In this document: piece after piece, positions 1 through 58,581 of the stretch
How the letters are laid out: every line of letters starts with the position of its first letter
Position numbering within the stretch: position 1 is the first letter of the stretch
Assembly: GCA_020832825.1 (NCBI GenBank)
Contig: JAJHRL010000002.1
Location: 1 to 58,581, forward strand
Direction: 5' to 3'
DNA length: 58,581 nucleotides
Source: Candidatus Aenigmatarchaeota archaeon
Lineage (GTDB): Archaea > Aenigmatarchaeota > Aenigmatarchaeia > CG10238-14 > SpSt-28
Made by a program: the position numbers and the translations under genes
The notes under the pieces: model-generated
What the model saw: only the letters and a program-made list of their open reading frames with translations
The model's database searches: none
What the model was told of the DNA's origin: nothing

Positions 1-2
1 TT

Positions 3-1265
3 AAAGCTTACCCTACTGTTATTGGAAGAGAGAGAAAAGATTTGGAGAAGTTTGGAAATATTGCTGCTGGTTATATTGGTAAACATATTGTTGGAAAAGG
101 AGAAGATGCCCATCTAACAACAAAAGTTTATCTAGATTTCTTGAAAATTCACGTTATTTTAATTTGTGGAAAAAGAGGTAGTGGAAAAAGTTTTTCCGCG
201 GGGGTAATATTAGAAGAATTTTCTTTTTTGCCAGATGAATACAGAAACAAAATGTCATTTATCGTTGTTGATCCAGTTGGAATTTACTGGAGTATGAAAT
301 ATCCTAATGAACAGCAAAAGAATTTATTGAAGGAATGGCAATTGGAGCCAAAAGGTTTAACAAATCTAAAAGTTTTAGTTCCTATTGGTCAACTAGAGAG
401 CTATAAAAAGGCTGGAGTTCCTATCGATGGAACTATTGCTTTGAGTTTAAGTGAATTAACTCCAGAAGAAATATTATTGGCTTTCAAGTTGGATAGGTTA
501 AGCGAAGAGGGAGTTGCTCTTGAAAAGAATTTTACAAAACTTCAAAGAGAAAAAGAGAAATTTGACTTGACTGATTTGATTGAAGAAATTAGAAAAGATG
601 AAGAAACGAAAAAAGAAGTTAGAGACGCTTTGGTAAGTTTGTTATCTGTCGCTAATGAGTGGAAACTTATTGTGAAGGAAGGAACGAAAATAGAAGAAAT
701 AGCCGAGCCAGGAAAGATAACTGTTATAGACGTTTCTAGAATGAGATCAGAAGAATTGAGAAATTTGCTTGTTGCTTTGATAGCAAGAGAAATTTATAGA
801 TTAAGAGTTTTAGCCAGAAAAGAAGAAGAAAAGTTTAAAATAACCGGAGAAAAACCAAAATTCACATTTCCAATAGTTTGGTTGATTTTGGAAGAGGCTC
901 ATAACTTTATACCAAGCGATAAAGAAGTTGCTAGTAGTGAACCAATAAAAATAATTGCAAAGCAAGGTAGAGAACCTGGAGTAGGTTTAGTAGTTATAAC
1001 ACAAATGCCTAATAAAATACATCAGGAGATTTTAAGTCAAACAGATATTGTAATTTCCTTTAGACTTACATCAAGAGATGACGTTCAAGCGCTACATGCT
1101 GTCATGCAAACTTATATGCAGGAAGAATTAGAAGCTTACTTAAATTCTCTACCAAGATGGCCCGGTGCAGCTCTAATTTTAGATGATAACTTAGAGAAAG
1201 TTTTTACAGTTGTTATAAGACCGAGAGTATCATGGCACTCCGGAGGAACTGCGGCATTGGTTTAA
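3..1265 (+). CDS. HerA/FtsK-like P-loop ATPase (DUF87 / COG0433 type), 5' end outside window
   Basis: The frame is open from nt 3, with no stop before the first ATG at 42, so the N-terminus is cut by the window edge. Walker A GKRGSGKS; Walker B-like hydrophobic strand followed by EEAHNF. Confidence 0.7.
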   Translation, partial: KAYPTVIGRERKDLEKFGNIAAGYIGKHIVGKGEDAHLTTKVYLDFLKIHVILICGKRGSGKSFSAGVILEEFSFLPDEYRNKMSFIVVDPVGIYWSMKYPNEQQKNLLKEWQLEPKGLTNLKVLVPIGQLESYKKAGVPIDGTIALSLSELTPEEILLAFKLDRLSEEGVALEKNFTKLQREKEKFDLTDLIEEIRKDEETKKEVRDALVSLLSVANEWKLIVKEGTKIEEIAEPGKITVIDVSRMRSEELRNLLVALIAREIYRLRVLARKEEEKFKITGEKPKFTFPIVWLILEEAHNFIPSDKEVASSEPIKIIAKQGREPGVGLVVITQMPNKIHQEILSQTDIVISFRLTSRDDVQALHAVMQTYMQEELEAYLNSLPRWPGAALILDDNLEKVFTVVIRPRVSWHSGGTAALV

Positions 1266-1297
1266 AGTTTTTAATGAAGAAAAAGAAATAAAGAATT

Positions 1298-2272
1298 ATG
1301 GCAAAAGAGTTTGAAGTTTGGGCAGAAAAGTATAGACCAAAAACATTTGACGAAATAATTAATCAGGAGAGCGTTGTTGAAAGGGTAAAGGCTTTTGCTA
1401 AAAGCAAAAACATACCACATATGCTTTTTGCAGGACCACCAGGCACAGGAAAAACAACTCTAGCATTAGTTTTAGCTAGAGAATTATATGGCGAGCAATG
1501 GAGGCAAAATGTATTACAGCTCAATGCCAGTGACGAAAGAGGTATAGATGTTATAAGAGGTCAGGTGAAAGAATTTGCTAGAACTGTTGCTATAGGAGAC
1601 GTTCCGTTTAAATTAATAATTTTAGATGAAGCTGATGCAATGACAAGTGACGCTCAACAAGCTTTAAGAAGAATGATGGAAATGTATGCAAGCGTTTCAA
1701 GATTTATATTGATTTGCAATTATTCTAGCAAAATTATTGAGCCAATTCAATCAAGATGTGCAGTTTTTAGGTTTAAGGCTTTAGACGATAAGCATGTAGA
1801 GGAATTTGTTAATAGAATTGTTAAAGGAGAAAAACTAAAAGTAACAGAGGATGGAATAAAAGCTATAGTCAGAATCGCTGAAGGAGACTTAAGAAGGGCG
1901 GCGAATATTTTGCAGGCAGCTTCTGCTCTAGGAGAGAAAATAACTGAAGATGTTGTTTATGAAGCAGCATCACTAGCAAAGCCACAAGAGGTTAGGCAAA
2001 TGTTAGAATTGGCTTTAAGTGGAAAGTTTATGGAAGCGAGAAAAATGCTTGAAGATATGATAATCAAAAAAGGTTTAGCTGGCAGTGATATAGTTGCAGA
2101 GATTCATAGACAAATTCCTTCTTTGAATATAGATGATAGATCAAAAATCGAGCTAATAGAAAAGTGTGGAGAAATCGATTTTAGAATTTCAGAAGGGGCA
2201 AATGAGCTAATACAACTTGAGAGCTTGCTTGCAAGTTTCTTGTTACACACTCAAACTAAAGGAAAGAAGTAA
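1298..2272 (+). CDS. rfcS: Replication factor C small subunit
   Basis: WAEKYRPKTFDEI start, GPPGTGKTT Walker A, ILDEADAMT (DEAD-like box), SRC motif (QSRCAVFRF), 324 aa. Confidence 0.95.
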   Translation: MAKEFEVWAEKYRPKTFDEIINQESVVERVKAFAKSKNIPHMLFAGPPGTGKTTLALVLARELYGEQWRQNVLQLNASDERGIDVIRGQVKEFARTVAIGDVPFKLIILDEADAMTSDAQQALRRMMEMYASVSRFILICNYSSKIIEPIQSRCAVFRFKALDDKHVEEFVNRIVKGEKLKVTEDGIKAIVRIAEGDLRRAANILQAASALGEKITEDVVYEAASLAKPQEVRQMLELALSGKFMEARKMLEDMIIKKGLAGSDIVAEIHRQIPSLNIDDRSKIELIEKCGEIDFRISEGANELIQLESLLASFLLHTQTKGKK

Positions 2273-2274
2273 TT

Positions 2275-3441
2275 ATGTTCACGATAAAATACAGACCAAA
2301 AAGCTTAAAAGATTTTGTAGACCAAAAAGAAGCTTTAGCAAAATTTTTAGAATGGTATAAAAATTGGAAGCCCGGTTCTAAGGCAGCGTTACTATATGGT
2401 AAGCCTGGTACAGGGAAAACTTGCCTAGTCGAAGCTTTTGCTAATGATAAGAATTTAGAGTTAATTCAAATGAATGCAAGCGACACGAGAAGCAAAAAAC
2501 AAATTGAGGAGGTTTTTGGTCATGCTTCTGCTGTTGCGAGTTTCTTCAAAAAAGGAAGGATATTTTTGATAGATGAAGTTGATGGTATTGCGGGAAGAGA
2601 AGATGCTGGAGGAATTCAAGCAATTATCGAAATAATTAAGAAAAGTAAACATCCTGTGGTTTTAACCGCAAACGATCCATATGATCCAAAACTAAGAGTT
2701 TTGAGAGAGTATTGTGAGTTAATTCCTTTTGGAGATATACCTGTTTGGGATATTGAGAAAAAGCTAAAGGAAATTTGTGAGAAAGAAGGAATAGAGTACG
2801 ACAAAGAAGTTTTGAATCAATTAGCAAAAAGAAGTGAAGGAGATTTAAGAGCAGCTATAAACGATTTAGAAACTATTGCAAGAGGGAAAAAGAAAATAAC
2901 TTTGAAAGATCTGGAAGTTCTTGGCTATAGAGAAAGAGAAAGAGACATGTTTGAAGCTTTGAAAATTTTGTTCAAAACTTCATCTTTTACTGCAGCAAGA
3001 TTAAGCGTTGCAAATGTTGATTTAGAGCCAGAGAACATTATGTGGTGGATAGAAGAAAACATTGCTAATGAGTATGAGAAGCCAGAAGAAATAGCAAGAG
3101 CTTATGAAGCTTTGGCGAAGGCAGACTTGTTCAGAGCTAGGATTATAAATAGAAACTATTGGAAGCTTATGAGGTATATGAATGACTTAATGACGGCTGG
3201 AGTTTCTTTAGCAAAGGATGAAATGTACAGAAAGTTTACAAAGTACCAATTTCCGGCAAAACTAAGATATTTGGCTTCTAGCAAGGAAGAGAGAGAACGG
3301 GAAAAAGAAAGATTGAAGAAGCTTTCAAAGCTTCTAAATTGCTCTACCAAAAAGATAAGAACAGAATTTTTGCCCTACTTTAAAGTTTTGGAAAAGGATA
3401 AAAATTTCCAAAGGTTTTTTGAGTCAATGACGAGTGAGTAA
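2275..3441 (+). CDS. rfcL: Replication factor C large subunit (short, 388 aa)
   Basis: KYRPKSLKDFVDQ start, GKPGTGKT Walker A, LIDEVDGI Walker B. Lies 2 nt after rfcS, as in the canonical archaeal pair. Confidence 0.85.
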   Translation: MFTIKYRPKSLKDFVDQKEALAKFLEWYKNWKPGSKAALLYGKPGTGKTCLVEAFANDKNLELIQMNASDTRSKKQIEEVFGHASAVASFFKKGRIFLIDEVDGIAGREDAGGIQAIIEIIKKSKHPVVLTANDPYDPKLRVLREYCELIPFGDIPVWDIEKKLKEICEKEGIEYDKEVLNQLAKRSEGDLRAAINDLETIARGKKKITLKDLEVLGYRERERDMFEALKILFKTSSFTAARLSVANVDLEPENIMWWIEENIANEYEKPEEIARAYEALAKADLFRARIINRNYWKLMRYMNDLMTAGVSLAKDEMYRKFTKYQFPAKLRYLASSKEEREREKERLKKLSKLLNCSTKKIRTEFLPYFKVLEKDKNFQRFFESMTSE

Positions 3442-3462
3442 ACCTATATTTTCTCTTGTTAA

Positions 3463-3876
3463 ATGAGGCAAATGAGAGAAGTTTATGTAGCAGTTAAGGC
3501 TTTGATTGTTAGAGACGGAAAAATTCTGCTAATCAAAAGAAGTTCAAAGGAAGATATTTATAAAAATGAATGGGATTTACCAGGAGGAAAATTAGAGTTT
3601 GGGGAGCATCCTATAGATGGATTAAAAAGAGAAGTTAAGGAATAAACTGGATTAGAAATTGAGATCATAAAACCAATATCTGTTTGGACATTTTTCAAAA
3701 ATGATGGGAAAACACAAGTCATTGGGATAACATTTCTAGCTAAACCAATTTCAGATGAAATTAAACTGAGTAAAGAACATGTTGATAGTAAATGGGTTTT
3801 GTCTAAGGAAATTGATAACTATCAAATTCATGAGGAAATTAAAAAGTTGATAAGAAGTTTAATAAGTTTGGTATAA
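3463..3876 (+). pseudogene. NUDIX hydrolase with an in-frame TAA inside the Nudix box
   Basis: Nudix box GGKLEFGEHPIDGLKREVKE*TGLEI. The TAA at 3643-3645 occupies the second Glu of the REx2EE catalytic motif. The same frame stays open and Nudix-like to 3876. Confidence 0.8.
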
Positions 3877-3908
3877 AAATTTTAAATCTTGTAAACTTTA
3901 CGAAAAAT

Positions 3909-4397
3909 ATGGGAGTCGAAATAAAAGTTATTAATATTGATGTTCCAAAGGATACACAAGTTATAATAGGACATGCAGGATTCATAAAGACTGTAGAAGA
4001 TATTCATGAGTGTCTAGTGAATTGTGTTCCAAATATTAAGTTTGGCTTGGCTTTTGCAGAGGCTTCTGGACCTTGTTTAATAAGGCATAGCGGAAATGAT
4101 GAGGAATTAGAGAAATTAGCAACGGAAAAACTTTTTGAAATTGCAGCGGGTCATACTTTCTTAATTTTCATGAGAAATGCTTATCCTATAAACGTAGTTC
4201 CTAGATTAAAAGAGGTTCCAGAGGTGGCAAATATTTACTGTGCAACTGGAAATCCTGTTCAAGTGATAGTTGCAGAAACTGAGCAAGGAAGAGGAATTCT
4301 TGGGGTAATTGACGGCTTTAAATCAAAAGGAATAGAAGGAGAAAAAGAAATTCAAGAAAGAAAAGAATTTTTGAGGAAAATTGGCTACAAATTCTAG
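3909..4397 (+). CDS. DUF355 / adenosine-specific kinase family protein
   Basis: 162 aa. The overall pattern (IGHAGFIKTVEDIHE..., IFMRNAYPINV, ANIYCATGNPVQV, GVIDG) resembles the archaeal PAE2307-like family as recalled from memory. Not verified by search. Confidence 0.55.
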   Translation: MGVEIKVINIDVPKDTQVIIGHAGFIKTVEDIHECLVNCVPNIKFGLAFAEASGPCLIRHSGNDEELEKLATEKLFEIAAGHTFLIFMRNAYPINVVPRLKEVPEVANIYCATGNPVQVIVAETEQGRGILGVIDGFKSKGIEGEKEIQERKEFLRKIGYKF

Positions 4398-4456
4398 TTA
4401 GTTTTATCGCACTCTACATGGAATTTTAATTTAAAATAGTGTAGCTATCATTATTT

Positions 4457-5221
4457 ATGAGTTTGCGTGCAAACGAAACTGAACTAAAATTTAGAGTTTC
4501 TAGCTTTCTTCCATTTCGTAGAATACTTAAAGAAAAGTGGAAAATTTTGTGGCAAAGTTTTCGAAAGAAATTACTATTTTGATACTCGAGAGAAAGATTT
4601 AAGAAAGAAAGGATTTCTTTTGAGGCTTCGTAAGGTTTTAAGAATACTATAACTTTTAAAGAAAAGATTAAAGCTAAAAAATTTTTAGAAGCAAAAGAGA
4701 TAGAAATAGAAATTTCAAATGCAGAGAAAATGAAGGAAATTTTGAAAAAATTTGGTTTTGAGATCGTAGGAATAATGGAGAAATATTGTGAAGAGTGGAA
4801 GCTGGGAAAGACTGAAATTTTTTTCGATACGCTACCAATGGGAAAATTCATTGAAATAGAAGGAAGAAAGAAACAAATCGAGCGAGTAGCGAAGATGTTA
4901 GGGTTAAACTTTAAAGAGAGAATTACTAAGAATTATCGAGAACTCTGGGAAAAGTTTTGTAAAGAAAAAGGAATAAAAGACGAAAACATAACTTTTGCTT
5001 CTCTCAAAAAATTGAAAAATAAGCTTAGTTATTTCTTCTTTTTAATTTTTATTCCAACTTCTTTTCCTTCCAGCGGAATTAACTCTCTTTCTAACTGCTT
5101 TTCATCTATGCTTGGAATTTTTTCTTTTAACTCTCTAATTTTTTTCCTTATAAATTCCTCCCTGCTCATAAAAATTTTTAGAGCACGAACAAATAACAAT
5201 AATTGTGCGCCAGTCGTCTAG
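4457..5221 (+). pseudogene. CYTH-domain protein (CyaB/ThTPase-like) broken by two compensating frameshifts; 3' end uncertain
   Basis: EXEXK motif (ETELKF) in the frame of ATG 4457, which stops at 4580-4582. YYFDTREKDLRKKGFLLRLRKV reads in the next frame (about 4566-4649, stop 4650-4652). The first frame resumes with NTITFKEKIK...EIEIEI...MKEILKKFGFEIVG...FFDTLPMGKFIEIEG. That frame has no stop until 5221 and runs into tRNA-Gly, so the true end is probably near 5020. Confidence 0.65.
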
Positions 5222-5279
5222 CCTGGTAGGACACGAGCCTTCCAAGCTCGGAGCCCGGGTTCAAATCCCGGCTGGCGCA
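5207..5279 (+). tRNA. tRNA-Gly(UCC)
   Basis: Hand-folded cloverleaf: acceptor GCGCCAG/CTGGCGC, anticodon stem CGAGC/GCTCG with loop CTTCCAA, T arm CCGGG-TTCAAAT-CCCGG, discriminator A. No encoded CCA. Confidence 0.9.
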
Positions 5280-5495
5280 AATTTTATTTACTTAATTGAC
5301 GAACAATAACTCTAGATAAAAACCTCTTTAACAATACAATTTGAATTGGTAAATTTTTTCAAACGAGTTTAGACAGAGGTAGAAAAGAAATAGAAATTAG
5401 TTATTAGTTAATTAGATTTTTAACATAGCGTTTCTTACCCTTAGCAAATATACGTTAGAAATAGTTTTTAAACTTTTAAACCAAAATCTTTAGTT

Positions 5496-5882
5496 ATGAG
5501 GCATGATTTGCTTGCTGACGTACTGAGTGCAATAAAAAATGCAGATAGGATTGGAAAGAAAGAATGTTTTGTAAAAGCTAGCAAGCTAGTAGAGAAAGTT
5601 CTGAAAGTTTTGCAGCAACACGATTATATAGGTGCCTATGAACTGATTCATGATGGTAAATCTGGGGTGTTTAGAATCGAACTAAAAGGCAAGATCATAG
5701 ATACTAATGTCATTAAACCAAGATTTAGTGTTAAAGTTGATGAATTTGAAAAATGGGAAAAAAGATTTTTACCAGCAAGAGATGTTGGTATTCTCATATT
5801 GACAACAAGCAAAGGCGTGATGGACCATAAGACTGCTAAAAGTTTACATATAGGAGGAAAATTATTAGCTTATTGCTACTAG
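5496..5882 (+). CDS. rps8: 30S ribosomal protein S8 (uS8)
   Basis: MRHDLLADVLSAIKNA start typical of uS8. 128 aa, followed by L6. Confidence 0.95.
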   Translation: MRHDLLADVLSAIKNADRIGKKECFVKASKLVEKVLKVLQQHDYIGAYELIHDGKSGVFRIELKGKIIDTNVIKPRFSVKVDEFEKWEKRFLPARDVGILILTTSKGVMDHKTAKSLHIGGKLLAYCY

Positions 5883-6023
5883 GATAAACTTTCACACTGA
5901 TTCAAATTCCTACTAGCCGAGTTCAATTATTTTTCTGTTTAAACGAAGTTTCATTCCAGACTTATTTTGCTTATTCAATTTAAAAGATAGAAAATTAAAA
6001 TTGATATCCAATTTAAAATAATT

Positions 6024-6563
6024 GTGATTAACATGTTCGTTAAAGAAGTTAAGATACCACAAGAAGTGAAAGTTGAAATTAGCGGAAATAGGGTTAAGGT
6101 TACTGGCCCAAAGGGAGAATTAGAAAAAAGCTTTATAATACCAAGGGATGTTAAACTTGAGCTTGTTGAAGGAAAGGTTAAAGTCTCTACCGAAAACGAA
6201 AAAAGAAAAATTAAAGCAATTGCAGGAACCATTGCTGCTCATATAAGAAATATGATTGAAGGCGTTACAAAAGGTTATGTTTATAAGTTGAAAATAATCT
6301 ATTCACACTTTCCAATAACTGTTAAAGTTGAAGGCGATAGAGTCATAATTCAAAATTTCTTGGGAGAAAGGAAACCAAGAGAAGCCAAAATTGTTGGAAA
6401 CACAAAAGTTGAGGTTAAAGGACAGGAAATAATTGTTTCTGGTATAGATATCGATGCTGTTGGGCAAACGGCTGGTAATATAGAACAAGCTACGAGAATT
6501 GTTGGTAAGGATAGAAGAGTATTTCAAGATGGTATATTCATAGTTAGCAAGGGTGAAGAGTGA
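6024..6563 (+). CDS. rpl6: 50S ribosomal protein L6 (uL6)
   Basis: Two-repeat uL6 pattern ([10 protein letters not shown] ... VEGDRVII ... QDGIFI). GTG at 6024; an ATG at 6033 is an alternative start. Confidence 0.93.
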
Positions 6564-7000
6564 TGTTATTTCGTAGTATTAAAATTACAGTTGATTGTAT
6601 AGCGGAAAAAAATGGAAAAATCCTACTTGTCAAGAGAAAGATTCCACCCTTTATAGGAATGTTTGCTTTTCCTGGCGGACATTTAAAGTATGGCGAGTCT
6701 GTAGAAGATTGTGTTGTTAGGGAGACTTTTGAAGAGACCGGTATTGAAGTGGAACCTAAGGAAATTTTAGGTGTCTATTCGAAAAAAGAAAGAGATCCAA
6801 GAGGACATACCGTAAGTATAGTTTTCGTATGTAAGCCAAAGACGACTACAACGAGAGATTCTATAGAAACAAAGGCTTTTTGGGTCAAAATTAAAGATGT
6901 TAAAAACATAAGGCTTGCTTTCGATCATGCAAAAATATTTCAGGATTATTTGAAATGGAAAAAGAAAAAAGGAACGTATTGGAGTGGTAAGAATGATTAA
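6560..7000 (+). CDS. NUDIX hydrolase (intact)
   Basis: Complete Nudix box [26 protein letters not shown]. Overlaps the L6 stop by 4 nt and the L32e start by 17 nt. Confidence 0.85.
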
Positions 7001-7334
7001 GAAAAGAAAAATTCCAGAATTTAAAAGACCTCTAGCAGGAACCATAAAAAGAATAAAAGAGAGCTGGAGAAGACCAAGAGGACTTCATAGTAAGGTTAGG
7101 CAAAAAGAGAAAAGTAAACCTAAGATGCCAGATATTGGTTATAGACAACCTAAAGAAGTTAGGGGTCTACATCCATCAGGATTCAAAGAAGTTCTTGTTA
7201 GAAACTTAAAAGATTTAGAAAGAGTTGATCCATCAAAAGAAGCAATAAGAATAGCTGCCACAGTTGGTAGGAAAAAGAGAGAAGAAATAGTTAAAAAAGC
7301 GAAAGAATTAAAAATAAAAATCTTGAATGAGTGA
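6984..7334 (+). CDS. rpl32e: 50S ribosomal protein L32e (eL32)
   Basis: KESWRRPRGLHSKVR motif, basic 116-aa protein, canonical position between L6 and L19e. Confidence 0.9.
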   Translation: MVRMIKKRKIPEFKRPLAGTIKRIKESWRRPRGLHSKVRQKEKSKPKMPDIGYRQPKEVRGLHPSGFKEVLVRNLKDLERVDPSKEAIRIAATVGRKKREEIVKKAKELKIKILNE

Positions 7335-7340
7335 TGAAAA

Positions 7341-7763
7341 ATGAAAGCACAAAGGAGACTCGCAGCAGAAATATTAAAGGTGGGGGAAAGCAAAATTTGG
7401 TTCGATCCTACTAAAATTTCTGAGATAGAAAAAGCTGTAACTAAAGCAGATGTTAGGAAACTGATTGAAAAAGGTTATATAAAAGTGAGAAAAGAAAAAT
7501 TGAAAAAACCAAAAGAAAAAAAGAAAAAAAGGAGATATGAAGGAAGCAAGAAAGGCGGAAAATATTCTATAGTTCCAAGGAAAAGAAGATGGATAACTCT
7601 TGTTAGAAGCTTGAGAGAATTTGCGAAGGAGTTAAAGAAGGAAGGTAAAATAGATAATAAAACTTACAGGCTTGTTCGAAGATGGATAAAAGGTGGAATG
7701 TTTAAAAGCAAAATGCACATGAAACTTTACCTAGAGCAGCATAAACTTATAAAAGGTGAGTGA
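7341..7763 (+). CDS. rpl19e: 50S ribosomal protein L19e (eL19)
   Basis: QRRLAAEILKVGESKIWFDP start is typical of eL19. 140 aa. Confidence 0.92.
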   Translation: MKAQRRLAAEILKVGESKIWFDPTKISEIEKAVTKADVRKLIEKGYIKVRKEKLKKPKEKKKKRRYEGSKKGGKYSIVPRKRRWITLVRSLREFAKELKKEGKIDNKTYRLVRRWIKGGMFKSKMHMKLYLEQHKLIKGE

Positions 7764-8285
7764 ATGCCGAAAATTTCTCCTACCTATAGAATTCACTTTA
7801 GGAGGAGAAGAGAAGGAAAGACAAACTATAGAAAAAGGCTAAAGTTGCTTCTTTCTGGAAAACCAAGACTTGTTTATAGAAAGACGTTAAAGTATATTAT
7901 AGGTCAAATCATAGAGTTTGATAAAAAGGGAGATAAAACACTTGTGGGAATAACTTCTAAAATTCTACAAAAGTATGGATGGAAATTTGCTTGTGATAAT
8001 ACTCCGGCCAGCTACTTAACTGGTTATTTGTTGGGGAAGATGGCTTTATTTAAAGGAATAAAAGAAGCCATTTTAGATATTGGCCTTTACACATCTACTA
8101 AAGGAGGAAGGATGTATGCTTTTGCTAAAGGAGCAATAGATGCTGGCTTAAGCGTTCCTTGTAGTGAGGAAATGTTTCCAAGCGAAGATAGAATAAAAGG
8201 TTTGCATATAAGCGAGGAAGTAGCAAAGAATTTTGAAGAGGTAAAAAAGAATATTGAGGTGATGTTTGGTGGAGAAGGAAAGTGA
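7764..8285 (+). CDS. rpl18: 50S ribosomal protein L18 (uL18)
   Basis: RRRREGKTNYRKRLKLL motif, 173 aa. ATG directly follows the L19e stop. Confidence 0.92.
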   Translation: MPKISPTYRIHFRRRREGKTNYRKRLKLLLSGKPRLVYRKTLKYIIGQIIEFDKKGDKTLVGITSKILQKYGWKFACDNTPASYLTGYLLGKMALFKGIKEAILDIGLYTSTKGGRMYAFAKGAIDAGLSVPCSEEMFPSEDRIKGLHISEEVAKNFEEVKKNIEVMFGGEGK

Positions 8286-8970
8286 AAAAGAAGAGGCTGA
8301 AATTCCCGAAGAAGGTGTTGTAGTTAGGGAAGAAAAGGCTTGGACACCAAAAACTCAACTTGGTAGAGACGTTTTGGCAGGTAAAATAAAGAGTATTGAT
8401 GAAATTCTAGAAAGCGGAAAAAGAATATTAGAGCCGGAAATTGTTGATTATCTTTTACCTGGCTTAAAAGAAGAGTTGATATTGATTGGTGGAAGAACCG
8501 GAAAAGGTGGTGGAGCACAAAGAATACCAATTAGAATTACAGCAAGAGTAACAAAATCTGGTAGAAGATTTAGAATGTCAGCTTTTATTGTTGTAGGTAA
8601 TGAAGATGGTTATGTTGGTATTGGTAAAGGAGTTTCTGTAGATGCAAGAAAGGCTGTTGAAAAGGCTAGAAGAAGAGCAAAAATGAACATAATAAAAGTT
8701 TGGAGAGGATGTGGAAGCTGGGAGTGTGGTTGCGGTACTCCACACTCAATACCATTTAAGACAGAGGGTAAATGTGGTAGTGTGAGAGTAATTTTGATGC
8801 CAGCTCCTAAGGGAGTAGGCTTAGTTGCTGATGATGAAAGCAAAAAAATATTAAGACTGGCTGGTATAAAGGATGTATGGGTTAAAACATTTGGAAACAC
8901 AAGCACACATATAAACTTGATAACTGCCATATACAGGGCATTGAAGAATCTTTACATCTATCAAAGGTGA
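8266..8970 (+). CDS. rps5: 30S ribosomal protein S5 (uS5)
   Basis: WTPKTQLGRDV..., VVGNEDGYVGIGKGVS, and GVGLVA segments typical of uS5. Position after L18. Confidence 0.92.
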   Translation: MVEKESEKEEAEIPEEGVVVREEKAWTPKTQLGRDVLAGKIKSIDEILESGKRILEPEIVDYLLPGLKEELILIGGRTGKGGGAQRIPIRITARVTKSGRRFRMSAFIVVGNEDGYVGIGKGVSVDARKAVEKARRRAKMNIIKVWRGCGSWECGCGTPHSIPFKTEGKCGSVRVILMPAPKGVGLVADDESKKILRLAGIKDVWVKTFGNTSTHINLITAIYRALKNLYIYQR

Positions 8971-9440
8971 ATTATGTGTATGCAGTTATAAGACTCAGAG
9001 GCACTGTTGGTGTTCCCAGAAGAATCGAGGATACATTAAAATTGTTAAGACTTAAAAGACGCTATTGGTGTAACATTTTACCAGAAACAGATTCTGTTAA
9101 GGGTATGTTGGAGAAAGTGAAGGATTTTGTTACTTATGGAGAGATTGATAAAGACACATTAGTTCATCTATTAAGAAAAAGGCTGAGAATGAAAGGTAAT
9201 GGTAATAAAAAAGTTAGTGAAGAAGATTTGAAAAAAATTACAGGTTTTAATAGTTTTGAAGAGTTTGCAGATGCATTAATTTCTGGTAAGGTAAAATTGA
9301 AACAGTTTGAGGCTTTATTTCCTTTTTTCAGACTTAGACCACCATCTAAAGGATTGAAGAGTATAAAAGAGCACTGGCCAAAAGGCGACTTGGGTTATAG
9401 AGGGAAAGAGATAAACGAGTTATTAAAGAGGATGATTTAA
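8967..9440 (+). CDS. rpl30: 50S ribosomal protein L30 (uL30)
   Basis: YAVIRLRGTVGVPRRIEDTLKLLRL is typical of archaeal uL30. 4-nt overlap with S5. Confidence 0.9.
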   Translation: MNYVYAVIRLRGTVGVPRRIEDTLKLLRLKRRYWCNILPETDSVKGMLEKVKDFVTYGEIDKDTLVHLLRKRLRMKGNGNKKVSEEDLKKITGFNSFEEFADALISGKVKLKQFEALFPFFRLRPPSKGLKSIKEHWPKGDLGYRGKEINELLKRMI

Positions 9441-9839
9441 ATGGTCGTTAGAAGGGAGAAGAAAAGAAGAAGGGGAGAAAGAACTTACCATGGAAGACAT
9501 GCAAAATGGAGAGGAGGAGGTTCAAGAGGAGGAAGAGGTAATGTTAGCTTGCATAAGCACAAAATGAAATGGAAAGAAAGAGAAAAAGGTTTTAGATATC
9601 CTTTAAGGAAAGAAAAGAAAACAATTAATCTAGATGAACTCAATGAGTTAGTGAAAGAAATGATAGAGAAAAAGAATGTAAATGTGGAGAATTTGAAGAT
9701 AAGTTTGAGGGAACTGGGATACCAAAAACTTCTTGGAAGAGGAAAGATTGAATTTCCTGTGATCATAGAAGTTAAAGAAGCTTCAGAAAATGCAAGAAGA
9801 AAGGTTAGTGAAATTGGGGGAAAGATTGTTACAGAATAG
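9441..9839 (+). CDS. rpl15: 50S ribosomal protein L15 (uL15)
   Basis: Gly/Arg-rich N-terminus (RGGGSRGGRGN). Position between L30 and secY. Confidence 0.85.
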   Translation: MVVRREKKRRRGERTYHGRHAKWRGGGSRGGRGNVSLHKHKMKWKEREKGFRYPLRKEKKTINLDELNELVKEMIEKKNVNVENLKISLRELGYQKLLGRGKIEFPVIIEVKEASENARRKVSEIGGKIVTE

Positions 9840-9868
9840 TTTTAATCTTCAAGTTCAAAAACATTTGT

Positions 9869-11290
9869 ATGAAACCATATGAGTTAGTGGAAAGGATTGT
9901 GGAATATATACCCTCCATAGCCTCGCCTATTTACAGATTAAGTTTTAGAGAAAAACTTAAGTGGACATTTCTTATTCTCTTTTTTTACGTTTTTCTTTCT
10001 CACGTTCCAGTAATTGGGCTAAAATTAACACCAGAAGCACAATACCTCATAACCATCCAACATCTACTAGGTGCAAGATTTGGAAGTCTATTAACTTTAG
10101 GAATAGGGCCTTTAGTTACAGCAGGAATAATCCTTCAGCTTCTTGTAGGATCAAAGATAATAAACTTGGATGTAACTAAGCCAGAAGGGAGAAAAAAGTT
10201 TCAAGCTTTGGAGAAGTTTTTAGCTACACTATTTTGTTTTGTTGAGGCGCTTGCTTATGTAGCATTTGGTCCCTTAACTACGCTTCCAATCTTTTTGCCT
10301 TTTGTTATATTTCAGATAGCGCTTGGTGGCTTCTTAGTAATTTTAATGGATGATGCAATTGCAAAGTGGGGATTGGGGTCGGGGGTTAGTTTATTCATAG
10401 TAGTTGGAATTTCCACACAAATATTTGTTAGAATTTTCTCACCATTTCCACCTTCTTGCTCGTTTTCTAACTTATCGCTCTGCATACCATCAGCTACTAA
10501 TCTGCCTGTGGGTCTATTTTGGCAGATGTTGATAAACTTTTACAATAACAATCCTACAAATGCTCTTCTAGCCTTGTTTCCGATATTTTCCACACTTTTA
10601 CTTTTTCTTCTTGTAGTTTTCGTGCAAGGAATTAGTGTTGATGTCCCCCTTGCTTTTTCTGCTTTTAGAGGATTCGGAAGGGCATGGAGCTTAAAACTTC
10701 TATACACAAGCAACATTCCTGTAATTTTCGCGTGGGCTTTGTTAGCAAATTTACAACTAATATCGCGTGTAGGATTAACTTCAGTTAACGGCAAGATATG
10801 CGGTCCTTTAGGATGCTTTGATCGCAACGGTAATGCCATTAGTGGATTCGCATATTACATTTCATCTCCAAAAAGTATTGCATCCTTACTTATAGAGGGA
10901 ATGAACACCAACGAGCTTCTTAGAATTTTGATTCATTCTTTACTCTTAATTAGCCTAGCGATACTATTTTCAGTTATTTGGATAGAAACCAGCGGAATGG
11001 ATGCTAGATCTCTTGCGGAGCAACTTAGTATTATAGGAATGCAAATACCGGGCTACAGAAGAGATCCTAGAGTTATAGAGTCTGTCCTAAACAAGTATAT
11101 ACCACCACTATCTGTTTTAGGTGGATTAATCGTTGGATTGCTGGCTGTGATTGGAGATTTGCTAGGAGCAATTGGAGGCGGAATAGGATTGCTTTTAAGC
11201 GTGATGATAATTTATAACTATTATGAGATTATAAAAAATGAAGAGTTGGAAGGAGTTCCAGAATTCATTAAGAGATTTCTGGTGGGCTAA
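9869..11290 (+). CDS. secY: Preprotein translocase subunit SecY
   Basis: 473 aa with about 10 hydrophobic segments. LGIGPLVTAGIILQLL (TM2 plug region). Canonical position after L15. Confidence 0.95.
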   Translation: MKPYELVERIVEYIPSIASPIYRLSFREKLKWTFLILFFYVFLSHVPVIGLKLTPEAQYLITIQHLLGARFGSLLTLGIGPLVTAGIILQLLVGSKIINLDVTKPEGRKKFQALEKFLATLFCFVEALAYVAFGPLTTLPIFLPFVIFQIALGGFLVILMDDAIAKWGLGSGVSLFIVVGISTQIFVRIFSPFPPSCSFSNLSLCIPSATNLPVGLFWQMLINFYNNNPTNALLALFPIFSTLLLFLLVVFVQGISVDVPLAFSAFRGFGRAWSLKLLYTSNIPVIFAWALLANLQLISRVGLTSVNGKICGPLGCFDRNGNAISGFAYYISSPKSIASLLIEGMNTNELLRILIHSLLLISLAILFSVIWIETSGMDARSLAEQLSIIGMQIPGYRRDPRVIESVLNKYIPPLSVLGGLIVGLLAVIGDLLGAIGGGIGLLLSVMIIYNYYEIIKNEELEGVPEFIKRFLVG

Positions 11291-11752
11291 ATGATAGTGT
11301 CAGAGATAACAAAATTAATGGATATCATCTTTATGCCCCTATTAGATTTACATCCTATTCTTTCGTCTCTTTTTCTATCCCTCCTTTTTTCTATTCTTTC
11401 GGTTTTTTACCAGAGAATGAATATGAAGAAAAAAGAGATGAGTGAGCTAAGAAAAAAGCTTGAAGAAATGAAAAGAAAGCTTGAAAGAATGAAAAAAGTA
11501 AATCAAAAATCAAAGACAATACTTGACGAAATGATTAAGTTAAATGTGAGATTAATGAGAGAAAATCTAAAGATTGCAACTGTCTCTATTGTTCTGGGCA
11601 TTCTTTTTCTCTCTTGGATTTCTATTCACTATTCAAGTTATTACTTAAAGCTTCCATTTCCACTTTTCTCGAAGCTAAGGCTAGTATACTTCTACATACT
11701 ACTTTGCATGATTATAGGGACTGTCATCGGTAAAATTGCGGAGGTGAGATAA
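11291..11752 (+). CDS. DUF106 membrane protein (archaeal YidC/Oxa1/EMC3-like insertase candidate)
   Basis: TM - long K/E/M-rich coiled coil (KKKEMSELRKKLEEMKRKLERMKK) - TM - TM topology. Sits at the secY-downstream position where DUF106 genes lie in archaeal clusters. Confidence 0.55.
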   Translation: MIVSEITKLMDIIFMPLLDLHPILSSLFLSLLFSILSVFYQRMNMKKKEMSELRKKLEEMKRKLERMKKVNQKSKTILDEMIKLNVRLMRENLKIATVSIVLGILFLSWISIHYSSYYLKLPFPLFSKLRLVYFYILLCMIIGTVIGKIAEVR

Positions 11753-12138
11753 TGGAGATAGGACAGATCTGTGTTAAGACTGTTGGAAAGGAGAGAGGAA
11801 AATACTGTGTTGTTATAAAGAAAATAGATGAAAACTTCGTTCTTGTAAGTGGACCAAAGTTTTTGACAGGCGTTAAAAGAAGAAGAGCAAATATTATTCA
11901 CCTTCAACCACTACAATATAAGCTCGAAGTTAGAGAAGATGCAAGTGACGAAGAAATCTTAGAAGCTTGGAAGAAAAGTGGTCTAATTGAAAAATTCGGG
12001 TTAAAATTACCATCAGCAGCTGAATTAAAAAAACAATTACAAGCTAAAGAAGGAAAAGTGGAAGCAGAAGAAAAAGGTGAAAAGGAAAAGAAAGAAACAA
12101 GTAAAGCAAAGAAAAAAGAGAAAGCAAAGAAGGAATAG
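11752..12138 (+). CDS. rpl14e: 50S ribosomal protein L14e (eL14) with K/E-rich C-terminal tail
   Basis: KOW-like N-terminus IGQICVKTVGKERGKYCVVIKKID, then RRRANIIHLQP. The last ~45 aa are a low-complexity K/E tail. Confidence 0.8.
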   Translation: MEIGQICVKTVGKERGKYCVVIKKIDENFVLVSGPKFLTGVKRRRANIIHLQPLQYKLEVREDASDEEILEAWKKSGLIEKFGLKLPSAAELKKQLQAKEGKVEAEEKGEKEKKETSKAKKKEKAKKE

Positions 12139-12148
12139 AAGCTGAAGT

Positions 12149-12234
12149 TGGGCCCGGTGGGATTTGAACCCACGATCTCCGGGTATCTTCTAATTCCGAA
12201 GCCCGGCGCCTTATCCTTGCTAGGCTACGGGCCC
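12149..12234 (-). tRNA. tRNA-Arg(UCG) with an 11-nt intron at the canonical 37/38 position
   Basis: Reverse complement folds as acceptor GGGCCCG/CGGGCCC, D arm GCCT..AGGC, anticodon stem CCGGG/CCCGG, T arm GTGGG-TTCAAAT-CCCAC, discriminator A. 18 nt lie between the anticodon-stem halves: CTTCGG + AATTAGAAGAT + A. Confidence 0.8.
12185..12195 (-). other. tRNA-Arg intron (AAUUAGAAGAU)
   Basis: Loop residues CUUC (32-35) pair with intron GAAG. A 3-nt bulge AU|A lies on the 3' side. The 5' site lies in a 7-nt loop, so this is a relaxed bulge-helix-loop rather than a full BHB. Confidence 0.65.
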
Positions 12235-12280
12235 AATATAAGAAGTAGAAAAATTAAAATAAAGAAAAGAAGAAAAGAAT

Positions 12281-13318
12281 TTATTTCAGAATTCCTAAAC
12301 TTTCATTCGTCATTTTTATGCTTCTCCACTTGTCTTTTTCTATTCCAGTTATAGCTCTTATAGCATCTATGTTTTCCGGAATAACATCAGCTTCCTGATG
12401 AACAACTTGCATCCATCTTACTTTATTTCCTTCAACGCTTATGCTATCTCTTAATACAACAATTTCATACATATCATTTCTAGGTCTACAATAATCTCTA
12501 AACTTTTCTATGATTTTTGATGTAGCTGGATACTCTTTCATGTCTAACAAAATTACTCTTGTTTGATCTTCAAATGCTTTTATTATCTCTTCTTTGCTGA
12601 CTCTTTTCATTAACGTTGTCTCTACTATGTGGGTATGTGCTAATGTTGTTGGTACTTTTACTGCCATTGTGAATATATTTAAGTTTGACATTACTGTTCT
12701 TACATCTTCTCCATGATGAGACGGAACCTCTTCAAATTCTATAGCATTTATCGGACCTTTTTTATGTTCATGAGGATCTGCAGCCCTTCTTACTACAGCA
12801 ACAAAAACATAGGCAATTCCAAACTTTTCAATTGCACTTAAAGTTCTTATTAAGCCTGTTGTATTACAACTAGGAACCCTAACAAATTTTTTTCCAAAAG
12901 CCTTTTCATAATTCACTACTGCATTAAATGTCATCTCTGCAACATCTGCATCTTCTCCGCCTTGAAATATTGCTTTAACGTTGTACTTGGAGTAATATTT
13001 GTCTCTGTATTCTTTTCCTAAACCTTCTGGTGTTGCATCAATTATCACATCAATTTCTCCTTTTTTCAGAAGGTCTTCTAGAGTCCCATTGACAATCATT
13101 TTTGCTTCTTTAAATTTCTTTAGTGATTCTTCATTTGTCGCATAAAGGTCTGTACCATAAAGTGGCCCCTGAGGTTCTAATACTGTTTTTATTGTTGAGT
13201 CAGGAGAATATCCAACTATTGCTCTTAACCTCATATCTTTCTGTAGCTTTATTGCATGTGCAATTCTCTTTCCGATTGTTCCTATTCCGTGGACAGCAAC
13301 GTTTATCATAAACACCAC
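12281..13318 (-). CDS. gap: Glyceraldehyde-3-phosphate dehydrogenase, archaeal type II
   Basis: INVAVHGIGTIGKR Rossmann start, active-site SCNTTGL, about 340 aa. The real start is probably the ATG at 13309. Confidence 0.9.
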   Translation of the reverse strand: MVFMINVAVHGIGTIGKRIAHAIKLQKDMRLRAIVGYSPDSTIKTVLEPQGPLYGTDLYATNEESLKKFKEAKMIVNGTLEDLLKKGEIDVIIDATPEGLGKEYRDKYYSKYNVKAIFQGGEDADVAEMTFNAVVNYEKAFGKKFVRVPSCNTTGLIRTLSAIEKFGIAYVFVAVVRRAADPHEHKKGPINAIEFEEVPSHHGEDVRTVMSNLNIFTMAVKVPTTLAHTHIVETTLMKRVSKEEIIKAFEDQTRVILLDMKEYPATSKIIEKFRDYCRPRNDMYEIVVLRDSISVEGNKVRWMQVVHQEADVIPENIDAIRAITGIEKDKWRSIKMTNESLGILK

Positions 13319-13367
13319 TTTTATTTATTTTGAAAGCTAAAAGAAAATTTTTTAAGCTTTTTTAGAA

Positions 13368-14240
13368 ATGAATAAAAAGATTTTTATGGAAAAAGTTGAT
13401 TGGAGTATATTGAGAAAAATTTATAAAAAAAGAGACGATTGGGTTCACAAGCATGATTTTGGAAATTTGTTGGTTATAGGAGGAAGTAAGCTTTATCCAA
13501 CAACTCCAGTTTTAGCAGCTCTCGCTGCTTATAGAGCTGGAGTGGATTGGGTTACCATCGCTGCTCCTCAAGAAGCTTCTAAAATAATAGCAAGTTATTC
13601 TCCAAACTTAATGGTTCATCCTTTCAAAGGAGATTTTCTTTCAAATGAAGTTATAGACGAGCTTGTTAAAATTTCTGAAAAAAGAGATGCTATTGAAATA
13701 GGTGGCGGTTTAACAAGAGATGAAAAAGTTTTGGAAGCAATTTTTGAATATTTAAAGAGAATAGATAAACCAGTAGTAATTGACGACGATGCAATATATG
13801 CTTTTGCAAAATATAAAAACGAGTTGAGAGGAAAAAATTTTGTTTTGACCCCCCATTCTTACGAATTTTTTGTTTTAAGCGGAATAAATGTTAGCAATGA
13901 TTTGAATGAAAGAATAAATGCTGTTAAAAACTTTGCAAAGGAATATCGTGTAACGGTTCTACTGAAAGGACACATAGATGTTATTTCTGACGGCGAGAGA
14001 GTTGCAATAAATACTTCTGGTTGTGTAACGATGACAAAAGCCGGATTAGGTAACACCTTAGCAGGGATTTTGGCTGCTTATCTTGCTAGAAAAGTAGACA
14101 GTTTTACTGCTGCTTGCGCTGCGGCTTTTGTTAATGGTAAAGCTGGCGAATTGGCATCGAAAAAATTTAGTGAAGGTATTTTACCAACAGATTTAATTGA
14201 GTTCATTCCAGAAGTTATAAAAAGAGTCAGAAAGTACTGA
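13368..14240 (+). CDS. nnrD: ADP-dependent NAD(P)H-hydrate dehydratase (YjeF C-terminal / carbohydrate-kinase type)
   Basis: HKHDFGNLLVIGGS, LTPHSYEF, and KAGLGNTLAGILAAY motifs typical of the YjeF_C family. Confidence 0.8.
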   Translation: MNKKIFMEKVDWSILRKIYKKRDDWVHKHDFGNLLVIGGSKLYPTTPVLAALAAYRAGVDWVTIAAPQEASKIIASYSPNLMVHPFKGDFLSNEVIDELVKISEKRDAIEIGGGLTRDEKVLEAIFEYLKRIDKPVVIDDDAIYAFAKYKNELRGKNFVLTPHSYEFFVLSGINVSNDLNERINAVKNFAKEYRVTVLLKGHIDVISDGERVAINTSGCVTMTKAGLGNTLAGILAAYLARKVDSFTAACAAAFVNGKAGELASKKFSEGILPTDLIEFIPEVIKRVRKY

Positions 14241-14263
14241 TTTATAAACTTTAAAAGACAAAA

Positions 14264-14458
14264 ATGAGTATGTCGAAAGTAGTTGTTGATCAAAAACTCT
14301 GTATTGGATGTGGTCTATGTGCTTCTATGCTACCAGAAGTCTTTCAAATGGATGATAGTGGAAAATCGACAATCAAGAACGAAAATGGAGCTCCTTTAGA
14401 GAAAATAAAAGAGATTGCCAACATGTGTCCAGCAAAAGCTATCAAAGTTAAAAAGTAG
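14264..14458 (+). CDS. Small single-cluster ferredoxin
   Basis: 64 aa, with CIGCGLC ... CP pattern (C-x2-C-x2-C ... CP). Confidence 0.8.
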   Translation: MSMSKVVVDQKLCIGCGLCASMLPEVFQMDDSGKSTIKNENGAPLEKIKEIANMCPAKAIKVKK

Positions 14459-14475
14459 TTACTCACAATAATTTA

Positions 14476-15399
14476 ATGAGAATTAAGGAATTGGAGAAAT
14501 TTGAAAGCGTAAAGAGGATGATTCGAGAATTAAGTTTATTAACGAGAAGCGAGAACACTAAAAAAACCTATTTAAAAGGGTTGGCAAAGTTTTTAGAGTA
14601 TAAACAAATACAAGATTTAGATTCATTCGTAGAGAAAGTTAAAGAAAGTCAAAATCAAGACGAAATTGTTAAGGATTTTGCTGTTTATTTAGCTAATAAG
14701 AATTTGGCGCCCAAGTCGGTTGCTGCATGGGTTTCTTCTTTGAAAAAATTTTTTAACTCCAATGGTTTAAGGGTGAATGTTGATATACCGTTAAGAATAT
14801 TTAATATCCATGAAGATACTTTACCAGAAAAAGAAGATTTGAAAAGAATTGTAGAGGAAGCTGATCTAAGGATGAAAGTAGTAATAACTATGCTTGCGTC
14901 TTCAGGGATGAGAATCGGAGAACTTCATAACTTGAAATTAGGTGATATAGATTTAACTAAAGAAGTGCCGACAGTTAGAATTAGAGGAATAGGCTCTAAG
15001 GAAAGAAAAAGTAGAATAACATTCATAAGTAAGGAAGCCAGAAAATTTTTGGAAGAGTATTTAAATCGAAGGAAGGAGCTGGGCGAGGAGTTAAACGAAA
15101 ATTCTCCAGTTATAGCTAGAGAGGATGGTAAACCTATGAGTTATCAAAACATACATTATTTGCTGGAAAAACTTTTTAGAAAGCACTCTAAAAAAGTTGG
15201 AAAGAGGTTTACGCTTCACACACACTGCCTAAGAAAATGGTTTAAAACTCAAATGCTTACAGCAGGAGTACCAGCACCTATTGTTGATAGATTAATGGGG
15301 CATGCAAGATATCTTGCTCATGAATACGAGCTTTATACTGAAGAACAACTAAGAGAATGGTATTTGAAAGGAATACATGCTGTAACAATTTTAGAGTAA
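14476..15399 (+). CDS. Tyrosine recombinase (XerA-like / phage-integrase family)
   Basis: N-terminal SAM-like domain (TKKTYLKGLAKFLEY). Catalytic-domain residues SGMRIGEL (R), HCLRKWF (HxxR), MGH ... Y near the C-terminus. Confidence 0.8.
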   Translation: MRIKELEKFESVKRMIRELSLLTRSENTKKTYLKGLAKFLEYKQIQDLDSFVEKVKESQNQDEIVKDFAVYLANKNLAPKSVAAWVSSLKKFFNSNGLRVNVDIPLRIFNIHEDTLPEKEDLKRIVEEADLRMKVVITMLASSGMRIGELHNLKLGDIDLTKEVPTVRIRGIGSKERKSRITFISKEARKFLEEYLNRRKELGEELNENSPVIAREDGKPMSYQNIHYLLEKLFRKHSKKVGKRFTLHTHCLRKWFKTQMLTAGVPAPIVDRLMGHARYLAHEYELYTEEQLREWYLKGIHAVTILE

Positions 15400-15684
15400 C
15401 TATTTTATCTTCTTCATTCTAGATAATTTGGAGAGGAGAGTATCAAATAATCTAGCTATCTCTTCACCAGAATCCGTCAACTTAACCATCTTTATTCTAC
15501 CTTTTTCTTCAAATTCAACTAATCCAAGCTCATTAAAAATGTCAAGTAACTTTATAGCATGAGAATAGGTTATATCAACTTCTTTTGCTATTAATGTAAC
15601 GTATTTTGGACCTGATCTCAAAGAGGTTAAGATTTTTACAGGTTTTACATGGAGAAAATATGCAAGAGGTTTATCACTTTCCAT
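15400..15684 (-). CDS. Winged-helix transcription regulator (ArsR/MarR-like)
   Basis: 94 aa with an HTH-like LIAKEVDITYSHAIKLLDIFNELGLVE followed by a beta-wing (KGRIKMVKLT). Abuts the recombinase stop codon. Confidence 0.6.
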   Translation of the reverse strand: MESDKPLAYFLHVKPVKILTSLRSGPKYVTLIAKEVDITYSHAIKLLDIFNELGLVEFEEKGRIKMVKLTDSGEEIARLFDTLLSKLSRMKKIK

Positions 15685-15733
15685 AATAAAGTTTCTTCAG
15701 GTTATTTAAATCTTCCTCAGGCAACAAAATTTT

Positions 15734-17398
15734 ATGAAAATAGAGGAAATAGCTTTGAAGTATTCTTTGCTAAATGCAAAACAGTATGGAAAAGCGAGAG
15801 AAGATGCTGTGATAAAGAGAGTGCTAGCAGAAATGCCTGAAGCAAAGAAAGAGGTTAAAAAAGTAGTCGAGATTGTAAGAAAGATGGTTGAGAAAGTCAA
15901 CTTATTAAGTAAAGAAGAAATAGAAAGAAAAATTTCGGAGCTTAACATCCAAGAAATTAAAGAGGAAAAAGAGAGAAAAGAACTACTGCCAGAACTTCCT
16001 GATGCTGAACAAGGAAAGGTAATTATGAGATTGGCGCCTTTTCCATCAGGTCCTCTTCATATTGGAAATGCTAGGATGGCGATTTTAAACGATTATTATG
16101 TGAAAAAATACAATGGGAAGCTAATTTTATTCTACGATGACACAATTGGAAGCGAGGAGAAACCTATTGATAAAGAAGCTTATGAGTTAATAAAGGATGG
16201 GCTTGATTGGCTTGGTGTGAGGTATCATGAAATTTTGTACAAGTCTGATAGATTAGAAATTTACTACAAGTATGCAGAAGAGCTAATAAAAATGGGAAGA
16301 GCATATGTTTGTACTTGTAGTAAGGAAGAAATACGAAAAAATAGAAGGCTTGGAGTACAGTGCTTATGTAGAGGAAGAAGCATTGATGAAAATCTTAGTT
16401 TATTCAAACAAATGCTGGAAGGAAAAATTCCAGAAGGAAAGGCAGTAGTTAGATTAAAAACTGATATGAAGCATCCTAATCCTGCGTTTAGGGACAGAGT
16501 CTTACTAAGAATTTGTGAAAGAGAACATCCACGAGTTGGTAAAAAATATAGGGTTTGGCCAATGCTAGAGTTCTCTTGGGCAATAGATGATTATCTAATC
16601 GGCACCACACATATCTTAAGGGGAAAGGAACTCGTTATTGAAGATATGATGGAAGAATATATTTGGAATATATTTGGATGGAAGAAGGCAAAGTTTATTC
16701 ACTACGGGTTGCTAAGATTAAAGGAGGAGGGTGCTAAATTAAGCAAATCGAAGACGAGAAAGTTAATCGAAAAAGGAGAAATAAAAGGATGGGATGATCC
16801 AAGAACTTGGAGTCTTCAATCTTTAAGAAAGAGAGGGTTTCAACCAGAAGCAATAAGAAACTTTATATTGAAGCTTGGTTTAAGCGAAGCTGATATTACA
16901 ATGCCAGTAGATATTCTTTATGCTGAAAACAGAAAAATCATTGATAAAATTGCAAATAGGTATTTTGCCGTTTTAAATCCTGTTAGAATAAAGCTTGACT
17001 ATAACATAAGAAAAGTTGTAGTAAAATACCATCCAGATTATCCTGAGAGAGGAACAAGAGAAATACATGTAGATCCTAGTGAAATCTACGTAGAAAAAGA
17101 AGATCTAGAAAAACTGAAAGGAAAGGAAGCAGCTCTTATAGGAATGTTTACAGTTAAACTTGATACCATTTCAAGTTTTGTTAGCATGGAAGTAAAGGAT
17201 GAGGTACCAAAGATTCATTGGGTTTCGGTTCCGTATGTTAAAATAAAAATTGTGATGCCAAATGGTAGCGAAAAAGAGGCTATAGCAGAAGAAAGCGTCA
17301 AATACTTAAAGGAAGGGGAAATAGTACAATTTTATAGGGTTGGTTTTTGCAGGCTAGATAATAAGGAGACTCTAACATTTTATTTTGCCCACAAATAA
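15734..17398 (+). CDS. gltX: Glutamyl-tRNA synthetase, archaeal/eukaryotic (GlxRS) type
   Basis: Class I signature PSGPLHIGNAR (HIGH variant) and KLSKS (KMSKS variant). 554 aa with the usual ~95-aa archaeal N-terminal extension. Confidence 0.9.
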   Translation: MKIEEIALKYSLLNAKQYGKAREDAVIKRVLAEMPEAKKEVKKVVEIVRKMVEKVNLLSKEEIERKISELNIQEIKEEKERKELLPELPDAEQGKVIMRLAPFPSGPLHIGNARMAILNDYYVKKYNGKLILFYDDTIGSEEKPIDKEAYELIKDGLDWLGVRYHEILYKSDRLEIYYKYAEELIKMGRAYVCTCSKEEIRKNRRLGVQCLCRGRSIDENLSLFKQMLEGKIPEGKAVVRLKTDMKHPNPAFRDRVLLRICEREHPRVGKKYRVWPMLEFSWAIDDYLIGTTHILRGKELVIEDMMEEYIWNIFGWKKAKFIHYGLLRLKEEGAKLSKSKTRKLIEKGEIKGWDDPRTWSLQSLRKRGFQPEAIRNFILKLGLSEADITMPVDILYAENRKIIDKIANRYFAVLNPVRIKLDYNIRKVVVKYHPDYPERGTREIHVDPSEIYVEKEDLEKLKGKEAALIGMFTVKLDTISSFVSMEVKDEVPKIHWVSVPYVKIKIVMPNGSEKEAIAEESVKYLKEGEIVQFYRVGFCRLDNKETLTFYFAHK

Positions 17399-17457
17399 TT
17401 GAAGAATCAAAAACTTTAAAAAGAGTTAAATAAATTATTGAATGTTAAGGTGATAGA

Positions 17458-17874
17458 ATGAAGGCATACGTAAAATTCGAACCAACAGAAGAACTGATTA
17501 AAAAAACACTAAAATTAGTTGAGGCCGTTGCTACTACTCAAAAGGCTAAAGAAGAAGCGTTAAAGAAAGAAGGAAAAAAACTGGAGGAAAAAATGATTAG
17601 GAGAGGAACAAATGAGGTTACGAAGGCTGTAGATAGAGGAAAGGCTAAACTTGTTGTTATAGCTATGGATGTTGAACCAGAAGAGGTTGTCATGCATCTA
17701 CCTCCTCTATGCGAAGAGAAGGGCGTTCCATACACATATGTTCCATCCAAACTTGAACTTGGAAAAGCTTCTGGCATAGAAGTTCAGGCAGCTGCAGTAG
17801 CCATAATAGACGCTGGAGAGCATTCTAAGCTTTTAGAGGAAGTTGTAAAAGAGGTTCAAAGATTAAAGAAGTGA
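17458..17874 (+). CDS. rpl7ae: 50S ribosomal protein L7Ae (K-turn binder), with a K/E-rich insertion
   Basis: [30 protein letters not shown]...[20 protein letters not shown] Shine-Dalgarno 6 nt upstream. Confidence 0.9.
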
Positions 17875-17879
17875 TTTAG

Positions 17880-18086
17880 ATGAAGGATGCCTATGCAGCA
17901 GAAGTTATAGAAGTTTTAGAGGCATCTGGTGTTAAGGGAGTAAGACAGGTAAGGTGTAGACTTATCGAAGGACCTGAGGCAGGAAGGATTTTGATAAGAA
18001 ATGTTGTTGGTCCTGTTAGAGTTGGAGATATTTTAATGTTGAGAGAAATAGAGATGGAAGTTGCAATGAAGTTGGAGCAAAGGTAG
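17880..18086 (+). CDS. rps28e: 30S ribosomal protein S28e (eS28)
   Basis: VIEVL...[12 protein letters not shown]...[17 protein letters not shown], 68 aa. Canonical L7Ae-S28e-L24e order. Confidence 0.9.
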
Positions 18087-18092
18087 TTTTTC

Positions 18093-18254
18093 ATGAAATG
18101 TAGTTTTTGTAACTCAGAAATAAAACTTGGTACTGGTAAGATTTTTGTTAAAAACAGCGGGGAAATACTTTACTTTTGCTCTCGGAAATGCGAAAGATAT
18201 TACTTCATGGGAAGAAAGAAAGAGAGATTGAAATGGATAAAAAAGAAGAAATAA
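18093..18254 (+). CDS. rpl24e: 50S ribosomal protein L24e (eL24); below the ORF-track size cutoff
   Basis: Own translation: [53 protein letters not shown] (53 aa). C-x2-C ... C-x3-C zinc-ribbon pattern and position after S28e. Confidence 0.85.
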
Positions 18255-19286
18255 GTGGTGATTCTAGTGAGATTTGGAATAGAATTCGAAGAAAGTGTAT
18301 TCGAAAAAATACTTAAGATTTTGAAAGAATGTGAAGGAAAGGAAGTGAAAGTAGAAGATCTTCTGAAGCTTTGTTTTGAACATGAGATAAAATCATCAGA
18401 TTATCTTTTTTTGGTTTTACAAGAACTTTCTTCAGCGAAGTTGATAGAAAGTTCTAAAGGGAGCATTAAAGTTGGTAATATTCCTCAAGAATTTATAGAG
18501 AAGATAAAGGAAAATTTAAAGGAAAGGATTAAAAGAGTGAAAAAGGTTTTTGTTACGCCTTTAGAAGTTGCTAAATTCTATCAATGTCCAAGAAGGTTAT
18601 GGCTTGAAAAGATTGTGGTATCAAAACAGGAAAAGGAAAAAGTGGGAAAGGTCTGGGATGGTGAAGCAGTACATCTTGCAGTAAAGCTAATGATAGAGAA
18701 TATGCAAAAGGAAAAAGATGAAAATTTTCTAATATTAACAGCAAGTGAAGAAGCTATAAAAAAGTACGAAGGGATGATTCAGTTGGAGAAGAAAACTTTA
18801 GAAGATTTTTTAAGAAAATTTTTAGAGCTAATAAAAGACGAGAATTTTGTATCTCTCTATTCAGAAAGAACAATAGAATCTTTGAAGGAAGGAATAATAG
18901 GTTCAATAGATGTTATAGGATTTAAAGAGAATGAGGTTGTTCCGATTGAAATAAAGTACGCTGCATTTAAAGGAAAACTGAAAAAAGAGCATTTACTTCA
19001 AAGTGTAGGTGAAAGCATGCTTGCAGGTAGCTATTTCAGGAAGACTGTTAGATATTCATATCTTGTTTATTTTCAGACAAATTCATTAATCAAAATTGAA
19101 ATGAATGAGAATCTTGTGAGACAGTTTTCTAATTTAAAAAAGCAAATGCAAAAGCTTTACTCAACAGGAAGGATCCCACCAAAAAGTAAATTGCCTAATT
19201 ACGTTAAGAGAGTATGTCAGGGGTGTCATGTCAGAAAGGCATGTGAAAACATAGAGTTTTGGAAGAAAGCACCTAAAAAATACTAA
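18255..19286 (+). CDS. Cas4-like PD-(D/E)XK exonuclease with 4-Cys cluster, N-terminal wHTH-like extension
   Basis: YQCPRRLWLEK (N-terminal Cys), IGSIDVIGF...VVPIEIKY (D...E-x-K core), C-terminal CQGCHVRKAC (C-x2-C-x5-C). GTG start directly after the L24e stop. Confidence 0.65.
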   Translation: MVILVRFGIEFEESVFEKILKILKECEGKEVKVEDLLKLCFEHEIKSSDYLFLVLQELSSAKLIESSKGSIKVGNIPQEFIEKIKENLKERIKRVKKVFVTPLEVAKFYQCPRRLWLEKIVVSKQEKEKVGKVWDGEAVHLAVKLMIENMQKEKDENFLILTASEEAIKKYEGMIQLEKKTLEDFLRKFLELIKDENFVSLYSERTIESLKEGIIGSIDVIGFKENEVVPIEIKYAAFKGKLKKEHLLQSVGESMLAGSYFRKTVRYSYLVYFQTNSLIKIEMNENLVRQFSNLKKQMQKLYSTGRIPPKSKLPNYVKRVCQGCHVRKACENIEFWKKAPKKY

Positions 19287-19319
19287 ACTTTTTCTTTAGT
19301 CTAGTTAAATATTGATAGA

Positions 19320-19391
19320 GGGCCGGTAGATCAACGGTAGATCGCCGCCCTTGCAAGGCGGAGGCTCCGGGTTCGAATCCCGGCCGGTCCA
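19320..19391 (+). tRNA. tRNA-Ala(UGC)
   Basis: Acceptor GGGCCGG/CCGGTCC with the G3:U70 alanine identity pair, anticodon loop CTTGCAA, T arm CCGGG-TTCGAAT-CCCGG. About 68 percent G+C. Confidence 0.92.
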
Positions 19392-19488
19392 TAGCTTTAA
19401 AAAACAGTTAAAAATTTTAACTCATATGGACTACTTTGTAAGAAGTTGCCTGTTTATCCAATTTCTTTAAGAGTTTCCTAAATAAATT

Positions 19489-20091
19489 ATGAAAACAAAG
19501 TTCTTCCAAGAATTGCAAAAAGCTTTAAGCAGGCTTGTTGAATTCAAAAAGATAGAAAAGATGGAAAATGTTTTGGCTTTAGATGTTGCGTATAAAGATG
19601 ATTTAGCTTTTTGTGGTGCCGTTATTTATAATTTGGTGCAAGATAAAATAGTAAAAGAAATGATTATTAAGGATACCATAGATTTTCCATACATTCCCGG
19701 CTTGCTCTTTCTTAGAGAGGCTCCAATAATGCTAGAAGCTATAAGAGAAATTGATAGGGATTATGATTTAATCCTTGTTGATGGTCATGGTCTTGCTCAT
19801 CCTAGAAAGGCGGGCTTAGCAACCATAATCGGGATATTAACAGGGAAGCCAACAATTGGAATAGCGAAGAGCTTCCTTCATGGAGATATAAAAAATGGTT
19901 ATATCATTGTTGGTGGTCAGAAAGTTGGAATAAAGTTTGGAAGATATTATGCAAGTATAGGCTCAAATATAGATATAGAAAGTTTAGAAAGGTTTATAAA
20001 AATGATAAACTTCAAGTATCCTAAGCCATTAAAGATTGCAGATAAACTAAGTAAGACGAGTATTCTAAATTTCGTTAAAAAGAGAAGATAG
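19489..20091 (+). CDS. nfi: Endonuclease V
   Basis: LALDVAY..., PYIPGLLFLREAP, and LVDGHGLAHPRKAGLATIIG motifs of the EndoV family. 200 aa. Confidence 0.9.
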   Translation: MKTKFFQELQKALSRLVEFKKIEKMENVLALDVAYKDDLAFCGAVIYNLVQDKIVKEMIIKDTIDFPYIPGLLFLREAPIMLEAIREIDRDYDLILVDGHGLAHPRKAGLATIIGILTGKPTIGIAKSFLHGDIKNGYIIVGGQKVGIKFGRYYASIGSNIDIESLERFIKMINFKYPKPLKIADKLSKTSILNFVKKRR

Positions 20092-20104
20092 AATATTTTT
20101 AAGC

Positions 20105-20722
20105 TTGAATTTTAATTCCATCAGTATGGGAGTATCTAGAGTTAAAGATGTAGAAAAAGAAAAGGAAAAGGAGGAGGAAGAAAAAAAGAAAAAAGAAAAG
20201 CCTAAAGAGATTAAGGTTAAGAAGGAAGAGAGGAAAATAGGAGGTATAGTGAGGATTTTGAATACGGACTTAGATGCTAATAAGAACTTACTCTACGGTT
20301 TAACAGGGATTAAAGGAGTGAGTTATACCTTTTCTAAAGCAGTGATAGCTGCTTTAGGTTTAGATGCCTACAGAAAACTCTCAACTTTAACTCCTGAGGA
20401 AATAGAAAAGATAGAAGATTGTTTGAAAAATCCAGCAAAATATAACATTCCGTCATTTCTTTTCAATAGAAGAAGAGACCCAGAAACAGGTTTAGACATT
20501 CATTTAGTTGGGCCCGATGTTGATATCTTCAGAAGTATGGATATAAAAAGAGAAATTGAGCTAAAAACTTATAAAGGTTTTAGACATATGTATGGTCAAC
20601 CTGTAAGAGGACAAAGGACTAGAAGTCACTTTAGGCATGGTAGAACCGTTGGAGTTTTAAGAGGTAAAATGAAGCAATTGGCTCAGCAACAAGCTAAAGA
20701 GAAGAAAGAAGAGAAAAAGTGA
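20105..20722 (+). CDS. rps13: 30S ribosomal protein S13 (uS13) with K/E-rich N-terminal extension
   Basis: The core begins at IVRILNTDLDANK and ends in a basic tail. TTG at 20105; the ATG at 20126 is a more likely start. About 40 aa of EKEKEKEEEEKKKKEK precede the core. Confidence 0.9.
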   Translation: MNFNSISMGVSRVKDVEKEKEKEEEEKKKKEKPKEIKVKKEERKIGGIVRILNTDLDANKNLLYGLTGIKGVSYTFSKAVIAALGLDAYRKLSTLTPEEIEKIEDCLKNPAKYNIPSFLFNRRRDPETGLDIHLVGPDVDIFRSMDIKREIELKTYKGFRHMYGQPVRGQRTRSHFRHGRTVGVLRGKMKQLAQQQAKEKKEEKK

Positions 20723-20728
20723 TGAATT

Positions 20729-21271
20729 ATGAAGAGATTTAGGAAAAAGTATAGAAAACCAAGGAGACCGTGGGATAAAGCTCTTTTGGAAGAAGAAAGA
20801 AAAATAATGATAGAGTTTGGATTGAGAAGGAAAAAGGAGCTATGGAGAGCTAAAGAAGAGTTAAGAAAATATAGAAGGATGGCAAGAGAGTTAAACGCAA
20901 GAAGAGATAAGGAAAAAGAGAAAGTTTTGATTCAAAAGTTATATAGGCTTGGTTTATTACCATCTCCAAGCGCAACTCTAGATGATGTTTTGAGTCTAAC
21001 TGTTAAAGATTTGCTGAATAGAAGATTACAAACGATTGTTTATAAAAAGGGTTTGGCAAATACAATAAAGCAGGCAAGACAATTTATCGTTCATGGGCAT
21101 GTAAGAATTAACGGAAGAAGGATTGTATATCCAAGCTATTTGGTTAGTAGAGATGAAGAAGATAAAATAACATGCGACATAAAACCAAATATGCCAAAAG
21201 CAGTAGCACAAGAACAACCAGCACAACAGCCCAAAGCTGAAGTTAGCGTTGAGGTTAAAGAGGGTGGTTAG
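20729..21271 (+). CDS. rps4: 30S ribosomal protein S4 (uS4)
   Basis: [11 protein letters not shown] start, S4 RNA-binding domain ([33 protein letters not shown]). Confidence 0.92.
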
Positions 21272-21667
21272 ATGAGTGAAAAGAAAGAGAGATGGGGAGT
21301 AGCTCACATTTTTAGTAGTCCTAATTCTACAATAGTTCACATTACAGATTTGAGTGGAGCTGAAACAATAGCAAGGTATTCTAGCGGAATGATGACAGAT
21401 AAGGATAGAGAAGGCGGAATGCCTTTCCCTGCTATGCTAGCTGCTAAGAAAGCTGCTGAAGAAGCTTTAGCTAAAGGAATTACTGGAGTGCACATAAGAG
21501 TTAGAGCTCCAGGAGGTATAAAGACAAAAATTCCTGGACCTGGAGCACAAGCTGCTATAAGAGCTCTTGCAAAAGCTGGATTAAAAATAGGTTTAATCGA
21601 AGATGTAACTCCAATAATTCATGGATATATGCGTAGGAAAGGCGGGCGTAGGGGACGTCGAGTGTAA
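21272..21667 (+). CDS. rps11: 30S ribosomal protein S11 (uS11)
   Basis: [19 protein letters not shown]..., [10 protein letters not shown], and [16 protein letters not shown] typical of uS11. Confidence 0.95.
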
Positions 21668-21689
21668 AATCTTCAATACCTCCAATCTT

Positions 21690-22181
21690 TTATTGTAAGT
21701 TGGCTTTTATGAAATTAATTAAAGTATCTTTTATTGAAGATTCTACATCTTCATTGTCTCCCACAACTATGAAATCAGTTGCTATAATTTCTTTAAGCAT
21801 ATGCTCTTTCCATTCTTCCGTTAGTAAAGATTTAGTTTCACCTATCATAGCAGTTTTCAGATCCGGTTTATTGCTTTTTAAAACCACAAATCTATGGTCG
21901 GTAACTATTAATTTAGTCTTTAAATTTCTATTACTACTTTTTGACTCAAAAACTTCAATTATTATTTTTGGTTTCTGCGAATTTGGAATAGCAAAATCTA
22001 CGTTAAAGAACTTACCATTGAAATCTATTGTAGCGTGAAGTTCGAATGGAATATTATTGGATGACAGAACTTTTATTACTTTATTTTCTAATTCGGTCGG
22101 TGGAAGTTTTTCAACTAACTTGATACCGTTTTTTACTTGTATATCTTTATTAAAACAAATCTTACCGTTTTTTATATCTTT
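21690..22181 (-). pseudogene. PD-(D/E)XK (Vsr/DUF559-like) nuclease-fold segment without a usable start codon
   Basis: 163 sense codons are open from 22181, but the first ATG/GTG/TTG is at 21887. Candidate core: TELENKVIKVL ... FFNVDFAIPNSQKPKIIIEVFESK (E ... D ... E-x-x-E-x-K spacing). It becomes contiguous with the upstream HTH frame if one A is removed from the A5 run at 22179-22183. Confidence 0.5.
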
Positions 22182-22359
22182 TTAAATTCCTTAATATTGT
22201 CTCCTTCTCTATCTTAATATCTCTAAGCATTTCTTTCAGAATTGGAGTGATTTTTTCTAATGTTTCTGGACTTATTCTTCTTTTCCCACCTTCCCAGCTC
22301 CTTAATTCGCTTGGTTCAATTTTTAATATTCTTGCCAGTTCTTTTGTTCTTTCTGCATA
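22162..22359 (-). pseudogene. Fourth XRE-type HTH module, out of frame with the upstream ORF
   Basis: Own translation: RTKELARILKIEPSELRSWEGGKRRISPETLEKITPILKEML...KRYKKR*. It matches the HTH part of the three repeats in 22316-23710. Confidence 0.6.
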
Positions 22360-23710
22360 TTACTCTAAATAAGAAAATATTCCTAGCGTCATTCTCTAAA
22401 ATTTCCCATATCTCATTAAAATTGTTTGTTCTTGATTTCAATTCTTCTATTTTGCTAATAATTGCTTCTGTAGATAAACTTTTGAAAGATTCTTTTTTCT
22501 CTATATTTTCAATCTTCGAAAAAATTATTTTCTTCCAATTTTGTTCGAATTTTTCGAAATTTATGTTTTTTGGCAGCAATGCTTGTAATTTATCTATCCA
22601 TCTTAATGCTGGTCCAGCATGTACAATTCTTCCGTGTTTGTTCTCCAGATGTCTAATAAGATCTTTTGTGCATCCAATTTTTTCTGCCAATTCTTTTTGC
22701 GTCATTCCATTGCAACATCTAATGAAAAATATCGATAGACTACTATCCGCTAGAAAAAGAGAAATTGGGAATATAGTAAAGTTATTTGTTTTTTCTCTAA
22801 AGAAGTTAAAAAATTCAGGCAAAACTTTTGAATCTTTTTTATCCCACTCAATCAATCCGAGTTTATTCATCTCGCTTTTTATTTTTTCTATTTCTGCTAC
22901 ATTTTCCTCAGTTTGATGAATACTTATTTCCTTCCAAATAGATAACGATTTTTCGACATTCAGAGAGATTTCTTGGGTTTTTAAAAATTCATTTATTTTT
23001 CTACACCAATCTTCGACTGTTTTTTGTGAAAACTGTATACCTTTTCTCCCAGCTTCTACATGTCTTAACGTTTCTTGATGTATTCCAACTTTTCTTGCAA
23101 AACTAGGTCTAGTCAATCCCAAAGCGCACCTTAAAATTAGGATAAGCTGATTTTTTGCTAAAAAGACCTCTTCTGGGAAAATCTTAAAGTTATTTGTTTT
23201 TTCTTTCAACCATTCAAAAACTTTCAAAAATTGTTCTTCATTCATTTTTCTAAGGTCTTCAGGCAGGCCCATTTTTTCCAACTCGCTTCTAATCTTCTCT
23301 ACTTTTTCATTATCGGTTGGGATTGCTACTTCTTTGAAAAGCTCTAATGCATTTTCAACGCTTATCTCAGAAATTTTAGAGAAAATTTCTTCCAAATTCT
23401 TGCTTATCTTATCGATTTTACTCTCATTTTTAATTTCTCTTCTACCAACTTCTATTTGTCTTAAAATTTCTTCGTTAATTCCTATAGCACTAGCAAAATC
23501 TTTTCTTTTCATTCCGGTGAGACATCTAATTATCAACAAAATCTGACTACCCTCTTTGATTAGTTGCTTAAATTCAGTAAAATTCTTTGTTAGTTCTTTT
23601 ATTTGATTAGTTAAAGACAAAAATTCCTCTTCGCTTAATCTTCTTATGTCTCTTGCTTTTGTAATCAAATTACATTCGTTTAATTTATCTCTATCTTCCA
23701 TTATTACCAC
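22316..23710 (-). CDS. Tandem-repeat XRE-family HTH protein (3 complete modules + start of a 4th)
   Basis: Three ~135-aa repeats each carry a (K/R)TNNF or TKNF motif followed by an HTH: IIRCLTGMKRKDFASAIGINEEILRQIEVGRREI / ILRCALGLTRPSFARKVGIHQETLRHVEAGRKGI / FIRCCNGMTQKELAEKIGCTKDLIRHLENKHGRI. Confidence 0.65.
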   Translation of the reverse strand: MVIMEDRDKLNECNLITKARDIRRLSEEEFLSLTNQIKELTKNFTEFKQLIKEGSQILLIIRCLTGMKRKDFASAIGINEEILRQIEVGRREIKNESKIDKISKNLEEIFSKISEISVENALELFKEVAIPTDNEKVEKIRSELEKMGLPEDLRKMNEEQFLKVFEWLKEKTNNFKIFPEEVFLAKNQLILILRCALGLTRPSFARKVGIHQETLRHVEAGRKGIQFSQKTVEDWCRKINEFLKTQEISLNVEKSLSIWKEISIHQTEENVAEIEKIKSEMNKLGLIEWDKKDSKVLPEFFNFFREKTNNFTIFPISLFLADSSLSIFFIRCCNGMTQKELAEKIGCTKDLIRHLENKHGRIVHAGPALRWIDKLQALLPKNINFEKFEQNWKKIIFSKIENIEKKESFKSLSTEAIISKIEELKSRTNNFNEIWEILENDARNIFLFRVICRKNKRTGKNIKN

Positions 23711-23888
23711 CTTAATTTATATTTACTAACGTAGAACTGTAGGTACTATATAAAAATACCTTCGGGGGAGAGTACTTGGGACTGTATGAAATTTATCTTT
23801 AGCTTATGAAGAAAGTTGAAATCAAATTAGAATAATCTTATAGCAAAACTTATATATGAACTTCTGTTATTGCTAGAATTCTGTAATT

Positions 23889-24620
23889 TCACTCTTTTGA
23901 TTTTAGTTGATAAATATCCATAACTTCACACATGCTAACTTTTGTTTCAAATCTCTTTACTAAAACAAAACCTAAAGCTTCCATTATTGCCTCTAAAAAT
24001 CCACTTGACCATGCATAAAATGTTTCTTTGATTGGTAGTTTCTCTCCAGTCAGATCTACATATAGCTTAGTTATTCCAGCATTGGAGTCATCATACTTTA
24101 AATTGAAGCTAACTATTCTTTCTGAATCAAAGTATACATCTTTCCACTCTTTATTTGCCAATTTTTCCAACAAACTCCTATAGTTGATAATTACATAGCT
24201 ATTCTCCTTAAGATACTTCTTAACGTTTTTGATTATGTTGACAAAAGTTTTTGGTGAAAGACCGAAAAGAGTATTTCCGAAAATAATTGCACTATCAAAT
24301 TTTCCTTCTAGTTTTACATTTGCCGCATCGCTTAACAAAAACTGAGATTTAAATTTATATTTCTTTTTTGTTTTTAGCGCCAATTCTATCATTTTTTTGT
24401 TTATATCAACTCCGACTACTTCATAACCTTTTTGCTCTAACCAAAATGAAAATAATCCAGCGCCACACGCTATGTCAAGAATTCTTCTTCCTAGAAAATT
24501 TTTAAATTCTGCAAAGTATTTTTCCATTTCTTCAATTCTCTTTTTGCCTTCTTCAGAATCGAACGTATATCTTTCATAAGTTTCTACGTCTTGCCAATAG
24601 TCTAACCTTTCTTTTCCCAT
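23889..24620 (-). CDS. Class I SAM-dependent methyltransferase
   Basis: Motif I ILDIACGAGLFS, then an acidic residue after beta-2 (VVGVDIN). 243 aa. Confidence 0.8.
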   Translation of the reverse strand: MGKERLDYWQDVETYERYTFDSEEGKKRIEEMEKYFAEFKNFLGRRILDIACGAGLFSFWLEQKGYEVVGVDINKKMIELALKTKKKYKFKSQFLLSDAANVKLEGKFDSAIIFGNTLFGLSPKTFVNIIKNVKKYLKENSYVIINYRSLLEKLANKEWKDVYFDSERIVSFNLKYDDSNAGITKLYVDLTGEKLPIKETFYAWSSGFLEAIMEALGFVLVKRFETKVSMCEVMDIYQLKSKE

Positions 24621-24665
24621 AAGGTTATTTAATTGCTACAGTAATAAAAACTGATTTTCCAAGAA

Positions 24666-26021
24666 TTATAGTTTTTCTCCTTTTTGCTTATACCTACTAA
24701 TTGCAACCAAGAATGTAAATATTTCAACTCTCCCTAAAATCATTAAGACTATTAAGATTGATTTCAATGTTATGTTTAAATTCAAGTTTAAAGACAGGCC
24801 AACAGTCGAATACGCAGAAATACATTGAAAGAGAGAATCTATGAAAGAATTTCCGTAAAATGTGAAAATTAATGCTGAAATAAAAACTATCACGACTGAT
24901 AAAGAAATTGTAAGTGAAGAGATTAACGCTTCTCTAACGTCTTCTTCGCTCTCAATTCCAAGTTTTTTTCTTACAGCAATTCCTATCGATTTGAACAACA
25001 TTATTAGTCTATAAACTTTTATTCCACCACTTGTCGAAAACGTACAGCCACCTATAAACATCAAAGCAATCAAAATCAATTTTAAAGTCTCAGGAAGATT
25101 TTTCATAGATTCAAAACCAAATCCTGTTGTAGATGCGGCGCTAACTGTATTGAATAAAGAATGAGTTATGTCATTATAGTGAAGATAGTAAGAAACAACA
25201 GTACCAATCGCAATCAATAACAAAAATGTAAAGATTTCCAAGGATTTCAGTTTGTACCATTTTCTAAAGAAGATTGCATGGTGAATCTCAAAACTTGTCG
25301 CTCCTAGAATCATAATTGTAACTAAAGTCAAAAGAATTTGCTGATTAGCTTCTACGCTTGGCATAAATCCACCAGTTGATAAACCGGAAAAAACTAAAGA
25401 AATGTTTGTTACAAAATCTTGTATGCCAAGAAAATAGAGAATTGAAAAGAACAAAACAGTGTAGAATGAGTAAATAAAGAGAACTTCTATAATAGAAGTT
25501 TTGATTTTTGTCAGAAACTTTTTTATTCCGATAGCTTCAGCTATACCATTTGCTATGTTTTCTTCATATAAAAACGCAAGTATTAAATAAACTATTCCAA
25601 TTCCTCCAATCCACTGAGTAAGGCTTCTGTAAAGCACTAGCGATTTAGGAAGATTTTTTGAATCAAGAAATGTTAATCCAGTAGTTGTGAAGCCAGAGAC
25701 GCTTTCAAAGTAAGTATTTACAAAATCCTCTAAGATGTTTTGAGAGTTGAATATTTTCAGGTAAAAGTAAGGTATGCTTCCAACTAAACTTATCAAAATA
25801 AAAGTCAGTAAAACTAACAAGCATGATGTTTTATAATCTAATTCTTTTCTTTCTGATAATGCATTCATCATAAAGCCTATTGAAAAGAACGATAGAGAAG
25901 TAATCATAAAAGCTACCATTGCTTCAGCTTCGCTATAATAATATGCTATTATAATTGGAAGAATCATAAGCAAACCAGCAATTTGAAATATGAAGCCCAA
26001 GTTTGCAATCAAAGCTTTCAT
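24666..26021 (-). CDS. trkH: TrkH/KtrB-family cation (K+) transporter
   Basis: 451 aa, polytopic. Repeated pore-loop-like motifs: SGFTTTGLT, LSTGGF, ASTTGFG, and YSTVGLS. Confidence 0.85.
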   Translation of the reverse strand: MKALIANLGFIFQIAGLLMILPIIIAYYYSEAEAMVAFMITSLSFFSIGFMMNALSERKELDYKTSCLLVLLTFILISLVGSIPYFYLKIFNSQNILEDFVNTYFESVSGFTTTGLTFLDSKNLPKSLVLYRSLTQWIGGIGIVYLILAFLYEENIANGIAEAIGIKKFLTKIKTSIIEVLFIYSFYTVLFFSILYFLGIQDFVTNISLVFSGLSTGGFMPSVEANQQILLTLVTIMILGATSFEIHHAIFFRKWYKLKSLEIFTFLLLIAIGTVVSYYLHYNDITHSLFNTVSAASTTGFGFESMKNLPETLKLILIALMFIGGCTFSTSGGIKVYRLIMLFKSIGIAVRKKLGIESEEDVREALISSLTISLSVVIVFISALIFTFYGNSFIDSLFQCISAYSTVGLSLNLNLNITLKSILIVLMILGRVEIFTFLVAISRYKQKGEKL

Positions 26022-26058
26022 TAACTAATTATTTTACTATTGTATAAAATTTTCTTTT

Positions 26059-26913
26059 ATGGACCAAGGCGGGTACTTAAATAAAATTTTTAGAACGATT
26101 GAAAAGTACAGGCTTGTTGAGAAAGGCGATAAGATTTTTGTAGCCTTGAGTGGAGGAAAAGACAGTGCAGCGGTTTTGTTTGCGTTAAAAAAATTTAATG
26201 AGGAGAGAGATCCAGATTTTGAAATAGTAGGATTTCACATAAACCTTGGGACCATTGGTTCAGAAAAAATTCAAGAGATTGTTGAAAAACAATGCGAATT
26301 AGCTGGAGTAAAACTTGTTGTCTTCGAGTTGAAGAAAGAAGGTATCGATCTTGGCGAAATAGCAAAAAAGAATAGGAGACCCATTTGCGGTGTTTGCGGT
26401 GTTATAAAAAGATATCTGATGAATAAAATTCCCAGAGAACTCGGGGCGACTAAGATAGCAACTGGACATCATGGAGATGACATTCTTGTGTTTTTCATCA
26501 AAAATATTCTTGGAATGAACTATTCTTGGATAGGTAAGTTTAGGCCCAAAGCGGAAAGCGATAATCCAAAATTGTTAACAAAAATAAGACCACTTTTCTT
26601 TGTTGGTAGAAAAGAAAATGAGGAATTTGTGAAAAATCTTGGAGTACCATACGTTCAAGAAAGTCTTTGCATATACTTTAAGGAAAAGATAAAGTTGTAT
26701 GAAAAAACAAACAAGTGGTATGATATTATAGATAGATTGGAGTCGGAAGCTCCGGGCTTTAAGGAAAGACTTTTGAACTCTGTAATAAAAATGAGTACCT
26801 ATTTCGAAAGCGAAGATCAGCTAAAGTTTTGTAAAATATGTGGAGAGCCAACTAATACCGAAATTTGTGCTTTTTGTAGACTTACTGGAAAAACAAAAAA
26901 TTCAAAACTTTAG
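26059..26913 (+). CDS. PP-loop ATPase, TtcA/TtuA/NcsA-type tRNA thiolation enzyme
   Basis: SGGKDS PP-loop, CGVCGVIKR, GHHGDD, C-terminal zinc ribbon CKICG...CAFC. Confidence 0.8.
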   Translation: MDQGGYLNKIFRTIEKYRLVEKGDKIFVALSGGKDSAAVLFALKKFNEERDPDFEIVGFHINLGTIGSEKIQEIVEKQCELAGVKLVVFELKKEGIDLGEIAKKNRRPICGVCGVIKRYLMNKIPRELGATKIATGHHGDDILVFFIKNILGMNYSWIGKFRPKAESDNPKLLTKIRPLFFVGRKENEEFVKNLGVPYVQESLCIYFKEKIKLYEKTNKWYDIIDRLESEAPGFKERLLNSVIKMSTYFESEDQLKFCKICGEPTNTEICAFCRLTGKTKNSKL

Positions 26914-27741
26914 CATTCTTCTGAATCTTAAGTATCTTATAATCCCTTCAGCTGTATAACCTTGTTTTAGCTTTATGGAAATAGGCAAATTTGGTAGTTC
27001 GATATCTTCTTTTCCTATGGGAGATGAGAGCTCTAGAAATTCGTTTACTTCTTTCAAACAAGAGTAAACTAAAGAAGGAGATATTTTTAGTTCTCTCGAG
27101 ATTTCTCTTAGGTAAGTTCCAGGGTTTTCTTCTATAAACTTTAGTACTTTAAACAAGGCCTCTGATCTATTTGTTTTTTCATATCTAGTTCTTCGTTTTC
27201 TTTTATTTCTAGTTGGTAAAATTGATATTTTAGTTTTAGATAGTTCATTGAGTTTCTCAGGAGGTATTTCTTCTTTTAAAGAAATTAGCTTTGGTAATTT
27301 TGGCAAACTCATTCCACTTCCAAATTCTTTTATTTCTAGGTAATCTTTTATCTTTATCAAATTTCTTCTAACTATCTCTGGGTGAATTTTCAAGTCTTCT
27401 GAGATCTTCTTTATGTAAGTATTAGGATTTTCCTTGAGATAATTTACTATCTTGAATAGAGTTGATGGGGCTAACTCCTCGAGATTTTTCTTGTTTACGA
27501 ATACTGGTTGTGAGTATCCTTCTATTATTTTCTTCATTCTTTCCTCGTCAATTCTTTTTGCAACGTATGGTGAAATAACTATAATCCTCTTTTCGTAGGT
27601 TTTGATTTTTGGTCCAACATTGCTAATTCTTATCAATAACTCTCCATTAGAATCTTTTGCATAAATTCGATTTTTCTCTATTTTAGTTATTGTTATTCCC
27701 AAATTCCAAAGAATCTTTGCTATGTTTTCGATTCCTTCCAT
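26902..27741 (-). CDS. Hypothetical DNA-binding protein with duplicated winged-helix modules
   Basis: Internal duplication: LFKIVNYLKENPNTYIKKISEDLKIHPEIVRRNLIKIKDYLEI...LPKLPKLISLK versus LFKVLKFIEENPGTYLREISRELKISPSLVYSCLKEVNEFLEL...LPNLPISIKLK. Basic linker KRKRRTR. Confidence 0.5.
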   Translation of the reverse strand: MEGIENIAKILWNLGITITKIEKNRIYAKDSNGELLIRISNVGPKIKTYEKRIIVISPYVAKRIDEERMKKIIEGYSQPVFVNKKNLEELAPSTLFKIVNYLKENPNTYIKKISEDLKIHPEIVRRNLIKIKDYLEIKEFGSGMSLPKLPKLISLKEEIPPEKLNELSKTKISILPTRNKRKRRTRYEKTNRSEALFKVLKFIEENPGTYLREISRELKISPSLVYSCLKEVNEFLELSSPIGKEDIELPNLPISIKLKQGYTAEGIIRYLRFRRMLKF

Positions 27742-27742
27742 T

Positions 27743-27754
27743 CACAAATTTGTG
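27743..27754. promoter_or_regulatory. Perfect 12-bp palindrome CACAAATTTGTG just upstream of the 26902-27741 start codon
   Basis: Read directly. It lies 2-13 nt upstream of the ATG (27741, minus). The related AAATTTGTGTTTT recurs at 28785-28797, upstream of the next gene. Confidence 0.4.
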
Positions 27755-27928
27755 TTTTTGCATTTAAAAATTATTGTTTGTGAAACGTGTTTTTTACAAT
27801 TCTATAGATCGTGAGTGAGACTAAAAGGTAAAATCATGCTCTTCAAAACTTTATATTTTTTCTTATTTTCTTCTGTTTTTCGATATTTTTTCTTTTTCAT
27901 TTTATCTCTTATTGAATCGAAATTTTTG

Positions 27929-27945
27929 AGGGTGTGAATTTATGG
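27929..27945 (+). repeat. Direct repeat copy 1: AGGGTGTGAATTTATGG
   Basis: Matches 29644-29659 (AGGGTGTGATTTATGG) with a single-A length difference. Overlaps the stop codon of the 27940-28761 gene. Confidence 0.7.
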
Positions 27946-28761
27946 CATATCTGAAAGGTCTTTATTTTCCTTATTTTCCTCTTTTTGTTCTTTTATTTCT
28001 AGTCTACTGCTTTGATCTAGCGATTCTGATCGATTCAAATCGCTGTGAATCGATTTAATTCTTACCCATCCCCTACCATCTTTTTCGAATCGCTCGATTT
28101 CATCACATACTTTTACCATTCTGGATAGTATACCTCTTAGGCCATCTGTTGTTATTCCAAGTTTTTCAGCAAGCTCTTGATAACTAATTTCTCTTCTTTC
28201 TTTGAGAATATCGAGAATTTGTTGCATTTTGGGAGTTAGGGTAGCAGATTTCAATGACGCTACTGTAGATAAAATTTCAGTTTTTATTGGTTCTGGGAGT
28301 GAGGGTGCCATAGTTTTTAGTTTGTTTATTGCTTCTAATAATACTTCAAATCTTTTTTCCTCGCTTCTTTCATGATCCATTAGGATTTCTCTTATGTTGT
28401 GTATTGCTTGTTGTACTTGCTCTATTTTTGGAAGAATGTTCATTGTTATCCATTCTTTGGATGGCATTGAAATTTCTATTCTTTCTATTCCATCTTCTAT
28501 ACTTATTAGTGAGCGTGAGATATAGCCAGCTGCCATGCCAACCTTAAGAGATTCTTTATCGATCGAAATTGTTGGTTTTTCCTCTTTATCGCTAGAGATA
28601 ATTGTCGATTTTAGTGATTCAATCGATTGATTCATCGATTCAGCTCGATTCAAATCGCTATGAATCGATTGATTCATCGATTCAAATCGCTGTGAATCGC
28701 TGAATCGTTCAGGTTGTTTCTCTCCAAATAATATTTTCTTTATAAAAGATATCACGCCCAT
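27940..28761 (-). CDS. Hypothetical protein: terminal SIHSDLNR-ES repeats + C-terminal winged helix
   Basis: wHTH-like ILDILKERREISYQELAEKLGITTDGLRGILSRMV. Repeat peptides ESMNQSIHSDLNRAESMNQSIESL (N-terminal) and SIHSDLNRSESLDQS (C-terminal). Confidence 0.45.
   Translation of the reverse strand: MGVISFIKKILFGEKQPERFSDSQRFESMNQSIHSDLNRAESMNQSIESLKSTIISSDKEEKPTISIDKESLKVGMAAGYISRSLISIEDGIERIEISMPSKEWITMNILPKIEQVQQAIHNIREILMDHERSEEKRFEVLLEAINKLKTMAPSLPEPIKTEILSTVASLKSATLTPKMQQILDILKERREISYQELAEKLGITTDGLRGILSRMVKVCDEIERFEKDGRGWVRIKSIHSDLNRSESLDQSSRLEIKEQKEENKENKDLSDMP
28031..28054. repeat. CGATTCAAATCGCTGTGAATCGAT hairpin-capable repeat (copy near the gene 3' end)
   Basis: 7-bp inverted arms CGATTCA/TGAATCG. 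The same 23-24-mer recurs at 28646-28669 and 28678-28700. Confidence 0.8.
28621..28704. repeat. Cluster of short coding repeats built from CGATTCA / AATCG units
   Basis: Exact 22-mer AATCGATTGATTCATCGATTCA at 28621-28642 and 28663-28684. 23-24-mers at 28646-28669 and 28678-28700. Confidence 0.85.
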
Positions 28762-28837
28762 CTATGTAATTGGTTTTTGTATTTAAATTTGTGTTTTGAA
28801 TTCTCACTTTCATATGTTTGAATTTATCTATTGTTAG

Positions 28838-29135
28838 TATCACACTTTCTAAATTTGCATTTTATTCATGAGGTTAATTACTTTTTGTACTTTCGTTACT
28901 CTGTTATCTCGTATTTTATGTTTAATAATTCTCACATTCCTTTGTAGCTTTTTGTTTAATTTCAATAATTTTTGATGCAAGTTTTTACCTATAGTTTGTA
29001 TCAACTTTAATTCTCTCTTCTTGAATTTTTCTGATGCTTCCTCACATAGAGTTTATTTCTAACTCATCTCACACTGTTTAGAACTTCACTTTCTTGGATT
29101 TTATCTTTAGTTTATTTTATCTTTAGTTCACATCC
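28838..29135 (+). repeat. Same-strand array of five CTCACAY / TCACAY motifs in a 500-bp ORF-free tract
   Basis: TATCACACT 28838, TCTCACATT 28930, CCTCACATA 29040, TCTCACACT 29067, GTTCACATC 29127. Further copies at 29496 and 29601. Inverted TGTGA copies at 27933 and 29648. Confidence 0.6.
29098..29128 (+). repeat. Direct repeat 2 x ATTTTATCTTTAGTT (16-bp period)
   Basis: Read directly: 29098-29112 and 29114-29128. Confidence 0.85.
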
Positions 29136-29260
29136 ACACCATACTATATTTTATAATATTGTGTTTTAAAACTATATTTTATATTATGTATTTTTCAATT
29201 GATTCTTTTTAAATATTTCGCACCAACATATATTTTATAGTATGTAAATGTATTTATATT

Positions 29261-29280
29261 TTTGATACTAAAGTATCAAA
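29261..29280. promoter_or_regulatory. Inverted repeat TTTGATAC-TAAA-GTATCAAA between a TATA-like box and the ATG at 29280
   Basis: 8-bp perfect arms. TGTATTTATATTTTT (29249-29263) lies about 25 nt upstream of ATG 29280, which suggests a leaderless transcript with an operator. Confidence 0.4.
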
Positions 29281-29486
29281 TGTATTTGATTATTTTCCAA
29301 CTTGGAGGTGATTCTTCAACTTTAAAACTAAAGATAAACAGAAAGTTGAAGAAAACTGGCGCAAGGGTGATCCAGAAGTCTGTTTGGACTCATGAGAACG
29401 CTCAAAAATTAATAGAAGTAGCCTCTCTTATAAAGGCTAGAGGAGGAAAGGCAATGGTTTTGGAGGCTAATGTGATTTACGAATGA
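29280..29486 (+). CDS. Small hypothetical protein, Cas2-like beta-alpha-beta-beta-alpha-beta pattern (weak)
   Basis: MYLIIFQLGGDSSTLKLKINRKLKKTGARVIQKSVW...LIEVASLIKARGGKAMVLEANVI resembles the Cas2 pattern (MYivvYDi...v.k.L...g..vQ.SVf...), but the catalytic Asp position reads Gln-Leu. The track ORF starts at TTG 29262. Confidence 0.3.
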   Translation: MYLIIFQLGGDSSTLKLKINRKLKKTGARVIQKSVWTHENAQKLIEVASLIKARGGKAMVLEANVIYE

Positions 29487-29643
29487 TTTATTCACACTGA
29501 AATATATTCTGTAGAATATAAGAATATAAAAACTGAACTGCTAAACAAAAGAGTTTAATTAGAGATAATTGCTCTTATCTCTAGTCGCGACTCGTACCAT
29601 TCACATGAGTTTCAATCTTAAATTCGGAAATGCTAATAAAAAT

Positions 29644-29659
29644 AGGGTGTGATTTATGG
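29644..29659 (+). repeat. Direct repeat copy 2: AGGGTGTGATTTATGG
   Basis: Contains the SD-like GGGTG and the ATG (29656) of the DUF155 gene. See copy 1 at 27929-27945. Confidence 0.7.
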
Positions 29660-30477
29660 AAAGGACAATTTTTTCAGCTTATTGTGTTGCAGACGAGATT
29701 GACATTAAGAGATATTATTCAGATAAATTTGAAAAAGTTTGGAGAAAAAGTTGGGAAGAACCATTGATAGTAGACTTTGGAGAGGGAAGGGCGTATATTT
29801 TTGCTTTTGGAGCGATAGTTCTAGAAAATGTTGGTGATGAAGCAAAAGGAGAAGTGCTAAAGGATTTTAGAAAGTATCTGATAGGTGAGAAAGACAAACA
29901 AGAGACATCTAGATTGAATATAACTCTCGTTGATTCTTGGAAAGAAGTAGAAGGAATACCGCCAAATTTTAAAGGACACATCTTTGTTAAAGATGAAGAT
30001 ATATTTGTCCAGAAGAAAAGTTTCGATGAAGAATTAAAGAAAGTCATTTCATTGGTAGTCGCTCAAGACGCTTCTTTAGCTGCTATAGAGGAAGAAGTCG
30101 AGAAGTTAATTGATTCTGCTAACGAAATAATTTCCTACATAAAAAGACCTGCTATTTTCACGAGAGCAAGCAGAATTTTGGATTTCATAATAAACACGAC
30201 AAAAATTAAGTCTGCAATAATTTCTGATCTAATGTTAATAGAAAGACCAGAAATAGCATCTACTAATCAAAAAGTTCTGAAGACATATTACTCTCTAAGA
30301 GATTTCTTTGAATTTAGATACAGATTGGATGTTTTAAATACGAAATTAAATTACCTAAGTAGTTTGATAGAGTTTGCTACAAGAATTACATATGAAAAAA
30401 GGACAGAACTTCTAGAATTCATAATCGTTTTGTTGTTCGCTGTAGATATTATACTTTATCTTTTTGGTGCTCGATAG
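29656..30477 (+). CDS. DUF155 / RMD1-YagE family protein (COG1723)
   Basis: FSAYCVADEIDIK start, AYIFAFGAIVLENV segment, single C-terminal TM helix (LLEFIIVLLFAVDIILYLFG). Matches the family architecture as recalled. Confidence 0.6.
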   Translation: MERTIFSAYCVADEIDIKRYYSDKFEKVWRKSWEEPLIVDFGEGRAYIFAFGAIVLENVGDEAKGEVLKDFRKYLIGEKDKQETSRLNITLVDSWKEVEGIPPNFKGHIFVKDEDIFVQKKSFDEELKKVISLVVAQDASLAAIEEEVEKLIDSANEIISYIKRPAIFTRASRILDFIINTTKIKSAIISDLMLIERPEIASTNQKVLKTYYSLRDFFEFRYRLDVLNTKLNYLSSLIEFATRITYEKRTELLEFIIVLLFAVDIILYLFGAR

Positions 30478-30694
30478 TTGTTCTGAGGCGAAAGTTAATC
30501 TTTAACTCTTTAGTGTAAATTGAAGTAAAAACAATTCTCTCCAGAGAAAAATTTTGAGAAAAGTTAGAAATCTATTAGAGTATAATAAGCAGAAAAAGTT
30601 CGTTAAGGATGTAAAAATCCGTGTGTAACTTAGTAAAATATTAAAGTAAAGTTTCAAGTATTTGCGTCGATGTATATTTTTTCCTATCAAAAAG

Positions 30695-30708
30695 TATTTA
30701 AAAATATA
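30695..30708 (+). promoter_or_regulatory. TATA-box-like element for nrdD (TATTTAAAAATATA)
   Basis: Centred about 26 nt upstream of ATG 30727, consistent with a leaderless or very short-leader archaeal transcript. Confidence 0.35.
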
Positions 30709-30726
30709 GAGACAACTTAACAAACT

Positions 30727-32601
30727 ATGGTCTTCGAATATACCGATTTTGAGAAAATTGAGAAAGAATATATTGGTGATGGAGATTGGGAAATAAAGGA
30801 GAATGCTAATGAATCTAGAAGCTATGGTAACTTTTTAAGCTACTTGCTTGATAAAACATTAAAGCAACCCTCTATTCTTGAAAAAATTTTTCCAGCGGAA
30901 GGAGTTAAAAAACATGTAGAAGGGGAAATACATATTCATAAGCTTCCTCAGTCTTTGCACATTCCTTACTGTGTCGGATGGTCTTATACGAGATTGCTTC
31001 AAATTGGTTTAAGAACACCGACTCTAATTTCTTCTCCGCCAAAACATTTTGATGCCGCAGTAAACCAGCTTGTTAATTTTATTTTCCTTGCGGCTCAGGA
31101 ATTTTCAGGTGCAATGGCAGTTTCTGCATTCGATTTATTAACCGCACCTTTTGTCAAAAATGATAATCTTACTGACAAACAGATTAAACAATGTTTACAA
31201 AGCATGCTTTTTGAGCTTAATTATCCTTCAAGAATGGGCTTTCAAAGCCCATTTTCAAACATAACAATTTGCTTAGATACATCAAAAGCCTTTAGCGAAT
31301 TGGATGCAATAGTTGGAGGAAAAAAGGTAGGAAGAGTTTCAGATTATTTGGACGAAGCTATCAGAGTTGTTAAACAAATGATTTTATTATACAATGAAGG
31401 AGATTCGAGACATTCTCCATTTACATTTCCAATACCAACTTTAATGATAACAAAGAATTTTGATTGGAACGATAGAAGGTGGGATGGTTTGACTTCTTTA
31501 ATATTTGAAAATCTGGCAAAAAGAGGAACTTTTTACTTGTTAAATGGCTATGTTACGGATGTAGATGCGCTATATGCTATGTGTTGTAGATTAACTATTG
31601 ATGTCAGCAAACTTCAGATAAATAATCATTTTGTTGCCTCTTTACCAGAGCAAAAAGTTTTACCCCAAACTCATGGAACTTGGGTCATCCCTGATGCAAC
31701 TGGCTCAATCGGTGTTATAACAATAAATTTACCAAGACTTGCGTTTTTGAGTAAAGGAGAGGAAGGTAAGTTCGAGGAAATGCTTGAAAAGGATTTGAAA
31801 ATTGCGAGAGAGGTTTTAATGAAGATGAGAGAAAGGTATGAGAGAAGCTTAAAAGCAGGTTTAATGCCAATAACCAAAGTATATTTGGGAGGTTTTTCCA
31901 ATCATTACAACACTTTCGGTTTGGTTGGATTGCCTGAAGCTGCTTCAAACTTTTTGAGAAATTTTGATTTGTGGAAAAATCTGAATGAGAAAGAAGTTTT
32001 AGAAGCTGTTTCTTGGATGAAAAAAGTAATTAGCTTCGTTAGAGAAAAAACAGAAGAGTTCTACAGAAAAGATGGAATCCTTTATAATGTAGAAGAAGTT
32101 CCTGCTGAGAGCACTGCTTATAAAATGGCAAGCTCAGATTTAAGAAGGTTCAAAGATGCTTTTGAAAAGAGAGAATTTTTCATTCCAATGGAGAATGGAG
32201 TTCCATATTACTCAAACTGTATAATTCCATACTATGCTAAATTTTCTATTGCTGAAAGAGCAAAGCTGGAAGGAGAGGTTCAAAAAGAGTTTACAGGTGG
32301 GGTAATGATGCATTTGTTTTTACATGAATCGGTTGATCCAAATGCACTAAAAAAATTGGTTAAGAAAATCGTTGAAAATACAAAAGTTGTTTATTTCAGT
32401 ATTACACCAACAATAAGTACTTGTAGGCATTGTGGATGGAATGAAGTCGGAATTTTTGAGAAATGTCCAAATTGCGGAAAAAATACTGAAATATGGAGCA
32501 GAATTGTTGGTTATTATAGACCAATAAGCAGTTGGAATGTTGGAAAAGTCGCTGAATTTAAGCAAAGAGTTCAATATTCTCAAAGAGAAATTATAGAATG
32601 A
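30727..32601 (+). CDS. nrdD: Anaerobic ribonucleoside-triphosphate reductase (class III)
   Basis: 624 aa. C-terminal Zn site CRHCGW...CPNCG followed by the glycyl-radical motif RIVGYYRP. Confidence 0.9.
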   Translation: MVFEYTDFEKIEKEYIGDGDWEIKENANESRSYGNFLSYLLDKTLKQPSILEKIFPAEGVKKHVEGEIHIHKLPQSLHIPYCVGWSYTRLLQIGLRTPTLISSPPKHFDAAVNQLVNFIFLAAQEFSGAMAVSAFDLLTAPFVKNDNLTDKQIKQCLQSMLFELNYPSRMGFQSPFSNITICLDTSKAFSELDAIVGGKKVGRVSDYLDEAIRVVKQMILLYNEGDSRHSPFTFPIPTLMITKNFDWNDRRWDGLTSLIFENLAKRGTFYLLNGYVTDVDALYAMCCRLTIDVSKLQINNHFVASLPEQKVLPQTHGTWVIPDATGSIGVITINLPRLAFLSKGEEGKFEEMLEKDLKIAREVLMKMRERYERSLKAGLMPITKVYLGGFSNHYNTFGLVGLPEAASNFLRNFDLWKNLNEKEVLEAVSWMKKVISFVREKTEEFYRKDGILYNVEEVPAESTAYKMASSDLRRFKDAFEKREFFIPMENGVPYYSNCIIPYYAKFSIAERAKLEGEVQKEFTGGVMMHLFLHESVDPNALKKLVKKIVENTKVVYFSITPTISTCRHCGWNEVGIFEKCPNCGKNTEIWSRIVGYYRPISSWNVGKVAEFKQRVQYSQREIIE

Positions 32602-33341
32602 AGATTAAAATTGCAAGCATTGTAGAAAATAGCTTGGTTGATGTTATAGGAGAGCCTTCTTTCGTTATTTGGTTTTCAGGTTGCAATTTTAGATGTCCTT
32701 GGTGCTTTGCTCTTCCTTTAGTCGAAGGAGAGGGAAAATTTGTTGAAGTCGATGAAATAATTGAAAAAATTAAGAAAAACTCTTTTGCTATTGAATACGT
32801 TCAAGCTACTGGTGGAGAACCAACTTTACAAATTGATGGTTTAGAAGAATTATTTTCTAAAGTTAAAAAAATTGGTTTAAAATGCAGCTTAGATACAAAT
32901 TCTAGCAATCCTGAAGCTGTTGAAAAGCTTGTAAGAAAAGATTTAATCGATCATTATGCAACTGACATTAAAACAAGACTTAAAGAGAAAGATTACTGGA
33001 AATTAATTGGAGTTAAGATTGAAGGAATAACAGAAAGAATAAAGGAGAGTTTAAAGATTGTTAGAAAAGTTAGATTTGTAGAGATTAGGACGACTTTTGT
33101 TCCATCTTTACTAAAAATTGAAGATATTGAAGAAGCATGGAAAGAAGCTCAGGAAATTGTTGAAAATGCAATCTTTGTACTTCAGCAATTTTATCCATCT
33201 AATGATTTAGTTGATAGAAAGTTTTTAAGCGAGAAAATAGTAGCTCATAGGCAGCTTGTTACGATTGCGGCAAAAATTAAAGAAAAAATTGGATTGAAAA
33301 ATGTTTACGTTAGGAGCAAGGCCGGAATAGAAAAGGTTTGA
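32598..33341 (+). CDS. nrdG: Class III RNR activating enzyme (radical SAM)
   Basis: CNFRCPWC (C-x3-C-x2-C) cluster motif, GGEPTL SAM-binding motif. 4-nt ATGA overlap with nrdD. Confidence 0.85.
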   Translation: MKIKIASIVENSLVDVIGEPSFVIWFSGCNFRCPWCFALPLVEGEGKFVEVDEIIEKIKKNSFAIEYVQATGGEPTLQIDGLEELFSKVKKIGLKCSLDTNSSNPEAVEKLVRKDLIDHYATDIKTRLKEKDYWKLIGVKIEGITERIKESLKIVRKVRFVEIRTTFVPSLLKIEDIEEAWKEAQEIVENAIFVLQQFYPSNDLVDRKFLSEKIVAHRQLVTIAAKIKEKIGLKNVYVRSKAGIEKV

Positions 33342-33345
33342 AGCA

Positions 33346-36300
33346 TCAAATGAGCTCATCAAAAAGCGACGGATATTTGACTCCTTTTTGCATACTATTT
33401 TTTATAATTTCTTTGACCTCCAAATAAATTCCATTCAAAACTTCTTCAAAGTTCTTCTTTCCAGTTTCTATTTTATCCATTTCTTCTTCTAGTCTTTTTG
33501 TTGTTTCTTCATTCAAGTATCTACTGAAATTTTGTTGAGAGAATTGATAGACTTTTGTTCCTAGAGAAGTTGCAATTAGCATGGATTTCTTTATTTCCTT
33601 TACATAATTTCTTCTTTTTAAGATCTCCAAGATTTTTGCATAGGTTGAAGGTCTTCCAATTCCTTTTTCTTTCATCATTGAAACTATTTCTGAGTAACTG
33701 TAAGGATAGAATTTTGGAACAATCTTTTTGTTAATTTCTAAAAATCTAACTTTCCCTTCTTTCAACCCAGAAATGTTCTTTTCTTGTATTCTGAGAATTT
33801 TCGTAAAACCTTCATCTATAATTCTATTAATGAACTCAAACTCTTTTTCTTCGTTTGCAGCAACAAGTTTAAACTTTACCTTCTCAACTTTTGTTGCTTT
33901 CATTTGACTCGCTATAAATCTCCTGAATATTATATCATAGGCTCTGAAATCTTTTTCCGTTAAAGGAGAAGGAAATCTAAGCATTTTCAATCCAATTAAA
34001 TTCTTCAATTTTTGAAGGTCTATTGCTCTAGTTGGTCTTATACATTCGTGGGCGCCTTCAGCTTCCCACTTTCTTCCTTTGAAAAATTCTTCTCCGAAGG
34101 TAGATGAAATGTATTCTTTCGCAATATTTATTCCAACAGCGCTAACTGTTGTACTGCTTGTTCTATGATAAGTTATTAAACCATTTTCAAAAAGTTTTTG
34201 AGCTATTTGCATCGCTTCATTAGCATCAATTTTAAGAGCAGAGGTCAACGAAGAAATCAAAGTATCTGTTGTAAATGGTGGATAAGGATTTAATTCTTCT
34301 TCATAAATTTTGAGATCTCTTATTTCAACAAAACCATTTTCAACAATTTTTTTGTAAGTGCCAATATTTGCCCTAAAGCTTAGCTCTAAACCATTCTCCA
34401 GTTTCAAACTTATTTGCTCTTCTTTTTCTTTTAACTTTCTTGTTCTATCAACAATCCATCCTAAAACTGGAGTTTGTACTCTTCCTGCTGATAATCTATT
34501 GTTTTTGAAAACTTTCCATAAAACTGGAGAAATTCCAAAGCCAATCCATCTATCTTCAACTCTTCTAACAATTTGTGCTTTAACCAAATTCAAATCAAAA
34601 TCTTCCAAATTCTCTAGAACTTTTTGTATTTCCTTTTTTGTAACCTCATGAAATCTAGCTCTTTTTATGCTTTTGTTTAATGGTTTTAGGAGCAAACACA
34701 AATCAAAAGCTATTTTTTCCCCCTCACTATCAGGATCTGTTCCAATAACAACTTCATCAACTAAACTTGCTAACTTCCTCAAAGCTTCTATTCTTGGTTT
34801 TGCATCAACAAATTTTTTACTACCGCAAACACAAACTTCCTCTTCTTCCTCAACTTCTCTACCACAAGCCACACATCTTTTTATTGGTTTAAAGTATGGA
34901 ACAAAAGTTTCTTTTACTTCAACACCAAATAAACCTTCTTTCAAGCTCAAGTCTGTTATATGTCCTTTGCTAGCTGCTATCATTAATAAAGAATTTGCTC
35001 CAAAGACTTCATTAACTTCTAAATCTTGATATTTTTTCTTAGAAGGTTTTCCGAAGAATCTTGCTATTGTTTTAACTTTTGTTGGAGATTCTACTATGAA
35101 CAATCTAGTTTTCAAAGCAATCTTTGTTTCCTCAGCTTTTAGCTTTCCTTCCATTGCAAGCAAGACTTTTCTCCTATCTTCATCAATTTCTTCTATAACT
35201 TTTTTAGTGTCAATTTCTCCAATACTTTTCCATTCAATGTCTTCAAAATATGTTAGTTCTTTTTTCAAAGAGTTGAAAGCTTTTTCTTCATCGACTATAA
35301 CAATGCTTAGACCCCTTGTTACCCCTCCAACATACAATCTGCTTGTTCTTCCGCTTGCTTGAATATAAGCAACAGCATCTGGAATTAAGAAAGTATATTC
35401 TCCTTCTTTATCGCTAAAACTTATTGTTGGCGATTCTCTTATCGCTTTTAAAACATTTTCATCCTTCAAAATTTTTCTGAAAAATTCCATTCCATTTAAC
35501 GCAACTTTCCTCACGAATTCTAGAAATCCTTCCAACATTCTATTTTCGATTAAAGCCCTTCTAACTTCTTCTAAGTCTTCTGTTCTCAAAGTTTTAATTT
35601 TTATCAAATTTGCAACAAGATGTTCATAATCTTTTCTATATTCTTCCTTTATAGCCTGCTGTATGTTGTTCAAGAGCATTAACCATTTTGTCGGATGAAA
35701 CTCCTCTATTCTAATTCTGACAACAAATTTTGGCACACCAGCAAAAATAGCATATCTAATTCTGGCTGGCAAATCTATTCCTCTAACGAGCGGACTTCTT
35801 GTGGTTACCATTCCTATTAAAGCATCTAAATTACCAGTTTTGAAATCTTCAAAAGCTTTTTTATCTGGTTTTAGAAATGCTTTTACCTTTATACCGTTTT
35901 CAATTAAAAATTTCTCCAGATCCTCTGCAAATTCACTACCCTTATCCATTGGTACAAAAATTAGACAACCATCACCAAACTTTTTTACGAGATTGAGAAC
36001 TTCTTCTTTAACGTTTTTGCTTACCGTGAAACAATCGATGATATTCCTACCAAACTCTGGCTTTAAACCAATAGAAAACCCGAATATTGAATTTAAAATT
36101 GCAACGCTTTTTGTTCTTTTCGCTTTTTGAGTAGCACCACTAACAATAAGTTGAGATTCAATTTTTAACTCTTCCCTTAACTTTGAAATTTCCGAAATCG
36201 CTTGTTTAAATTCAATCTTTTTTTCAAAAACCTCTTCAACTAAGCTTTTAATCTTTTCAGGAAGTTTGATCATTTTTAAAACATATCTTATGGCTTTACT

Positions 36301-36909
36301 CCTTCTCAAAAAACTATCCACATCATCAACAAAAACAACATCAATTTCTTGTTTATTTATTTCCTCTCTTTTCATTACGCTTAGGTGAGTTGTAATTATT
36401 ATATCTGCTATATTCATTTTTCCGAGTTCTTCTTTCTTCTCTTTATTTGAAAGCATCGAATGATAGCTTGCAATAACAACGTTAATTTTCAATTCTTCAG
36501 CAAATTTTTTCATTCTTTCTGAAACCTCACTTACTAATAAGCTTGTTGGTAAAATTACCAAGCATCTCTTTCTAAGAAACCTAGCTGCATAAAGACATAA
36601 AATTATTTGGATAGTTGTTTTGCCAGAGCCAGTAGGGGCAATTAAGGCAAAACTTTCATTTTCCAAAAACCTTCTAACCCAAAATCTCTGCAAAGCCCAC
36701 ATTTTTGCCTTTATCACTTTTTCAAAGAATCCATCTATTTCTTCAACTCTTTTGTTTCTTTTTTCAATTTCAAACAAAGGACCAAACTTAATTTTATCAT
36801 TTTCATTTGGCAAGCAAACTTCGCAGGGTAAGCCCTTAGCTAACCTTTCAGATGTAATATTGTTTCCACAGTTTGGACAAAGATTTTTGTATATTAGGTT
36901 TAATTCCAT
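33346..36909 (-). CDS. rgy: Reverse gyrase (single polypeptide, 1187 aa)
   Basis: N-terminal zinc finger CPNCG...CEVC. SF2 helicase motifs APTGSGKT and VDDVD. TOPRIM start LFIVESPTKVKTIARFFGKP. Topo IA active-site GLITYHRTSS. Internal Zn ribbon CVACG...CVCG. Confidence 0.95.
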   Translation of the reverse strand: MELNLIYKNLCPNCGNNITSERLAKGLPCEVCLPNENDKIKFGPLFEIEKRNKRVEEIDGFFEKVIKAKMWALQRFWVRRFLENESFALIAPTGSGKTTIQIILCLYAARFLRKRCLVILPTSLLVSEVSERMKKFAEELKINVVIASYHSMLSNKEKKEELGKMNIADIIITTHLSVMKREEINKQEIDVVFVDDVDSFLRRSKAIRYVLKMIKLPEKIKSLVEEVFEKKIEFKQAISEISKLREELKIESQLIVSGATQKAKRTKSVAILNSIFGFSIGLKPEFGRNIIDCFTVSKNVKEEVLNLVKKFGDGCLIFVPMDKGSEFAEDLEKFLIENGIKVKAFLKPDKKAFEDFKTGNLDALIGMVTTRSPLVRGIDLPARIRYAIFAGVPKFVVRIRIEEFHPTKWLMLLNNIQQAIKEEYRKDYEHLVANLIKIKTLRTEDLEEVRRALIENRMLEGFLEFVRKVALNGMEFFRKILKDENVLKAIRESPTISFSDKEGEYTFLIPDAVAYIQASGRTSRLYVGGVTRGLSIVIVDEEKAFNSLKKELTYFEDIEWKSIGEIDTKKVIEEIDEDRRKVLLAMEGKLKAEETKIALKTRLFIVESPTKVKTIARFFGKPSKKKYQDLEVNEVFGANSLLMIAASKGHITDLSLKEGLFGVEVKETFVPYFKPIKRCVACGREVEEEEEVCVCGSKKFVDAKPRIEALRKLASLVDEVVIGTDPDSEGEKIAFDLCLLLKPLNKSIKRARFHEVTKKEIQKVLENLEDFDLNLVKAQIVRRVEDRWIGFGISPVLWKVFKNNRLSAGRVQTPVLGWIVDRTRKLKEKEEQISLKLENGLELSFRANIGTYKKIVENGFVEIRDLKIYEEELNPYPPFTTDTLISSLTSALKIDANEAMQIAQKLFENGLITYHRTSSTTVSAVGINIAKEYISSTFGEEFFKGRKWEAEGAHECIRPTRAIDLQKLKNLIGLKMLRFPSPLTEKDFRAYDIIFRRFIASQMKATKVEKVKFKLVAANEEKEFEFINRIIDEGFTKILRIQEKNISGLKEGKVRFLEINKKIVPKFYPYSYSEIVSMMKEKGIGRPSTYAKILEILKRRNYVKEIKKSMLIATSLGTKVYQFSQQNFSRYLNEETTKRLEEEMDKIETGKKNFEEVLNGIYLEVKEIIKNSMQKGVKYPSLFDELI

Positions 36910-36939
36910 TTAAAGAATTTTGAAATTCGATATAAATTC

Positions 36940-37128
36940 CTACTTTTCAAGAACCCATTTTAACACTCTAATTGCTGTATTATACTCATCTATATTTTTT
37001 ATTTTGAAGTCTTCATCATACGGATACCAATGAAATTTTAGCTTTTCCAATTCTTCTAGCTTTTTCTTTATTTCACTTTCACTTTTCATAACAGAACCTA
37101 CCTTTTTGATAAATAAAATTTTAATCAA
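36940..37128 (-). CDS. Small hypothetical protein
   Basis: Only an ORF, with a plausible inner start (MKSESEIKKKLEELEKLKFHWYPYDEDF...). No recognisable motif. Confidence 0.3.
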   Translation of the reverse strand: MIKILFIKKVGSVMKSESEIKKKLEELEKLKFHWYPYDEDFKIKNIDEYNTAIRVLKWVLEK

Positions 37129-37177
37129 TAATAGGTTTACTCAGAATTTAAAATTAACATCGAGGAGCCTTATAGAA

Positions 37178-37825
37178 TTAGATATAGAATAAAGCTCTAA
37201 TCAAACCTTTTTCTTCTGCCAGCTTCCAAAGATCTCTTAATGCTTCCTTAACGACTTGCTTTTCTGTTTTTAGATGCTCGCAAAAAGCTAGAACGAACTT
37301 CCATTCATATCCTCTTTTTTCAACTTCTTCCTGCAAATAAATGTCTTCTAATCTCTTCCTCTTTGGTAATTTTATTCCTGATACAGCTTCTTTCCTTACC
37401 AAAGTGTTTGAAGTGAAGCCTCTTTGCTTTAACCTAAATTTAACTTTTATAAAAAGCAATAGCTTTCTCAAAAAGCTTATCGGTCCTTTTGGTAAGCCAA
37501 ATCCTTGAACAGCCCCAGCGTTCTCATTCTTATTTGCGATTAACGCATAAAACCATTTTTTGTTCACAACAATATCAGCATCTATAAAGAAAAACCATTT
37601 AGTTTTAACTCTTTTTATAAGCATCTCTCTAACTTCACCTAAACTTCTATTTGTTTGAAAAATTTCACATCCATACCTTTTGGCTATTTCTATAGTGTTG
37701 TCTGTGCTATAACCATCTGCAATTATTATTTTGTTAACCGGAATAACTTTTTTTATTGCTTTTAAACAAGCTTCTAAAGTTTTACCTGAGTTTAGAGTTG
37801 GAATACAAACGTCAAATTTTTCCAT
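37178..37825 (-). CDS. Glycosyltransferase family 2
   Basis: DVCIPTLNSGKTLEACL ... IIADGYSTDNT ... FIDADIV (DxD). Confidence 0.8.
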   Translation of the reverse strand: MEKFDVCIPTLNSGKTLEACLKAIKKVIPVNKIIIADGYSTDNTIEIAKRYGCEIFQTNRSLGEVREMLIKRVKTKWFFFIDADIVVNKKWFYALIANKNENAGAVQGFGLPKGPISFLRKLLLFIKVKFRLKQRGFTSNTLVRKEAVSGIKLPKRKRLEDIYLQEEVEKRGYEWKFVLAFCEHLKTEKQVVKEALRDLWKLAEEKGLIRALFYI

Positions 37826-37913
37826 ATGTTAATTAGCTGTATAGTTTTATATCTCCCTTTTTATGAACCTGCAGCTTAGTTTAAGTAGAAACCGAGTTTT
37901 TAAGAATATGATT

Positions 37914-39425
37914 TTATTCTATAAATTTCTCCAAAAAAGTTTTTAAGTTGCGAATAGTTTTCTTTAAGATAGGCGTTCTTTCCTCGAAAAATTCTAAAAC
38001 CTTTACATCCTCCTTCTTGTAAAACTTTAACAAAGCTAATGCAAAAAGATAAATAGCTACAGCAAAAAGTAGCAAGATTAAATCAATTAAAGTACCAAAA
38101 GTGATTTTTGTTGTTAAATAGAGGAAAGCAAAGGATATCAGAGAAGAGATTAAAATTTTCATGAAATCTTTTTTTGGTATTTCAACATTCAAGAATTTTT
38201 TGATGTAAAAGTAGCTAACGATTGAAAGAACCAAAATTGATATGAAATAAGAAATTGCCATACCTGAAGCTGAATATAGTTTTGTCAATGGATAGACAAG
38301 AACGAGAAAAGTAGCAACGGTTAACAAAACAATGTTTCTATTTAGCTTAGCTTTCCCAATTGCGTATAAATTTGAAAGAAAAACATTTCCAAGACCGTAA
38401 ATAACGGAAGCAATTGCTAGAATTGGAAATAGATTACTCGCTTCTAAATACTTTTCGCTTGAAAAGATTACTATAACTTGTTTCGAGAAGATAATCAAAA
38501 ACAAAGCTATTGGTAGTGAGAAGAAAAGTGAATACCTTACTACTAGCTCTATCAATCTTTCTTGATGTTTTTTTGTTTGATGATTTGCTGAAAGAAAAGA
38601 AATTATTGGTAGTAAGGCTGAGTTTAATGTGTTTGGCAGCGCAACTATGGGAATTGTTATTATTAAAGCCACAGTAAATATTCCTGTTGCTTTGGGGTTT
38701 TGGATTATTGAAAGTAAGGCGTATTGACCGCTAGAAAAAATATTCCAGGCCAATGTTGAAATGAAAGCAGGCAAGGCATATTCTAGTAGAATTTTCCTTT
38801 TATCTATTTTTATCTTTCCTCTACTTGGTCTTACTTTTAAGATTCTTGCTGCAAAAATTAAAAAGTAGCATATAATGAAACCAATTAATGGGCCAAGGTA
38901 TCTGAAGCCTAGAAAGATTAGTAGCGTTGCTACTAAAACTCTGCTTAAGTTTCCGAGAAGATCCGAGAAAAAGTAAAATTTCATGTTTTGGAAAGCGTAA
39001 ATTATGGTTCCAGAGATTGAAGAAAGGGTTAAAAAAAGCATTGTTAATGGAATCATTAGCACGGCATTTAACGGAATTTTTAACATGGAGGAAAAGAAAG
39101 AGCTTAAGGAAACAAGCAAGATTGATAAAATTATGTTTATTAGAAGGGGAAGTTGAAAAGAGAACCTTATTAATGATTTTATTTTTTCTCTCTCCCTTTC
39201 ACATTGATATTCCGGCAAAAGCTTCCAGATTGCTGCATTTAAACCAAATAAAGAGAGAGTGGAAAGAAAAGTTGCAAAATTTATGCTCGTTGAAACAATT
39301 CCATATTCTTCAGGTAACAGTGTTTTACCAGCTACGATCCAATAAAAAAAGCCTAGTATTGTTACTAAAAGCCAATCTAAAAATAAATATAACGAGTTTG
39401 AAACAAGTTTTTCCTCCAACGACAT
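37914..39425 (-). CDS. Polysaccharide/oligosaccharide flippase (Wzx-like, MOP superfamily)
   Basis: 503 aa with about 12-14 TM segments. Sits inside a glycosylation cluster. Confidence 0.7.
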   Translation of the reverse strand: MSLEEKLVSNSLYLFLDWLLVTILGFFYWIVAGKTLLPEEYGIVSTSINFATFLSTLSLFGLNAAIWKLLPEYQCEREREKIKSLIRFSFQLPLLINIILSILLVSLSSFFSSMLKIPLNAVLMIPLTMLFLTLSSISGTIIYAFQNMKFYFFSDLLGNLSRVLVATLLIFLGFRYLGPLIGFIICYFLIFAARILKVRPSRGKIKIDKRKILLEYALPAFISTLAWNIFSSGQYALLSIIQNPKATGIFTVALIITIPIVALPNTLNSALLPIISFLSANHQTKKHQERLIELVVRYSLFFSLPIALFLIIFSKQVIVIFSSEKYLEASNLFPILAIASVIYGLGNVFLSNLYAIGKAKLNRNIVLLTVATFLVLVYPLTKLYSASGMAISYFISILVLSIVSYFYIKKFLNVEIPKKDFMKILISSLISFAFLYLTTKITFGTLIDLILLLFAVAIYLFALALLKFYKKEDVKVLEFFEERTPILKKTIRNLKTFLEKFIE

Positions 39426-39500
39426 TATCTTTAATTTTTTCTCAGGATTAAAAACTGTTAATTGAAAAATTGCAATTAATAACTCGAGTTCGCTAGTTTT

Positions 39501-40520
39501 CTAAAGAATGCTCAAAAACGGAATTAAAGAAAAGACAGCTTGAATTATCATCATCACAAAAACAATTTGCTTTTCATTTAAGTTCCAAAGGTTTGTTATT
39601 AGGTGAATCCAAGAGTAAATTTGCTTACCATATTTTGGTTTAATTGTTCCATTTTTCTGCAAAATTCCTAAATCTGAGGCAAACCTTCCAAGCTTAAGTC
39701 TTGAATAAAACTTTAGAATTCCTTGAATGATAAATGGCATCATTGTTATCACTGCAGCTTTTTCCATATTCCCAACTATTGCGCCAGCAGCAACTACTGC
39801 TCCCAAAGTATAAGTCAAACTATCGCCTGAAAGAATTTTAGCTGGATAAAAATTGTATTTTGCTAATCCTAGCAAAGCACCAAAAGTTGTTAAGAAAATT
39901 ACTGAAGCTATTATACTTCCATGCAAATAAGCATAGATTCCAAGAGAAAAAGTGTAAATTAAGCCCATTCCTGCTTCCAAAAAGTTGTATCCGCCGAGAA
40001 GGTTCACCATGTTTGCCGCACCAACTACTCCAATTGGAACTATTAGCAACGGATACAAAATTCCAAAATCTACAGTTCCTATGAATGGTAAATTCATTGT
40101 AGTATCTCCTGCCATTATTGCCATCAGCGGAAAAGCAGCTGGTAAAGTAAGCAATGGTTTTTGCCATGTTTTTAGTCCTTGCTTTCCTTCTATATGACCA
40201 GCAACTTTAACTTGTCTAGAATTTAAATCGTCAAGGAAACCAGAGAACATTATTATAAGAATGCTTGTTATCGATGCAAAAAGATATACAAGTTGAGAGG
40301 ATTCCTGATGAATAAAAACATTTAAGAAAATATAAACCAACAAACCTGCCATCATTCCGGAGACAACCGGCACTCCAGCAGAATTTGGAATCAATGGTTT
40401 ATTTTTCTTATGAACGTCTGTTGTTGTGAGTCCAATGAATCTGAAGTATCTAATGGCAGATGGTGTGAGGAGAAAGGTTGCAAGAGCGGAAATGATTACA
40501 CATGCAAATATTTCTATCAT
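39501..40520 (-). CDS. Polyprenyl-phosphate HexNAc-1-phosphate transferase (GT4 family MraY/WecA/AglH-like)
   Basis: Polytopic, 339 aa. FSGFLDDL and NMVNLLGGYNFLEAGMG motifs typical of the GPT family. Confidence 0.8.
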   Translation of the reverse strand: MIEIFACVIISALATFLLTPSAIRYFRFIGLTTTDVHKKNKPLIPNSAGVPVVSGMMAGLLVYIFLNVFIHQESSQLVYLFASITSILIIMFSGFLDDLNSRQVKVAGHIEGKQGLKTWQKPLLTLPAAFPLMAIMAGDTTMNLPFIGTVDFGILYPLLIVPIGVVGAANMVNLLGGYNFLEAGMGLIYTFSLGIYAYLHGSIIASVIFLTTFGALLGLAKYNFYPAKILSGDSLTYTLGAVVAAGAIVGNMEKAAVITMMPFIIQGILKFYSRLKLGRFASDLGILQKNGTIKPKYGKQIYSWIHLITNLWNLNEKQIVFVMMIIQAVFSLIPFLSIL

Positions 40521-40666
40521 AGATTATCTATCTCAGATGTTTTTAAATGCGGAGTGTTTTATTGTGATAGTTTCTTCTAAATGCTTACAAAAGTCAAAGC
40601 TTCGCTGAAGATCTTAGAAGTATCTTAGTATCTTATAACTAGCTTATGGCAAAGTTTATATGTAAG

Positions 40667-40682
40667 TGTAATACGTATTACA
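40667..40682. repeat. Perfect 16-bp palindrome TGTAATACGTATTACA
   Basis: Read directly. Lies between the ATPase 3' end (40734) and the GPT start (40520). Confidence 0.6.
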
Positions 40683-40733
40683 TTTGCATAATAAATTTTA
40701 CTGTAGAGGCTGTTAGGTAAAACTATTCAATAT

Positions 40734-42044
40734 TCACAGTAGCAAGAGAAATACGCTAGTTGGAATGATTAAAACATTTTCGCTAAAGTCAAAATTGTTT
40801 CTTGATAGTAATATTTTGTTTTTTAATTCAACATTTGGAAAATCTCGAAAATCAACTTTTTCCTGCCATTTTACTTCTATTCCAAAATTCTTGAAAACAA
40901 TATCAACCTCTTTTTTGTTGTGATAAAAACCAATATGCTCTATTTTTCTACTTAACTCTTCTACTACTACTCCTTCTACAAGCTTACTTAAATCATCAAC
41001 TTTACTTTTACCAAAAACTTTCCTATTTATAACATGGAATAAAAATGGATCAACGAAATACACTTTTCTCATTTTTCTATAAACTATTCTCTCTTTGTAA
41101 GGATCAAAAGTGTAAAAATTTCTAATTACGAATAGATTTTCAAGAATTTCCAAATATTCTCTTGCCGTAACATGAGAACCTATTTCCATTTCTTTTGCAA
41201 TAGAAGACAAAGAAAACTTTGATGCATAATTTTTTAAAACTCCAGCCAAGATCGAAGAAGCAATTTTTTCACTTTTCTCAATTTTTGCTATGTCATGAAT
41301 TAACCATTTCCAATAAATTTCATAAGTCTCCTCTTTTATTCTTCCTTCTTCCATTAGCTCATAAAAAGCTCTTGGAAAACCTCCGCATTCCAAAAACTTG
41401 TAGAAAAGTTTATCTATTTCATCCTTAAGCAGAATTAGATTTTTAGCGGCATCAAAAATTTCTTTTGTGCTTTCAAACTTTACAGAAAAATTTAGTTTGC
41501 TTTTTAATTCATCGCTTCCAAAGATCTTGCAAAACTCTTTGAACGTTAAAGGAAGAAATTTTTTTATTTCAATGTCCCTTCCAGGAAAACTTTCTTTTCT
41601 TAAGTTCAAAGAAGAAGAGCCAGTTATGTAGATTACCTTATCTTTTGATAGATTTGAATCTAAAATATACTTTATTGCCCTTTCCCAATTTTCTACAAAC
41701 CCAACTTCATCAAGGAAAACATACTTTTCTCCTTCTACTAGAAAATCGAGCTTTCTTATAACATCAACTATATCTTCAAAATTTTTGAGAATCTCGCAAC
41801 TAAAATAAAAAACTCTTTTTTCTTCAACTTTTTTGTTCATCAGCAAATCATAAATAAGAAGTTTTAGGTAAGTTGTTTTACCAGTTTGTCTAGGTCCAAC
41901 TATTAGCTTGTTTTTGCTTTCTTCGAAAGAGTATAGAAGCTTGTGTTTTTTCTCTAATGCATTTTTCACTTTTTCGTCTTCGAGAATTTTATCTCTAGAA
42001 ATCCACCAAGGGTTTTGCTCTTTTAAAACCTCAACTTCTACCAT
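40734..42044 (-). CDS. AAA_14 + DUF4143-type ATPase with C-terminal PD-(D/E)XK-like motif (paralog 1)
   Basis: NPWW start, Walker A GPRQTGKTT, Walker B VFLDEV, C-terminal KEVDIVFKNFGIEVKW (D ... E-x-K). Confidence 0.8.
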   Translation of the reverse strand: MVEVEVLKEQNPWWISRDKILEDEKVKNALEKKHKLLYSFEESKNKLIVGPRQTGKTTYLKLLIYDLLMNKKVEEKRVFYFSCEILKNFEDIVDVIRKLDFLVEGEKYVFLDEVGFVENWERAIKYILDSNLSKDKVIYITGSSSLNLRKESFPGRDIEIKKFLPLTFKEFCKIFGSDELKSKLNFSVKFESTKEIFDAAKNLILLKDEIDKLFYKFLECGGFPRAFYELMEEGRIKEETYEIYWKWLIHDIAKIEKSEKIASSILAGVLKNYASKFSLSSIAKEMEIGSHVTAREYLEILENLFVIRNFYTFDPYKERIVYRKMRKVYFVDPFLFHVINRKVFGKSKVDDLSKLVEGVVVEELSRKIEHIGFYHNKKEVDIVFKNFGIEVKWQEKVDFRDFPNVELKNKILLSRNNFDFSENVLIIPTSVFLLLL

Positions 42045-42092
42045 TTTTGATATTTGAATATCAATTTTTAAGCATTTTTTGACATTTCACTG

Positions 42093-45000
42093 TCAATTTT
42101 TACTACTTTTAACTTTCTTTTTTGATATTTCTTTCTTCCAGTACTTTAATGTTCTGAGCAAAAGTAGGCTACCAACTCCTAGAGTTATTGAGAGAAGTAT
42201 AACAAGTATCAGAATGTAATTTGAAAGAGTAAGACCAAACAAGCCTGTTTGAGGACTTTTACTTTTGGAAGATTCCTTTGTTTTGTTGATGCTTTTTTCA
42301 CTCTTTGTTTCATTTTTGCTTGTAACATTTTTGCTAGTCTCATTTTCCGTTAGTGTTGCGTTTTGTTTAGAAGAAGGGTTTAAACTTGCATTCAATGTAT
42401 TGTTTAAAGAAGGTAAAGCAGCAAATCCTGTTATAGCTTCATTTTTTGTTGTTTGATTTTCTGATGGTTTATCCTCATTTGGCAAGCAAGGAGTTCCGCC
42501 ATAAGCATAGCTCTCAACCCAAATTCCATTCTTTAACTCTAAACTTTTTCCATTGTCATCAGCACCCCAGGAACCAGAATAATTAACCGAATCAATTATA
42601 TGTAATGAAGAATTTTTGATTGCTACGAATTCACCGATATTGCTCAAAGAAAATGATGATTGAAATATACTACAAGAAGCAGATGGATATTCTTCTTTGA
42701 ATTTTGTCGCATTGTTTGAAATTATGGCAAATTGATTCGGTTTCAGTATAATGCTTCCAAAGATTAGGGTTATTTTATGATTTGTGTTGCTTTCGAAAAA
42801 CTTCCAGCCAGTTAGATTGACTTCGCAATTTCCAGCATTAAACAATTCTATCCATTCTCTATCTTTATCGCTTCCCTTTGGATTGTACATTATCTCGTTT
42901 ATTATAACTTTTTGTTCTGTACAAGCTGTAGAATCTGAAGTATTTGAATTGCTATAATTTTCATTCTCATAAACAGTAAATGTTGTTTCCCTTGGACCAA
43001 CAGTTAATGGATCCCATTTTTCTAATACTACTCTAACCCTGTAAATTCCAGGAGCTTCTGGTTTGAATTCATAAATTTTTTCAAAAGTTGAATTTTCTAA
43101 ACTTTCGTTAAATGTGAAGTTGAAAGTATAAGTAGAATTTGAGATTTCGATATAGATTGTAGCGTTGTCAAAAACTTTGCTAAAGATTTTCAAGTTTATT
43201 GGAACTTTTTCTCCAAGTTTCACATCTTTCGCTTTAACATCAAAATCAAGAATGGAAGAATATTTTAAGCTTATTGTTATGTTTTTTATGATTGTAGCTG
43301 AGCTATTTTCTTCATCATAAGTTATAGTTGGAATGATAGCTTCGACTTCTTTTCTATTGTCAATTGTTTTGTTCACCCTAACTTTGTATTTTTTGCTTGT
43401 AGTTGATTTTGTTTTGTTTGTTTCTAGAGATGAATTTGAATGAGAAAGTAGTTTAACTTTTGGCAAGCTTATGTTTTCTATTTTCTCTTCATCAAAATTT
43501 ATTGTGATATTTTCCTCGCTAACTAAAACATTTTCTGGCAAATAATAAACAAACCTTTTTATTGGAGTTATTGGTTCATCTTCTTCAATTAGGTTTTCTC
43601 TAGATTCATATTCAAGCGTTCCATTTTTGAAAGTATAATTGAAAGGAATGAAAACTTTTAGCTCACAATTTTCCTTACAATCAAACAAGATTTTCTGATA
43701 TTCTAACTCAACCTTTCCTTCTTTCGGTAATGATGGATCTCCAAACAAGAAAAATTCTAGTAAAGATTTTTTCTTTATTCCTGGTTTTGTTATGTCAAAA
43801 GGATCCCAAGTGAACCAGTCTGAGCGAAAAGAATTTAGTGCATAAACTAAAGACTTACCAATTGTGTTTTCGCTTGAGAAAAATCTTGAGTCAATTTCTC
43901 CGCTAAAAGGAGCATAGTTTAAAGCCGAAGCTCCAATAAAACTTGCTGCTCCATTTTCTAAAAATTTATCTTTCATTTTTCCTAATGCCGAAAAATCTGA
44001 ATTATCCCAAACAATTCTTGCGTTTATCAAAGGAATGTCTTCTGGAATAAAAACTTTACTACCATTGTATTGATAGTTTGTGATTTGTTGAGTCCAGAAT
44101 TTGTACTCCAGTATATCTCCGCTTTCTTTAAAGTTATTTGGCAAAATCCATAAGCTTCCATTTCCCAAACCTTCATAGTAAATTATCGAAGCCTTTGGCA
44201 TCTCTTCGATTAAATTTTCTTTCGTTAATTCTGGCCAAGAATTTGGCCAAAGCATTCCAACAATTTTGATAATATCGTTCAATGTTACACTTTCATTCTT
44301 TGCTTCCTTTTGTGATAAGTAGTATAAAGCATCTTCATAATTTTCTCCAAAAGAGCTCCAGTCATATTCAAAATAAGTTTGCAGAGCTTCTCCAGCAATT
44401 TGAGAGCCTTTTAAGAAAAGCAAAATATTTGCTAAAACTGTTGATAAACTTTCAGAGACATACTTTTCTAAAACTTTCTTCAAGCCTTCATAAGTTAAAA
44501 TGAACTTTGTGATTTCACTAGTTTTTAATTGGCTTAGAAAAGCTTTGTGGTTTGTTCTTTGCTCTACTAATCTGCTAACATCATATCCTTTCTTTTCTAA
44601 AATTTCAGCAACATTTCGTGCGTTTAACATTCCTCCTCCGCCATAGACTAAAATCGAGAAGTAGTCATTGTACAAATATTCGCTTGCAACCAAAGCTTTT
44701 TTGCTAGTATCTAAATAGCCTCTTGAGAAAATTAGAGAAGATAAGTTTTCATCTTCTGGCAATCTTCCAACTGCAAAATCTAGATAAGTATCGTCGTTTA
44801 TGTCAGCATATGGAATGTCTGAAATGAATTTATCCCCATCTTCTTTATCTTCAGCTTGAATTATTCCTAAAAATTTTTGTTTTTCTACAGGATCTTCAAC
44901 TTCAAAACTTGGTAAACCAATTAAAAGCAAATAATTTCCTCTTAGAATGTTTTGTGAATTGTTAAAAAGAAAGCCAAAGGAATTCAACTTTGAAACTTTT

Positions 45001-46466
45001 TGCTTTAAAGTTTGTTTTATCTCGCTTGCATTGTTTGAGTTTGTTAAAACTATAAAGCCATTTCTTAAAGATGAAATTATTGAAGAGTAGGCAATTGGCT
45101 TGGAGAGTATGATGTAATTAATGTTGATTCCTTTTTCTTTTGCTAGCTTTAGATAAAAATCTTCTATTTCTTCTGTTGAGTTTTGAGAGAAATCTAAAAT
45201 TGAATTTTCTTTTTCGAAAACTATTGGCAAGTTTAGCAAAGAAGCTATTTGAGAAGCATAAATGTATTTTTCTAGAGAGTCAGCATAAACTCCTCTTTTG
45301 TTTTCGAAAAATTGAAGCAAATCTTCTCTTGAAATTTTTATCGTTGGATAATTTTTGATGCTTAAGCAAATGTTTCCCAGAAGAAAGATTTGTTGTGGTT
45401 TGAAGAGTTCAATAAAATGATTTATTTGATCTTCGTTATTATCAAAAACTAAAACTGGTTGTTTTAAAGGTGCTAAAGAAACAATATTTTTCCAATCTTT
45501 ATCAGTAATGAAAAGAGGTTTTTCTAAAACTCTAACTATTGAATAGCAAACAGTTTGATTTTCTACATTAGATGCGTTTGTATAAATTGAAATGCAATGA
45601 GAACCAATTGATTGGTTTAATTCTTCGTTGATTATTGCCCCTTCGTAGAATGTTTGATTTAGGAAAAGATTGTTATCAATGAAGATTTGCAAGTAGAAAG
45701 TTTCGTTTAGGGAATGAAGGGAAATGTTTAGAGGGATTTGTGTATAGGGTAAAGTAGTGAAGTAAGTTTTGTTGAGGGGAGAAAAAATTGAAAATTTTTT
45801 AAGTTTAAAGTTGAGAATTGTATCGATAAAAGACGAATAGACATATGTACAGTTTGGAATATTTACCCATCCGCCACATCCCAATGTAAAACCAAATATG
45901 TTGAATTCTTCGTTTGTAATCGCTATAACTTTTTTATTTTCTATCATTTTTAAAAGTGGTATTGTTGTTGATGAAAGAGATTCGGCATAGGTAAGATGGT
46001 AACTTGCCGCACTTCCCAATTTTAGTACATCGCTAATAGGATATTCTTTGAATAACACTGAATTATTATAGAGTATTTCCGAGTCAAGAGAAGACGCCCA
46101 TAAACTAGAAGAAATAGAAGAATTAGTTAGTACTAAAGAGGCTAACATTCCTCCGTCTCCAGCACCTATGAATATCCCACCATTAGAAATGTATTTACGT
46201 GTTTCATTTTCTTTCCAGTCGAAGGTAGGAGCTGGGTAGGAATCAAATTCAAGTAATAAGATATCGTACTTAGTTAAATTATTAGGAAAGGACGTTCCTT
46301 CTTCGACTTGAAAGCTCTTATTTTTGAACAACTCTATAAACATCTGAACATGATCAAAATGCTTTCCATCATGGAAAATATAAGCTGTGTAACCAAAAGA
46401 TGGAGATAAATCGATGAAGAGAAATATAAGAAAAGGCAATAAGCGATTTAAATACCCCCTAATCAT
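42093..46466 (-). CDS. Giant secreted, membrane-anchored surface protein: C25 (gingipain)-like pseudoprotease domain + lamin-tail domain, sequon-rich
   Basis: N-terminal signal/TM (LLPFLIFLFIDL). C25-like landmarks DIPYADINDDTYLDFAVGRLP and FLFGDPSLP (aa ~505-915, nt ~43722-44954). LTD INEIMYNPKGSDKDREWIELFN...LTGW (nt ~42486-42923). C-terminal TM plus basic tail (nt ~42159-42233). Dozens of N-x-S/T sequons. Confidence 0.8.
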   Translation of the reverse strand: MIRGYLNRLLPFLIFLFIDLSPSFGYTAYIFHDGKHFDHVQMFIELFKNKSFQVEEGTSFPNNLTKYDILLLEFDSYPAPTFDWKENETRKYISNGGIFIGAGDGGMLASLVLTNSSISSSLWASSLDSEILYNNSVLFKEYPISDVLKLGSAASYHLTYAESLSSTTIPLLKMIENKKVIAITNEEFNIFGFTLGCGGWVNIPNCTYVYSSFIDTILNFKLKKFSIFSPLNKTYFTTLPYTQIPLNISLHSLNETFYLQIFIDNNLFLNQTFYEGAIINEELNQSIGSHCISIYTNASNVENQTVCYSIVRVLEKPLFITDKDWKNIVSLAPLKQPVLVFDNNEDQINHFIELFKPQQIFLLGNICLSIKNYPTIKISREDLLQFFENKRGVYADSLEKYIYASQIASLLNLPIVFEKENSILDFSQNSTEEIEDFYLKLAKEKGININYIILSKPIAYSSIISSLRNGFIVLTNSNNASEIKQTLKQKVSKLNSFGFLFNNSQNILRGNYLLLIGLPSFEVEDPVEKQKFLGIIQAEDKEDGDKFISDIPYADINDDTYLDFAVGRLPEDENLSSLIFSRGYLDTSKKALVASEYLYNDYFSILVYGGGGMLNARNVAEILEKKGYDVSRLVEQRTNHKAFLSQLKTSEITKFILTYEGLKKVLEKYVSESLSTVLANILLFLKGSQIAGEALQTYFEYDWSSFGENYEDALYYLSQKEAKNESVTLNDIIKIVGMLWPNSWPELTKENLIEEMPKASIIYYEGLGNGSLWILPNNFKESGDILEYKFWTQQITNYQYNGSKVFIPEDIPLINARIVWDNSDFSALGKMKDKFLENGAASFIGASALNYAPFSGEIDSRFFSSENTIGKSLVYALNSFRSDWFTWDPFDITKPGIKKKSLLEFFLFGDPSLPKEGKVELEYQKILFDCKENCELKVFIPFNYTFKNGTLEYESRENLIEEDEPITPIKRFVYYLPENVLVSEENITINFDEEKIENISLPKVKLLSHSNSSLETNKTKSTTSKKYKVRVNKTIDNRKEVEAIIPTITYDEENSSATIIKNITISLKYSSILDFDVKAKDVKLGEKVPINLKIFSKVFDNATIYIEISNSTYTFNFTFNESLENSTFEKIYEFKPEAPGIYRVRVVLEKWDPLTVGPRETTFTVYENENYSNSNTSDSTACTEQKVIINEIMYNPKGSDKDREWIELFNAGNCEVNLTGWKFFESNTNHKITLIFGSIILKPNQFAIISNNATKFKEEYPSASCSIFQSSFSLSNIGEFVAIKNSSLHIIDSVNYSGSWGADDNGKSLELKNGIWVESYAYGGTPCLPNEDKPSENQTTKNEAITGFAALPSLNNTLNASLNPSSKQNATLTENETSKNVTSKNETKSEKSINKTKESSKSKSPQTGLFGLTLSNYILILVILLSITLGVGSLLLLRTLKYWKKEISKKKVKSSKN

Positions 46467-46574
46467 TAATTTGATTCTAGTGCTAAAATTTTGTCAATTG
46501 CCATACGATAGCTATAAGATGCTTCTTAGTTGCTTAAGACAGATAAATAAGTAGGCAGGAAATAATAAAATTAA

Positions 46575-47651
46575 ATGAAATTACTTATAGCGCATGAGAT
46601 ATTTCCACCAGAGCTTTCTGGCGGAGGGGAGAAACTTCTTCTTGAAATAATCAAGCGGTTAAAAAAACAACACCAAATAATTGTAATAACTTCAGGAAAT
46701 CCAGAAATTAAAGAGTTTAATGGAATAAAAACGATTAGAATACCAATTCATCGAATGCTGTTTAATATTTTTGGCATTCCATTGCTGTTGGTTTATGGCA
46801 AGAGGTTCGATGTTTTAATTGGTAATACTTATCATTCAGCTATTCCAACAGCTATTGCTTCGTTTTTATTGAAAAAATCTTCTATTTGTATTGTACATGG
46901 TGCATACGGAAAGAAGTGGTTAGAAATGAAAGGTATATTTTCTCTCTTTGCTATTCTTCTCGAGAAGATTATTTTTAAGTTACCATTTTCGTATTTTCTA
47001 TTTTTTTCTGATTTTGCTCGAAAATCTGCATTAAAGCTAGGTGTTAATAAATCTCATACAATAGTAATCTCGCCGGGAATTGAGATAAATAAGTTTAAGA
47101 AAAGAAAAAAGAAGAAGTGTGTGCTTTTTGTCGGTAGGCTAGAGAGACAGAAAGGAATAGATATAGTTATAAAAGTCGCAAAAAGGTTACCTCATGTTAA
47201 ATTCATCTTAGTAGGAAAAAGAAATCCGTACGAAAAATTAGAAAAGTTTCCTCCAAACGTAGAGTGGAAAGGGTTTGTGTCTGAAAGAACATTAATTAAA
47301 CTTTATGAGGAAGCTTTAATCTTTTTTCTTCCTTCTCGAGCAGAAACTTTAGGATATTCTATCTTAGAAGCAATGGCAGCTGGTTGTGCTATTGTATCTA
47401 CAGTTCCTCTTTCATACTTTGGTTATAAAATCAAAGAAAACGATAAAATAGAAACGATTGCGAAAGTTATAGATAGAATGATAATTGAAAAGGAAAAAAC
47501 AGAACGACTAGGAGCACTAAATAGAAAGATTGCAAAAAACTATCAATGGGATTCATTTATTCACAGTTTTAATAAACTTCTTCGTTTGCTAGTAAATAAA
47601 AGTAATGAAAAAGACAGACATACTTCTTCTACCCTACCTTCTAATCTCTAA
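46575..47651 (+). CDS. Glycosyltransferase family 4 (GT-B)
   Basis: FPPELSGGGEK N-terminus, C-terminal RAETLGYSILEAMAAGCAIVST (E-x7-E region). Confidence 0.8.
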   Translation: MKLLIAHEIFPPELSGGGEKLLLEIIKRLKKQHQIIVITSGNPEIKEFNGIKTIRIPIHRMLFNIFGIPLLLVYGKRFDVLIGNTYHSAIPTAIASFLLKKSSICIVHGAYGKKWLEMKGIFSLFAILLEKIIFKLPFSYFLFFSDFARKSALKLGVNKSHTIVISPGIEINKFKKRKKKKCVLFVGRLERQKGIDIVIKVAKRLPHVKFILVGKRNPYEKLEKFPPNVEWKGFVSERTLIKLYEEALIFFLPSRAETLGYSILEAMAAGCAIVSTVPLSYFGYKIKENDKIETIAKVIDRMIIEKEKTERLGALNRKIAKNYQWDSFIHSFNKLLRLLVNKSNEKDRHTSSTLPSNL

Positions 47652-47904
47652 TTCTGCTGTTTTGCTTGATGGTATAAAATACTGCAAGCCAGTTGTTTCC
47701 ACAGTATTGCCTGAGGATATTGCTCAACTTAAAATTGGGATATATGCAGAGAGTAAACCTGAATCTTTTGCAGAAGCTATACTTGCTGTAAATGGTAGAT
47801 ACAATGAATTTCAGGAAAACATAAAAATGGTGAAACCAAAATTTTTATGGAAGAATATTATTCCACAGATAATAGAAAACTATCAAAAAATTGCAAATGA
47901 GTGA
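47605..47904 (+). pseudogene. Orphan C-terminal fragment of a second GT4 glycosyltransferase
   Basis: KKTDILLLPYLLISNSAVLLDGIKYCKPVVSTVLPE corresponds only to the last ~100 aa of a GT-B enzyme. Overlaps the preceding GT4 by 47 nt; no N-terminal domain is present. Confidence 0.45.
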
Positions 47905-47908
47905 TTGA

Positions 47909-48430
47909 ATGAAAAAGAAAATTTTGAATGTTGGTTGCGGTAATGATACTTATGGTACTCATTTTATTGATTTATATCCAATTAGAAAAGAAGTCATAAA
48001 ATGCGACGTTAATAAGGATAAATTTCCATTTAAAGATAATTTCTTTGATGAAGTTATTGCAATAAATTTATTTGAGCATTTAACAAATCCTTTAAACTTT
48101 TTGAAAGAATCTTACAGGGTTTTGAAAAGAGGCAGAAAACTAATAATAATTACTGATAACGCGGGTTTCTTTGGAATTTTTGGAAGAGTTCATCATGGTG
48201 ACTACGAAAAGATTAGAGAGAATGAGGGAATTAATCAAGATAGACATTACGCTCTATTTACACCAAACCATTTAGAAAATTGGTTGAGATATGTTGGATT
48301 CAGAAAGATAAAAGTAGAATATTATATATGCGAAAGACGCATCTTAAAGAAACATATTCCATTAATAAAATTGTTAACTATTCTTTCTAAGAGGTTTTAT
48401 CCACAAGTAAAAGCAGAAGCAGTCAAGTAG
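47909..48430 (+). CDS. Class I SAM-dependent methyltransferase
   Basis: ILNVGCGND motif I, FDEVIAINLFEHL, LKRGRKLII. Confidence 0.75.
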   Translation: MKKKILNVGCGNDTYGTHFIDLYPIRKEVIKCDVNKDKFPFKDNFFDEVIAINLFEHLTNPLNFLKESYRVLKRGRKLIIITDNAGFFGIFGRVHHGDYEKIRENEGINQDRHYALFTPNHLENWLRYVGFRKIKVEYYICERRILKKHIPLIKLLTILSKRFYPQVKAEAVK

Positions 48431-48500
48431 ATTATAAACTTCGTAATAATTATAAAAATTATAAACTTTGAATTATTTGAAAGTAGCTCTGAATGTAAAT

Positions 48501-49379
48501 TTATTTTGTCGTTTCTATTCTTTCCCAAATTTTTTCAAAAGATTTTCTTCTAAAAATTAGCCAATAAGCTCTAAGCCAAGAAATTAGATAAACGAAGCTA
48601 ACGATAAGCATTTTGTGAAATTTTCTAATTCCATAAACTCTAAATAAATCTTTCAATCCAACTGAAATCTCACTTGAAATTTTTCTTCCTTCAAACCCAA
48701 ACCATTTTTTAATTTGTAAAAAACCGGCTCTTGTTCTGGATTTTTGCTTTATGAAATCTGAAATTGATGTTGGAAATTTAACATAAACTTTAGCCTTCGG
48801 TTTATACTTTATCAAATATCCTTTAGCTTTTATCATATAACCAATTAATGCATCATCCGACAAAACATTCGAGGGAATTTCTTTTACTAAGCCATTTCTT
48901 ATAGCATATAAATAACCAGTTGGATGCCAAAGTTCATTTTTCTTATCTTGTATTTTTCTCATTTTATCAAAAACTTTTTCGCTTAACTTTGCCCATTCAT
49001 AAAACAAAGAATTTTTTGAAATTTGATAAATAACTTTTCCAGAAACAGCGCCAACTTTCGGATTTTCAAAATGTTTCAAGAGAAATTTAATCGAATTTTT
49101 TCCAACTATAACATCTCCATCTGTTAAGACTAGAATTTTTCCTTTCGCTTCTTTAAAACCCAAATTTAATGCTGTTGGCTTTCCTTTTCCAGGATCTTTC
49201 AAAATTTTTATTCTTTTATCCTTTTCACTAAATTTTTTAGCTACTGATAAAGTTGGTTCATCGGGAGCGATAACAAGAACTTCAGAATTTTTTGGTAGTT
49301 GTGAAATTATTTGACTTATAGCTTCTCCAATGGTTTTTTCTTCTTTAAAAGCGGTTATTATTACTGAGCACTTCTTCAT
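48501..49379 (-). CDS. Glycosyltransferase family 2
   Basis: CSVIITAFKEEKTI ... LTDGDV (DxD). C-terminal hydrophobic segment. Confidence 0.8.
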   Translation of the reverse strand: MKKCSVIITAFKEEKTIGEAISQIISQLPKNSEVLVIAPDEPTLSVAKKFSEKDKRIKILKDPGKGKPTALNLGFKEAKGKILVLTDGDVIVGKNSIKFLLKHFENPKVGAVSGKVIYQISKNSLFYEWAKLSEKVFDKMRKIQDKKNELWHPTGYLYAIRNGLVKEIPSNVLSDDALIGYMIKAKGYLIKYKPKAKVYVKFPTSISDFIKQKSRTRAGFLQIKKWFGFEGRKISSEISVGLKDLFRVYGIRKFHKMLIVSFVYLISWLRAYWLIFRRKSFEKIWERIETTK

Positions 49380-50478
49380 ATACTTTAATTATTTTTTCAA
49401 CTATTTTATTCCATGTAAATTGTTTTGCTTTTTTTATGTTGTTTTGGGAGATTTTATAGTAAAGTTTTCTCTCATTCAATAGCAATCTAATATACTTTGC
49501 AGCATTTTCGACATCTCCATATTTCACTAAGAATCCATTTTCTCCATGCTTTATTAAGAACCTTGGGCCGTCACTATCTACTGCTATTACTGGTTTGCCT
49601 CTTGCAAAAGCTTCAAGAATTACAATACCAAAAGCTTCATAAGGTGATGGAATAAAAACAATTTCTGCTCTATCATATATTCCTACTAATTTTTCTCTTC
49701 TTATTTTTCCAAGAAATCTGACTTTTATTTTATTTCTTTTTATAAAGTTTTTTAATTTCAAGTAATAATTCTTATCTTCGATCGGACCAACAACCAGCAG
49801 TTCTAAATTCTCATCGACAGCTACTATTGTTTTAAGCAAAAAGTCCAAACCTTTTGATTCATGAATTCGACCCACATAAAGTATGACAGGTTTTTTTGAT
49901 TTCTTATTTATTTCTTTTTTTGTAGAGATAAAATACGAAGGTATTCCAATTGGTATTTTGCATATTTTGTTCTTTATAAAATGCCCAATTCTTTCTTCTT
50001 CACTATCATTAACTGCTATTATTCTATCAAATAGGGTGAGATACCATTTGAAGAAGCTATCAAAAAAGGATGTTAAAATTTTTCTAATTAAATTTTTTGA
50101 AGGATGAAATGGAGAATGAGTCGTTATTATGCATGGTATGCCATTTAATTTGCAAATAAGTGCTGCAATAAATGTATGAGGATGCCTATAGACATGAACG
50201 TGTACTAAGTCGTATCTTTCCCTAATTAAAAAAGAAATGAAGGATGGCCAAAAATATCCAAAATTTCCAAGAGAAAATATGGGAGAAAATCTAAATACTC
50301 TGATACCCTCTATTATCTCAAATTTTTTTAATCTCTTTTGATGCCCTCTTAAGATATCAGTTGTTAGTACATCTACTTCTATATTTCTTTCTATCAAATT
50401 TTTTGAAATTTGATGAACGTACTCTTCTACACCCCCAGAGTTTGGTAAGAAAAAAGGCGTTATTTGTGCAATTCTCAT
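49345..50478 (-). CDS. Glycosyltransferase family 4 (GT-B)
   Basis: MRIAQITPFFLPNSGGVE start, YEAFGIVILEAFARGKPVIA (E-x7-E). Confidence 0.85.
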   Translation of the reverse strand: MRIAQITPFFLPNSGGVEEYVHQISKNLIERNIEVDVLTTDILRGHQKRLKKFEIIEGIRVFRFSPIFSLGNFGYFWPSFISFLIRERYDLVHVHVYRHPHTFIAALICKLNGIPCIITTHSPFHPSKNLIRKILTSFFDSFFKWYLTLFDRIIAVNDSEEERIGHFIKNKICKIPIGIPSYFISTKKEINKKSKKPVILYVGRIHESKGLDFLLKTIVAVDENLELLVVGPIEDKNYYLKLKNFIKRNKIKVRFLGKIRREKLVGIYDRAEIVFIPSPYEAFGIVILEAFARGKPVIAVDSDGPRFLIKHGENGFLVKYGDVENAAKYIRLLLNERKLYYKISQNNIKKAKQFTWNKIVEKIIKVYEEVLSNNNRF

Positions 50479-51419
50479 AGTTCAATTGTATTTTTATATA
50501 AATAATATGTTTTGGTGGCATCAAGGAAAGCTTTAATTAGAATAAAAATCTTTTTGTAAAAAAGGTATCTAACCCTAATATTCTTTAAGCTTAATGGTTT
50601 TTCATCTTTTTTATCAAAAAGACACGTCACAAATCTAGATAATATTCCTATTAGAAGAAATCTCTTAAAATGTTTCAGTAAAAATATGAAATGGTTTCTC
50701 GAGATCAACCAAAATCTAAAATCTTCTACTTGTCGTTTCCAACTAAGAGATAATTTGTGAATTATTTTAACATCGTATCTCTGTATTGTGAAGAACCCTA
50801 ATTTATACAATCTCCAAAAGTAATCTATATCCTCATGAGATGCAGGTGTGAATATCTCATCATAAAAGAGATTATATTTTCTCACAATTTCGGATTTTAC
50901 CATGAAACATGCACCATTAGTTGCTAGAACGACCTTTTGTGTTGAATCGAAATTAGTATATAGCCTTCTTTCAATGTATGTAGGAAAAATTAGGTTAGAA
51001 AGATACCTTAATCCATAATGTTGTAGACTCCCGTCAGGAAAAATTAAATTACATCCGACAATACCAATTTTCTCATCACTCTCTGCAGTTTCAACTAATT
51101 TTGTTAGCCAATCTTTTTGAATGATTTTTGTATCGTTATTCAATAGCAAAATGTATTTTGGCTTATATTTCTTCAATGCGTATTTTATTCCAATATTGTT
51201 TCCCTTTGAAAATCCATAATTCTTATCTAAAGCTAAAACATTTGCCTTAGGAAAGTTTTTCTTTACGAATTCAACAGAACCATCCGTTGAGCCATTATCC
51301 ACTACTATTACCTTATAATTTGGATAATCAGTTAGCTTAAAGAGAGAAGATAAACAATCTTTGAGCAATTCTTTACCATTCCAGTTGAGAATTATTATAC
51401 AAACTTTTGGGTAATTCAT
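50475..51419 (-). CDS. Glycosyltransferase family 2 (rhamnosyltransferase-like)
   Basis: VCIIILNWNGKELLKDCL ... VVDNGSTDGS ... LLNNDT. Confidence 0.85.
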   Translation of the reverse strand: MNYPKVCIIILNWNGKELLKDCLSSLFKLTDYPNYKVIVVDNGSTDGSVEFVKKNFPKANVLALDKNYGFSKGNNIGIKYALKKYKPKYILLLNNDTKIIQKDWLTKLVETAESDEKIGIVGCNLIFPDGSLQHYGLRYLSNLIFPTYIERRLYTNFDSTQKVVLATNGACFMVKSEIVRKYNLFYDEIFTPASHEDIDYFWRLYKLGFFTIQRYDVKIIHKLSLSWKRQVEDFRFWLISRNHFIFLLKHFKRFLLIGILSRFVTCLFDKKDEKPLSLKNIRVRYLFYKKIFILIKAFLDATKTYYLYKNTIEL

Positions 51420-51496
51420 TTATATTTTTAAACAATAAAAAATAAAGTGTATTTAGTTGTCCATTTATTATTTAAAATATAAAACCAGATTCATAT

Positions 51497-52169
51497 ATGC
51501 ATACAACAGTTATAGAATTTTTTATTAAAAATATAAAAATAAGCGAGTTTAAAGGAAAAAGAGTTCTAGAGGTAGGCAGTAGATATGTCAATGGTAGTGT
51601 AAGACCACTAATTGAACGTTTTTGCTCACCTAAAGAATATATAGGTGTGGATATAGAGGAGGGAAAATTTGTTGATTTAGTTTTACCAGCAGAAAAAATA
51701 GTAGAATATTTTGGTCCAGAATCTTTTGATGTTGTAATTTCCACAGAGCTATTAGAGCATGTAAAAGATTGGAGATGTGTTATAAACAATCTAAAAAATG
51801 TAGTTAGAAAGGGCGGATATATATATTACAACTCGCTCTAGAGGATACGCATATCATGGATATCCTTACGATTTTTGGAGGTATGAGATTGATGATATGA
51901 AGAAAATATTCTCCGATTTTGATATTATTGTTATTGAGAAAGATCCAGATTGTGGAGTTTTTCTTAAGGCCAGAAAGCCTAAAAAATATATCCCTAACAA
52001 TCTATCGAATATTAGTCTGTACTCTATGATCTTAGGAAGAAAAACTAAAATAATACCAGAAATTAATGAAATTCCGCTATCTCGAAAATTTCTACTTTAT
52101 TTGAAGATTAAAGCGGAGAAGTTTCTACAAAAGATTAGAAAATTAAATTCTAGTATATTTGGAATATGA
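51497..52169 (+). pseudogene. Class I methyltransferase split by a frameshift in an (AT)5 tract
   Basis: The frame from 51497 (VLEVGSRYVNGS ... ISTELLEHV ... VRKGGYIY) stops at 51839-51841. The next frame continues with ITTRSRGYAYHGYPYDFWRYEIDDMKKIF... to 52169. Adding one AT unit to the (AT)5 at 51817-51826 gives GGYIYITTRSRGY in a single frame. Confidence 0.7.
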
Positions 52170-52182
52170 AACTTGAAATTTT

Positions 52183-53199
52183 CTATAGTATGACATCATT
52201 AATTTTAATCTCTCTGAGTATTTTATCCATTTCTATTAGATTCTTATACCATTTAACTGTTATTGTCCTAGGATCGTCTGGAATTAATTTTCCTTCTTTA
52301 AGAGCTCGGAATATTTCTCTTGCTCCTTCTTTTGGAGTGTATTTAGGAGAAAATTTTAACACATTTCTAATTTTATCAAAACTAACTCTATAGCTTCTGT
52401 TATCAGGAGAACCATACCATTCATAGTTAAATTCGACTCCTATACTATCAGCAATTAATTTAGCAAGAGGAAAAATTTGAAAGTTTTGCTCATTTGAGCC
52501 AACATTAAAAATCTGACCATTTACGATATCGTTTTCCGCTTCTATTACCCTTATGAAAGCGTTGCTCGTATCTTTAACATGAACAAACGGTCTCCATTGA
52601 GTGCCATCTCTCATAATAGATATCTTTCCATTTTTAAACAGTCCCAAAACCATTCCATTTATAGCTAAATCGAATCTCATTCTGTAAGAAAATCCATAAA
52701 CTGTGGCTTGCCTTAATGCAGTTACACAAAAGGTTTTATCAGCTAGCGGTAATGTTTCGCTCTCCCAGAGAACATTTGCCTTAGCATACGTTGTTAAAGG
52801 ATTTACTGGAGAATTCTCATCAAGAATTCCATCTTGAAATCCATAAACGCTACAAGAAGATGCAAGAATGTATTTTTTTACTCCATGTTTTTTTGCAAGT
52901 TTAGCTACTCTAACCCTCCCCTTATAATTTATCTCTAAAGTTTTTTGAGGGTCAAGTTCACCACTGGGATCATTAGACAATGCGGCCATGTCTATTACTA
53001 CATCAACACCATTTAATATAGAAGGATCGAACCATCTGACATCATCTTTAACAATCTTTATTCTATCTTCTATTTCTTTTAAAGAATCAATCCCAAAAAA
53101 CAATCTATCAAGAACAATAACATCATAACCTCTCTCAATTAAAAGTCTAACCAAAACAGAACCTATGTATCCAGCACCACCAGTTACTAATACTTTCAC
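52183..53199 (-). CDS. NAD-dependent epimerase/dehydratase (extended SDR)
   Basis: VLVTGGAGYIGS Rossmann motif, SSCSVYG. Active-site region reads TTYAKANVLWE, not a clean YxxxK. Confidence 0.8.
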   Translation of the reverse strand: MKVLVTGGAGYIGSVLVRLLIERGYDVIVLDRLFFGIDSLKEIEDRIKIVKDDVRWFDPSILNGVDVVIDMAALSNDPSGELDPQKTLEINYKGRVRVAKLAKKHGVKKYILASSCSVYGFQDGILDENSPVNPLTTYAKANVLWESETLPLADKTFCVTALRQATVYGFSYRMRFDLAINGMVLGLFKNGKISIMRDGTQWRPFVHVKDTSNAFIRVIEAENDIVNGQIFNVGSNEQNFQIFPLAKLIADSIGVEFNYEWYGSPDNRSYRVSFDKIRNVLKFSPKYTPKEGAREIFRALKEGKLIPDDPRTITVKWYKNLIEMDKILREIKINDVIL

Positions 53200-54080
53200 A
53201 AACTCACCTGTTGTTTAAATATATTCAAAGCTTCATCTATTGTTAAGGCTTTCAATTTTGTTGCTCTTTCTACTTTAGAAACATCTAGCGCTACTTTACG
53301 TGGTCTCGGTGCTACTTGATTGAGTTCCGGTGTTGTTATTGGTCTAATCAATTCTTTATTTAATCCAAACGTTTCTGCAATCTTTATGCTAAATTCATAG
53401 CGATTCAAATTTGTTTTCCCAGTTATGTGAAAAAGACCTACTTTATCTTTTTCGCATAAAGTTAACAACATTTCAGCTAAATTATCAACAAGAGTGGGGT
53501 TATTATACTGATCAATAACTGCTTTGACTTCTTCTCCACTTTTTAACTTTTTGACAAGCCATAATGCAAAAGGCTCTTTTCCCAAACCTCCTACACCAAA
53601 TAAAACAGCAGTCCGCGCAATTATATAATCTGTTGTTAGAATCTTAATGGCTTCTTCAGCAATTAGCTTAGTTTTTGCATAATAGTTTAACGGATTTGGT
53701 TTGTCTTTTTCGGTATAAGGGGTAGCTTTTTTACCGTCAAAAACATAATCGGTAGATATAAATACATATTTGCAGCCAAAAGTCTTGCAAGCTTCGGCAA
53801 CATTTTTTGTTCCTTCTACGTTAACAAGCCAAGCTTCTTCAGGATGTAATTCACAATAGTCAACATTATGCAATGCATGCGTATCTATAACAAAATCTGG
53901 TTTTATATTTCCAATCAGTTTAAATACATCAGCTCGTTTTGTAACGTCTAATTGGTACACATTTTCTATACTTGGTTTATGAGTATTATACGTTCCAAAA
54001 ACTTGATAATCATTCTTAGCAAGATTATATACCTTATTTCCCAACAAACCAGAGACACCAATAATCAGAATTTTTTTCAC
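53196..54080 (-). CDS. rfbD: dTDP-4-dehydrorhamnose reductase
   Basis: ILIIGVSGLLG, YYAKTKLIAEE (YxxxK), 294 aa. 4-nt overlap with the SDR gene and adjacent to rfbC. Confidence 0.85.
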   Translation of the reverse strand: MKKILIIGVSGLLGNKVYNLAKNDYQVFGTYNTHKPSIENVYQLDVTKRADVFKLIGNIKPDFVIDTHALHNVDYCELHPEEAWLVNVEGTKNVAEACKTFGCKYVFISTDYVFDGKKATPYTEKDKPNPLNYYAKTKLIAEEAIKILTTDYIIARTAVLFGVGGLGKEPFALWLVKKLKSGEEVKAVIDQYNNPTLVDNLAEMLLTLCEKDKVGLFHITGKTNLNRYEFSIKIAETFGLNKELIRPITTPELNQVAPRPRKVALDVSKVERATKLKALTIDEALNIFKQQVSL

Positions 54081-54643
54081 TAGATTTCACCTCTTTCCAT
54101 TAATTCTCTCAATGATGGCCATTTCTTGTCTTTTTCTGAGAGTATGGGGTTTTTAATGGGCCACTTTATTTTTAAGGTTTCATCATTCCAAATTATCCCA
54201 CCTTCTGATTGTGGAGCGTATACATTATCTACGACATAAACAACTTCTGCAACTTCGCTTAAAACTTCAAACCCATGCGCAAAACCACGGGGAATAAAAA
54301 GCATCTCTTTATTGAATTCTGACAAGATAACACTTACATGTTTTCCGAATGTAGGTGAATTTTTTCTTAAATCTACTGCTACATCAAAAATAACACCTCT
54401 AATACATCTAACTAATTTTGCTTGTGAATATGGCTCTTTTTGGAAATGTAACCCTCTCAAAACCCCATAGATAGATTTAGAGTGGTTCTCTTGTATAAAC
54501 TCAGTTTTAATACCAGCTTTCTCAAAATCCTCTTTTTTGTAAGTTTCCATGAAAAACCCTCGCTGATCTTCAAAAACTTTAGGTTTTATTAGGATAACAT
54601 CTGGAATTTCCAATCTTTCGAATTCGAACGGCATAAAAATCAT
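54080..54643 (-). CDS. rfbC: dTDP-4-dehydrorhamnose 3,5-epimerase
   Basis: FEDQRGFFMETY, VLRGLHFQ, KLVRCIRGVIFDVAVDLR, and IPRGFAHGF. Probable true start is the second ATG at 54634. Confidence 0.9.
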   Translation of the reverse strand: MIFMPFEFERLEIPDVILIKPKVFEDQRGFFMETYKKEDFEKAGIKTEFIQENHSKSIYGVLRGLHFQKEPYSQAKLVRCIRGVIFDVAVDLRKNSPTFGKHVSVILSEFNKEMLFIPRGFAHGFEVLSEVAEVVYVVDNVYAPQSEGGIIWNDETLKIKWPIKNPILSEKDKKWPSLRELMERGEI

Positions 54644-54657
54644 TTAATCATCAGATA

Positions 54658-54671
54658 TTTAAATATTTAAA
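54658..54671. promoter_or_regulatory. Palindromic double TATA element TTTAAATATTTAAA in the rfbC / rfbA divergent spacer
   Basis: Perfect 14-bp palindrome. Flanked by mirrored coding starts CATAAAAATCAT (54632-54643) and ATGATTTTCATG (54679-54690). Confidence 0.5.
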
Positions 54672-54678
54672 TCATCAA

Positions 54679-55449
54679 ATGATTTTCATGAAGGGAGTAA
54701 TTTTAGCCGGCGGTCTTGGCACAAGGTTAAGGCCGCTAACAGAAGTTACAAACAAGCACTTGCTACCAGTTTTCGATCAACCAATGATTGTTCATCCTCT
54801 GAATACTTTAAAACAAATAGGAATTACAGACATTTGCATAGTCACTGGCGGAGAATATATGGCAGATTTCATGCGTTTCTTGGGAAGCGGAGCTAAATTT
54901 GGAGTGAGATTAACTTACAAAATACAAGACGGTCCCCTGGGGATAGCTCATGCATTACTTCAAGCAGAAGATTTTTTTGGTAAAGAAAAAGTTGTTGCAA
55001 TCTTAGGAGATAACATTTTTGAAAAAGTTGAGGTACCAAAAGAAGCCTTTGAAGACGAATATGCTTATGTTTTTCTCAAAAAAGTCTCTCATCCAGAAAG
55101 GTTTGGAGTTGCTGTTTTTGACGATAAAGGAAATATTGTTGAAATAGAAGAAAAGCCAAAGATTCCGAAATCAAATTTTGTTGTTACTGGTTTATACATT
55201 TATCCAAACGATGTTTTCGATTTCATCAAAACTTTAAAACCAAGTCAAAGAGGAGAACTTGAAATTACAGATGTTAACAATTGGTATTTGAAGCAAGGAA
55301 GATTGAAAGCGATAAAATTGGAAGGATACTGGAGTGATGCAGGCACATTTTCTTCTTGGCTTAAAGCAAATATCTTAAGAGCATCTTTAGTAAATCCGCA
55401 AATTTTAAACCATGTTAATTTGAAAGAATTGATAGAAGATTTGTTTTAA
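54679..55449 (+). CDS. rfbA: Glucose-1-phosphate thymidylyltransferase-like sugar nucleotidyltransferase
   Basis: MKGVILAGGLGTRLRPLT signature. The start is more likely the ATG at 54688. Confidence 0.85.
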   Translation: MIFMKGVILAGGLGTRLRPLTEVTNKHLLPVFDQPMIVHPLNTLKQIGITDICIVTGGEYMADFMRFLGSGAKFGVRLTYKIQDGPLGIAHALLQAEDFFGKEKVVAILGDNIFEKVEVPKEAFEDEYAYVFLKKVSHPERFGVAVFDDKGNIVEIEEKPKIPKSNFVVTGLYIYPNDVFDFIKTLKPSQRGELEITDVNNWYLKQGRLKAIKLEGYWSDAGTFSSWLKANILRASLVNPQILNHVNLKELIEDLF

Positions 55450-55458
55450 TTTAAAAAT

Positions 55459-56718
55459 TTAATGCTTAGAAAAGCCATAAAAAGCTAATTCAAAAAATGG
55501 TATAATCTCTATCTGAACATTCCCAAGACTTTTTACTTCCTTATACTTTCCTTCATATAGCAAAATTGCTTTATTTAGGTTTATTCTTCTTAAAACTTTT
55601 GCAAATTCATCGATTTCGCATTTAACCTTAGCTTCAACAGGAATTATTTCTCTATTTTTCAAAATAAAATCAATTTCTTTATTACCCTTTCTCCAGTAAA
55701 ACTTCGCGTCTAGCAAAGAAGAAGCCACACATTCCAATAGTTTTCCCCTCTCTATTTCCCTGTACAACCCAAACATTAAAGACCAGTGGTAAGGATAAAT
55801 TTTCTGAAGTTTTCTGCTTGCCATTAACATAGAAATTCTAAAGTTTTTCAAGCTTCTTATTAAATAAGAGAATTTGAGATAAAACAAATGCTTTTGTAAA
55901 GTTTTTTTTGCTACATGCAAATTTTTTGCTAGATTATCAAGATTTAAAATCATGCCAGGATTTTGGTAGAATATTTCTATTAAATTAAAAAGCAAATCTT
56001 CATTCGCATTTTTAAATTTTTTTGGTAAATCCTGGTAAATTATCTTGCCAATAACATTTTCTTTCAAATACTCCATTATCCTTTTCTCATTATTTTCAAA
56101 AACTATTTCTGGAAAAGGTTTTTTCAAGTATTCTGAAAAAGCAAGGAAAAGTTCCTCTCTCCATATTTCAAAATTCTCGACCTTTTTACCAGTTTTAAGT
56201 TCAAAAAACTCTTTCAAAGAGAGAGGCTCAATTTTTAAAAGATAGTGCCTTCCTACGAGGTTCGAATATGCTTCTTTTTCCAATTCTACAGAGCTTGAGC
56301 CGGATACAAAAAACTTTATGTTTGGAAAGGCATCATAAAGCAGTTTTAGTTTTGAACTCCAACTTTCTAATTTATGGATCTCATCAAAAAACACATATAT
56401 CTTTTCCCTTTTCCAATCGACGCCTGTTATTTTTTGATATTCATCCAAAATTCTCTTCAGCTCTTCTACTTTCTCATCAAATGAAAAATAAAGTATGTGT
56501 TTTGGTTCTATTCTTTTTATCAAGTCTTGTATTAGTTGATAGAAAAGCGTAGTTTTGCCAACTCTTCTCAAACCTGTTAGAACAACTATTTGCCTTACGT
56601 CTACCATCTCTTCAAGCTGCTTAAAGGTGTCTCGTCTGAAGGCTGGAGCAAGTTCTTCTTTAACTTTTTCTGTTATCCACCATTCATTTAGGATTCTTAA
56701 AATTTCTTCAATACTCAT
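55459..56718 (-). CDS. AAA_14 + DUF4143-type ATPase with C-terminal PD-(D/E)XK-like motif (paralog 2)
   Basis: NEWW start, Walker A GLRRVGKTT, Walker B VFFDEI, C-terminal KEIDFILKNREIIPVEAKV (D ... E-x-K). Confidence 0.8.
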   Translation of the reverse strand: MSIEEILRILNEWWITEKVKEELAPAFRRDTFKQLEEMVDVRQIVVLTGLRRVGKTTLFYQLIQDLIKRIEPKHILYFSFDEKVEELKRILDEYQKITGVDWKREKIYVFFDEIHKLESWSSKLKLLYDAFPNIKFFVSGSSSVELEKEAYSNLVGRHYLLKIEPLSLKEFFELKTGKKVENFEIWREELFLAFSEYLKKPFPEIVFENNEKRIMEYLKENVIGKIIYQDLPKKFKNANEDLLFNLIEIFYQNPGMILNLDNLAKNLHVAKKTLQKHLFYLKFSYLIRSLKNFRISMLMASRKLQKIYPYHWSLMFGLYREIERGKLLECVASSLLDAKFYWRKGNKEIDFILKNREIIPVEAKVKCEIDEFAKVLRRINLNKAILLYEGKYKEVKSLGNVQIEIIPFFELAFYGFSKH

Positions 56719-56797
56719 AAGTGTATTTAAGGAAACTTATATTTAAATTTTTAGTTTCCTTTTGGAAACTAATGTTATTGATAATGGAAAGATTAAA

Positions 56798-57130
56798 TTA
56801 CAAAATTTTAAGCCCAAATTCTTCTAATATTTTGAAATGTTTAATGTTTTTCGTAACAAGCACCAAATTATTAGCAATAGCTATAGAAGCTTCTAAAAGG
56901 TTGGTATCTGTAATTAGCATTCCTTTGCTATTTAGTTTTCTGTACATATTTAAGTAGAAACTTTTGTTTGTTTCTTTGAAACACCATATTTTTCTAATGA
57001 CTTCGTTCTTAAAGCTCGTTTTAGTAATTCATATTCTAATTCTAAATTTATTTTTAAGTATCACATACGAGTTTTACCCAACTTCTTCTAAGGAAGCTAT
57101 TGATTTATCCAAAAATAAAAATTTCAGCAT
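56798..57130 (-). pseudogene. PIN-domain (VapC-like) gene with two in-frame stop codons
   Basis: Single 111-codon frame: MLKFLFLDKSIASLEEVG*NSYVILKNKFRIRI*ITKTSFKNEVIRK...GMLITDTNLLEASIAIANNLVLVTKNIKHFKILEEFGLKIL*. TAA at 57074-57076, TGA at 57029-57031. PIN acidic positions LD (N-terminal), E, and D-x4-A-x-A...LvT.N near the C-terminus. Confidence 0.6.
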
Positions 57131-57142
57131 GGAAGAAAATAA

Positions 57143-57751
57143 CTACTCGAAGAATGAGTTTTCTCCTAAGTGAACTAATGAATGTAAATCCCAAATTAAT
57201 GCTCTTAGTATGAAGGGCGCTTCCAGGTCTTTTGAAAGTCTCCATTTAACTATTTCCTTTCTGAATCCCTCTTTTGCTTTTTCAACGCTCTCTAGCGAAG
57301 AATTTCCTTTTATTATGCTTATCGAAATTTTGTTTGTTGCATTAAAAAAACTAGCTGCTTTTTCATCTTCAAGAGGTCTTGTCATTCTTGTTTCATCCAT
57401 ACAAAAAACAAACTTTCTGTTGTATCCGATAAAACATTTACCACCTTTTTCAACTATAGATTTACCAAGAGATTTTGCAGCATCACAAGCAATTGTATAA
57501 ACTATTTTTTCTTTTAGAGCTTCCTCATCACCCTCTTCTACTATTTTTTCATCGTTATAACCATAAATTGTTTTTTCATCACCATGACCATTAAGTATGA
57601 GAAAAGAAGGCCTATGCGAATTAAGAAAATCGAAGAAAGTTTCCCTGTTTGCCTTCTCTCTTTCTAGCTTCAAGACTTTTAACTCCTCTTTTTTCTGCTT
57701 CTTGAAGAATGTACCTGGACCAATGAAAAATGTAAAAAGTTGAATCATCAT
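57143..57751 (-). CDS. Small clan-CD-like (caspase/gingipain-fold) cysteine protease candidate
   Basis: 202 aa. SFLILNGHGDE (strand + His-Gly, His56), then KIVYTIACDAAK (strand + Cys89), then KCFIGY. Order and spacing match the His/Cys dyad of clan CD. By eye only. Confidence 0.4.
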   Translation of the reverse strand: MMIQLFTFFIGPGTFFKKQKKEELKVLKLEREKANRETFFDFLNSHRPSFLILNGHGDEKTIYGYNDEKIVEEGDEEALKEKIVYTIACDAAKSLGKSIVEKGGKCFIGYNRKFVFCMDETRMTRPLEDEKAASFFNATNKISISIIKGNSSLESVEKAKEGFRKEIVKWRLSKDLEAPFILRALIWDLHSLVHLGENSFFE

Positions 57752-57993
57752 GGTCGGGCAATGTTATTAAGAGCTTCTTCATAACTTTCGACCTCTTCTT
57801 TAATTAGTTTCAAATACTCTATTTCCATTCTACCTAAAAGTTCCCCAATTTCGTCCTTTTTTTCTATGTGGTTTAAGATTTCTTCTTTTTTCAACGAACC
57901 AACACCGCCTATAACTAATCTTAAATTGGGTGGCATTCTTTCAAACCTTGCTTTTACCAGCTCCCAAAAAATTTCTGGAATTTCTTCTTTCAT
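57748..57993 (-). CDS. Small hypothetical protein (81 aa), weak paralog of the upstream 61-aa protein
   Basis: ATGA overlaps on both sides. LRLVIGGVGSLKKEEILNHIEKKDEIGELLGRM aligns by eye with LPIVKVNGKFYTWEEVYKEVERKSELARKMIDE. Confidence 0.4.
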   Translation of the reverse strand: MKEEIPEIFWELVKARFERMPPNLRLVIGGVGSLKKEEILNHIEKKDEIGELLGRMEIEYLKLIKEEVESYEEALNNIARP

Positions 57994-58175
57994 ATCAATC
58001 CCATCTTTTTAAGTTCATCTATCATTTTTCTAGCAAGCTCGCTTTTTCTTTCCACTTCTTTATAAACTTCCTCCCACGTATAAAATTTGCCATTAACCTT
58101 TACAATTGGTAGTTTTCTTTCTCCAAAAGGTAAAAGAGAAAAACATTCTTCTAATTTTTTGAACAATCTTCTCAT
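57990..58175 (-). CDS. Small hypothetical protein (61 aa), first gene of the operon
   Basis: ORF with a 4-nt ATGA overlap to the next gene. No recognisable family. Confidence 0.4.
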   Translation of the reverse strand: MRRLFKKLEECFSLLPFGERKLPIVKVNGKFYTWEEVYKEVERKSELARKMIDELKKMGLI

Positions 58176-58430
58176 CTATATCCATAATTTTAAGTTGGAA
58201 CTCATCTTTAAATTCTATAGCAGCGAATTTACGACTTGAAAAAGAATAAGTGCTTACATTAAAAAACTATTAGAACAAGTACTCTCATTGGAGAAAAAGA
58301 AGAGTTGTCGTTGTCTTTACAAGCAGAGCAATAGTTGTAGGAAGAGTGGGAACAAAAATTAAGGATAATTAAATAATGTCTCTGAAGCTAATTACTGAAA
58401 AACTTATAAATAAAATTGCTAATATTATCC

Positions 58431-58581
58431 ATGCTCTCAAAAGAAGACAAAGCATTTGTAATAGGAGTAACAGCTTTGGTAATTTCTGGTCTCATTTTCA
58501 ATCTATACTTTAAAATAAGTTGGTTTCCAACACTGGCGCTTTCATCTGTCGTTGGAGTTATTTTGTATTTTCTATCTTTAA
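58431..58581 (+). CDS. Hypothetical membrane protein, 3' end outside window
   Basis: ATG at 58431. MLSKEDKAFVIGVTALVISGLIFNLYFKISWFPTLALSSVVGVILYFLSL has two hydrophobic helices. The frame is still open at the window edge. Confidence 0.3.
   Translation, partial: MLSKEDKAFVIGVTALVISGLIFNLYFKISWFPTLALSSVVGVILYFLSL

Follow-up and report, generated by a model that had tools for sequence, protein, structure and literature searches.

Main

From bacteria to animals, switches in immunity and cell death are driven by proteases of the caspase fold (clan CD), and the known prokaryotic examples are large, multidomain enzymes tied to sensors. Here we describe a previously undescribed three-gene unit, widespread in DPANN archaea, whose protease family stands apart: about 212 residues, one domain, an invariant catalytic dyad, and two small sister proteins (small1 and small2) always alongside. 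DPANN genomes are reduced and keep few accessory genes, so a strictly conserved three-gene unit within them likely has a specific function. The small size of the system also brings it within reach of biochemical work and of joint structure prediction, which could reveal how other proteins regulate a caspase fold that stands alone.

The gingipain RgpB (MEROPS C25) resembles the archaeal protease in its caspase-haemoglobinase fold, with His after β3 and Cys after β4; it is a top structural match (4ief), and C25 is the only Pfam family that the archaeal protein approaches by sequence. In RgpB, the P1 Arg is bound by an acidic residue at the start of α1, and a loop of the pro-domain blocks activity by placing an Arg in S1 (PMC4357240). 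By analogy, we propose that the small proteins of the cassette may follow a similar latch logic. RgpB is, however, secreted and built from two sub-domains, an Ig-like domain and a cis pro-domain of 229 residues, whereas the archaeal protease (~212 aa, predicted to be cytosolic) has one domain and no pro-domain and does not reach the Pfam threshold, and its candidate regulators are two separate gene products.

Among defence systems, SAVED-CHAT (CBASS and type III CRISPR) provides the best structural match (8tl0, E = 1.5e-7). In TPR-CHAT (Csx29), with Csx30 and Csx31, a caspase-fold protease acts on small dedicated partners encoded alongside it. These CHAT-type proteases differ from the archaeal one in carrying sensor or adaptor domains (SAVED, TPR) and in needing a nucleotide signal or a Cas complex; the archaeal protease has no extra domain, no CRISPR or CBASS neighbour, and no CHAT HMM or PADLOC match.

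Orthocaspases and metacaspases (C14B) are described as prokaryotic homologues of caspases that stand alone, use a His-Cys dyad and cut behind basic residues (PMC6426788, PMC4357240). They have acidic S1-lining positions analogous to those found here. The archaeal protease, in contrast, gave no Peptidase_C14 match in 25 members, is much shorter, lacks the p10-like region and extra strands, and always has two small genes alongside.

Type II toxin-antitoxin (TA) operons resemble the cassette in their organization, being small, autonomous and coupled through 4-nt overlaps, with small proteins preceding the enzyme; they too vary in position, are often decayed or duplicated, and adjoin other TA genes. 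The cassette differs in having three genes rather than two, small1 and small2 have no recognizable DNA-binding antitoxin fold, and its 'toxin' would be a clan-CD protease, which to our knowledge is not an established toxin class.

Gene layout and state of the window copy

The window is the whole 58,581-nt stretch of archaeal DNA analysed here. Minus-strand open reading frames (ORFs) of 61 aa (57990–58175), 81 aa (57748–57993) and 202 aa (57143–57751), on which the original prediction was built, are all present. The true unit comprises three genes, not five: small1 (~62 aa), small2 (~80 aa) and the ~212-aa protease. The features of the locus are as follows.

58199–58213, minus strand: TATA-like A/T-rich element TATAGAATTTAAAGA, ~14–28 nt 5′ of the corrected small1 ATG
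57990–58185, minus strand: small1 gene, ~64 aa when corrected (MDIDEKIVQKIRRMF followed by SLLPFGERKLPIVKVNGKFYTWEEV...KKMGLI); frameshifted in the window
57748–57993, minus strand: small2 gene, 81 aa, intact
57143–57782, minus strand: gene for the cysteine protease of predicted clan-CD fold, ~212 aa when corrected; frameshifted in the window
57083–57142, minus strand: T-rich conserved 3′ flank of the cassette, from comparison with loci L010, L016, L017 and L018
56798–57082, minus strand: wreck of a TA-like locus, outside the cassette, with an antitoxin-like start and a VapC/PIN C-terminus
55459–56718, minus strand: AAA_14 + DUF4143 ATPase (Pfam), 419 aa, intact, outside the cassette

The TATAGAATTTAAAGA element is kept in the window and in L010, L011 and L017 and may serve the cassette as an archaeal promoter; the T-rich 3′ flank is possibly the terminator.

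While small2 is intact in the window, the other two genes are frameshifted. In the protease gene, one extra T at 57681/57682 relative to L010 and L011 breaks the frame. Protease homologues start with MKKLLITLPDHDD, which in the window belongs to an other-frame ORF beginning at 57782; the 202-aa ORF thus covers what lies downstream in a ~212-aa gene whose frame is broken, and lacks the true strand β1, helix α1 and Asp12. In small1, an extra T within the T-run 58139–58143 breaks the frame. Its true start is the ATG at 58185 (MDIDEKIVQKIRRMF...), and the 61-aa ORF is the downstream small1 frame with a fortuitous ATG; intact 64-aa versions are encoded by L010, L011 and L017. Of the two ATGA couplings that had been read from the sequence, the 4-nt overlap between the small2 start and the small1 stop (57990–57993) holds. 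The overlap at 57748–57751 is present but, as a gene junction, is an artefact of the frameshift, because the real protease gene (ATG at 57782) overlaps small2 by 35 nt.

Our best explanation, to which, taken together with the function proposed below, we give a probability of roughly 0.6, is that the window locus is one damaged copy of a self-contained, translationally coupled small1–small2–protease operon. If both frameshifts are real, the cassette would be dead in the source genome. A strong competitor, to which we give somewhat less than even odds, is that the living organism has an intact copy and that each extra T arose by misassembly or a consensus error close to the end of the contig. 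Each is one base added in a T run or doublet, small2 is undamaged, and dN/dS values of 0.06–0.12 against relatives give no sign of relaxed selection; because the cassette lies ~400 nt from the end of the 58,581-nt contig, the frameshifts may be assembly errors. However, the neighbouring genes (rml-like genes and the ATPase) are full length, protease genes are split at other loci too, and the substitutions and deletions in the TA remnant next to the cassette go beyond what sequencing errors would make, which argues that the local decay is real.

Protease fold and family

Enzymes of clan CD have a central β-sheet of six strands, of which five are parallel and one antiparallel, with flanking helices, a small β section on the loop after β3, and a dyad with His at the C-terminal end of β3 and Cys at that of β4 (PMC4357240). 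The AF2 model of the full-length protease (pLDDT 97.2, pTM 0.92) has six main strands (residues 3–8, 35–40, 60–63, 93–96, 116–120 and 202–206) and a hairpin (71–73/79–82) after the third. His66 lies three residues past strand 60–63 and Cys99 three past strand 93–96 (window codons 57586–57584 and 57487–57485, respectively). All significant Foldseek matches were clan-CD enzymes: in the PDB, SAVED-CHAT 8tl0 came first (E = 1.5e-7), with gingipain RgpB 4ief (E = 6.8e-5, TMq 0.61), caspase-11 (E = 1.5e-4), caspase-4 and caspase-1 also among the top matches, and in BFVD we found a Megaviridae caspase-domain protein (E = 8e-5) and C11 proteases. Strand positions and structural matches thus both correspond to the clan-CD fold.

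The original prediction had recognized a small standalone clan-CD protein from the motifs ILNGHGDE, VYTIACDAAK and CFIGY, all of which lie in the 202-aa ORF, and had named His56 and Cys89 of that ORF as the dyad. These residues are His66 and Cys99 in the full-length protease, and they are invariant (246/246 and 248/248 family members, respectively), matching clan-CD enzymes in conservation as in placement. Also conserved are Gly67 (246/246), Asp/Glu12 (241/241) and Asp139 (240/245). The predicted structure and family alignment together show a minimal, ~212-aa, cytosolic, single-domain protein that has the clan-CD fold of caspases, gingipains and CHAT proteases and whose His-Cys dyad does not vary.

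By sequence, the nearest family is Peptidase_C25 (PF01364), with weak matches in 4 of the 25 protease members tested. The best placed, P0021, scored 21.7 bits over residues 14–204, below the cut-off of 23, and neither the window protein nor P0001 was matched. The Peptidase_C14 and CHAT Pfam models matched none of 25 members, even at E ≤ 1, and no Pfam, NCBIfam, PADLOC or PHROG model reached threshold. Around 1,300 clusters at 50% identity match the protease at E ≤ 1e-10, and throughout the databases searched the family is annotated solely as 'hypothetical protein'.

Two small partner proteins

Both mini-proteins proved to be real, conserved and tightly coupled genes, with 71 and 75 homologous sequences and dN/dS of 0.06–0.12. 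Among the 71 distinct homologues of small1, P19, R23, W37 and E43 are nearly invariant (position 23 is R in 67 and K in 4), and the C-terminus lies at a fixed length, 27 residues past the Trp, ending in [LM]-x-[ILF]-[IL]. For small2, 68 database homologues were found, all annotated as 'hypothetical'; across 75 sequences, R16, G29 and G50 are invariant or nearly so and K25 is K in 53 and R in 10. The AF2 model of small2 (pLDDT 91) consists of a helix, a β-hairpin, a helix and a long helix. Foldseek returned nothing significant for it, the best hit being prefoldin beta (2zqm, E = 0.3, TMq 0.42), and it has no Pfam match; we accordingly rejected its identification as a prefoldin beta. As there is no significant structural match, there is also no precedent for small2 as an inhibitor or substrate.

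The suspected duplication fared well. Alignment of the two profiles with hhalign (71 and 75 sequences) gave P = 1.1e-4, and small1 and small2 are probably paralogues of each other. The alignment pairs Arg23 of small1 with Lys25 of small2, each a basic residue four positions past a conserved Pro, in the loop before the β-hairpin. Neither small protein has the long hydrophobic runs of a transmembrane segment or signal peptide. Judged from sequence, small1 and small2 are conserved soluble proteins of ~60 and ~80 aa that always accompany the protease.

Distribution across genomes

At each of the 68 distinct related loci whose upstream DNA is long enough, both small genes sit 5′ of the protease gene, on its strand and in one fixed order. 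The overlap between small1 and small2 is 4 nt in 37 of these 68; small2 and the protease gene overlap in 51 of 67 and are 0–15 nt apart in 15 of 67. For all three genes, dN/dS against close relatives is 0.06–0.12, consistent with strong purifying selection. Hosts are DPANN-type archaea (Aenigmatarchaeota, Woesearchaeota and Nanoarchaeia), which hold most copies, and also Marsarchaeota.

Beyond these three genes, no neighbour recurs, the best candidate family being found at 6 of 95 loci in varying positions. The flanks are variable, with TA, restriction or defence genes nearby at several loci, and several other loci sit amid housekeeping genes such as dnaK/grpE/dnaJ, ribosomal protein genes and TFB. 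The cassette is broken in the window, at L024/25 and at L027. A tandem second cassette is present at L071. The cassette was not found on plasmids, phages or viral contigs, and none of its three proteins matched PADLOC or PHROGs at E ≤ 1. The lone PHROG exception was a meaningless 11-residue match.

Proposed function

In Arg-specific clan-CD enzymes, acidic residues occupy the α1/L1 and L5 positions in MALT1 and the α1 position in RgpB (PMC4357240). Conserved Asp/Glu12 (L1/α1 junction) and Asp139 (L5) of the archaeal protease match these S1 positions, and for this reason we infer a preference for Arg/Lys: the protease would be an active endopeptidase that cuts after these residues, with an S1 pocket lined by the two acidic side chains. 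The small proteins may form a hetero-complex with the protease, in which the loops bearing small1 Arg23 and small2 Lys25 would be the likeliest occupants of the active site. There they might latch the protease in trans, as the Arg126 loop does in the RgpB pro-domain, or be cut themselves, or both; once the small partners are cut, the module would turn on.

Combined, these steps outline a three-component switch: what would be the smallest known free-standing caspase-fold protease, held latent by a heterodimer of paralogous mini-proteins that plugs its acidic S1 pocket with conserved Arg/Lys loops, and firing when the partners are cleaved or displaced. We put this forward tentatively, as a possible scheme with the odds against it in its full form. 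If true, the cassette would be a stripped-down relation, with no sensor, of the switches by which CHAT proteases and caspases act in death and defence, and possibly a model for the origin of regulated caspase-type proteolysis. Its role would most likely be accessory, as a TA-like module or a stress/conflict switch, rather than core housekeeping; we count in favour of this the variable flanks with TA and defence genes, the tandem copy at L071 and the broken copies.

The cysteine protease Prp processes ribosomal protein L27 in Firmicutes, and a maturation role deserves weight here, although we consider it unlikely. Small1 and small2 would then be functional in themselves, for example as a small hetero-oligomeric structural or chaperone-like complex, with the protease as their dedicated processing enzyme. 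Strict co-occurrence, tight translational coupling, small proteins conserved as well as the protease and strong purifying selection (dN/dS ~0.1) are all compatible with such a role, as are the loci among dnaK/grpE/dnaJ, ribosomal protein genes and TFB, the weakly prefoldin-beta-like helix-hairpin-helix topology of small2, and the lack of any trace in defence or phage libraries (PADLOC, PHROGs) or on plasmids, phages and viral contigs. The purifying selection, the housekeeping neighbours and this lack of a trace suit housekeeping no less than an accessory role. Yet several genomes carry broken or duplicated copies, genomic position varies, many loci lie beside TA or restriction genes, and the prefoldin match is non-significant (E = 0.3). 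Nor do the ends of the proteins show an evident processed extension: small1 always stops at the same length at its C-terminus, and what varies is short.

Legumain-type and PorU/GPI8-type clan-CD enzymes can act as transpeptidases or ligases, and the archaeal protein might likewise join or cyclize the small proteins, or serve as a non-catalytic scaffold. The fold and dyad are common to clan-CD transamidases, and the fixed small1 end, [LM]-x-[ILF]-[IL], could be a recognition or acceptor element. Such non-hydrolytic roles are nevertheless improbable, as no sorting-signal-like or cleavable tail is conserved and both small proteins look like conserved, folded domains, unlike precursor peptides; against a scaffold-only role in particular stand the invariant His, Cys and Gly67.

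Downstream neighbours

Returning to the three-gene operon in the window, the two features downstream of it are unrelated cargo of a variable slot. The first had been taken for a dead PIN gene. A two-stop frame with a VapC-like end does lie 12 nt past the 202-aa ORF, but it is not a full gene: the VapC/PIN remnant comprises the C-terminal ~59 residues (49-aa ORF at 56798–56947), scores 34 bits against an NCBIfam VapC cut-off of 140 over profile positions 66–124 of 130, and falls short of a full-length PIN domain, taken as ~130 aa with N-terminal acidic catalytic residues. The frame is composite, its first 18 codons lying in a ~62-nt segment (57142–57083) that is the cassette 3′ flank. We rejected the idea that a full PIN gene once adjoined the protease here, as the supposed N-terminus is this flank. 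Upstream of the remnant within 56798–57082 is a piece that we read as antitoxin-like; it has no Pfam match, and its start carries a nonsense change at codon 2 (ATG TGA in the window, ATG GGA in L010) and a frame change.

The second feature, the AAA_14/DUF4143 gene, does follow 79 nt farther along the same strand. Pfam assigns it AAA_14 (113.9 bits, cut-off 27, E = 6.8e-33) and DUF4143 (46.8 bits, cut-off 28.1, E = 3.5e-12), and among the single-gene defence candidates of PADLOC it matches PDC-S01 (E = 2.2e-51). The annotation of the window is thereby corrected to two frameshifted genes, a toxin fragment in place of a dead PIN gene and an unrelated, stand-alone ATPase.

In phmmer searches of 95 cassette loci, the PIN C-terminal fragment was found at none and an AAA_14 relative at one, with another in L015 on the opposite strand; of the neighbourhood originally predicted, the three-gene set is kept (68/68) and the PIN and ATPase neighbours are not. 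L016 and L018 (~92% identity) carry another gene in the PIN/ATPase slot, with the same rmlA-like gene directly after it. A five-gene conflict operon uniting two mini-proteins, protease, dead PIN nuclease and AAA_14/DUF4143 ATPase-nuclease is hence scarcely tenable, for all its single strand, its gaps of 12 and 79 nt, the PDC-S01 match (to a single-gene candidate) and the TA/defence genes near the cassette at a few other loci, given those counts, the exchanged slot, and a PIN N-terminus that is cassette flank opened by a 2-nt deletion.

The gene that L016–L018 carry where the window has the PIN remnant is a different, unannotated one of 207 aa. The 3′ flank of the cassette is 87–92% identical in L010, L016, L017 and L018, and the flank frame closes after seven codons in these four relatives (MLKFLFS* in L010), the open 'MLKFLFLDKS' frame of the window being due to the 2-nt deletion there. 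In L016 and L017, this frame begins with GTG instead of ATG.

Frameshifts in the window copy of the cassette

Three minus-strand open reading frames (ORFs) near the contig end had been described as chained by start/stop overlaps, and all three lie where they were placed. The first and third exist as ORFs but are frameshifted versions of real genes, here called small1 and protease; the middle one is small2. Together they form a cassette that recurs in related loci (designated L001 to L097), of which L010, L011 and L016–L018 are close relatives of the window copy.

58199-58213, 5' of small1, A/T-rich element TATAGAATTTAAAGA
57990-58175, minus strand, 61-aa ORF (small1, frameshifted)
57748-57993, minus strand, 81-aa ORF (small2)
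57621-57782, other-frame ORF (MKKLLITLPDHDDSTFYIFHW...)
57143-57751, minus strand, 202-aa ORF (protease, frameshifted)

The other-frame ORF resembles the first strand and helix of the protease, which are absent from the 202-aa ORF. A query joining the two frames retrieved 30 proteins of ~212 aa, covered end to end, the best of which (P0001) was 91% identical. DNA alignment with two independent relatives, L010 and L011, revealed an extra T in the window at 57681/57682 and another in the T-run at 58139-58143, the latter breaking the small1 reading frame; in relatives, small1 is 64 aa long and starts MDIDEKII..., corresponding to the window ATG at 58185. The protease gene proper begins at 57782, with a 35-nt overlap with small2. 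Both ATGA start/stop overlaps noted earlier are present (57990-57993 and 57748-57751), but given this start the second is a by-product of the frameshift and not a coupling of genes. A 202-aa product would be short of strand beta1, helix alpha1 and Asp12, a conserved residue (residue numbers are those of the full-length protein). Comparison of the window with L010 and L017 gave dN/dS of 0.06-0.12 for each of the three cassette genes, so the window lesions must be of very recent date unless they are assembly errors; the contig end is ~400 nt from the cassette. The element TATAGAATTTAAAGA is kept in the window and three close relatives and is possibly an archaeal TATA box, in which case the leader would be short or absent.

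A minimal clan CD protease

The motifs that had suggested a clan CD (caspase/gingipain/CHAT) protease, ILNGHGDE, VYTIACDAAK and CFIGY, were all found, with the His codon at 57586-57584 and the Cys codon at 57487-57485. An AlphaFold2 model built on P0001 with 25 homologues (pLDDT 97.2, pTM 0.92) has six main strands with helices on either side; a small hairpin follows the third of them. Strand 60-63 is closely followed by His66 and strand 93-96 by Cys99 (His56 and Cys89 in the original prediction), the arrangement that defines clan CD (PMC4357240). Searched against the PDB with Foldseek, the model matched SAVED-CHAT (8tl0, E 1.5e-7, TMq up to 0.62), the gingipain RgpB (4ief, E 6.8e-5, TMq 0.61) and caspases-11, -4 and -1, bearing out the proposed fold; matches in BFVD were a giant-virus caspase-domain protein and C11 proteases. 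The dyad is likewise kept among 248 distinct family members (His66 in 246/246, Cys99 in 248/248), as is Gly67 (246/246), while Asn64, Gly65, Asp/Glu12 and Asp139 are near-invariant. As modelled, the protease shows a clan CD fold with an invariant catalytic dyad.

Searching 1.84 billion representatives exhaustively with HMMER gave 2,579 clusters at E ≤ 1e-3, of which 1,334 reached ≤ 1e-10 and 381 reached ≤ 1e-30; the 150 top-ranking clusters all measure 150-246 aa, that is, single-domain proteins. Named sources are Aenigmatarchaeota (homologues at 52-64% identity), Marsarchaeota, Woesearchaeota, Nanoarchaeia and unclassified 'Euryarchaeota' metagenome-assembled genomes, and all entries are annotated 'hypothetical protein' bar a few JGI entries that are evidently mislabelled. 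A diverse alignment (A2) has no conserved stretch of 7-10 residues; scanning GTDB genomes with a narrower one (A3) yielded only 2 loci, and a metagenome scan added 80. No Pfam or NCBIfam model matched any of the three cassette proteins at threshold, the nearest Pfam family to the protease being Peptidase_C25, with 21.7 bits against a cut-off of 23 in a single member (P0021). Among the sequences of PDB chains, neither a 25-sequence profile nor P0021 found more than chance matches, and full-text literature searches found no paper describing the protease family or the cassette. The fold and chemistry of the protease are known. Pfam, NCBIfam, PADLOC and PHROGs have no description of the family, of so minimal a size or of an obligatory pairing with two probably paralogous mini-proteins.

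Two conserved soluble partner proteins

The small ORFs are real genes, with 71 (small1) and 75 (small2) distinct homologues down to ~25% identity. Conserved positions are Pro19, Arg23, Trp37 and Glu43 in small1, and Arg16, Lys25, Gly29, Lys36 and Gly50 in small2. The small1 C-terminus lies exactly 27 residues past the invariant Trp in 70/70 sequences (for example, window 57990-58070) and ends in [LM]-x-[ILF]-[IL]; the tail of small2, by contrast, is variable in both length and sequence. None of the three cassette proteins has a hydrophobic run long enough for a signal peptide or membrane segment; small1 and small2 are conserved soluble partner proteins. Against Pfam, small1 matched DUF7713 weakly in 4/10 members, below the cut-off (best E 0.027). 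The small2 model (pLDDT 91) consists of a helix, a beta-hairpin, a helix and a long helix, and has no significant neighbour in the PDB; its best match, prefoldin beta, was rejected as evidence at E 0.3.

Compared profile to profile, small1 and small2 align with P 0.009 when each family is represented by 10 sequences, and with P 1.1e-4 (probability 57%) when the full sets are used. In the alignment, the conserved Pro, the hairpin and the helix after it coincide, and small1 Arg23 falls opposite small2 Lys25. The old duplication proposed for this pair is therefore plausible, but not proven.

An autonomous three-gene operon

All loci found by way of protease or small2 homologues keep the order small1-small2-protease. 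Once the scan had added the 80 metagenomic loci, 68 distinct loci had 460 nt or more of upstream sequence, and in 68/68 both small genes are on the protease strand. Small1 and small2 share a 4-nt overlap in 37 of these 68, and small2 overlaps the protease gene in 51/67, with 15 more within 15 nt. When 678 flanking ORFs were clustered all against all, no fourth conserved gene emerged. The cassette is an autonomous three-gene operon, and the five-gene protease, nuclease and NTPase operon of the original prediction gives way to this one constant unit.

In L071, a second small1 (1150-1317) lies ~480 nt past the first protease gene (29-670), where the contig ends, which suggests a tandem duplication. 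The protease gene is split into two ORFs in L024 (5001-5640), L025 (3297-3936) and L027 (2206-2671), at breakpoints that differ from the window's; they are either further broken copies or further assembly errors.

A tRNA gene lies 4-81 nt from the cassette boundary in 6/60 loci scanned, against a rough expectation of ~1/60; three of the six are tRNA-Thr(CGT):

L001, 3044-3118
L008, 1154-1240
L012, 5670-5740
L021, 2003-2074
L028, 5675-5747
L081, 5720-5796

Insertion beside tRNA genes could explain this adjacency, as could old synteny; no integrase was observed. On a Nanoarchaeia-type contig (L097, 1-5004), the cassette directly follows Fic, DpnI, HEPN/nucleotidyltransferase and Bro-N genes, a region that looks like a defence or mobile island.

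Proposed mechanism and role

The S1 pocket of Arg/Lys-specific clan CD enzymes is lined with acidic residues located at the L1/alpha1 junction and on L5; RgpB Asp163 and MALT1 Asp365 and Glu500 are examples (PMC4357240). The topologically equivalent positions in the protease are Asp/Glu12 and Asp139, both conserved, from which we predict cleavage after Arg or Lys. Within the loop that leads into the hairpin, small1 and small2 each carry a conserved basic residue, four positions past the conserved Pro. Both loops would be natural candidates to enter the S1 pocket, whether as a latch, by the logic of Arg126 in the RgpB pro-domain, as cleavage sites, or both.

We favour an accessory role for the cassette, as a toxin–antitoxin-like or stress switch, because its positions are unrelated and often beside toxin–antitoxin or restriction genes, and because of the apparent tandem duplication in L071 and the broken copies in several genomes. 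A serious rival is a housekeeping role in maturation of small1 and small2, consistent with the strong purifying selection on the cassette genes, the lack of cassette matches in defence and phage libraries, and the housekeeping neighbourhoods of some loci. The cassette, whose function we infer and whose window copy is damaged, lends itself well to co-structure prediction and to simple biochemistry. An origin from a mobile element was rejected, as no relatives of the cassette were found in viral contigs, GenBank phages or plasmids, and no matches to its proteins in PHROG or PADLOC.

A variable slot downstream of the cassette

L016 and L018 are ~92% identical to the window across the cassette. 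In both, an unrelated 207-aa gene comes after the cassette, and immediately after that gene comes the rmlA-like gene also present in the window (window 54679-55449). The window's PIN fragment and ATPase therefore sit in a variable slot. The unannotated 207-aa protein, with only sub-threshold EF-hand matches in Pfam, occupies the slot at:

L016, 1173-1796
L017, 4972-5595
L018, 1075-1698

The 419-aa ORF at 55459-56718, 79 nt beyond the PIN frame, is indeed an AAA_14/DUF4143 gene (Pfam E 6.8e-33 and 3.5e-12, respectively) but not a cassette member: phmmer detected an AAA_14 relative at only a single locus, and L015 has another on the opposite strand. By itself, the ATPase matches a PADLOC model, the single-gene defence candidate PDC-S01 (E 2.2e-51).

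The frame with two stops 12 nt past the 202-aa ORF does have a VapC-like tail, but the idea of a dead PIN gene coupled to the protease did not hold. The VapC match is limited to the last ~59 residues (34 bits, where the cut-off is 140; positions 66-124 of the 130 in the profile), and the fragment has no counterpart in any surveyed locus. The first 18 codons lie within a 62-nt T-rich segment (57142-57083) that is kept just 3' of the protease gene in L010, L016, L017 and L018, where the frame reads MLKFLFS and stops (GTG replacing ATG in L016 and L017); the PIN-like FLFLDKS of the window results from a deletion of 2 nt there. The corresponding region of L010 (1818-2306) has a short intact ORF starting MGYLKINLEDELL, whose window counterpart, between the two PIN pieces, has TGA as codon 2 and then reads in another frame. 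The window also lacks ~310 nt of L010, where L010 has an intact 78-aa gene on the opposite strand. Window 56798-57082 is the wreck of a small toxin–antitoxin-like locus rather than a protease-coupled gene. Upstream of the VapC fragment lies a piece that, on our own reading, may be a ribbon-helix-helix antitoxin; Pfam lends that label no support.

A run of rml-like dTDP-sugar genes occupies window 52183-55449. Its products, by our reading of the sequence except for the last, which is so named in the sources, are:

338 aa, epimerase/dehydratase-like
294 aa, RmlD-like
187 aa, RmlC-like
256 aa, glucose-1-phosphate thymidylyltransferase
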